Virus record (IMG/VR): IMGVR_UViG_3300036987_000515
Coordinates: 1-37,052 of that record
Reading direction: 5' to 3' (one strand)
Source of the DNA: a virus
Taxonomy: Duplodnaviria; Caudoviricetes
Length of the DNA stretch: 37,052 nucleotides
Position 1 is the stretch's first letter. The number at the start of each line of letters is the position of its first letter. Made by a program: the position numbers and the translations under genes. Shown piece after piece: positions 1 to 37,052 of this stretch. The notes beneath the pieces are model-generated. The model was not told where the DNA came from and searched no databases. It saw only the letters and a program-made list of their open reading frames with translations.

Positions 1-2385
1 TCACGCCCGCAACACCGCGAAGTGCCTGCACGTCGCCGTGTTCCCCGCATCTGCCACAGAACAGTAGAACGCCGGTCGAAGCCACAACGCGCTCGTAAGG
101 TTCACCGATATGTCGCCCGCCGTGCCCGCCGCAAACCCGTATGGGCAGTGCAATCCCCAAGAGAATGCCACCACCCCGCTCGACCCGACCGCCCGGCAGA
201 CCAGCACGATTCGGTACAGCCAGTTGATCGCCGACCATCCATTGCTCGTGGACTGGCTCCCGAACTGAGACACCTTCGTGCTCCCAAGATACAGCCCGAG
301 CTGGATAGACGCCGCCACGGCCGTCGAGTACACCCCCTGGGCCGTCACCTCCAGCGTCCGCCCCACAGCCCAGAAGTTCGCCGGCAGTTCAACCCCAAGA
401 TCAAAGTTCGTCCACACCCCGAAATTGGCAAGCTGCGAGCTGTTCGCCGTGTTCACATAGATCAGCCTCGATCGCTCGGCGTATCCAAGCCCGGTTGCCT
501 GCGACGAATCCGCCACCACGCTCGCCCCGTCCGCCCCCACCGCCACCTTCCCCAGCGCCGACGCCCCGGTCGCAGCGATCAGATCCCCCTTCGTATACTC
601 CGTCAACCCCGTCCCGCCAAACGCCGCCCCCACCGTCGCCCCCTTCCAGGCGCACCCACTCAGTTCCCCCTGGTCATTCAGTGCCGCCTTCATCGCCCCG
701 GCAATCAAGAACTCCAACTGACTCGCAGGCGCCGCCCCCCCCGCCGTCAGCGTATGTCGAATCGCAGCATCGCGCCAGGCGGACGTCACCCCAGCCCCCG
801 GATCCGAGTCAAACGCCCCCCGCAATACCAGATCCGGAGAGGCCGAAAGACCGCCATTCGCAGTCACCGACGCCGCCTCCAGCCGCCCTCCACCGCGCGA
901 AAACAACAACCCGTTCCGCTCACATCCCGCGATAGTCACCCCCAACACCTTGTCATAAGTCCGCCAGAACTGCCCCGCGCTCGCACCCAAATCGATCGTC
1001 AACCCACCCGACGTCAGCGACCCACTCCCGTAGTTCGCCGAATCCTCATCGAGTTGCCATATGTAGCCCCCCAGGCTATGCGTGTTAATCAGGTCAAATC
1101 GCCGCCGCAGGACAACATCGTTGCCAGTATACCCTCCCGTTGCCAGCGTCACCCGGGAATCAATCCCAAACCCCATCTCCGCCCCCCCGAATCCCGTATC
1201 CCTCCACGCCGCGCGCACCTTGCCCTTAGTATCCACCCCCGGCACCGGGATCGCCTGCACCGTGATCGTCCCCGCCGTCGACTCTCTCCGTGCCGCCACC
1301 GAGCCAGCATGCACTGTCCCGCTCCCGTTATAGGATGTCAGCGCCGGTACCGTGCTCGAGCTGCCCGCCCAGACGCACCCGTCAATGTAGACTGCCGCAC
1401 CGCTGTCCAATGTCATCCACGCCCCGACCGTACCCTTTGCCGTACACCGAGTCACCCGCACCGCCGCCGCCCCGGACGCCCAGATCACCGCACCACTCGG
1501 CGCATTCGTCGCCTCCAGCACGCACTGGTCCACCCAGATCGACGAATATGTGCTCACATTGTCGTACATCCCCTTCACATGGCTCCGTCGCAGCAGCGAA
1601 TTTGTCCAGCCGCCCCCCACGATCACCGGGTCAGCGTGCTGCCCCTCGATATAGCAATCCTCAATCACACAATTGTCGAATCCACTCCCGCTCAGGGGTC
1701 CCAGCACGAGAGCCGGGCTCGTATACGTCGCCTTCAACTGAATCAAGGAAAAGCCAAATGCCGCAGAGTTCCCAACCGTCACCAGCAGCGGGAACTTGCT
1801 CCCATCCGACGTCGAATCCCACCGGATCACAGTCGATCGCCACCCAGCGCCACCAAACAGGATCACCCACTCCCTATTCAGCGTCACCGCCTCCTCCCAC
1901 AGTCCCGGGCCCACATGAACCACCCATCGCTGATTCGGCCCAGGCGCATCAGGCCCCGACGACGGAATCGCATCAATCGCCGCCTGGATGCTCGAATAGT
2001 CCCCCCCGCTTTTCCCCACCCGAACCGTATACTTGAACTTCCTCTGGTGAATCCCCGAATCCGCCACATGCCCGCTTAGCAGCCGATTCCCCCCTATATC
2101 GCCACCCAGCCCGATCGGCACCGGATGTTCGTCATCCTCGAGTAACGAGTAGAATTCGGTCTTGAGGACGTAATCCAGCATCAGGTCCAGCGTATCCGGG
2201 TGATCCAGGATCCCGTGAGTCGCGACGTGGTTCCACACTTCCGCCAGGCTCTTCTCGCCAACCTCCGTATCCTTCAGGAACAACCGCGTGCCGTCCGTGC
2301 CGAGGCTCGCCAATTCAGGATCCGGATAGACCCCATCCACTCCCAGAATCAATCGCTCCCCGAAAAGCTTGCCCTTGCTTGCCAT
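1..2385 (-). CDS. Tail fibre/spike with pectin-lyase-like beta-helix (putative depolymerase)
   Basis: VRVGKSGGDYSSIQAAIDAIP..VHVGPGLWEEAV beta-helix cap; fibre repeat GGTGLTEYTKGDLIAA; last gene of tail module. Confidence 0.75.
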   Translation of the reverse strand: MASKGKLFGERLILGVDGVYPDPELASLGTDGTRLFLKDTEVGEKSLAEVWNHVATHGILDHPDTLDLMLDYVLKTEFYSLLEDDEHPVPIGLGGDIGGNRLLSGHVADSGIHQRKFKYTVRVGKSGGDYSSIQAAIDAIPSSGPDAPGPNQRWVVHVGPGLWEEAVTLNREWVILFGGAGWRSTVIRWDSTSDGSKFPLLVTVGNSAAFGFSLIQLKATYTSPALVLGPLSGSGFDNCVIEDCYIEGQHADPVIVGGGWTNSLLRRSHVKGMYDNVSTYSSIWVDQCVLEATNAPSGAVIWASGAAAVRVTRCTAKGTVGAWMTLDSGAAVYIDGCVWAGSSSTVPALTSYNGSGTVHAGSVAARRESTAGTITVQAIPVPGVDTKGKVRAAWRDTGFGGAEMGFGIDSRVTLATGGYTGNDVVLRRRFDLINTHSLGGYIWQLDEDSANYGSGSLTSGGLTIDLGASAGQFWRTYDKVLGVTIAGCERNGLLFSRGGGRLEAASVTANGGLSASPDLVLRGAFDSDPGAGVTSAWRDAAIRHTLTAGGAAPASQLEFLIAGAMKAALNDQGELSGCAWKGATVGAAFGGTGLTEYTKGDLIAATGASALGKVAVGADGASVVADSSQATGLGYAERSRLIYVNTANSSQLANFGVWTNFDLGVELPANFWAVGRTLEVTAQGVYSTAVAASIQLGLYLGSTKVSQFGSQSTSNGWSAINWLYRIVLVCRAVGSSGVVAFSWGLHCPYGFAAGTAGDISVNLTSALWLRPAFYCSVADAGNTATCRHFAVLRA

Positions 2386-2398
2386 CGTCTTTCTCCTG

Positions 2399-5300
2399 TC
2401 AGTTCAGCCCGCCGCTGATGATCCCGCCCCGCAACCTCGCGCTCCAAACCCCGATTTCCATCACGGCGCGCCCGCCCACCGCGAACCGCACCGCCCCCGT
2501 CACCCCGACCTCCCCCGTATCCGTAATCCCGTTCGGCAACACCTCCGCGCCCAGGTCGGCTACGGTCACCAGGTCTCGAACCGGATGCGGGTTGACTCCG
2601 CCGTCATGAACCGCCCCGACGACCAGATCTCCACCGATCGTCAGCCAGGCAACCCGCTCTCGCGGCTCTCCCGGCCCCGCCAAGTCCCACCTGCGAAGGA
2701 AGAACAACAGCCGCCCCCCATCGTCCTCCGGCGTCCAGCGCAGACATTCGTTCTCAGGCACTCCGCCCAACTTCTCATACCCAAGCAGCGAGCTTCTGAG
2801 CAGCTTCAGCGACCCCTTCAGCCGCAGGTCACCCGTCCCTGTGAGCACCGCTACCCGCACTCCACTGATCACAAACTCAAACGCCTGGCCTCCCTGGATC
2901 GGCCGCACGAACGTCCCCGGCACCGCGATCGCCCCGCCGGCCGTCACGCCCTGCCAGTAGAACCTATCCGCCTGCGGCACCATCTGTACGGTCACGCTCC
3001 AGTGCGGTGCCGGCTGGTCTACCCGCGCCAGCGCCACAACCCGCCCTGGTGCCCCATAGCAGCCCGCCCGCGCCCGGTTCACCAGCACCGTGTCACACCG
3101 TTGCAGCGTCTCTCCCACCGATGGCGCCACCGCCACATCGGCATATTCCCAAAGTTGCAATGCCAGACTCAGGTAGTATTGCGCCAGGCCACTTACCCGC
3201 GCCTTCTGATCCTCGAACCCGCCAGCGTATCCACGCGCACTTTGGTGCCACATCAGGTTCCCGCTCGGCCGCGCTCTCATCCCATATCCCGCCGCCTGGC
3301 TATCCTCGTCCCGCGCCTCCATCGTCGCCCGGTAATCGCCAGTCCGCAGGTTGCGCCGGTAATAGAACATCACCTGGTTGAAAAACTCCTCCAGGCGCAC
3401 CTCCCGCGCAAAATCGTCCCTCAGCAGCAGCCGTTCCGATCCGCCCCCGTCACCGATTCCCGCCACCGCATCGCTCGCGTCTATCCAGGCACTGCCCCAC
3501 CGGCAAAAAAGCGTCCCCTGGTCAAACAGCAGCACCAGGCGCGATTCCCCCAGCAAGGCCGCCGTCAGATCTCGCAGCGTAATGTCCTCGATCACCCCCA
3601 AGGCCATTCGCCAGCCGGCTCCCTCAGCCTCTTCCCGCACCGCCTCAAAGCTCGCCGAATCCCGGTATGCCGCCATCCCAAAGTACTCCGGCGAGTCGAT
3701 CAGGTACGCCAGCAGATCCACCGGGTTCTCGAGCACCGTCACCGCTCCACCCCCTACCGGCGTCCCCGTTCGCCCGTCCACGTCTGCCACGATCGCCCCG
3801 TCCCACACCGTCTCCGCCGCGCCATAGTCCAATTCCAACGCCAGGCCAATCACTGCAAACTGTACCGGATCTCCGTTCGCCGGCAGGCTCAGCAGCACCT
3901 GCACGCCCCCCGTTGTCCCCGCCGGCGCCGCCTTGGTGAAGAAGGCCCACGGGTCCACGCCGGCTGTCCGGGCCCAATCCTGCGCGATCCTCCCCAGCGA
4001 GATCTCCTGCTCAAACACCTTGCTCGGAACATTGACGCCACTTACCGCGAAATAGCCCCCGCTCACCGTCGTGTCCGTATCCTGTCCCTCTGCTTGAGGG
4101 TCGTACTCAATATTGAGAACGAAGTTTGAAAACGAATTGCCACCCCAAACAGCATTCGGGCCAGACGGACTTGGGTCCGTTCGGAGATAGACTGCGGGGG
4201 AAAGTGTGATTTTAATCGCCTGAATCTTGCTCCATGACCACCCACCGGCAATCGTGCAAACCCCACTTGTGACGTTGCTGAAAAGCTGGTTATAGACGCG
4301 GGTAGCCATCCCAACGTCGCTAAAGAATTCGATCTGTACCGTGTTGGGTGTCCGATAGTTTTTGTACGCAGTCATTGACCACGTTACTGAGTTGATCTTG
4401 TCCTTCGACGTTGCTGCCGGAAGCGGACGGCTATTAACAAAAACCGGAGTCCTGCCAGAAAAAGGTTGCCCCGGCGAGGTCAGAACTTCTGCTGGTGCGT
4501 TGTTGAGATAGTCCCACGCACCGGAAAACCCGGTATCCACATTGCCGTCAAGCCCGGTTGCTACGGGAGAGGAATCCCCGGTTCTCCCGGGAGTGACGCA
4601 CGTTCCCCATGCAATCCCGCCTTCCGGACCACTCCAGTAGTAAGGTTCCGTTTTGTTCACCAAAAACGAGGTAAGAGTCTGCCGCTGAATTCCCCACCGG
4701 CTCCGCGGCAATGTCTGCGATCCGCTGATAGATCCACCAGCCGCGATTGCAGTCGGAGGTCGAATCACCCCCGACTTCAGCAGCGCGCCGCCCTTCCGCA
4801 CCTCGTAGTTCACCGCCGTAGTCGAATTCCGGTCATACTGCCCCGTTACCCGCAATCGCCCCCCCCGGAACTTCCCGAACAGCCGCCTCGGGTTCATCAG
4901 CCCCCCGTCCCAATGCGCATTGAAGATTGCATCAAAGACCCGGTCTGCCGCCGACGTTTTCATCACCGCCGCCTGCGCGCTCGCCGCGGGATCCAGCGCC
5001 AGGGGCAATTGTGCCACGAGGTTGCTCCCCATCCCCGGCCCCGCCTTCCAGCGCAGAAAACTCGTCGCCAGCGCGAACCCGGTCGTTGGATCGTAGGTCC
5101 CGTCCGTCTCAAGGATCCATTCCGAGGGAACCCCGCTCAGTCCCGTCGCGAACCGATCCGCACGCGGCCGACGCGCAAAATCCGCAACCGTGAAACTCTT
5201 CCCGGTCGCCGTCGTCAGCAGGCTCAACGTCGGAGCCTCGCCCAGCGGAGCCTCAACCTCATTATCATCCACCGATCGCACGTTGCTCATCCCCGCGATC

Positions 5301-6433
5301 GGCCCTGCAGCCACCACGTACCGGTATCGCGGTTGCCCGTCCGGTCCTACCGGGATCAGCCGCAACGCCGCCCCCTCGTCATGGTCACGCGCGGCCGTCG
5401 GCATTGCCCGCCCGCGCACGCAACCAGTAAGCGTGTTCCCCGTCCGCCCCCCGTACGAGATCACCTCACTGTCGATCAGCACCGTCCCCGACCCCGGCAA
5501 CGGCTGGCTCCCCCCCGTTGTCACGATCGAGGTCGCCCCCGCGCTCAGCGCTCCCGAGAGCGTCGTCTCCCGCCCCGTGTAGAGCTCCAGCACCACGGAG
5601 CCCGACGCATGTCCGGCCGCCGCCGTCGTCGGGAAACCCGTCCCCCTTCGGCATCCTGCCGATACGCTCCCAAGCCGTTTCCCCACCCGGTCGATCACCG
5701 GGTAGTACACCACCTCATCCCCGATCTCCAGGTACCCGCTATCCGGCCACAGCCGCAGATCCCCCTCGATCTCGAAAACCCCGTCCTGGTCATCCACTTC
5801 CGACGCCAGGTTTACCACCGGCCCCACGTCCACCGGCACAAGCGCCAGGCTGTCCACGCGCCCGAAAACCGGACCGCGCACCGCCCCATAGCTGTCGTGC
5901 GGAGCACGCGGCCAGTCCGCGTCCAGGATCGGCAAACCAACCGGCTTTTCCCCCGGCTGCAACGTCGCATCCACGCAATACAGCTCGCATTGATGCGTGC
6001 TCCATCGCGGCCGCTCCAGCCGGAACAACCCGTCCCATTTGATGTCCGCCTCGGAACCGCTCCCCACCAGGCGAACATCCAGAAAACCGATCCGAACCAG
6101 CACGTTCGTCAGCGGAACCCCGACCAGGATATCCTGCAACCGCGCCGGATCAGCCGATCCATCAGTCCGCTCCGGCGTGTTCAGCAGCATTATCGTTACA
6201 TCGTCATTCAGCGCTTCCCAACGCGAACCAGATAGATCCGCCCGCTTTGCCACCGACGCCCAGCTCCGCACCTTCGGCTCATAGACATGGCCCCCCAGTG
6301 TAAACGCGCGGTTCGCATAATATCGCCGCCCGATCGGAGCAGGCCAATCCACCCAAACCACACAGGCCAAATCCAATCCCAGCGACCCCGCGGCCGCCAG
6401 CCGGTCTCCCAATCCGCTGGATACCTCAAGCAT
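2399..6433 (-). CDS. Large tail tip/hub (host-specificity-like) protein
   Basis: ~1344 aa, two genes after tape measure; ATG at 6433 preferred over GTG 6448; duplicated GxxxIxxEVxxY..RG..TAAxxHxxG domain. Confidence 0.7.
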   Translation of the reverse strand: MLEVSSGLGDRLAAAGSLGLDLACVVWVDWPAPIGRRYYANRAFTLGGHVYEPKVRSWASVAKRADLSGSRWEALNDDVTIMLLNTPERTDGSADPARLQDILVGVPLTNVLVRIGFLDVRLVGSGSEADIKWDGLFRLERPRWSTHQCELYCVDATLQPGEKPVGLPILDADWPRAPHDSYGAVRGPVFGRVDSLALVPVDVGPVVNLASEVDDQDGVFEIEGDLRLWPDSGYLEIGDEVVYYPVIDRVGKRLGSVSAGCRRGTGFPTTAAAGHASGSVVLELYTGRETTLSGALSAGATSIVTTGGSQPLPGSGTVLIDSEVISYGGRTGNTLTGCVRGRAMPTAARDHDEGAALRLIPVGPDGQPRYRYVVAAGPIAGMSNVRSVDDNEVEAPLGEAPTLSLLTTATGKSFTVADFARRPRADRFATGLSGVPSEWILETDGTYDPTTGFALATSFLRWKAGPGMGSNLVAQLPLALDPAASAQAAVMKTSAADRVFDAIFNAHWDGGLMNPRRLFGKFRGGRLRVTGQYDRNSTTAVNYEVRKGGALLKSGVIRPPTAIAAGGSISGSQTLPRSRWGIQRQTLTSFLVNKTEPYYWSGPEGGIAWGTCVTPGRTGDSSPVATGLDGNVDTGFSGAWDYLNNAPAEVLTSPGQPFSGRTPVFVNSRPLPAATSKDKINSVTWSMTAYKNYRTPNTVQIEFFSDVGMATRVYNQLFSNVTSGVCTIAGGWSWSKIQAIKITLSPAVYLRTDPSPSGPNAVWGGNSFSNFVLNIEYDPQAEGQDTDTTVSGGYFAVSGVNVPSKVFEQEISLGRIAQDWARTAGVDPWAFFTKAAPAGTTGGVQVLLSLPANGDPVQFAVIGLALELDYGAAETVWDGAIVADVDGRTGTPVGGGAVTVLENPVDLLAYLIDSPEYFGMAAYRDSASFEAVREEAEGAGWRMALGVIEDITLRDLTAALLGESRLVLLFDQGTLFCRWGSAWIDASDAVAGIGDGGGSERLLLRDDFAREVRLEEFFNQVMFYYRRNLRTGDYRATMEARDEDSQAAGYGMRARPSGNLMWHQSARGYAGGFEDQKARVSGLAQYYLSLALQLWEYADVAVAPSVGETLQRCDTVLVNRARAGCYGAPGRVVALARVDQPAPHWSVTVQMVPQADRFYWQGVTAGGAIAVPGTFVRPIQGGQAFEFVISGVRVAVLTGTGDLRLKGSLKLLRSSLLGYEKLGGVPENECLRWTPEDDGGRLLFFLRRWDLAGPGEPRERVAWLTIGGDLVVGAVHDGGVNPHPVRDLVTVADLGAEVLPNGITDTGEVGVTGAVRFAVGGRAVMEIGVWSARLRGGIISGGLN

Positions 6434-6514
6434 CCCTAACCACCCCACCCGTCAGGGCAACAAGGTCAACAGGGTCAATCCCGTCCAAACGCCTTTCGGC
6501 CGACGATCGATTTC

Positions 6515-7153
6515 TCATAGGTACCCATCCTCCCCGGCAACCACCAGCTCCATCTCCCATGTCCTCAGCCCCGCCAGGGGAACCCGTGTCTGGAATCCCC
6601 GTTCCGTCGCTCCCAGGGCGACCACCGCCGTCCGCACTACCCCCTTGTCCTGGTCTCGCCAGGCTGCCGTAAACTGCCCCAGCCCCCAGTCCGCACGGTC
6701 CCGCAACCAGTCCAGGTATCCCGCCCAATCGCTCGCCGCAGCCGAGCCCAGCGTCAGCCGCACCCGCTCCCCAACGTCCCGCACCCGGGTCCGCAAAGGC
6801 ACCGCACCCGTCGTTTCCAGCGTCGCGATCCCCGGGTCGACCTCGCGGTCATACTCCGCAACGCTCGGCACACTCGCCGCCTGCCACACATACTTCGCCA
6901 CCCAGAACCGGTCACCCGCATTGCGCGCACGTTGCGCCACAAGCCGGCAAGTGACAACCAGCCCATTCACCGTCAGGATCCGCCCGAGGTATTCCACCAG
7001 CGTCCCTGTGCTCGAGGCAACAAATCCATGTCGACCCGCCGCCAACCCGCTTACCCCGTCCAGCGTCACCGCCGTGTTCACGGCGCCGATCGTGAACCCC
7101 GTCACCCCTTTCTCGTACTGCTTCTCCCGCGCAAACACCGGAGCAAAGATCAT
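6515..7153 (-). CDS. Tail tip protein (distal-tail position)
   Basis: 212 aa, overlaps tape measure stop; call from position only. Confidence 0.55.
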   Translation of the reverse strand: MIFAPVFAREKQYEKGVTGFTIGAVNTAVTLDGVSGLAAGRHGFVASSTGTLVEYLGRILTVNGLVVTCRLVAQRARNAGDRFWVAKYVWQAASVPSVAEYDREVDPGIATLETTGAVPLRTRVRDVGERVRLTLGSAAASDWAGYLDWLRDRADWGLGQFTAAWRDQDKGVVRTAVVALGATERGFQTRVPLAGLRTWEMELVVAGEDGYL

Positions 7154-9540
7154 AAGCCCCTCCTGTTTCCCGTAATCCCCAGCCGCGCCTGCTGATCCAG
7201 GATCCGCCCGACCTCCTTCGCCACCTGCACAGGATCCTGCGCCCCGTTGATATGGAAAATCTGCGATCGCGGCTCCGCCTGCCCCGCCGGCATCGAAGGC
7301 ATTGGCATCGGCTCAAACGGCATCGATTCGATGCTCCCATAGTTGAACGCGCTTCCCACCGCTGGCGTCTGCCCTCCCCAGATCAGATCCGTGACAGGCT
7401 GATAGAACCCTTTGGCCCACGCCCCCCACCAACCACTCGTCGCGAAGGCCGTGAGTCCCTTCTTGAGCCCCTCCACAATCGCGTCGGCCATCCAGGCGCC
7501 CACCTCCGTCGCAGCCCCGATGATCCCCGGCTTCATGTCATTCCACAGATCGCGCAACGCCGACAGGATCGGCTCCAGATCGTTCTTCGAAATCTCGATC
7601 CATTCTCGCAGGATCTCAGAAAACGGCTTGTTCTGCTCGATCCCGAGCCGCAAAGCTTCCACCAGATCCTCCCCCCAAACGGCGATGATCCCATTCAGGT
7701 TCTCCTCGTTGAACCACTGCGATAAATAACCTGCAATTTGCTCTCGAATCGCGTTCAACGGAACCCCGATTTCCGCCTTCAGTGCGTTCAGATTCTCTTT
7801 CATATCCTCTACCGCATTCAATCCAGCTTTCTTCGCCCGCCCCCATTCATCCCCAAGCTCTTTCGCGGCGCCTGTCACGTGCCCCGTGCTTTGCACCAGC
7901 CCGTCGGCTGTCTGCTGATAGCTTGCCAGAAACGTCTGCGCTTGCCCGCTGAAGCTCGACAATAGGGGCTCATTTTTCGACAGCAACGCGAAGAACGCGC
8001 TGAGGCCCTGTTCGCTCACGATCTTCGCCACCGCCGCGGGCATCTCGATCCCGATCGTCTCTGCCAGCATCTCGATCGACATCTGAAGATTATCAACCCC
8101 CACCGCCTGCTCGTCGAAAGCGTTCTGCGCGCGCGTCATATCTTCCGCCAGGTCCCCCTGCACCAGCTTCAGATTCTCAAGGCGCTGTTTCAGTTGATCC
8201 GCCACATTCAGCCGCTTGAAGTCGATGTCCGCCACGAACCGCGCGGCTTTGTCGTATTGCGAAAGCTCTTCGTTGTATTCCTTCAGCTCCCGCTTCAGCT
8301 CCCGCAATTCCCGCCGCTCCAGCCGGTTCAGGCGTTCCCCCTGCTCCTGCCGTTGCGTCAGCGCCTCATAACGGCTCAGCCGCGTCTGCGCCTCTGTCCC
8401 CATCTGCGCCAGCTCGTTCGCCTGCCGCCGGTATTCCTCGAGCTGCCTGTTCAGCGCCTCCAGCTCACGACGCATCCCGGAAAGCTCCGCCGTCTGTCCC
8501 TTCCAGGCCGCCGTCAAAGGCGTGTTCAAGCCTTCGATCTCCATCAGCTTGCGCCGGAAATCCTCGCTCGGGTTCACGATCTGTTCCATCACTTCCCCCA
8601 TGCCCTGCAGCCCCAGTTTGGCCGGCTGAAGGCCTCGCTTCATCCCCTGCTCCGTCACCGCGAGCAATTGACTGAAGCTCACCCCGATCTTCCCCGCCAG
8701 CGGCGCAATCCGAGCCATGACGCTATGGAGATCCTGTTGGCTGACCCCCGCGCGCCGCGCTGCAAGCGCCACCGCCGCCATGATCTCCGGTTGACGCTTC
8801 CATTCCTCGTTGAAAGCCTTCACCAGTTGCGCGCTCGAGCGTATGTTCTCCCGCGCCTCCGCTCCCGTCAGTTCCTCGATCTTCAGCGCCATCTTCGCCA
8901 CCGCGATCGCCGCGTCTGCAGGGACCATCGCATCGATCGCGTCCTTCACGGCATTCGCCGTGGGAAGCAGGTCGCCTGAAATCTCACGGCGCAGCTGTCT
9001 CGTCGCATCCTTCAGCTTGTCCGCTCCCTGGACCCCGCTTGCCGCCATCAGCTCAAAGATGTCCGCGAACTCATCCGCGTCATCCATCCCCTCCACCAGC
9101 CAGCCAATGATCCCGCGGATCCCGCTCGCGATACTGTCGAACAGTTGGATCCCGACCCCCGTCCAGACTCCATGCCAGATCGATCCAAACGTCTTCGCAA
9201 CTACGCCAGTCCGTTCCGTCTCCTCGCGGACTTTCCCCACCTCATCCCCGGCTGTCTCTGCCGCTTTCCCGGCGTCCTTCAGTTCCTCCCCCAGTTTTCC
9301 CGTTGCCGTCTCCGCACCCTTGCCCGCCGCCGTCACATCCTCCAGCGAATCCCCGACGTCCGTCACCCCGCGCGCCACCCCGGCAAGTTCTTCAATCTGC
9401 TTGCGGAACAGGTCCATCAGGGTCTCGTTCAGATCCACCGACCTCGCAGCTTCCCGCGCAGCCGCCTCCAGCGTACCTGTCAGCTTCTCCGCGTCCAGGT
9501 CGATAGTCCCGACGATCTCTACCCGCTTCTGATCCGCCAT
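7150..9540 (-). CDS. Tape measure protein
   Basis: ~796 aa Ala/Glu-rich helical protein with coiled coil, directly after tail chaperone; start MADQKRV. Confidence 0.9.
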   Translation of the reverse strand: MADQKRVEIVGTIDLDAEKLTGTLEAAAREAARSVDLNETLMDLFRKQIEELAGVARGVTDVGDSLEDVTAAGKGAETATGKLGEELKDAGKAAETAGDEVGKVREETERTGVVAKTFGSIWHGVWTGVGIQLFDSIASGIRGIIGWLVEGMDDADEFADIFELMAASGVQGADKLKDATRQLRREISGDLLPTANAVKDAIDAMVPADAAIAVAKMALKIEELTGAEARENIRSSAQLVKAFNEEWKRQPEIMAAVALAARRAGVSQQDLHSVMARIAPLAGKIGVSFSQLLAVTEQGMKRGLQPAKLGLQGMGEVMEQIVNPSEDFRRKLMEIEGLNTPLTAAWKGQTAELSGMRRELEALNRQLEEYRRQANELAQMGTEAQTRLSRYEALTQRQEQGERLNRLERRELRELKRELKEYNEELSQYDKAARFVADIDFKRLNVADQLKQRLENLKLVQGDLAEDMTRAQNAFDEQAVGVDNLQMSIEMLAETIGIEMPAAVAKIVSEQGLSAFFALLSKNEPLLSSFSGQAQTFLASYQQTADGLVQSTGHVTGAAKELGDEWGRAKKAGLNAVEDMKENLNALKAEIGVPLNAIREQIAGYLSQWFNEENLNGIIAVWGEDLVEALRLGIEQNKPFSEILREWIEISKNDLEPILSALRDLWNDMKPGIIGAATEVGAWMADAIVEGLKKGLTAFATSGWWGAWAKGFYQPVTDLIWGGQTPAVGSAFNYGSIESMPFEPMPMPSMPAGQAEPRSQIFHINGAQDPVQVAKEVGRILDQQARLGITGNRRGL

Positions 9541-9600
9541 CGCAAAAACCACCCTTCAGCCCCGTCAACCAAGTCCGCCCCGCCAAACCTGTCCCCGCCC

Positions 9601-9990
9601 TCACAAACACCCCAGACGCGCAAGCTTCCGGTTCACCTCATCGCAGTCCCGCCGAATCGCCTCGTCACCGCCGTTCACCGGCCCCTCCAGCCCGTCGACC
9701 CAATCCTCGAACGCGCTGTCCCCCATGATCCGGCCGCTCGCAGCCAGCGCCACCAGCCAGCCCCGTTGCCGTTCCATCCGCTCCAGGTCCCCGAGCACCT
9801 GCGAGAAACCAACGAATACCGCCAGACGCATCCCCAGCACGTCTACCACGCTCGCACCCGTCAACCGTGCCCACTCTGACACGAGGATCAAATCCCATCG
9901 CCCGCCGTCCCATTCCCCGTCACCCTCCCGGTCCCGCTCTCTATCAGCCCCGCAATCGCGCTGCCGCCTCGCGCCGCCGAGTTTTTTTTT
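9601..9990 (-). CDS. -1 frame extension of tail assembly chaperone (GT-like product)
   Basis: Open -1 frame KKKLGG..ARLGCL entered at A9 run; ends just before tape measure. Confidence 0.8.
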   Translation of the reverse strand, partial: KKKLGGARRQRDCGADRERDREGDGEWDGGRWDLILVSEWARLTGASVVDVLGMRLAVFVGFSQVLGDLERMERQRGWLVALAASGRIMGDSAFEDWVDGLEGPVNGGDEAIRRDCDEVNRKLARLGCL

Positions 9991-10409
9991 ACCCACTCCG
10001 GCACACCCGCCCACACCAGCTTCCCCAGTTCGGCCGCCACCCGCAACAGTTCGTCCAGGCCTCGAACGCGGTCCTTCAGCCACTCCTCATCCAGGTCCGG
10101 AGCGAAACGCAAAATCTGGGCGCGCAATTGCCCCCGCAACTGCTCGAACGCGCCCTCCAATCCCGCGCCATCAGGATCTGCGACCTTCCCCAGGCGGCCC
10201 CATGTGTCCTCCAGCCGCGCAGCCGTACCCAGCGCGTACGCCTTCGCTACCAGGTAGTCCTCTACCGTCGCCATCGCCATCAAACGGCTTTCCCGGTCCC
10301 CGATCCGCACCCGCCGCTCAACCTGCTCCTCGCCACGGTCCAGCAAAAACCCCAGATCCACCGTCTCCCCGCCGCTCGCACCGCCAGCCAGCCCATCCAT
10401 ATTTCCCAT
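9888..10409 (-). CDS. Tail assembly chaperone (G-like)
   Basis: Between tail tube and tape measure, contains slippery site; start 10409 or 10400. Confidence 0.8.
   Translation of the reverse strand: MGNMDGLAGGASGGETVDLGFLLDRGEEQVERRVRIGDRESRLMAMATVEDYLVAKAYALGTAARLEDTWGRLGKVADPDGAGLEGAFEQLRGQLRAQILRFAPDLDEEWLKDRVRGLDELLRVAAELGKLVWAGVPEWVKKNSAARGGSAIAGLIESGTGRVTGNGTAGDGI
9981..9991 (-). promoter_or_regulatory. Programmed -1 ribosomal frameshift site (GTA AAA AAA AAC)
   Basis: T9 run at 9982-9990 on plus strand joins the two overlapping frames. Confidence 0.85.
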
Positions 10410-10412
10410 CCT

Positions 10413-10457
10413 ATCCGTTCCTGATATCTGAAATCTGAGATCAAAAAAGCCCCGCCC
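10413..10457 (-). repeat. Intergenic element copy 1 (GGGCGGGGC-T6-GATCTCAGATTTCAGA..) after tail tube gene
   Basis: Near-identical to 13570-13622. Confidence 0.85.
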
Positions 10458-10462
10458 AACCG

Positions 10463-11014
10463 TCACACCTCGAACAGCACCGCCGTCGTCGGGTCGCCCT
10501 CGGTGAAGATCCGCCATTTCCCCGTCGTCACGTCCTGGTCCGCCAGCCCGGCAACCTTGAAGTCCGCCACGCGCTTCGTCGTCGCCTTCATCGGCAGCTT
10601 CGTTCCGGCCTTGACCGCCGCACGCCAGATCGTCTTGTCCCGGCTCTTGTCAGCGCTCGTCAGCTCACGCGGGCGAAACACCAGCTTCCCGAATGTCGCC
10701 TTCGTGCCCGCCTTCGGATTCACGTCGATACTTACCTTTGCCGGAGGTCCGGTCACCGTCGTCAGCAACGCGTCCAGCGCCCGGCTCAGGTTCTGCAACG
10801 TCGCCTGGGCAAGCTTCGCCGTCGCTTCCACCTTCACCTTCTTCTCGTACGAGTCCACCGGTGCGCCCAGTTCGTGCACCTCCACGTCCTCGTATTCCTT
10901 CTCGATCGAGATCTCGCTACCGTCTTCCGTGAACCCAAGGTCCACTTCCGTCCCGCCATTGGGCGTCCAAAGCATCCGGTGCGCCCCGATATCGTAAGTC
11001 AGCAATTCGGCCAT
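10463..11014 (-). CDS. Major tail tube protein
   Basis: DLGFTEDGSEISIEKEYEDVEV siphoviral tube-like N-terminus; strong RBS GGAGGTGA; synteny. Confidence 0.85.
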   Translation of the reverse strand: MAELLTYDIGAHRMLWTPNGGTEVDLGFTEDGSEISIEKEYEDVEVHELGAPVDSYEKKVKVEATAKLAQATLQNLSRALDALLTTVTGPPAKVSIDVNPKAGTKATFGKLVFRPRELTSADKSRDKTIWRAAVKAGTKLPMKATTKRVADFKVAGLADQDVTTGKWRIFTEGDPTTAVLFEV

Positions 11015-11048
11015 CTCAATTCACCTCCTTCCATTCCCGGTTTCACAA

Positions 11049-11309
11049 TCATGCACGCACAAGGTACTTGCGGCCCTGCGCGTCCGACAGCTCCTTCACC
11101 TTCGCCCAGGTCTCGTGGCTCAGAGTCACCACCTCACCGGTCGAAATCTCCAGCGTGTGGCCGTCCACTTCCACACCGGAAAAAACCACGCGCTCCCGAC
11201 CCCCGCTCCGGTCCGGATTCAGCTTCACCCGGTGAAACGCCCAGGCACAGGCAGCCCGTTCCGCCTCAATCGCCTTGTCCTTGCCCATCTCGCCGCTCCT
11301 CTCACGCAT
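11049..11309 (-). CDS. Hypothetical protein
   Basis: Fills gap in operon; start 11309 or 11288. Confidence 0.6.
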   Translation of the reverse strand: MRERSGEMGKDKAIEAERAACAWAFHRVKLNPDRSGGRERVVFSGVEVDGHTLEISTGEVVTLSHETWAKVKELSDAQGRKYLVRA

Positions 11310-11739
11310 TCACTGCCACCTCGAAGCCCAACTCCCACCGCTGGCTCCAGACCTCCAGCCCCGACTCATCGATCCCCTGGCCCTCCTCGGCAGTGCACCT
11401 CAGCGGGCCGTAACCCCCACCGATCCGCCCCCACGCCAGCGCGCCAAGCACCAGCTCCAGCAGCTCGAACAGCGAGCCCTTCCGCTTGTCGACATCGTAG
11501 CGCACCGCGCCGATCACCACCTCGAGCCGCGCACGCACCTCGATCAGCTTCCCGTCCTTATGATTCATGTCCGCACCAGCCCAGGTAACCACGCACCATG
11601 GCTCCCGCAGCAACCCCGTTTCCGCATAATCCTCCTTGCGTAGTTGCCCGATCGCCCTCACCGTACGGAAACGCCCGGATGTATCCGCCGCGACTATCAG
11701 CCCGGCAACTCCCGCCTCGATCTCGTCACGGAAACCCAT
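11302..11739 (-). CDS. Putative tail terminator (Mu gp37-like)
   Basis: 145 aa, position before tail tube, PWCVVTWAG motif. Confidence 0.6.
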   Translation of the reverse strand: MGFRDEIEAGVAGLIVAADTSGRFRTVRAIGQLRKEDYAETGLLREPWCVVTWAGADMNHKDGKLIEVRARLEVVIGAVRYDVDKRKGSLFELLELVLGALAWGRIGGGYGPLRCTAEEGQGIDESGLEVWSQRWELGFEVAVNA

Positions 11740-11754
11740 CAGCCCGCCTCAATT

Positions 11755-12429
11755 CTACGCATCGGTCACCTCGCCACGCATCAACCAGTTCACCAGGAAC
11801 TGGCCATAGCTCCGCTCATCCTCCCCCTGGATCACCAGGTACGGACGCGTCGGGATTCCCCGTCCCGGATCCCCGAACTGGTGCGACGCCGCATATACCA
11901 GGTTTGTCCCGATCGACACATTTGTCCGGTCAACCTGCACCGCCTCACCAGCGCTCGTCACGCTCGATCGCAACCGCCCCCGGTCCAGCAGGATCTTCCC
12001 CTGCGTCACCGCCGCAACCACCGCCCGCCTGAATGCCAGGCCCGCCTGGGCAAACTTGTTCGTACCCCCGTGGCCCCGACGAAGAATCCGACCGGTTCGC
12101 CCGCTCCGCGCAAACCCGGGAATCGTGCTCAGCGCCCCCACCCCGCCCTTGCTCTTGTAAATCGCCGCGCTCGGCGCAAACCTGCCCTTCCCCTTATCCC
12201 GCTCCCTCAGCTTCCGCGCCCCGGCCGTCCGCATATATCTCGCGATCAGCGTCTTCACCTTCAGCGCACGCCACTTCACCGGACGGCCCTGCGAGTCAAA
12301 GTTCCGCTTGATCGATCCGACCATATATACGCCCCAGGCCTTCAGAGGACGCCGCCAGTCCCTCACCCGATCCGACAGCCCGTCCAGTTCCGCCAGCAAC
12401 GGCGAAAATTCCACCAGCAACCGTGCCAT
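11755..12429 (-). CDS. Virion morphogenesis/tail completion protein (Mu gpG-like)
   Basis: NFDSQGRP.KW..L, ILLDRGRLRSS, IGTNLVYAASHQFG, IPTRPYL motifs; TAATG coupling at 12429. Confidence 0.9.
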   Translation of the reverse strand: MARLLVEFSPLLAELDGLSDRVRDWRRPLKAWGVYMVGSIKRNFDSQGRPVKWRALKVKTLIARYMRTAGARKLRERDKGKGRFAPSAAIYKSKGGVGALSTIPGFARSGRTGRILRRGHGGTNKFAQAGLAFRRAVVAAVTQGKILLDRGRLRSSVTSAGEAVQVDRTNVSIGTNLVYAASHQFGDPGRGIPTRPYLVIQGEDERSYGQFLVNWLMRGEVTDA

Positions 12430-12752
12430 TATCCACGCCCCCCCGCCACCGTCGCCATCAGCCACGCTCCCGCCCGAAACAGCACCCGCCGACGCCCGCG
12501 GCCCCGCAGGAACCGCCGCCGCTGGGGATCCCAACGCCGCGAATATCCTGGCGCCACCCGCCAGGTTCCGAATCCGTCACAGCGCACCTGCTTGTCGGTC
12601 GCCAGCCCGATCCGGATCGCATCCGGAATCTCCGCCACGATCGCCCGTACCGTGCTCAGCCTCATCCCCGCCCGGACAGCCACCGCGCGGGCAAGCCCGT
12701 CCATATCCCGCCTCGCGCCTTTCGGCCGGTATGTCCAGGGGCCCTTGCTCAC
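12429..12752 (-). CDS. HU/IHF-family DNA-binding protein
   Basis: Helical N-terminus then VRCDGFGTWRV..RRWDPQ..RRVLFRAG, matching the GFGTF..RNP..F pattern. Confidence 0.8.
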   Translation of the reverse strand: MSKGPWTYRPKGARRDMDGLARAVAVRAGMRLSTVRAIVAEIPDAIRIGLATDKQVRCDGFGTWRVAPGYSRRWDPQRRRFLRGRGRRRVLFRAGAWLMATVAGGRG

Positions 12753-12754
12753 GG

Positions 12755-13210
12755 CTAAAAATCCCTCAGCCCGCCGTTTGCCATCACCCCGCCACGACGC
12801 GCCTCATTGACGTCGTCCACCGTTGTCCGGATCGTCTCGGCGTTCACCACGGCTTCGCCCAACTGACCCTCCCGCGATGCCAGATCGTCCAGCACCGCCA
12901 CCTGAACATCATAGTCGTCCTCGAAGAGCTTCCGGAATTCCCGCTTGCGCTGCGCCAAACGGTGTAACGAAATCACCGCCGAGGCAGCCCGGATCTCCTC
13001 ACTCACCGGAGAAATCGGAATCGCAAACCGCCCCCTGAGCTTCCCGTTCACGAACGCCTCAGCGGATCCGATCGCCGCCCGGATTCGCGCCTCCGTATCC
13101 TCCTCCAGGTTATCCAGCGTCTCCGTTTCCGGATCCCCATCCGCCAGCTCGATCACCCGGTCCTCCGGGCAGAAATCCTTCAGATCCTCGATCGCAATGT
13201 AGACACCCAT
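12755..13210 (-). CDS. Head-tail adaptor (Mu gp36/DUF1320-like)
   Basis: YIAIEDL..AIGSAEAFVNGKLRGRFAIPISPV motif and synteny. Confidence 0.85.
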   Translation of the reverse strand: MGVYIAIEDLKDFCPEDRVIELADGDPETETLDNLEEDTEARIRAAIGSAEAFVNGKLRGRFAIPISPVSEEIRAASAVISLHRLAQRKREFRKLFEDDYDVQVAVLDDLASREGQLGEAVVNAETIRTTVDDVNEARRGGVMANGGLRDF

Positions 13211-13557
13211 CACCCGCGTCCCTTCCGCCCGCCGGCAATCCGCCCGACGCGCAAATCCGTCTTCGGCCGGGGGCGGCCGCCCACGGCCGCCTTCGTCCGT
13301 GCCCGTCCGTGCTCGTCCGTGCCCGTCCGTGTCTCGCTTGCCAACACGTCCTTCACCACCTCGTCGGCAATCCTCTCAGCAATTTCCTCCACCCCTTCCA
13401 CCTCAAACCAGCCGCAATCCCGCATCTCCTGCGACACCAGGTCGCCCGAGAACCACAAACCCGTTTTCGGAACTTCGATCACCGAGCCGTCGCTGAGCCG
13501 CGCACGCATTGAACTCCCCGGATGATCCCGCCTCAACATCACCTTGACCATGCCCAT
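13210..13557 (-). CDS. Hypothetical protein (Mu gp35 position)
   Basis: Between capsid and gp36-like gene; start 13557 or 13551. Confidence 0.6.
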   Translation of the reverse strand: MGMVKVMLRRDHPGSSMRARLSDGSVIEVPKTGLWFSGDLVSQEMRDCGWFEVEGVEEIAERIADEVVKDVLASETRTGTDEHGRARTKAAVGGRPRPKTDLRVGRIAGGRKGRG

Positions 13558-13569
13558 AAGTCCCGTCCG

Positions 13570-13622
13570 ATCCGTTCCTGAAATCTGGAATCTGAAATCT
13601 GAGATCAAAAAACGCCCCGCCC
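13570..13622 (-). repeat. Intergenic element copy 2 after major capsid gene
   Basis: GGGCGGGGCG-T6-GATCTCAGATTTCAGATTCCAGATTTCAGGAACGGAT; one more heptamer than copy 1. Confidence 0.85.
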
Positions 13623-13638
13623 TACGTCCATCCGGCTG

Positions 13639-14520
13639 TCAGGTGTTCTTCACCTTGATCACGTTCCGCCACTCGCCGTAACCGCCATTGCCGCGCGCAC
13701 GGATCGTGTACAGCGTCGAATCGTGCTTCACGTCCTGGTCGCTGCCCGGCATCGTGTTCTTCGGTGTCGGCTGCAGCCGCAACTGGAAGATGTAACCCTT
13801 CACGCTCGGGGCGCGATCCTCCAGGTACCACGAGTTGCCCGTCAGGCCGCTGTCCTCGATTACGCCCGCCACCAGACCGGCGTATACGTTCTCGCCGCCT
13901 GCCGCGACCGTTGTCACCCGGAACGCCTGCAGGCACGGAACGTATAACGCGCTCGAGCAGCGAACCCACCACTGCGGACGAACACGCGGCCAGAGCTTGC
14001 CCTTGTCCGTCTTGAACGTCCCCGCCAGCGCACGCGCCGTTGCCAGGTCGGCCTGCAGCTTGTCCACCGCCGCGCCCGTTCCCGTCACCAGGTTCGAACC
14101 CGCCGAGTGCGCAGTCGAAAAGAACGGCTGCCCGTCATAGCAAAGGCCGCTCTCGCCGCCAGTGATCAGCTCTAACAGCAGTTCGTAAGGCCACGTGCCG
14201 GCTGCCGCAACATAGTTGCGGACACGCTGCTGAAGATGCCCGTACTGATCGTCCGCCAGGTCGTCGTCGTCGATTTCCATCGCCGCCTTGAACTTGCGGT
14301 TCTTGATCAGGTAGTCGTACTCCTTCAGGCCCTCGGGAATGTACTCGCCCTTGTCCTCCGCCAGACGCGGAACATCGCCCAGCCAACCGTACTGCTCTGC
14401 CTTCCGCGTTGACGGAACCACCGTCATCGACTCACGCCACTCCGCCTCGTAAGCCTCCAGTTCCGCCTGAAACAGCGTATTCAGCCCTGCTATTTTCATC
14501 AGCTTCAGTACCACATTCAT
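13639..14520 (-). CDS. Major capsid protein (Mu gpT-like)
   Basis: VPST..EQYGWLGDVPRL, NRKFKAAMEIDDDDLADDQYG, CYDGQPFFSTAH; RBS GGAGGTGA. Confidence 0.95.
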   Translation of the reverse strand: MNVVLKLMKIAGLNTLFQAELEAYEAEWRESMTVVPSTRKAEQYGWLGDVPRLAEDKGEYIPEGLKEYDYLIKNRKFKAAMEIDDDDLADDQYGHLQQRVRNYVAAAGTWPYELLLELITGGESGLCYDGQPFFSTAHSAGSNLVTGTGAAVDKLQADLATARALAGTFKTDKGKLWPRVRPQWWVRCSSALYVPCLQAFRVTTVAAGGENVYAGLVAGVIEDSGLTGNSWYLEDRAPSVKGYIFQLRLQPTPKNTMPGSDQDVKHDSTLYTIRARGNGGYGEWRNVIKVKNT

Positions 14521-14583
14521 CCTTGTTTCACCTCCTCTCCCTCTATGCTCATCCCCGCCATCGTCGGTTGCGCCCCGCAAACG

Positions 14584-14991
14584 CTACTGCGCCAGGTCCA
14601 CCAGCACCTCGCCGGCGCCGGAATCCACCAGGACCACGATACCAGCCTTCACCGTGTTCGTTGTCGCCGCCGCCTGGACCGTCTGATCGTCGACCCAGTA
14701 TACCGTCGCTCCAACTGTCGGAGCAGTACCTGTGTACTTCACGACCGCGCAACCCAGCCGCCGCACACGAACCTTCTCCGCCCCGTCCGACCCCGCGGAA
14801 TTGTCCGCAAGATCCGTCGCGATCCCGCACCTCACATGCGCCGCGACGTCGCCCGCGGGCACAGCAAGGCCCGTCGCTGTCCCCACGATCACGCCCGCCC
14901 CGGCGTAGATCTTCGTCGATCCTTTCACCGGAACCAGCAAATCGCGGCCGTCCCGGAGATTCGTGTCCTTGTTCGCCGTCAATGCAGTCAT
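14584..14991 (-). CDS. Capsid decoration/cement-like protein
   Basis: PVKGSTKIYAG..VYWVDDQTV; between scaffold and capsid. Confidence 0.7.
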   Translation of the reverse strand: MTALTANKDTNLRDGRDLLVPVKGSTKIYAGAGVIVGTATGLAVPAGDVAAHVRCGIATDLADNSAGSDGAEKVRVRRLGCAVVKYTGTAPTVGATVYWVDDQTVQAAATTNTVKAGIVVLVDSGAGEVLVDLAQ

Positions 14992-15040
14992 TCAGATCAC
15001 CTCCTCTCCCTTGTTTCTCCGCCCCGCAACACCGACGCCA

Positions 15041-15568
15041 CTACTCATCGTCGTCCCCGTCCTGCCGGCCCTTCGCCGCCAGCTTGCGGTATTCCTTCTC
15101 CACCAGCTTCGGGTCCAGACCGTGATCCGCCGCGAACTTCGCGATCGCGCCGTCAACGCCCTCGCCATCGCGCTCCTCCTCGTCGTCCACCTTCGTGAAT
15201 AGCGACTTCGCGCTGCCAAGGCCGCCCAGCAAATCCTCGAAGAACCCGAGCTGCGTCTGCTCCTGGTCCGCCGTGAACTTCACCTTGTCCTGGTCGTCAA
15301 GGCTTGCCATGAACGCCGCCAGGCCCGGATGGTTCGCTGTTGCCGGAGTGATCCGCTTCGCCGCAAACAGCTCCTTCACGAACGTCCCGCATTTCGCCAC
15401 CTTCGCGGCAAATTTCTGCAGCACGCTCTCGTTCTGCAGCTTCTTCGCCTGCGAAGCACGCTGCGCGACCTGCTGGTATTCCTTGCTCCGCTTGAACTTC
15501 TCGATGATCTCCGGCTCTGCCTTCTTCAGCTCAGCCGCGATCATCGCCTGGATTTCCTTCGGTCCCAT
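15041..15568 (-). CDS. Internally initiated scaffold (Mu gpZ-like)
   Basis: In-frame ATG (MGPKEIQ) preceded by AAGGAGGTGA. Confidence 0.75.
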   Translation of the reverse strand: MGPKEIQAMIAAELKKAEPEIIEKFKRSKEYQQVAQRASQAKKLQNESVLQKFAAKVAKCGTFVKELFAAKRITPATANHPGLAAFMASLDDQDKVKFTADQEQTQLGFFEDLLGGLGSAKSLFTKVDDEEERDGEGVDGAIAKFAADHGLDPKLVEKEYRKLAAKGRQDGDDDE

Positions 15569-16246
15569 ATCGTCCTCACCTCCTTCCTCATGTCGTGTGT
15601 CAAATCCCGCGGCAAAACCGACCGCGCGCCGCCGAACCTTGCTCCCCGGTTTCCAGCTCGCGCTTATCCGCGTAGCCTTCGCACCGAACCGAACGTCCGG
15701 CAGCGGAACCTCCGTCTGCGTGCCCCCGTGGTAGGCCACCCGCGTCAGCGTCCAACCCTTCTTCCCGTGCCAGTCGTTCACTGCCTCGATCGAGATCTTC
15801 GGGTAACGCCGCTCGTTGACATAATAGACCAAATCCCAGGCGATGTCACGGAATTGCGCCTCAAGGTAGTCTCCGTTCACACGCAACGCCCGCACCCACG
15901 CCAGAGCTGGCGCCTCGAACGTCTCATCCGGGTTCTCACGGCTGTGCCCGACCGTCGCCGGAACATCCGGGTCGCTATCCCCGAAGTTCCGAACCAACTG
16001 GTCCAGCTCGTCACGCGTCCATTCCCGGCCGTGCCACGTCCCCGCCCGAAACACCGGCACCCAGGTCATCTCCCGCCGCTGCTTTGCCTGCTCCTCGTCT
16101 GCAACCACTTCCTCGATCAGCGTCACCGCCGCACCTCCGTCCCCGGCTCCCGGGCATTCAATCGTCGTGCCCCGTCTGTCGATCGCAGCGGCCAGCAGAG
16201 ATACAGGCTCAAACATATCAATGCCAGGATAAGCACGATCATGCAT
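15041..16246 (-). CDS. Prohead protease/scaffold (Mu gpI-like)
   Basis: VFRAGTW, VGHS, APALAWV, RYPKISIE motifs; start may be 16216. Confidence 0.85.
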   Translation of the reverse strand: MHDRAYPGIDMFEPVSLLAAAIDRRGTTIECPGAGDGGAAVTLIEEVVADEEQAKQRREMTWVPVFRAGTWHGREWTRDELDQLVRNFGDSDPDVPATVGHSRENPDETFEAPALAWVRALRVNGDYLEAQFRDIAWDLVYYVNERRYPKISIEAVNDWHGKKGWTLTRVAYHGGTQTEVPLPDVRFGAKATRISASWKPGSKVRRRAVGFAAGFDTRHEEGGEDDMGPKEIQAMIAAELKKAEPEIIEKFKRSKEYQQVAQRASQAKKLQNESVLQKFAAKVAKCGTFVKELFAAKRITPATANHPGLAAFMASLDDQDKVKFTADQEQTQLGFFEDLLGGLGSAKSLFTKVDDEEERDGEGVDGAIAKFAADHGLDPKLVEKEYRKLAAKGRQDGDDDE

Positions 16247-16315
16247 TCCCCCAAAACATCTTCAGGATTCCGTTTCCCCATCGTATTCACCTGCGCCTTC
16301 CTACCGCGATTTCTT

Positions 16316-16333
16316 GGGACACGCGGGAGACGC
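16316..16333. repeat. 18-bp motif GGGACACGCGGGAGACGC, inverted copy of 23710-23727
   Basis: Exact reverse complement; both copies intergenic. Confidence 0.9.
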
Positions 16334-16354
16334 ACGGCTTCGATTACCCGAGAC

Positions 16355-16382
16355 TACAATGCCATCCTAACATCCTTGTCAA
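16355..16382 (-). promoter_or_regulatory. Candidate internal late promoter upstream of protease gene
   Basis: Perfect TTGACA (16382-16377); -10 unclear; position analogous to Mu PI. Confidence 0.35.
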
Positions 16383-16394
16383 TACCCCGAAATC

Positions 16395-18869
16395 TCAAAG
16401 CCCCAAACCACGGAAACCGTCGCTCCCGCGAAACTCCCGCGGGTTGCGCTCCGACCCGTCGCCCAACCGCACCGTCTGCGGCAACGTCGCCGCCGCCCAC
16501 GCATCGTAAACGCCAAGCTCTTTCATCGATCCCACCGACAGCGGGATCAGGTCGCAACGGCAGTTGTAATCCCAGGGGGGAGTGATACGATCCCAGACTG
16601 GATCCTCACGGTCCGCCACGAATCCATGCAACGCCGCATGAGTCTCGCGCGTCCTGTCATCCAGGATCGCGATGTACTGATACGCCGGGAAGCCCTCCTT
16701 GATGTCCGGATCGTTCAACGCCAACTGACGCCCCGCGCCATATGCACGCATCGTCTCCGTCCGGAACATCGTCTCCACCTGCCAGGGAGACTTCCCCTCA
16801 AGGCCCCATTCGGACGTCATCGCCGCCCATTCCGATTGCCATTCTGCCAGCGTCCGGCCTTCCCGCAGGAAGTCACCGATACGCTCCTGGATCCTCGTCA
16901 GCAGCTCCCGCGATTCCACGTCAGCCACCGTGAAGCTCCGCGCCCGCGCTTCTGCCGCCAGTTGCTCCAGGTCGCTCTCCGTCAACGGCACAAGGTCCAG
17001 GAACCACCGGATCGCCTGTTCCGGAGTCACCGGCTCCCAATCCGCAATCACCCCGGCCCGCATCCGCTCCCGCCCGCCTTTGACACTCCGCGTCCGCTCA
17101 TCGCCGCGTTTTTCGTGCACGTGCACGTGCACCTGCACGCCCTCATCCTCTAACTTGGCGCTGGCCCCGGCTCCGCCCACCCAACGCATCACATGCGCCG
17201 CGCCCAGGCAAAGTGCCCCCGTCTTCGCCGTCGCAAATGCCTCCGTCAGCGCGTCGACGCCTGCCCTCTCCGCTTTCATCCGCTCGATTCGAAGCGCCAG
17301 CTCTGCCAGCGACCCGGCCGCTGCCGCCTCGCCCTTCACACCGGAGAGGAGTGCCCGCACCGCACCCGCGCCCATCGTCACGATCCGCGCAAACACACCG
17401 TCCATCTCCCGACGCCGCCGCCGCGCCTCGGTCATCGCCCCCGCCGCCACCGCAAATTTCACCCGCCGGACCCCTTCACCACAATTCCGTCCATCGCGTC
17501 CTCGATGTCCATTGTGTCCATTATGTCCATCGCGCCCGCGCATCCGGGCGCCCATCCCAACCCCGGCCGCATTCGGCCCCCATCCACCGCCCCAGCCGAC
17601 GCCACTGCCGCCGCTCACCACCTCGTCATCGGACGCGGGCATCGGACGCTTATACTTCTCATAGAAGTACCACCGCGGCAATTCCAGGCCCAGCCCGACC
17701 AGCCACGAGTCCAGCTCCAGCTCTGCCTGCAAATCCTTCGACTCATAGTCGATCGTCCAGATCGGCAGCGGCAACCCGGCGCCAAAATTCAGTTCCACCA
17801 GCGGACGCACCAGCTGGCCGTTTACCACCTCCATCAGCGCCCGCGCGTCACCCTCCACGAATTCCTGCTTCACGTCCGCATGCGTTTGCGCCTGGCTATA
17901 GGTGCCCGTCCCCGTCGTCGCCTGCCCCGTCGCCAACGATTGACCCGTCAACGCCTCGCTCATGCACCGGTCGCACCAGCTCACGAACCGGTCATAGGTG
18001 TCGGTCGCCCCCTGGCGCTGCGCCTCGAGCAGATCCACGGTTAGGTTCTCCGGCATCACGATCGCATACTCGCTCTGGATCATCCGGAGCGCTGCCTTCA
18101 ACTTCTTCTGTTCCTCCTCGGTCGCGTTCGGCGGATACTTGCCAACCGCCGTCGGCTGCCCCCACTTCTCCGAAAAGATCGCCCACCATTTCACGAAATT
18201 GTGTTTCAGCCACCAGGTCCAGAACAGCTCGCTCGCCTCGCTGGTCCCATACTGGTTCTCATTCTCGGGCGAATGGCTGAACACCACGAACTTGAACGCG
18301 GGAACCTCCTGCCACTTCGTCGGCTCCGGAGAATATCGCAGGCTCCCGTCCGCCGCAAAACCGAACCGCCCCTGCCGCCGTTGACGCAACTCCACCGGCA
18401 CCCATGCAGTCCGGCTCCCGCCCGAGTATATCAGGTCACGCTCCTCCCAAAGGATCTCGGCTACCGAGAAACCCACAGGAATTGCGTCCATCAGCTCCAG
18501 GAGGTCGCGCCACCACCCCGAGATACCCGCCACCGCCGCGCTCACGAAATCCGCCAGTTCCTGCGCGCGCTCCGGATCCGGATCGTCCGCGTTCGGCACC
18601 ACGCGCATTCCCTTGCTCAAGACGCCCATTTTGCGAGTGCGGATCAGGCTCTTCAGCTTCGCGTCGCTGGTCCGCATTCGGCGATATAACGAGTAGCAGT
18701 CCGTCACCGAACGCCCGTCCGTACCCAGCTTCGAAGGAGCGATCACCGTCAGGATCTCGTCATCCAGCGGCAGGATCCCGCCACCCATGCCACCCGTCAT
18801 CATCCGCAGCGAATCATCGCCCATCGATGCGATTTCGACCGTCAAATCCGCTTTCTTCACCGAACCCAT
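16395..18869 (-). CDS. Portal (Mu gp29/DUF935-like) fused to minor head protein (Mu gpF-like)
   Basis: LMDAIPVGFSVAEILW, FSEKWGQPTAVGKY; C-terminal YQYIAILDDRTRETHAALHG..PPWDYNCRC. Confidence 0.9.
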   Translation of the reverse strand: MGSVKKADLTVEIASMGDDSLRMMTGGMGGGILPLDDEILTVIAPSKLGTDGRSVTDCYSLYRRMRTSDAKLKSLIRTRKMGVLSKGMRVVPNADDPDPERAQELADFVSAAVAGISGWWRDLLELMDAIPVGFSVAEILWEERDLIYSGGSRTAWVPVELRQRRQGRFGFAADGSLRYSPEPTKWQEVPAFKFVVFSHSPENENQYGTSEASELFWTWWLKHNFVKWWAIFSEKWGQPTAVGKYPPNATEEEQKKLKAALRMIQSEYAIVMPENLTVDLLEAQRQGATDTYDRFVSWCDRCMSEALTGQSLATGQATTGTGTYSQAQTHADVKQEFVEGDARALMEVVNGQLVRPLVELNFGAGLPLPIWTIDYESKDLQAELELDSWLVGLGLELPRWYFYEKYKRPMPASDDEVVSGGSGVGWGGGWGPNAAGVGMGARMRGRDGHNGHNGHRGRDGRNCGEGVRRVKFAVAAGAMTEARRRRREMDGVFARIVTMGAGAVRALLSGVKGEAAAAGSLAELALRIERMKAERAGVDALTEAFATAKTGALCLGAAHVMRWVGGAGASAKLEDEGVQVHVHVHEKRGDERTRSVKGGRERMRAGVIADWEPVTPEQAIRWFLDLVPLTESDLEQLAAEARARSFTVADVESRELLTRIQERIGDFLREGRTLAEWQSEWAAMTSEWGLEGKSPWQVETMFRTETMRAYGAGRQLALNDPDIKEGFPAYQYIAILDDRTRETHAALHGFVADREDPVWDRITPPWDYNCRCDLIPLSVGSMKELGVYDAWAAATLPQTVRLGDGSERNPREFRGSDGFRGLGL

Positions 18870-18995
18870 CGTCAGAGCCCTTCACAACATCGTGTAATTT
18901 CGTCTAATCGCCGTGTAAAAACGCGCAACGCAGTCGCGCCCCTCCCATGGAGCATCCCAGCCACAAAAGCCCCGCAGAAGCCAAATCTCGCAGTT

Positions 18996-20666
18996 TTACC
19001 GTCCATGATCGAAAACCCCCGACCGGGATCCCACACCCTCGATCTTCCCCGACCACGCCGGAACCCCGCGCGCAAGCAGCACGCTCAACGTCAGGAACGC
19101 GTCGGGGCCGTGATCGTTCTTCTTCACGATCCGCCCGTCCACGCCGGTGTGCCACCCAAGGCACTGGTCAAAAAACTTCTTATGCCCCTCGGACCCGAAC
19201 CGGTATTTCCCGTCCTGGCCAACCGGATCCTTCCCATGCAGGATCTCGCCCGGGATCGCCATCTGCCCACGCTCCACGACACCCTTCACCCACCGGACAC
19301 CAAAATCCTTAAGCTGGGCAAACGGTACCTCGCTCACCTGGAAACCCCACGATCGCACGTGCTCATTCTCCCGCTTGTGGCTTGCGTCGGCAGTCACCCG
19401 CCAGACCCCGTACGCCTGGCGTAAATGGCGGAACCGTTCCTCCAGCTCTTCGATCAGCTCATGCCGCGAGAACTGCACTTCCAGCACCGCCAGCCGGTTG
19501 CGCTGTTGCTGAACCGCCGCGATCACTGACCAGTTCCAACCCCAGTCCACGCACGCCAACACCTCGCCACCGGCCTCATACCCCGCATCCGGATCCAGGC
19601 ACCGCTCAAGCAGCGCACCCGACAACACCGCGCTGCCAGCCGCGCGGTTGCGGCCGAAGATCTCTACCTCGTCACTCGTTCGGCACTGGCTCTCCCGAAC
19701 CTCCTCGAACAGCGAATCCATCGTCTTGTGCCCCGGACGGTGAAGCTTTGCCCGCCCCTCGCACATCGCCGGCTCATGCGCAGGAAAGTCGTTCGCCCGC
19801 TTCCAATCCTCCCACCCCGCCAGGCTCGACCGCGTAACCGCCGGCAACACCACCCCCGCCTGCCCACCCGTTCCCCTGCGAATCGCCTTCGCACCGAAAA
19901 GCGGACCCGCAAAATAGTATCCCATCGGGCACCGCGAACAGTCATGCCCGCACCGCTCCGCGACGTCGATGATGTCGAACTTGATCAGCTTCGCGGCAAA
20001 CCGCCCGGGGTTGCTTGTCACCTGGCGAAACCGCCCTCCCACCTTGTGTGCCGTGCTCGACCGGACCCGCTTGCGCGGCTGAGCCGTGTTGATCACGAAC
20101 CGCATCGCGTCAACGATCTCATCCGGGATCTCGGCTTCCTCATCCGTGTAACAGCAGCCCCCATGCGCAACGTATCCCATCTCCCGGTGGGGATCCCCCG
20201 CGTGCGGACCGCGGACCCGCTTCCCCGAACACGCCGCAATCTTGTACCAGTTTCCCCAACGCGTCGTCGCCGCGGTCTTCAGGTCGTCCTCCACAAACTC
20301 CTCGAACCGTGGCTGTCCCGTCAGAAACTCGCTGATATAGCGGAAACCGTTCTTCGCCTGCTCCTCGCTGCCCCCGAGGTGAAATACATCGTCGCGCCGG
20401 AACAGGAACCGACAGCCCAGCGCAAGCGTGATCAGGAACGTCTTCCCGCCCCCGCGAGGGCCCTCAACTACCACGTGAGGCCACTCGTCCCCGTAGACGG
20501 CATCGAACACCTCGGCAGCCGTCTCCGAGAAGATCACTCCCATCTCCTCGAGCAACGGCTTCGGATCCCCCACCCAGCGCGCCAGGAGATCATCCGTCGC
20601 ACCATCCAGCAACGCCCGGATAATGTCCGTGCCACGCCGCCCGTTTATCGCTCCATTCCGTGCCAT
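18996..20666 (-). CDS. terL: Terminase large subunit
   Basis: Walker A GPRGGGKT, Walker B YTDEEAE, nuclease VDWG..DHGPDA. Confidence 0.92.
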   Translation of the reverse strand: MARNGAINGRRGTDIIRALLDGATDDLLARWVGDPKPLLEEMGVIFSETAAEVFDAVYGDEWPHVVVEGPRGGGKTFLITLALGCRFLFRRDDVFHLGGSEEQAKNGFRYISEFLTGQPRFEEFVEDDLKTAATTRWGNWYKIAACSGKRVRGPHAGDPHREMGYVAHGGCCYTDEEAEIPDEIVDAMRFVINTAQPRKRVRSSTAHKVGGRFRQVTSNPGRFAAKLIKFDIIDVAERCGHDCSRCPMGYYFAGPLFGAKAIRRGTGGQAGVVLPAVTRSSLAGWEDWKRANDFPAHEPAMCEGRAKLHRPGHKTMDSLFEEVRESQCRTSDEVEIFGRNRAAGSAVLSGALLERCLDPDAGYEAGGEVLACVDWGWNWSVIAAVQQQRNRLAVLEVQFSRHELIEELEERFRHLRQAYGVWRVTADASHKRENEHVRSWGFQVSEVPFAQLKDFGVRWVKGVVERGQMAIPGEILHGKDPVGQDGKYRFGSEGHKKFFDQCLGWHTGVDGRIVKKNDHGPDAFLTLSVLLARGVPAWSGKIEGVGSRSGVFDHGR

Positions 20667-21226
20667 CAGCCCGATTTCTTCCCGTCTCCCCCAAGCCGCT
20701 CCTCGACCGCCTCGCGCAACTCCGTCCGGTGACGCCGCAAGAGCGGCCCGATCACCTTGTGCCCGCGCAACGCCTCCATCAGCGCTGTCACCTGCTCATC
20801 GCTCGAAATTACCAGCGGACCGTCATGCTTCAGCTTCGGATGGGCGCCCGTGTACCACAGCAGATCCTCGCAAAGCCCCCGGTACTGCGCGATCTCCATG
20901 AAGTTCAAATGCCCCCGCGCGTCCAGCGCCCGCTGGATCCTCCGAAGGTTCATGATCACCTGTGGCAATAAACCGCGCGAATCCGCCTCCACCCGCGTCA
21001 CCAGCGCCAGGTACTCGGCACGCGAATCCCGCCAGCCGTTCTCACGAGCAAGTCGATCTACCATCGCCTGCGACACCGCCGGCCACTCGGGACGCATCAG
21101 ACGCGCGATCCGCGCCGCGCTCATCCCATCCAGCCAGTGCCCGAACGCCGTCCGCACGAACTCCGGGTTTTCTGTCAGCCGTTGCGCCGGCGCCGCCATC
21201 GCTTTAGCCTTCCGGGCCATCGCCAT
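20666..21226 (-). CDS. Putative terminase small subunit
   Basis: N-terminal HTH (GMSAARIARL..VSQAMVDRLARENGW), coupled to terL. Confidence 0.7.
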   Translation of the reverse strand: MAMARKAKAMAAPAQRLTENPEFVRTAFGHWLDGMSAARIARLMRPEWPAVSQAMVDRLARENGWRDSRAEYLALVTRVEADSRGLLPQVIMNLRRIQRALDARGHLNFMEIAQYRGLCEDLLWYTGAHPKLKHDGPLVISSDEQVTALMEALRGHKVIGPLLRRHRTELREAVEERLGGDGKKSG

Positions 21227-21593
21227 CGCCCTCCCGCTGACATCCCGTCCGGTCCAGAACCTCACGGCACCGCTCAAGCTCCGCCACCCGGGCCTCGCTC
21301 CGGTGAAGCTCGATCCGCAACTGCGCATTCTCCACCGTCAGCTTCACGATCTTCTCCTCCAGCTCGTGCATCCGCTTCCAGGCCGACGTCAGGTCCGTCT
21401 TCAACGCGTTGATCTCCTGGCGAAGGCTCTGCCGAAACTCGCTCTGCTCGCGGATCAGATCCTCGCGCTGCTTCTGCAGCGCAGACTCGATATCCCGGCC
21501 GCGCCCACGCAGATAATCGAACACCGATTTGCAGCCGATCCCGACCGCGCCGGCAAGCCCCGCGATCGTAGTCTCCCTAAAATCCATCGCCAT
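21204..21593 (-). CDS. Membrane-anchored coiled-coil protein (lysis region)
   Basis: Hydrophobic N-terminus then heptad repeats; RBS GAGGAG. Confidence 0.65.
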   Translation of the reverse strand: MAMDFRETTIAGLAGAVGIGCKSVFDYLRGRGRDIESALQKQREDLIREQSEFRQSLRQEINALKTDLTSAWKRMHELEEKIVKLTVENAQLRIELHRSEARVAELERCREVLDRTGCQREGDGDGPEG

Positions 21594-21648
21594 CTCCTCA
21601 CCTGTCCACCCGGCCCGTCGGCCCGTGCTTTTCGTTGTCCGTCCATCC

Positions 21649-22590
21649 TCAAACACCATAGGCCAGCATACGATATGTCCGCCCATGCACCACACCGATC
21701 CCGTTCACGATCGCACCCTTGCGCGACCGCACATCCTCGCGCAGCCGAACCGGTCGCCCCGACGACGCCATACGGTCCAGGACACGCCGGATCACCATCC
21801 AAGCCTTCTCCCGTTCCGATAGCAGCCGGTTCCCCCCGAACAGATCCGCCAGTTCGCCGACAGCCGACGAACCCAAACCCCCGTTCTGAACCGCAAGATC
21901 GAACATCAACAGCCGGATCCGTAGATTGGCAGACACGCCGAATAGCCGCGCGCAATCGTCCTGCGATCTGTCCCAATACCGCTTGCGCGCCAGCCCGCAC
22001 TGCAAGTCGATCATCGCCGGCTCGTCGCCCAGGGCGCGGAGAAAACGGCTCACGCAACCCCTGACCCGCCCACCCTCCAGCGCAAAACGCCCGAAGTCCC
22101 CACGCAAGGAAACCCGGTCCATTGCCTTGATCAGGACATCCCGGTCTGCACCGCTCTCGTCGAGACAGAGTCCAAACTCCGCAGGAGCCCGGTCGCGCAT
22201 CTGCCGCGCCAAATCCTGAAGCTCCCCGTTGTAACTCGTGAAACCCACGATCCCATAGGTGACACCCGCGTCATCTCCCGTGTTCGCCGGCCCGCACGCC
22301 CCCCCGAAACCCGTCCCCTCAAACTCCGATACCACGTTCAACGACCGCTCAAATTCGTCAGGCCAGGGAACCTGCAGCGCCTCGAACTCAGGCTGTCCCG
22401 CCTGACCGTCCCCGGGAAGCCCCACCCGCCTTTGTGCCTCGCATATTGCCGACGCTGTCTTGCCCCCGAAGTCCCCGTCCACCGTCAGCCCGGCACCCGT
22501 CCGCGCATTCAACGTATCCTGCAACCGCCTCACGACAAAACCGCTGCTGCCCCTTCCATACGCCAGGTCAATCCGTTGCGTTTCCGACAT
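21649..22590 (-). CDS. Endolysin: peptidoglycan-binding domain plus lysozyme/chitosanase-like domain
   Basis: GSSGFVVRRLQDTL..VDGDFGGKT..Q..GLPGDG; SEFEG..GDDAGVTYGIVGFT. Confidence 0.88.
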   Translation of the reverse strand: MSETQRIDLAYGRGSSGFVVRRLQDTLNARTGAGLTVDGDFGGKTASAICEAQRRVGLPGDGQAGQPEFEALQVPWPDEFERSLNVVSEFEGTGFGGACGPANTGDDAGVTYGIVGFTSYNGELQDLARQMRDRAPAEFGLCLDESGADRDVLIKAMDRVSLRGDFGRFALEGGRVRGCVSRFLRALGDEPAMIDLQCGLARKRYWDRSQDDCARLFGVSANLRIRLLMFDLAVQNGGLGSSAVGELADLFGGNRLLSEREKAWMVIRRVLDRMASSGRPVRLREDVRSRKGAIVNGIGVVHGRTYRMLAYGV

Positions 22591-22803
22591 CTCGACACCC
22601 CTTAAATGATCAATGCGCGAGGCCAGATCGCCCCGCGCATCGACCCTCTCAAACCACCCAGGCCCCCGTCCCTTGATTATCCCTGCAATTTCGCTGCCTT
22701 ATCTCTTGCCCCGCCCACGTCGTTCAATACGGTCATCCATTTGTCCATGATTTCAATACGGTCAATCATGTCCATCCCAGCCGGACTCGGACTCTCGTCC
22801 GAA

Positions 22804-23190
22804 TCAATTCCTGCTCGGATGCGCCTGCCGCCGCAAAAGCGCCACGCGTTCATCCTCAAGCTTCAAACGCCTGCGATGATAACTCGCCTGGTTGTTCAAC
22901 CCGAACCAGCCAAGCACCGTCAGCACCGCCGCCGTCACGTACTGACCCCACGTAAATTCCGGAGTCGCATATTTCACCAGGGCTTCACCGATGATCAAAA
23001 CCAGCGCGCCAATGTTCTGCGGAGTCAGCCATTCCAGCCCCACGCTCCCGAACCCGCGAAACCTCAGACGCTTCCGCAGAATCCCGCCGCCTCCACCCAG
23101 CGCCAGGACCAGCAGCGGGAACGGCAAAAACATGAACCCCACCAGCAAAACCCCCACAATCAGCCCCCCCGCCAACTCGATCAGTCCCAT
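22804..23190 (-). CDS. Putative holin
   Basis: 3-4 hydrophobic segments, basic C-terminus, upstream of endolysin. Confidence 0.6.
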   Translation of the reverse strand: MGLIELAGGLIVGVLLVGFMFLPFPLLVLALGGGGGILRKRLRFRGFGSVGLEWLTPQNIGALVLIIGEALVKYATPEFTWGQYVTAAVLTVLGWFGLNNQASYHRRRLKLEDERVALLRRQAHPSRN

Positions 23191-23238
23191 CTGCTTTTCT
23201 CCTGCATTTTCTCTGCCCGCCCGGCAAAACCTGCCCCC

Positions 23239-23278
23239 AAAAATCGGAAACGGGAGGCGGCCGCCGCGCCACCTCCCG
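23239..23278 (-). terminator. Terminator-like hairpin T2 before holin
   Basis: CGGGAGGTGG..CCGCCTCCCG then TTTCCGATTTTT. Confidence 0.5.
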
Positions 23279-23372
23279 CCGGTCCCGAATCACGGTGCCT
23301 GCGCACCGGTCGCTGCCTCAGCCCTGCAATCTGTATTTTCATCGCTCGAACTCGTCTGGCCTCAGCGTCGGG

Positions 23373-23417
23373 AAAAAACTTGACGCGGGCAGCGGTGGGG
23401 GAGTACCGCCGCCCGCG
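23373..23417 (-). terminator. Intrinsic terminator T1 after lipoprotein gene
   Basis: 13-bp stem CGCGGGCGGCGGT/ACCGCTGCCCGCG then TCAAG-T6. Confidence 0.7.
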
Positions 23418-23454
23418 AGTCCCCGGACCCCCATAGGTGTCCCGGGGAGAACCT

Positions 23455-23604
23455 TTACTTGGCTACCGGACACGCGGATGGCGTAACCACCACCCGGGCA
23501 TCGGCAGGCTTCCCGGCATCGCCGCCGCCAAGCCACGAACAACCCGCCAGCGCGAAGATCGCCAGAACCGCCACGATCAAAACCATGATTCCCACGTGTT
23601 TCAT
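23455..23604 (-). CDS. 49-aa lipoprotein
   Basis: MKHVGIMVLIVAVLAIFALAG-C lipobox; RBS GAGGAGG. Confidence 0.75.
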   Translation of the reverse strand: MKHVGIMVLIVAVLAIFALAGCSWLGGGDAGKPADARVVVTPSACPVAK

Positions 23605-23643
23605 GCGTCCAATGCCTCCTCGCCCCAAACCCCGGAAATTTTC

Positions 23644-23688
23644 AACGGGAGGCTCCGCCGGGCGGGGCGTCAAGCGGAGCCCCCGTTT
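23644..23688 (-). promoter_or_regulatory. Leader hairpin with 15-nt loop
   Basis: AACGGGGGCTCCGC / TTGACGCCCCGCCCG / GCGGAGCCTCCCGTT. Confidence 0.65.
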
Positions 23689-23837
23689 CCACTTGGAAGA
23701 TGCCGTCGGGCGTCTCCCGCGTGTCCCGCACATACCTGCCCCCCTCCCACCCCCAAACGCAAACCGCCGCGCACACGTTGGCACAAAATGAGAAGCCGAC
23801 CGGACCCTCCCAAAAACCCCAATTCAACCCAAAAAAC

Positions 23838-23949
23838 GGCTTGTGTGACATGTCACACAAACGCTAACTATAGCAATCACAACACTCAATGGGCTTATTC
23901 GTTCACATGGCAACAGTTTTTTGCCCCAGTGTGACATGTCACACAAGCC
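23838..23949 (-). promoter_or_regulatory. Candidate late promoter flanked by two palindromic operators
   Basis: TTGTGTGACATGTCACACAA (23841-23860) and GTGTGACATGTCACAC (23929-23944); extended -10 TGCTATAGT at 23875-23867. Confidence 0.7.
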
Positions 23950-24083
23950 CGTTCCGCCCCCGGATTCGCACCCTCCGGAATCGTCCATGCCAGTCCGTAT
24001 CCTTCCATGTGGGTCCATGTTCGTCCACCCCACCAGTCGCCGTCAGATCACCGCTGCCGCCAGGAACCATACCCCTGGCCTCA

Positions 24084-24917
24084 TCACCACTTGTCAGGGA
24101 TCGCGATCCCCGACCATGCGCTATAAGCCCCAAGCTCTTCACCGGATTGCGCGTCCAGCAGTTTCACATGCTTGTAACACGTCTTGGCCTCGAAGTACCG
24201 CGCGCAATGAACCACCGCACCTCGCTTCGTATCCAGATCGATCATCCGCCAGATCAGTCGGGAAATCTGTACTTCCCGCCGGTCAAGGTCTACCCGGTGA
24301 ACCAGCCCCAGCCGTTTCAACCCTTCCATCGCGCCGGTTGAATCATCCCAATTGATCGGACCGCCACTACTCACCGCCATTCCCCCCACCTTCCCGACCC
24401 GCGCCGCCAACGCCTCCGACTCCAGCGAAGCGCTTCCATTGCGTTGCTTCAACGGGCGCAGATTCTTCGTGTCGAAACCCAGATAGATCGCCTCCAGCTT
24501 CCCACCCTTCCCAAACAAGAACAGCAGCCCGTGTTCTTCATACCCGCAGAACGTGCAGTCGGGCCAAGCCTCACCCACTTGCGGCAGGTCCGCCGTTTCA
24601 CCCGTCCCGTCCGGTTCGCCAAACGCCGCGACTACACTCGTCGATCTATCGCCCAGGGACACCCCGCCCAGCCGCGACAACTCCAGAACCTCTCCATCCG
24701 TCGGCTTCGCGATTCCATTAAGCGCATCCCGCAGATTCCTCCGCCCCCAGCCCGGCAATTTGGATTCCTGGGCAATCGCCTGAACGCTCGACGAGGGCGT
24801 CGCAGTTTCATAGACTCGCGCAACTTCCGTCATCATCGTCTGGCGTACCAGGCCCGCGTACCACAGGATGCCAAGCATTCCCAGGCTTCCAATAATGATG
24901 ATGCCTGCGCTTCTCAA
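24084..24917 (-). CDS. Membrane-anchored hypothetical protein coupled to repressor
   Basis: N-terminal hydrophobic segment; TTG start overlaps repressor stop. Confidence 0.7.
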   Translation of the reverse strand: MRSAGIIIIGSLGMLGILWYAGLVRQTMMTEVARVYETATPSSSVQAIAQESKLPGWGRRNLRDALNGIAKPTDGEVLELSRLGGVSLGDRSTSVVAAFGEPDGTGETADLPQVGEAWPDCTFCGYEEHGLLFLFGKGGKLEAIYLGFDTKNLRPLKQRNGSASLESEALAARVGKVGGMAVSSGGPINWDDSTGAMEGLKRLGLVHRVDLDRREVQISRLIWRMIDLDTKRGAVVHCARYFEAKTCYKHVKLLDAQSGEELGAYSAWSGIAIPDKW

Positions 24918-25483
24918 TGCTTTTCGCTCCTCAAAAATCCCAACGCCGCCAGGTAATCCTCAACCCCCTGGTCGCCATCCCGGTCCAGCCACTCCCGAAG
25001 CCGTTCAAATTCCGCCCCCGTAAGGTCCAATACCCGCTCTAAGTACCGTTCCTCTGTGATCAAACGCAAGAGATTCGTCCCCCGCAAATCCCCATCGTCC
25101 AGTTCCGCCCGCATCTGAACCCCCGGCAAATCGCTCTCCAGCCCATAACCAAACCGCCCCGCCGTCGCTCCTGAAGCCACCTCTGGTTCCTCTTCAACGC
25201 GGATCCCGTGTCGCTCCACATACAACGCCTCCCGCGCCCCGCCATCCAGCGTACCCACCAACGGCTCGCCATCACCCGTCAGAACCCAATTGATGTTGCA
25301 ACGCGTCGCAGCTTGAAGGCGCAACAAAAACTCGCGCGAAGGTTGCTGGTTCCCAATCTCGAGCACGCTAAGATATCCACGGGTAACATCAAGTTCTTGC
25401 GCGAAATCGCTCTGAGTTCTGTTTCCACGGAACTGTCGAATCCTCTCCCCAATAGCTCGATACCGCGCCACACCTGGCGGCAT
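24914..25483 (-). CDS. XRE-family HTH immunity repressor
   Basis: IGERIRQFRG..TQSDFAQELDVTRGYLSVLEIG..CNINWVLTG; divergent from ner; start 25483 or 25522. Confidence 0.9.
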   Translation of the reverse strand: MPPGVARYRAIGERIRQFRGNRTQSDFAQELDVTRGYLSVLEIGNQQPSREFLLRLQAATRCNINWVLTGDGEPLVGTLDGGAREALYVERHGIRVEEEPEVASGATAGRFGYGLESDLPGVQMRAELDDGDLRGTNLLRLITEERYLERVLDLTGAEFERLREWLDRDGDQGVEDYLAALGFLRSEKH

Positions 25484-25536
25484 TATCTTATTGCATTTTT
25501 CGCTTGACCGACGCCTTGGCATTATCTTATTGCATT
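25479..25536. promoter_or_regulatory. Two 19-bp direct repeats GGCATTATCTTATTGCATT (candidate operators)
   Basis: Exact copies at 25479-25497 and 25518-25536 with TTGACC between them. Confidence 0.8.
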
Positions 25537-25569
25537 CCCGTAAACGCCTTCACGGAGGTTTCAAAACCC

Positions 25570-25785
25570 ATGAATCCCAGAGAAATCAAAGCCAAGCTCA
25601 TTCTCCTTGGCAGACACCAGAGCTGCATCGCCAGGCAACTCGGAATCTCGCAAGCAGCAGTCTCTCTCACCGTCCACGGACACCGCCGAAACCCCCGTAT
25701 CCAACGCGCTATCGCGAAAGCGATCGGCGTGTCCGTCAACCAGGCCTTCCCGAAGAACCACCAGCGCGAGCGCATCGCAGCATGA
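25570..25785 (+). CDS. ner: Ner/Cro-like HTH regulator
   Basis: MNPREIKAKL..IARQLGISQAAVS..RIQRAIAKAIG..FP; RBS GGAGGT. Confidence 0.88.
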   Translation: MNPREIKAKLILLGRHQSCIARQLGISQAAVSLTVHGHRRNPRIQRAIAKAIGVSVNQAFPKNHQRERIAA

Positions 25786-25877
25786 TGCGCATTCAGCACT
25801 CAGAACAGACCGCAGGATGCACTGCTCCTGCCTCTGCCGCCCACGAAATGTCAACCGATTTGAAAGGATAACGCCGA

Positions 25878-26033
25878 ATGATCCTCATCCGCTCCTGCCC
25901 CGTCTGCGTCCTCGGATGGAAAACGAACTGGCTCGGAACACTCATTCGCTGCCGCTGCCACCAGCACCCATCCCGATTCTCCAGGATCAAGTCCAGGATC
26001 CTCGCAATCGCGAAAGGATACCAGAATGCCTGA
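25878..26033 (+). CDS. 51-aa Cys-rich protein (not in ORF track)
   Basis: MILIRSCPVCVLGWKTNWLGTLIRCRCH..; RBS GAAAGGA; stop overlaps next gene. Confidence 0.55.
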   Translation: MILIRSCPVCVLGWKTNWLGTLIRCRCHQHPSRFSRIKSRILAIAKGYQNA

Positions 26034-26424
26034 CTCCACCAAGCGCCCGCGCGGCCTCTTCAAAGCCAAAATCACGCTCCAACGCACCCACTTCGGTTTC
26101 TATCACCTGAAGCTCACTGGAATCGACGTGGCTAAGACCGACGGCATCGAATGCACGATCGTCGGAGAAGAGTTCCTAACCCCGGAACTGGCCCGAAATG
26201 ACCTCAAGGGATTCCGGGAGATCGCCGAACTGATCGCCGCCAGGACAAACCTGGTCCTCGCCATGACCATCGACGTCTCGGACGTCGAACCACGCCCGTC
26301 GATAACCGCCATCCAGACCCGATCGACGCACGACTCCGCGTCCGTGCCCGTCCGTGCCCGTCCGTGCCCGTCCATCGAGTTCATCGATTCTACCCCCTCC
26401 AGGAACGCGGGAGCGCCACGATGA
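26026..26424 (+). CDS. Hypothetical protein
   Basis: RBS GAAAGGA, ATGA coupling to next gene. Confidence 0.65.
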   Translation: MPDSTKRPRGLFKAKITLQRTHFGFYHLKLTGIDVAKTDGIECTIVGEEFLTPELARNDLKGFREIAELIAARTNLVLAMTIDVSDVEPRPSITAIQTRSTHDSASVPVRARPCPSIEFIDSTPSRNAGAPR

Positions 26425-26846
26425 AACGCCGCACGCCAATCACCGACCAGCTCGCCGACCCTAAGCCGTCACCATCCCCCATGATCGATTCCGTCTCGGA
26501 CGCAATCACCCTGATCGAGATCCTCGCCGATCCATTCCAGCCACGACGAATCCGCGACCTCGTCGCCATCGCACAGGACCGCGGACTCCCATGGTCCCAG
26601 ACCAAAATCTATAACCTCCTCTTCACCCTCAAAACACGCGGATGGATCGAGGAACACGACGACTATCACTTCCTCTCCCCGAAACTCCTCAACCTCATCC
26701 TCCGGTTCAACGACTACATCCGCTCCCAGGCCGAAAACCTCCACGCCCTCATCGACCAGGTCCACGACTCCGCAACCGGCCAGTCCGTGCCCCGTCCGTG
26801 TCCATCCATTCCAGCAATCCACAACCAGAAAGGAACCACCCCCTAA
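26421..26846 (+). CDS. IclR-like winged-HTH protein
   Basis: IDSVSDAITLIEILA..SQTKIYNLLFTLKTRGWIE..LSPKL. Confidence 0.75.
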   Translation: MKRRTPITDQLADPKPSPSPMIDSVSDAITLIEILADPFQPRRIRDLVAIAQDRGLPWSQTKIYNLLFTLKTRGWIEEHDDYHFLSPKLLNLILRFNDYIRSQAENLHALIDQVHDSATGQSVPRPCPSIPAIHNQKGTTP

Positions 26847-27793
26847 TGACACACGAAGCCACAGCCGAGGTCATCGAGACCGCAACTCACGCGATCCACG
26901 ACCGGATCGCAACCGATGCACAACTCGCAGCCGACCTCAAACAATGCTACCAGTACCTCGGCATCGATACATACGACGCCAGGACCCACGAAGCACGGCT
27001 CAAGGAGGAAACCCGGTTCTACCTCATCCAGGGCGCACAGTGCGCATTCGAAGTCGGGATGCGGCTCTCAATTCTGAAATCGAACATGGCGCCCGCCGCC
27101 TTCGCCGCGTTTGTGGAAACCGACCTCGATTACACAATTTCCCACGCGCACCGCCAGATCCGGCTGTTTAATACCTGCACCCGCCTCCTCCACGATTCCC
27201 GCGGAGGAATTCAACTCTCCCGCCTCAAGTCGATCGACTCCGTGAAACTCCTCACCGCCACACAGATCGCCGATCTGAATCCCGAAACCGGCGACGACGG
27301 AATGATTGGAGAGCTCTCCCTCGATGACATCGACGCAATGTCGCGAGCGGACCTCAAGGCCGAACTCCGACGCCTCCGACAGGCAAACTCCCGGCAGGAC
27401 TCCACCATCAAGGAAGGCCGCGAACAACTCGGACGCGTCCGCTCCCAGCTCGACTCCTACCACCACTCCAACAAGTCGATCATCCGCGACCGCTGCCAGG
27501 CCGCTCAGAAACAGTTCCAGCAGACCTATACCGAGTTCACCAAGTCCATGCCCCTAAACCGCGAACTCGACAGGCTCGAACTCGTCCACCTCCGCGCGAC
27601 CATCGAGTTCTTCTGCCAGACTTACCGCATGCTCATGGACTTCCTCTATACCGAGTACCCCGAGGTCGACACCATCAGCGGACAGGATCTCCAGGACATT
27701 CACCGCCGGCTCGATGCCATGCCCGGGATCCCGCCCTCAAACGCCAAAGACCCCCGAGTCCTCGCCGCCCTCCCCAAACAACCGAAGGAGTAA
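26846..27793 (+). CDS. Conserved Mu-like early protein (DUF3102-like)
   Basis: AFEVGMRLSILK..F.AFVE; LDDIDAMSRADLKAELR; directly upstream of transposase. Confidence 0.7.
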   Translation: MTHEATAEVIETATHAIHDRIATDAQLAADLKQCYQYLGIDTYDARTHEARLKEETRFYLIQGAQCAFEVGMRLSILKSNMAPAAFAAFVETDLDYTISHAHRQIRLFNTCTRLLHDSRGGIQLSRLKSIDSVKLLTATQIADLNPETGDDGMIGELSLDDIDAMSRADLKAELRRLRQANSRQDSTIKEGREQLGRVRSQLDSYHHSNKSIIRDRCQAAQKQFQQTYTEFTKSMPLNRELDRLELVHLRATIEFFCQTYRMLMDFLYTEYPEVDTISGQDLQDIHRRLDAMPGIPPSNAKDPRVLAALPKQPKE

Positions 27794-27797
27794 CACG

Positions 27798-29573
27798 ATG
27801 CCACGCGGATTATCCGATGATCTCGTTCTCGCTGTGCGCGCCGAAATTGACGCGGCGCCAGATTCCCGTACCCGCGCACGCATCGTCGAATCATACGCCG
27901 CCGACGCCGGAGTCTCAAAGCAGGCACTCTACGCCCGCCTCCGCGCCTCCGGGTATTCATCCGGACGAACAAAACGATCCGACGCCGGCAAACGCAGGCT
28001 GCCCGTCAACAACGAGCAACTCGATAAGATCGCACGGATCATGCTCGAGTCGGAATCCCGGAAATACGGCGTCATGCTGCCCGCATACCGCGCCATCGAA
28101 ATCGCCGAGGACCCCGCAAATGCGATTATCCAGCCCGGAACCGTCCATCCGCACACACTCCAACGCTACCTCCGGTCCGTCGCAGCCTCCAAAACCGACC
28201 TCGCCACACCCACCCCACATACTCGCATGCGATCCCTCTACCCGAACCACGTGCACCAGGTCGATGCCTCCGTCTGCGCCCAGTGGTACCTGAAACCGGA
28301 CAACTCCATCGGCACACAGACCCCGCTCCTCGATTGCGGATACAAGAACAAGCCCGGAAAACCACGCGCCATCAAACGATGGATCGTCACCGACCACTAC
28401 TCGGGAGCCTTCTTCGTCTGGTACACCGAAGGAGAAACCACGAGAGACGTCCTCCAGGTCCTCTACGCCGCATGGGCAACCAAGGACTTCGCTGAATCTA
28501 TCACCCGGGCACACCTTGGACCCGACGACACCGGATTCGAAAACCGGTTCCCCTTCCACGGCCTGCCCGACCTCCTCGTCTCTGACCAGGTCGGATGCCT
28601 CAAAAGCACCATCGCGACCAAGGTCTTCGCCGACCTCGGCGTCAACGTCTGGAAACCACTCCCGGGGAACTCACGCGCAAAGGGATCCGTCGAGGGCATG
28701 ATGGCCCGGTGGGAGGCTGACTTCGAAACCGGGCTCCGCATCGAAAGCGCTACATCGCTCGACCAGCTCAACGCATGGGCACTCCGCCGCGCCACGATCG
28801 TCAACGCCACACGCATCCACACGCGAACCAACGCGACCAGGACCGAAGTCTGGCTCCGCGATCTTCGCGCGGACAAACTCCGCGAAGTCCCCGACTTCCC
28901 CCTCTATAAGTCCCTCGTCTCGTTCCCAACCCAGACACGACACGTCAACGGAGACGGCACGTTCACCGTCGCACCGCCCCCACAGCTCCGCGAACTCTAC
29001 TCGGAGCCGTTCACCTATCGCCACCCGGACTCCCGCGTCTACGGAACCACGATCGAGGTTCGAATCAGCTTCTACGACTACCCCCGAATCACCGCCACCA
29101 GCAGGCGCTTCAATGAGGCCGTTGACCTGATGCCAATCAGGATCGACGCCGCCGGATTCCCCGAGTTCGCCGCCACATGGGGAGAATCGTTCACCTCCGC
29201 CGCCCACACTCCCACGCAGCGCAAGGTCGCCGAACTCGAACAAATCAGCCTCACCGCGGGGCCCGAAATCGTCCCCGTTACGCCGGCAGCGATCCGGGTC
29301 CATACCGGCAACGACCCGGTTCACCTCTTCGACGCACCGGCCGGCGCCGCGTTCCAGACGCCAGCCACCGAAGAACGCATCATGGTCGACCGCATCACCG
29401 CCAAGAAACGCATCCTGACCGCCGCACAGGTCGCCGCGATCGCCGATCTCCCGGACGACGCGCGCGAACTGCTCGACAGTATCCCCGATCTGCTCCTCGA
29501 GGAGCACGTCAACCAGATCATCGACTTCGTCAACGCCAGGACAATTCACCAGCCCATAGCGGAGGCACTCTGA
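27798..29573 (+). CDS. muA: DDE transposase (MuA-like)
   Basis: RSDAG, HQVDAS (D), LVSDQ (D), NSRAKGSVEG (E); RBS AAGGAG. Confidence 0.95.
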   Translation: MPRGLSDDLVLAVRAEIDAAPDSRTRARIVESYAADAGVSKQALYARLRASGYSSGRTKRSDAGKRRLPVNNEQLDKIARIMLESESRKYGVMLPAYRAIEIAEDPANAIIQPGTVHPHTLQRYLRSVAASKTDLATPTPHTRMRSLYPNHVHQVDASVCAQWYLKPDNSIGTQTPLLDCGYKNKPGKPRAIKRWIVTDHYSGAFFVWYTEGETTRDVLQVLYAAWATKDFAESITRAHLGPDDTGFENRFPFHGLPDLLVSDQVGCLKSTIATKVFADLGVNVWKPLPGNSRAKGSVEGMMARWEADFETGLRIESATSLDQLNAWALRRATIVNATRIHTRTNATRTEVWLRDLRADKLREVPDFPLYKSLVSFPTQTRHVNGDGTFTVAPPPQLRELYSEPFTYRHPDSRVYGTTIEVRISFYDYPRITATSRRFNEAVDLMPIRIDAAGFPEFAATWGESFTSAAHTPTQRKVAELEQISLTAGPEIVPVTPAAIRVHTGNDPVHLFDAPAGAAFQTPATEERIMVDRITAKKRILTAAQVAAIADLPDDARELLDSIPDLLLEEHVNQIIDFVNARTIHQPIAEAL

Positions 29574-30208
29574 TGACCATCCATCCCGTCGCCGTATCCG
29601 AACTCCGCGCGATTGCTGAAGCAAAGCGCGACCTCTTCCCGAACCGCCTCAAGTACCTGTTCGACCAGCTCACCCACTGCGAGCGCCTCGCAATGCGCAA
29701 ACCGACCTCGTACGCCGACCTCGCAAGGTCCCTGGCCATGAGCAAGTCCACAATCGCAGCCATCATCGCCGGACGATACCACGCCCGTACCACCACCGGA
29801 CACGTCAAGGTCATCGACCAGATCCTGTGCAATCGACTCGCCGAATTCAAACCGGCCGATTCCGCCATCTTGAAATTCCACTTTGAGCGCTACCCCGGAA
29901 ATCGCCGCGCGAAAACCTCCGCCGAGCCACCCCTCGCCGACACCCAACGACCAACCGTCCGCGTCCCCCGGGCCATCTACTCCCGCACCGTCCGCGTTTC
30001 CCCCGAAGGCTTCATCCGACTCGGACGACTGTTCTACTACGCAGGCTCCGAATTCGCCGGCCTGACCGTCACGGTCCGACGGGAACCAGGATCCACACTC
30101 CTCGAGATTTCATCGGCAGGCGCCGCCCGATTCGCCGCCCCAATCGACCCGGCCACCAACCAGCTCGGCTATCACCCGCACAGGAGAGGCGCCAACCATG
30201 AGGCCTGA
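29573..30208 (+). CDS. HTH protein with transposase-C-terminal-like beta-barrel
   Basis: SYADLARSLAMSKSTIAAIIAG; RTVRVSPEGFIRLGRLFYYAGSEFAGLTVTVR. Confidence 0.65.
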   Translation: MTIHPVAVSELRAIAEAKRDLFPNRLKYLFDQLTHCERLAMRKPTSYADLARSLAMSKSTIAAIIAGRYHARTTTGHVKVIDQILCNRLAEFKPADSAILKFHFERYPGNRRAKTSAEPPLADTQRPTVRVPRAIYSRTVRVSPEGFIRLGRLFYYAGSEFAGLTVTVRREPGSTLLEISSAGAARFAAPIDPATNQLGYHPHRRGANHEA

Positions 30209-30512
30209 ACTCGCCGCATCCACAACGTCGATCAAGATCCCGTTCGACGGACTCTTCGAGTACAACAACCGCTGGTATCACCTCGGCGGCATGTTCATCG
30301 GACAGGAGTGCGCAATCCACCCGGTCGCCGGACGGTGGATCCTCGTATCCTGTCCCAGGACATGCCATGTCAGGCTCATCGCTCCACTCGGCGCAAAGGA
30401 CACGGCGCCCGGAATCCATCATGTGATCGCTCCGCCCTGTTTCAATGCGCCCGACGCCAGGCGTCGCACCCGACGCCCGCATCGCCACAAGGAGACCCGC
30501 CGTGTCGCTTGA
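30198..30512 (+). CDS. Small protein with transposase-C-terminal-like beta-barrel
   Basis: IKIPFDGLFEYNNRWYHLGGMFIGQECAI. Confidence 0.55.
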   Translation: MRPELAASTTSIKIPFDGLFEYNNRWYHLGGMFIGQECAIHPVAGRWILVSCPRTCHVRLIAPLGAKDTAPGIHHVIAPPCFNAPDARRRTRRPHRHKETRRVA

Positions 30513-31731
30513 CAATCTCCGCCGTTTTCTCGACCGCCGCGGCATCGCGATGTCTCACCTCAGCCGGGCACTCGGCAGACGCGACAATTTCGTCCGCAAC
30601 GGAGTCGCAGACGCCGACTTCTCGCTCGAGGCAATCCGGGACATCGAGATCGTCCTCGCAGCAAGCGGACATCAGGTCCCGCGAAACGCATGGATCACCG
30701 CCTGCAGCCGCGACCTGCGAAAACCCGCGCACACACTCTACCGGCTCGACGACAACAGAGCTATCGTCGCACCGCGCATGCGCGGCGGCCAACCCGGCCA
30801 GGGCGTCTCCACACTACAGGTTTCTGCAGCACAAATCATGGAAAGGACTGAAAGCATGCAACCCCTCACAACCGCCGCCGCGCAGCACTTCGGATTGACA
30901 ACGAACCCGTTCGCCAACTCGTTGCGACTGCGTGAGGACATCTACTGGACAAAGGAGTACCGGCAGCTTCTCCAACTCCTGCTGTCCACCGCCAGAAATC
31001 AGGGATTCCTCGCAATCCTCGGCGAAGTCGGAGCCGGAAAGACCGTCATCAAACAGCAGTTTCGAGAGGAATGCTCCGAATCCATCCGAATCGTCGAACC
31101 GGCGTTCCCCGACAAACGCCGCATCACCCCCAATAACCTGCTCGACGCGATCCTCCTCTCTCTCGGCGCTCGCGTCCCGGCGACCCGCGAACGTAAGGCT
31201 CGCGCCGTTCGCGATTCCCTCGACGCACTCCTCAAACAGAACGAAACCGCGGTCCTTCTCCTCGACGAGGCCCACGACTTCGCCACCGAAACCATCCGCT
31301 CCCTCAAAAGACTCCATGAACTCCAACGCGGATTCGCCGGACTCCTCGGGATCATACTCGTCGGGCAACTCGAACTCGAGGCAAAGCTACGCAACCCCAA
31401 CATCCGCGAGGTCGATCAGCGCTGTGCCCGCTTCTACCTCTCCGGACTGAACGGCAAGACCGGCGAATACCTCCAGCACCGCCTCACCCGAACCGACCCG
31501 AAGCTCAAGCTCGATCGCATCTTCACCGACGACGGCATCAAGGCACTCGAACAGCTCTGCCGCCGCAAGGTCGAGAACTACGGGATCCGCCTGCTCGGCC
31601 CGTACCCGCTCACACTCAACGTCATCGCCACCCAGGCAATGAACCTCGCCGCAAAGCTCGGCGAGTCGCGCGTCAACCGGCTTGTCGTCGATCACACATG
31701 GGGATCTCTCCCGGAGGAGGCAGCCCGATGA
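30502..31731 (+). CDS. muB: Transposition B-type AAA+ ATPase (ExeA-like) with N-terminal HTH
   Basis: Walker A GEVGAGKT, Walker B LLLDEAH, ILVGQLEL; GTG start after AAGGAG. Confidence 0.9.
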   Translation: MSLDNLRRFLDRRGIAMSHLSRALGRRDNFVRNGVADADFSLEAIRDIEIVLAASGHQVPRNAWITACSRDLRKPAHTLYRLDDNRAIVAPRMRGGQPGQGVSTLQVSAAQIMERTESMQPLTTAAAQHFGLTTNPFANSLRLREDIYWTKEYRQLLQLLLSTARNQGFLAILGEVGAGKTVIKQQFREECSESIRIVEPAFPDKRRITPNNLLDAILLSLGARVPATRERKARAVRDSLDALLKQNETAVLLLDEAHDFATETIRSLKRLHELQRGFAGLLGIILVGQLELEAKLRNPNIREVDQRCARFYLSGLNGKTGEYLQHRLTRTDPKLKLDRIFTDDGIKALEQLCRRKVENYGIRLLGPYPLTLNVIATQAMNLAAKLGESRVNRLVVDHTWGSLPEEAAR

Positions 31732-31916
31732 CCTATACAACAGGATCCGTATGGGGATCCTCCGTCAGCGTCGACGAGCGAATCCGCAGAGTCATGTCCA
31801 TGACCCTCGGCCAGCTCGAAATCGCCCTCGTCGACCAAAACACACAACCATCCGTCCGCAAACGAATCCAGGCCCGCATCAACAACCTAAAACGCCTCGC
31901 CGCAAAGGAGAACTGA
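31728..31916 (+). CDS. Hypothetical protein
   Basis: ATGA coupling, RBS GGAGG. Confidence 0.7.
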   Translation: MTYTTGSVWGSSVSVDERIRRVMSMTLGQLEIALVDQNTQPSVRKRIQARINNLKRLAAKEN

Positions 31917-31918
31917 CC

Positions 31919-32122
31919 ATGCCAGAAGAAAGAGCCTTCTTCGCATCCGAGAAGTGCCCCCGCTGCAAGACCTCGGCTCCGAGACTGTTCACCCGCGCCA
32001 AACGTCCGCCCACCTATACATTGATATGCGACAAGTGCGGATGGCGCGGCCCCGTAGCCTCAACCCCCGACAAAGCCGCAATCGGATGGAACGCCTTCGC
32101 CAAACTGGAGCGCCAGCAATGA
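31919..32122 (+). CDS. Lar-like zinc-ribbon protein
   Basis: CPRC..CDKCG.RGP..AAIGWN. Confidence 0.7.
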   Translation: MPEERAFFASEKCPRCKTSAPRLFTRAKRPPTYTLICDKCGWRGPVASTPDKAAIGWNAFAKLERQQ

Positions 32123-32652
32123 ACCCCGCCACCATATGCGCCACATGTCGCCGCCTCATCGGCAACTCGATCGTCATCGAAACCGCCCGCGCCACCCACG
32201 CCGGAACCCTCCTGCGAATCGACGGATACCGCGCCGGAGCATCCGAAATCTGCACCCGGATCACCATCGGGCCGGGACGCACAACCGACAACCTGTCCGG
32301 CCGGTCCCATGACCGCGGCAATTTCAGCATCACCCCCGAGAACGTCACGGCGATCCACCAGCCCCGCAAACGACTCATCCCGATCCCGCGAACCCGGGCC
32401 AAGGATGGATGGGCAACCTACCCGCGCTGCCGCACCGCCCACTTCTACTCCGCCGGAATCAGCCTCTGCTCGAACCACATCGAGCCAACACCAGCCCGCC
32501 ACCGCCTGGCAACACCACCCATCACCCCATGTCCGCGTTGCCAGAGAGCCCTCGTCAACCATGCAGCCATTGCCGAGCCCGCGCAAGTTCCGGCCGCATC
32601 CCCGGCCGTCCAGGCACGTCCAACCACACTCCAGGAGATATCCCAATGGTAA
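32119..32652 (+). CDS. Hypothetical protein with Cys/His motifs
   Basis: CATC; AHFY..SLC..CPRC; ATGA coupling. Confidence 0.6.
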   Translation: MNPATICATCRRLIGNSIVIETARATHAGTLLRIDGYRAGASEICTRITIGPGRTTDNLSGRSHDRGNFSITPENVTAIHQPRKRLIPIPRTRAKDGWATYPRCRTAHFYSAGISLCSNHIEPTPARHRLATPPITPCPRCQRALVNHAAIAEPAQVPAASPAVQARPTTLQEISQW

Positions 32653-32921
32653 AGCGCCAACGCGTCGCAATCCACGAAACCTGCAATGCCCTCATCGCAC
32701 TGATCGTCCTGGTCGAACGCCTTGCTTCCCAGGACCTCGATGAAATACCGGAGATCCTCCACGCCAAGAATGCGCTCCGCCGGATCGGGCGCGATATCCC
32801 GCGAGTCGCCGTCCACCGCCACCGCTCACCCGATGAGCTCCGCCGCCTCACGCTCGACGATTTTATTGCCGATCACGATCGGCAAAATCATGCCAGGAGA
32901 AAGGAGCCATGCCATGGCTAA
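32646..32921 (+). CDS. Hypothetical protein
   Basis: RBS AGGAG, overlaps both neighbours. Confidence 0.6.
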   Translation: MVKRQRVAIHETCNALIALIVLVERLASQDLDEIPEILHAKNALRRIGRDIPRVAVHRHRSPDELRRLTLDDFIADHDRQNHARRKEPCHG

Positions 32922-33534
32922 GATACTCAAATCATCACGGATCGTACCGGATCCGCTACCCAGGATCGAATCAATCGATCAGTGCGACGAGGCAATGTTG
33001 CGCATCGGACGGGTCGGACGCGAAATCGCCCGCCTCGAAGCTGCCCAGAACGACGAGATCGCCGTCGTCCGGAAGAAGCACGCAGCCCCGCTTGCCGCCC
33101 TCGCAGCAGAACGCGACGAACTGGACCGCAACATCATCGCCTTCGAGACATATCACCGCGAAACACTCTTCGCCGGTGAACAGAAGTCGCGCGTCCTGAC
33201 CTATGGAACGCTCAACTTGCGGCGGATCCCGCCGTTCGTGGAACTCGTACGCTCCAAGATCGACCGCATCGCGGAGATCAAGGAACGCTTCGTCAAGTCC
33301 ATCCGCGAGAAACTCATCCGCGTCAAGGAAGAGGTCTCCAAGGAGGGCATCCTCGACCATGCCCGCGCCCTCGAGGGAAAACGTCTGAAGGAGTTCGAGG
33401 ACCAGCTCGCCCTCTGCTCTCTCCGCATCGTCCGCGACGACGAAACCTTTGGCTACAACCTCCACGAGGACGAAATCGCGAAGCATCTGGCTGCCAGGCC
33501 GACCGTCATCACGGTTGCAAAGGGCGCAAAATGA
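32914..33534 (+). CDS. gam: Host-nuclease inhibitor Gam-like protein
   Basis: IESIDQCDEAMLRIG..coiled coil..KSRVLTYGTLNLR..IRVKEEVSKEGI. Confidence 0.88.
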   Translation: MAKILKSSRIVPDPLPRIESIDQCDEAMLRIGRVGREIARLEAAQNDEIAVVRKKHAAPLAALAAERDELDRNIIAFETYHRETLFAGEQKSRVLTYGTLNLRRIPPFVELVRSKIDRIAEIKERFVKSIREKLIRVKEEVSKEGILDHARALEGKRLKEFEDQLALCSLRIVRDDETFGYNLHEDEIAKHLAARPTVITVAKGAK

Positions 33535-34367
33535 CCAGGGCTGATCTCACACCCAGACAGTACGGCTGCCGGCCCGACGTCGAGGATCCGCGCGACAAAA
33601 TCTATGGCGTCCCCACCAGGGTTATCCTCCCGAAGACGGCGGATCTGCGTCTGCGCCTTGCGCCTGTCCCGGTCGAGGATCAGGGCCAGATCGGGTCATG
33701 CACCGCCAACGCATGGGCAACCGTCATGGAATACCTCCGGATCCGCGACGGACGCAACCCGCATCTCGATCAGTCACGACTGTTCATCTACTATAATGAG
33801 CGGATGATCGAGGGAACAGTCGATCAGGACGCCGGCGCGCAAATCCGGTCCGGAGCCAAAGTGCTCGCCAAGTACGGCGTCTGCCCAGAGGCTCTCTGGC
33901 CATATGAGGATGAACGCCTCATCAGGAAACCGGCCGACGACTGCTACATCCAGGCGCTCGGATTCCGCGCAATCGCGTATCGACGGGTCCGATCGCTCTA
34001 CGAACTGAAACACGCGCTCGCCAGCGGCTTGCCGGTGGCCATCGGAATCGCCGTCTACGAATCGTTCGAATCTGCGATGGTTGCCAAGACCGGCGATGTG
34101 CCGATGCCCAACCGCGGCTGGGTTTGCAGGGAATCGCTACTCGGATGGCATGCTGTCACCGCGGTCGGGTATAACGACCTCGAGCGGAAAATCATCTGCC
34201 GCAACTCCTGGGGCGCCTCCTGGGGACGCGCCGGACATTTCTTCCTGTCCTATGAGTACATTCTGGATCCAAGCCTCTCTGGCGACTTCTGGACCTGCAC
34301 CCAAACGTCCCTTGATGCGGTTGCCATGAACGCAGATCCGGAAAGCGAGGAACCGATCAATGTCTGA
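33531..34367 (+). CDS. Papain-family (C1A) cysteine peptidase
   Basis: DQGQIGSCTANA, SRLFIYYNER, GWHAV, CRNSWGASWG; all catalytic residues present. Confidence 0.95.
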   Translation: MTRADLTPRQYGCRPDVEDPRDKIYGVPTRVILPKTADLRLRLAPVPVEDQGQIGSCTANAWATVMEYLRIRDGRNPHLDQSRLFIYYNERMIEGTVDQDAGAQIRSGAKVLAKYGVCPEALWPYEDERLIRKPADDCYIQALGFRAIAYRRVRSLYELKHALASGLPVAIGIAVYESFESAMVAKTGDVPMPNRGWVCRESLLGWHAVTAVGYNDLERKIICRNSWGASWGRAGHFFLSYEYILDPSLSGDFWTCTQTSLDAVAMNADPESEEPINV

Positions 34368-34611
34368 CGAGTATATCCGGCAACTCAATGACCGCATCGC
34401 AAACCTCCAGGCCCAGGCCGCTCATCGAAAGGACGTCATCCGCGAGGTCAGCGACGAGGGCGGACTCAACGCTTACATACTCCGGACCCAGTCCATGAAC
34501 GGAGAAATCGAGGGACTGGCAACGGCAATCCGGATCGCCGCGCACGTATTGCCGGAACCGGAGCATGCCACGGAGACTCCGGCAAACGTCAGCGAGGAGA
34601 CGCCGGAATAG
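34360..34611 (+). CDS. Hypothetical protein
   Basis: RBS GAGG, overlapping start. Confidence 0.65.
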   Translation: MSDEYIRQLNDRIANLQAQAAHRKDVIREVSDEGGLNAYILRTQSMNGEIEGLATAIRIAAHVLPEPEHATETPANVSEETPE

Positions 34612-34613
34612 CC

Positions 34614-35249
34614 ATGCCTCGCTACCTGGCAACTATGTTCCCCGTCTGGATCGAGTTCAGCGGTCTCCCTGAACAGCTCGCGCAACTGCGCGGTGGACCG
34701 GCCGCATGGTCCGTCCTCAAGAAGCTCATCGAACTGGACTGCGAAACTGGCACCGGGACCGTCGAGATATCGATCACGGATCTCGCCGCAAGGACCGCCG
34801 TCCAGATCCGGACGATTCGCCAGGTAATCAACACCCTTCGAAAAGGCCGCCTCATCGCAGCCTTCGTCCCAAACCAGGCAGAGGAACCTGGACTGTTCAA
34901 GATCCAGGTCCCTCTGCCAACACCGACCCCGATAGCCCGGATCCTACACGATCACCCGGAACTCGCAGCCACGGATCTCCGGTACGCCCACCCGCATAGC
35001 CGCGAGTGCGCCACGGATGAAAGCCGGCTCCAGGAGATCACCGACCTCTACTTCAACGTCTGCGGGCTTCGCATGAACCAGTTCGTCCTCGACGAGCTCG
35101 ACGAGCTCATCCGGCGCCATCCTATGGACGATCTTCGGGCTGTCTTCAACCAGGCAAAACGCAACGGGATTCATAGCCTCCAAACCATCCGCCAGGACCT
35201 CAACAGGATCCGGAAAACCAGAAAGGAAAACCCCGATGCCATTCAATAG
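34614..35249 (+). CDS. Winged-HTH plus DnaD-like domain protein
   Basis: ISITDLAARTAVQIRTIRQVINTLRKGRLI; ITDLYFNVCG..LDELDELI..LRAVFNQAKRNG..SLQTI. Confidence 0.65.
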   Translation: MPRYLATMFPVWIEFSGLPEQLAQLRGGPAAWSVLKKLIELDCETGTGTVEISITDLAARTAVQIRTIRQVINTLRKGRLIAAFVPNQAEEPGLFKIQVPLPTPTPIARILHDHPELAATDLRYAHPHSRECATDESRLQEITDLYFNVCGLRMNQFVLDELDELIRRHPMDDLRAVFNQAKRNGIHSLQTIRQDLNRIRKTRKENPDAIQ

Positions 35250-35658
35250 GAACGGAGCCATGAAGGCTCTCCACATGACAGGCGCCGCACTCGGGCTCGA
35301 TCACGAGGCCCTCCGCGACGTCGCCTCAAGCCTCTTCCGCATCCCGATCGACAAAATCAGCCTCGCCAAACTGTCCAATAGCCAACTCGCACAGTTCCTC
35401 GGACATCTGAAACATCACCAGGCCGGAACTCCCATCCAGATCCCAAACGCCGCCACCGCGCGGCAGGTCTACCTGATCCGCCAGCTCGCGAAGGAACTCC
35501 GAATGGACGACAACCCCGAACGCCTCAAGGGTTTCTGCGCCCGCCAGGCAGCCGGAAAACGTGAACTCAACCGGCTCTCGATCCGCGAGGCTGGCAGGGT
35601 CATAGAGGGACTCAAACACCTCATCGCCCAACAGGACCGCCTCGGAGTGCCTGCATGA
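35236..35658 (+). CDS. gemA: GemA/DUF1018-like regulator
   Basis: LHMTGAALGLDHEALR..SLAKLS; RLKGFCARQ..AGRVIEGLK. Confidence 0.8.
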   Translation: MPFNRNGAMKALHMTGAALGLDHEALRDVASSLFRIPIDKISLAKLSNSQLAQFLGHLKHHQAGTPIQIPNAATARQVYLIRQLAKELRMDDNPERLKGFCARQAAGKRELNRLSIREAGRVIEGLKHLIAQQDRLGVPA

Positions 35659-35861
35659 CCGCAATTCCAGCCGACCAGCCGAGAAAGGCCCGATATACCG
35701 TCACCGAAGCCGCACGGATCCTCGGAGTGTCGCGGCGTACCGTATACAGACTCATCGAAGACGGCTCGGTAGAAGCCGTCCGCGTCCGCGCCACGCTCCG
35801 GATCGCCCGCGATGACCTCGAGGACTACATCAAAACCAACCAGCACGACCCCTGGGCATAA
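35655..35861 (+). CDS. Excisionase/MerR-type HTH DNA-binding protein
   Basis: YTVTEAARILGVSRRTVYRLIEDG..LRIARDDL. Confidence 0.9.
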   Translation: MTAIPADQPRKARYTVTEAARILGVSRRTVYRLIEDGSVEAVRVRATLRIARDDLEDYIKTNQHDPWA

Positions 35862-35863
35862 TC

Positions 35864-36598
35864 ATGGGAAAGCACTCCTCAATAGAATGGACTGATTCCA
35901 CCTGGAACCCCGTCACCGGATGTTCCAGGGTCAGCACCGGATGTGTCCACTGCTATGCTGAAAAGACTGCAGCCAGGCTGCAGGCAATGCGGTCGCGCAA
36001 CTACGAAAACGGCTTCCGGCTCACAACTCATGACCACATGCTTGAAGTGCCCCTGCAATGGTCCAAACCGCGCAGGATCTTCGTCAACAGCATGAGCGAC
36101 CTCTTTCACCAGGATGTCCCGTTCGCCTTCATCCAGAAGGTTCTGGAGACCATTCGTAAGGCACATTGGCACGAATTCCAGATACTCACGAAACGGGCCC
36201 ACAGACTTGCGGATCTTTCCCCGCTGATTGACTGGCCGGCAAACCTATTCGTGGGAGTCAGCGTCGAAACCGACGACTTCCTCTTCCGGATCGGACATCT
36301 TCTGCTGTCCGGCGCGCCGCGCAAATTCATCTCACTCGAACCGTTACTCGGGCCGATTCCGGTCTTGCCCCTCGATGAAATAGACTGGGTAATCGTGGGA
36401 GGAGAATCCGGCCCCGATTCCAGGCCCATGGATCCTGCCTGGGCACTCGACATCCGCGACCAATGCGCCAAAGCCAACGTCCCGTTCATGTTCAAACAAT
36501 GGGGAGGCCCGGACAAAAAACGCGCCGGCCGCCTGCTCGACGGACGCGAGTATCTCGCTCTCCCGAACGGAACAATCTTCCGCAACTCTCCCGATTGA
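35864..36598 (+). CDS. DUF5131 (phage Gp37/Gp68) family protein
   Basis: SSIEWTDSTWNPVTGC..GCVHCYA, IFVNSMSDLFH, WVIVGGESG, FKQWGG. Confidence 0.92.
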   Translation: MGKHSSIEWTDSTWNPVTGCSRVSTGCVHCYAEKTAARLQAMRSRNYENGFRLTTHDHMLEVPLQWSKPRRIFVNSMSDLFHQDVPFAFIQKVLETIRKAHWHEFQILTKRAHRLADLSPLIDWPANLFVGVSVETDDFLFRIGHLLLSGAPRKFISLEPLLGPIPVLPLDEIDWVIVGGESGPDSRPMDPAWALDIRDQCAKANVPFMFKQWGGPDKKRAGRLLDGREYLALPNGTIFRNSPD

Positions 36599-36644
36599 CC
36601 CCCTGTTTTCACCCCCTTACAGAACCCCGAATTTCTCTCTCCGC

Positions 36645-36689
36645 CCCCGTTATCAAGTTCCCACCCCCCAATTATAAAGTCGCCCGTCA
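36645..36689 (+). repeat. Prophage right end with tandem transposase-binding-like sites
   Basis: TTATCAAGT (36650-36658) and TTATAAAGT (36672-36680), 22 bp apart, then terminal CA. Confidence 0.75.
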
Positions 36690-37052
36690 GTTCTCATCGC
36701 TGAACACCATGCCCAGGACTCGCGCGCCAACGAAAAACGGCACGCCAAGGAACACCGTCCCAAGGGGCGTGTGGGACCGCACGCTGCCGTCCGGCATCTG
36801 GCGGAAGCTGTAGAACTTCGCGGGATCGATGTTCAGTTCCGAGAAGTCCAGCGTCCCGCGGCTTGCCAGCAGCGCGGCTCCCCAGCGAAGGGGCTGGTTA
36901 TCCATGCTGCTCTGAATGAGCGGCTTGTGGAGATAGATCGCAAAGCAAAGAACCGCAACCACGGCAGGCACGGGAACGCGCCTGGCTGCGGCAAACAGAC
37001 GCCGAACCTGTCCGGACAAGAAGCCTGCGATTGTCGGGAATTTCATTTCCAT
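36690..37052 (-). pseudogene. 5' fragment of host membrane-protein gene interrupted by the prophage
   Basis: Two hydrophobic segments; stop TGA is supplied by the phage terminal TG; lacks the phage strand skew. Confidence 0.65.

Follow-up and report, generated by a model that had tools for sequence, protein, structure and literature searches.

Does the untranslated leader of a late phage operon act, as RNA, on distant sites of the operon that it heads? The question arises at the late leader of a phage from a small family of uncultured Mu-like phages, whose complete virus record, 37,052 nt long, was analysed as a whole and is called the window here. A sequence-only reading of this DNA had proposed pairing between the leader and distant sites of the late operon. 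This proposal gained from a changed version of the pair, which was predicted for a related prophage and then found there, and from computed binding that is confined to cognate partners, but it does not extend to every relative, since one of them (G076) keeps the leader without a distal target.

The phage is placed among the Mu-like phages by Pfam and family matches among the ORFs scanned (Portal_Mu/Mu F, GemA, Gam and a TniB-like ATPase). Its late genes occupy the minus strand, where a holin-like gene at 23190 is followed in order by terminase, portal, protease, capsid, tail tube and tape measure. In Mu-like phages, late genes are usually viewed as controlled from several promoters by activator proteins; none of the window ORFs that were scanned matched a Mor/C-type activator. 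A single 824-aa ORF (16395-18869) combines portal and Mu gpF-like domains, the early region holds a papain-family peptidase ORF (33531-34367), and the endolysin-like protein (21649-22590), whose only Pfam match is to a peptidoglycan-binding domain, has full-length homologues (E<1e-50) in 9 of 75 genomes of the Sumerlaeota. Capsid matches among GenBank phages were all below 60%, the best being about 30% among the matches listed. Window DNA is contained in 13 public runs from groundwater and coal metagenomes, and contigs from four of these 13 show no substitution between 10000 and 24600.

The nearest named relative (capsid 46% identical) is a prophage, G001, in the metagenome-assembled genome of BRC1 bacterium HGW-BRC1-1, phylum Sumerlaeota, and a host in that phylum is therefore likely for the window phage as well. 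The leader and the head genes of G001 lie on two non-overlapping contigs (L122 and L105), which we assign to a single prophage since the portal gene is cut at the end of one and at the start of the other. Alignment scans yielded L105, two further family contigs (L166, from the IMG/VR phage G076, and the 2.7-kb L113, from a fourth phage) and the distant relative L208. IMG/VR scans with single proteins returned only identical copies and distant capsids, two IMG/VR motif scans gave 6 and 9 matches with none near family proteins, and the capsid is present in one of the 75 Sumerlaeota genomes. About ten more family proteins are encoded by contigs that reach 39 kb in length. Of three additional contigs, two (L154 and L155) are absent from the family-protein listing. 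Intergenic and even coding stretches of this family are padded with tandem filler repeats of 7-10 nt that differ from phage to phage (window 13294-13338, 13554-13600 and 26329-26383, and gaps in L105, L122 and L166), and assemblies break there.

The leader is organised around two elements, alpha and beta, followed by a small ORF and two terminator-like hairpins ahead of the holin-like gene (Table 1). Such a hairpin with a U tract precedes the holin gene in all three phages with leader sequence (window, G001 and G076), in G001 and G076 as a complete canonical terminator. The leader RNA may begin near 23727 rather than at 23860; the proposed short RNA would measure about 160-360 nt if it started near alpha and up to 489 nt from 23860. 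The small lipoprotein-like ORF has no Pfam match, and G001 carries no counterpart at the same place. No Rfam family was matched at gathering score in six sources totalling 87,897 bases, with sub-threshold hits only.

Table 1. Features of the late leader and of its candidate partner sites in the window
Feature	Position	Strand	Remarks
Twin palindrome	23944-23929	-	about 70 nt from the first copy
Candidate extended -10	23875-23867	-	putative promoter element
20-bp palindrome	23860-23841	-	overlaps the candidate extended -10 on its downstream side
Alpha, the "key"	23702..23727	-	18-mer 23727-23710 plus five more pairing bases, 23706-23702
Alpha hairpin	23695..23718	-	predicted; second half of the 18-mer is the 5' arm, first half a 5' extension
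Beta hairpin	23644..23687	-	predicted stem; 15-nt C-rich loop 23673-23659
49-aa lipoprotein-like ORF	23455..23604	-	hydrophobic stretch and LAGC; inside the leader RNA
T1	23373..23417	-	13-pair hairpin 23417-23384, 5-nt gap, U6 at 23378-23373
T2	23239..23280	-	second hairpin and U5 tract ahead of the holin-like gene
Small hairpin with G-rich loop	23214..23228	-	10-nt complement to the beta loop's 3' side
Portal-gene beta complement	16726..16736	-	11 nt, no U tract; probably chance
Candidate internal promoter	16351..16382	-	putative; TTGACA 16382-16377, TAnnnT hexamers 16369-16364 and 16356-16351
"Lock"	16289..16338	-	predicted fold; alpha target forms hairpin 5' arm and loop
52-aa membrane ORF	16123..16281	-	behind the lock; stop overlaps GTG at 16126 in the protease/scaffold frame
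Post-capsid half terminator	13607..13622	-	beta complement, then U6; no local 5' arm
Post-tail-tube half terminator	10443..10457	-	beta complement, then U6; no local 5' arm

Several smaller features accompany this layout. The two perfect palindromes of 16-20 bp that flank the candidate -10 (23929-23949 and 23838-23860) resemble operators of a dimeric regulator, and the palindrome was found nowhere else in the window, in L122 of G001 or in G076. A divergent HTH_3 gene lies just upstream of the G001 leader (L122:4909-5361) and an ORF occupies the equivalent place in G076 (L166, about 5595-5828); the window has none between 23860 and 24084. A repeat of G076 (L166:3726-3752 and 4497-4523) shares its final 14 nt with the run-up to alpha and may mark a shared promoter or binding motif. 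The small hairpin at 23214-23228 is identical over 15 nt in G001, with related motifs in G076, and in all three phages its G-rich-loop motif (window 23228-23214; L122:5709-5725; L166:6590-6640) complements an invariant CCCGG of the beta loop, a contact that might form a pseudoknot or a kissing interaction within the leader.

The centre of the proposal is the 18-nt complement between alpha and the region upstream of the protease/scaffold gene, and it is exact as described: 23727-23710 complements 16333-16316. After a 3-nt bulge the duplex continues for five more pairs (23706-23702 with 16338-16334). It is alpha's best duplex on the late strand, at -50.6 kcal/mol against -34.8 for the next best, and the longest exact inverted match between sites at least 100 nt apart in the window (18 nt; runner-up 14). 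Markov genomes produced an exact inverted pair of at least 18 nt in 5 of 600 cases. Real phage loci of 14-22 kb gave a less favourable comparison: 11 of 79 deduplicated loci (99 originally) contain such a pair, one of them an N-run artefact, which leaves 10 of 78 other phage loci, several of the positives being filler or palindromic repeats by eye. The 18-mer had been thought hard to dismiss; with equal-length matches in 10 of 78 other loci it is weak evidence alone, and we rejected it as stand-alone proof.

Two trivial origins of the 18-mer were also rejected. An assembly artefact is contradicted by contigs of run X6, which carry both copies without a differing letter, and by run X5, which spans the target copy. 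A dispersed REP-like repeat of the host, which the sequence-only reading itself had named as a danger to its idea, finds no support in the likely host phylum: alpha has no exact copy in the 75 genomes of G001's phylum and 42 near copies, at most five per genome, against 64 for a reversed control. In G001 the corresponding 14-mer matches exactly only at its two phage sites. Alpha is predicted to fold as a small hairpin in the window, G001 and G076 alike. In the window it resembles a tandem 9-mer and has a 10-nt cis partner (23477-23468) within the lipoprotein-like ORF, a pairing that appears in the predicted fold.

Stronger evidence comes from G001. On its head contig, one 21-nt motif occurs twice, in the protease gap and directly after the capsid gene, and is unlike the target of the window. 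The complement that the G001 leader would have to carry was predicted from this motif and then found at L122:5615-5631, ahead of the holin homologue and directly before a hairpin with a C-rich loop. This alpha forms 11 exact pairs, a one-base bulge and five more pairs, with 22-23 intermolecular pairs predicted for the duplex. A complement of at least 11 nt arose in a 451-nt window in 23 of 5000 Markov sequences and in 1 of 144 real windows, the position before the beta hairpin being left uncounted. How many pairs are compensatory depends on the alignment register: two in the 9-pair core under alignment of the alpha hairpins, five with the 18-mers set end to end. Only two complete key-lock pairs exist, and the covariation therefore rests on this single comparison.

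The computed binding energies separate the two pairs. The window key binds its own lock at -24.9 kcal/mol and the G001 protease lock at -2.5, the G001 key its own lock at -17.7 and the window lock at -2.5 kcal/mol. Whole short RNAs keep the preference in these computations (cognate versus non-cognate, -14.0 versus -6.0 and -12.8 versus -3.6 kcal/mol), which is nearly gone for the long 489-nt RNA of the window (-15.5 for the G001 lock versus -17.4 for its own).

What alpha would pair with is not an open stretch but part of a predicted hairpin. All four alpha target sites (the window protease gap, the two G001 motifs and a post-capsid motif of L113) fold computationally as hairpins whose loop contains the complement of alpha's 5' end. 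The 3' arm of the window lock (16308-16289) covers the Shine-Dalgarno sequence AGGTG at 16292-16288, and the layout recurs in G001 at L105:1016-1055 and 4271-4318; three of the four hairpins are thus predicted to bury the Shine-Dalgarno sequence of the next ORF and to offer a toehold in the loop, and that of L113 does not. Holding the target single-stranded makes the start region cheaper to open in these computations: 10.8 falls to 3.9 kcal/mol in the window, 7.2 to 3.5 in the G001 protease gap and 11.5 to 5.2 after the G001 capsid gene, with no change in L113 (7.1 to 7.0). The hairpins are stronger on the coding than on the opposite strand in three cases (by 3.4, 1.3 and 5.1) and equal in L113. 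Among 16 starts scored in the window, the locked one is the second most closed, after the overlap-coupled adaptor start (11.6).

Behind the lock lies a small membrane ORF whose stop overlaps the start of the protease/scaffold gene, assigned by a protease family match; the overlap is present in all three phages (ATGA in G001, TGATG in G076). Overlapping stop and start codons are the usual sign of translational coupling. Candidate -10 hexamers stand 13-17 nt ahead of the lock in the window and in G001, and a scan for consensus promoters did not flag a promoter ahead of the window lock. Mu itself has an internal late promoter ahead of its protease gene. The 9-nt alpha core that G001 and G076 share recurs without a single change in the 3' arm of the window lock (16301-16293), while the window alpha has drifted from it; this identity is possibly a trace of the origin of the lock.

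From the complementarity, its changed counterpart in G001 and these predicted folds we propose, at about even chances, that the leader is an IsrK-like terminated small RNA that activates translation of head genes. The late leader would yield a short terminated RNA with alpha as its 5' segment. Alpha would nucleate on the loop of the lock 7.4 kb downstream and displace the arm over the Shine-Dalgarno sequence, and the freed ribosome-binding site would allow translation of the small membrane ORF and, by coupling, of protease/scaffold. A putative internal promoter may feed the locked transcript, on which the RNA would act in trans. Head genes would in this way stay silent until the late promoter fires, with head-gene translation from a leaky internal promoter tied to the firing of the late one. 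Two points weigh on the proposal. In the T1-ended RNA of the window the alpha toehold is computed to be paired in cis, at 7.9 kcal/mol to open, which counts against free action of alpha unless translation or processing releases the toehold. After the G001 capsid gene, alpha binding would also abut a U7 tract, an outcome opposite to activation.

The other relatives delimit the system. G076 (endolysin 40%, portal 46%) shares the leader layout, and its alpha homologue takes the corresponding position (L166:6350-6367); this alpha binds the G001 locks at a computed -11.8 and -12.7 kcal/mol and has a potential local partner at L166:6440-6450. The 30.5 kb of G076, which cover holin to tail fibre, hold no distal alpha complement on the coding strand. 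Its pre-protease ORF directly follows the portal stop and has an open start (2.8 kcal/mol) without a lock, in line with the model; alpha must have some role without a distal lock, because G076 keeps the one without the other. The post-capsid motif of L113 is nearly complementary to the key of G001 and G076, and the G001 key binds it at a computed -21.1 kcal/mol. L208 carries neither key nor lock. Distal targets are thus present in two of the three phages with leader sequence and in one more fragment, and absent from L208. As far as these sequences go, the system appears to be conserved with changed sequence in one relative and absent in another.

We further investigated the beta loop, for which the sequence-only reading had given short complements just before U tracts. 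The matches are as claimed: 23670-23660 complements 13622-13612 after the capsid gene (11 nt), 23668-23660 complements 10457-10449 after the tail-tube gene (9 nt), and 23674-23667 complements 23386-23379, directly ahead of the U6 of T1. The last pairing is marginal, with a duplex of -9.2 kcal/mol against 6.4 for opening the loop. The sequence-only reading had cautioned that matches of 8-11 nt could be chance; GGGCGGGGC occurs three times where 2.5 are expected, and only its position is unusual. The statement that all targets are intergenic was too broad, given the 11-nt beta complement in the portal gene and the 10-nt alpha partner in the small leader ORF. The portal-gene site (16736-16726) is even beta's best duplex by energy, with the tube site ranking 13th and T1 outside the top 25; with its best duplex in a coding region, beta was rejected as energetically specific.

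Position is where beta stands out. The late coding strand has 16 tracts of at least five U, and the three that abut a beta complement of at least 8 nt are the three intergenic U6 tracts. Only 14 of 25,581 coding-strand 19-mers reach two or more distant tracts, all of them overlapping the beta loop; shuffled loops reach three tracts in 3 of 5000 cases and two or more in 98 of 5000. Three of 79 other loci pass the same test, whose cut-offs were chosen after the sites had been seen; all three have a GC content of at most 0.33 and 66-122 tracts, and no GC-rich locus passes. The capsid and tube sites are not independent, because both are copies of one repeat of about 60 nt. According to the part of the source available, a canonical intrinsic terminator needs a local hairpin abutting its U tract (PMC3993855). 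At neither the post-capsid nor the post-tube site does a local stem reach the U tract within 45 nt upstream.

The beta loop might, as a second function of the leader RNA, supply the missing 5' arm of these half terminators, so that accumulating RNA would reduce read-through into low-copy genes. We hold this tentatively and think it rather unlikely. A somewhat more doubtful idea is that one RNA sets virion stoichiometry, combining a toehold key with a loop that completes split terminators after the capsid gene, after the tail-tube gene and at its own 3' end. The beta loops of G001 and G076 have a long stem and a C-rich loop at the same place and no U-tract partner of at least 8 nt in the sequence available, which excludes the G001 tube region; the G001 tail-tube gene was not found with the query used. 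The G001 alpha echoes the geometry of the window sites: it pairs 2 nt ahead of the post-capsid U7 (computed nascent binding -23.2 kcal/mol) and, with nine pairs including one G-U, ahead of a post-holin U8 that has its own local arm. The stretch after the G001 holin gene (L122:6125-6241) consists of stacked hairpins, the last of them a terminator; its loop measures 22 nt and its 3' arm is able to form nine pairs with alpha. No Rfam family matches this stretch. In L208, an ordinary terminator has the G-rich 10-mer of the window sites as one of its arms; arms of this kind are therefore commonplace, and the sites in the window could be worn terminators.

These observations raise the alternative that the leader works chiefly by termination in trans, its segments providing the 5' arm of intrinsic terminators that have their 3' arm and U tract after highly expressed genes. 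The three U6 tracts abutting beta complements, two of them without a local arm, speak for it, as do the failure of every GC-rich locus among the 79 to pass the U-tract test and the two U tracts next to alpha pairing in G001. Yarnell and Roberts are reported to have obtained oligo-triggered release at U tracts in 1999. RNA oligonucleotides are only moderately slowed in their annealing inside the exit channel, compared with free solution, according to the available part of one study (PMC8632103). We nevertheless consider this improbable, as neither protease-gap target nor that of L113 has a tract of at least five U, the beta loops of G001 and G076 find no partner of 8 nt or more in the sequence available, the G001 post-holin site has its own arm, beta's energetically best duplex is coding, and the capsid and tube sites are two copies of a single element. 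The pairing is symmetric, and it could equally be read in reverse, with head and tail transcripts binding the nascent leader to set read-through of T1 and T2 into lysis, terminase and portal genes, or acting as sponges of the leader RNA. An occupied beta loop could not complete T1, and alpha has cis partners in the window and G076. Against this, the pre-holin terminators of G001 and G076 are complete and need no help, the pairing at T1 is marginal, and it is the targets, not the key, that are built as Shine-Dalgarno locks; we regard the reverse direction as very unlikely.

An alpha duplex of 16-23 pairs could also be a substrate for RNase III-type cleavage, with a rise in translation following the cut. 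RNase III-type enzymes accept duplexes of about this length, and the 18 + 5 pairs of the window and the 22-23 predicted pairs of G001 are within range. Against this, a bulge interrupts the G001 duplex after 11 pairs, the beta duplexes are too short, and cleavage alone would need neither a loop toehold nor a buried Shine-Dalgarno sequence, which makes this account a distant one. Alpha might instead be a DNA site copied in inverted form, for protein binding or recombination, that co-evolves with a phage protein without any RNA pairing, the beta matches being worn terminators. Its persistence in G076 without a target, its likeness to a tandem 9-mer in the window, the frequency of long inverted matches in phage loci and the shared arm of the L208 terminator all suit such a site. 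The indel of one base in the middle of the G001 pair and the 3-nt bulge of the window pair do not, nor do the hairpins at all four targets, three of them stronger on the coding strand. Contigs of four runs, which drop rare variants, show no strand-switch joint at the 18-mers, and the 75 genomes of G001's phylum hold no exact copy and fewer near copies than the reversed control (42 versus 64). As regards an invertible segment with gix-like sites, for which a flipped form and a cognate recombinase would be expected, these contigs gave no joint and the scanned ORFs no invertase match. We judge a pure DNA site to be an outside chance, comparable with trans termination as the main job, and return to translational activation by a terminated leader RNA as the preferred reading.

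If this activation is true, it adds an RNA layer over virion assembly, and the naturally orthogonal key-lock pairs would be usable as parts. A terminator with its 5' arm encoded at a distance of 10-13 kb would, if true, be a new kind of natural control element. To our knowledge, completion of an intrinsic terminator by RNA in trans is known only from oligonucleotide experiments, and the half terminators offer a clean test case for it. Sequences of less than 400 nt, in E. coli or in vitro, would suffice to test both ideas without culture of phage or host. The earlier statement that no described Mu-like equivalent was known agrees with the literature searched, which covered few subscription papers and yielded no paper on such a Mu-like system or on natural split terminators. 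The available part of a 2025 review of phage small RNAs lists none that activates the phage's own head genes (PMC12197685).

Among known systems, IsrK of the Salmonella prophage Gifsy-1 is the closest in design: in the portion of the source available, it is a terminated leader RNA that exposes a buried ribosome-binding site, and the ORF behind this site is translationally coupled to the gene that follows (PMC4825925). The RNA proposed here would share with it a short terminated leader that acts in trans on the phage's own transcript and destabilises a helix hiding a ribosome-binding site. By fold and sequence, a complement to such a helix ahead of a coupled ORF is carried by the window and G001, not by G076. 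The IsrK target, as that same portion describes it, is part of the read-through transcript of IsrK itself, no more than 180 nt from its start, and regulates an antirepressor (PMC4825925), whereas targets in the present system are 7 kb or more away, can occur in repeated copies and stand ahead of virion genes, without sequence likeness or an Rfam match. The main targets of the window lie 7.4 kb off, ahead of head genes, and not in a read-through leader. StxS of Shiga-toxin phages arises when a late transcript is ended early, represses stx1AB and, in the host, activates rpoS; it depends on Hfq and is given as unnecessary for phage propagation, according to the accessible part of its description (PMC7547250). 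The proposed leader RNA would resemble it as the terminated 5' end of a late transcript; StxS likewise pairs with an mRNA from the late genes of its phage and has a second mRNA that it activates. StxS belongs to lambdoid phages under Q control, unlike this Mu-like gene set, in which no scanned ORF matched the Q family and activation of the phage's own head genes is predicted. With distant virion-gene targets, no lambdoid Q context and no Rfam match, the leader is a member of neither the IsrK nor the StxS family.

Leader-derived RNAs with several partners are known from immunity control. The P4 CI RNA pairs with several sites of its own transcript and causes termination, in the part of the account available (PMC4825925), and the C4 RNA of P1 and P7 likewise pairs with sites of its own transcript, in the part available of the review (PMC12197685). 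Both differ from the leader studied here in that they serve immunity with targets beside the RNA gene, in place of a late operon, and the leader has no Rfam match. By analogy, the P4 CI RNA would be the nearest precedent for the termination branch; its termination is Rho-dependent and does not proceed by completion of a hairpin at a U tract. The key-lock architecture itself has been engineered, as toehold and loop-initiated RNA switches in which a hairpin hiding the ribosome-binding site is opened from a toehold by strand displacement, with orthogonal key-lock pairs. These switches, like oligo-triggered release, in which the duplex next to a U tract is provided from outside, are laboratory constructs, whereas the system of the window would be natural and encoded in a genome.
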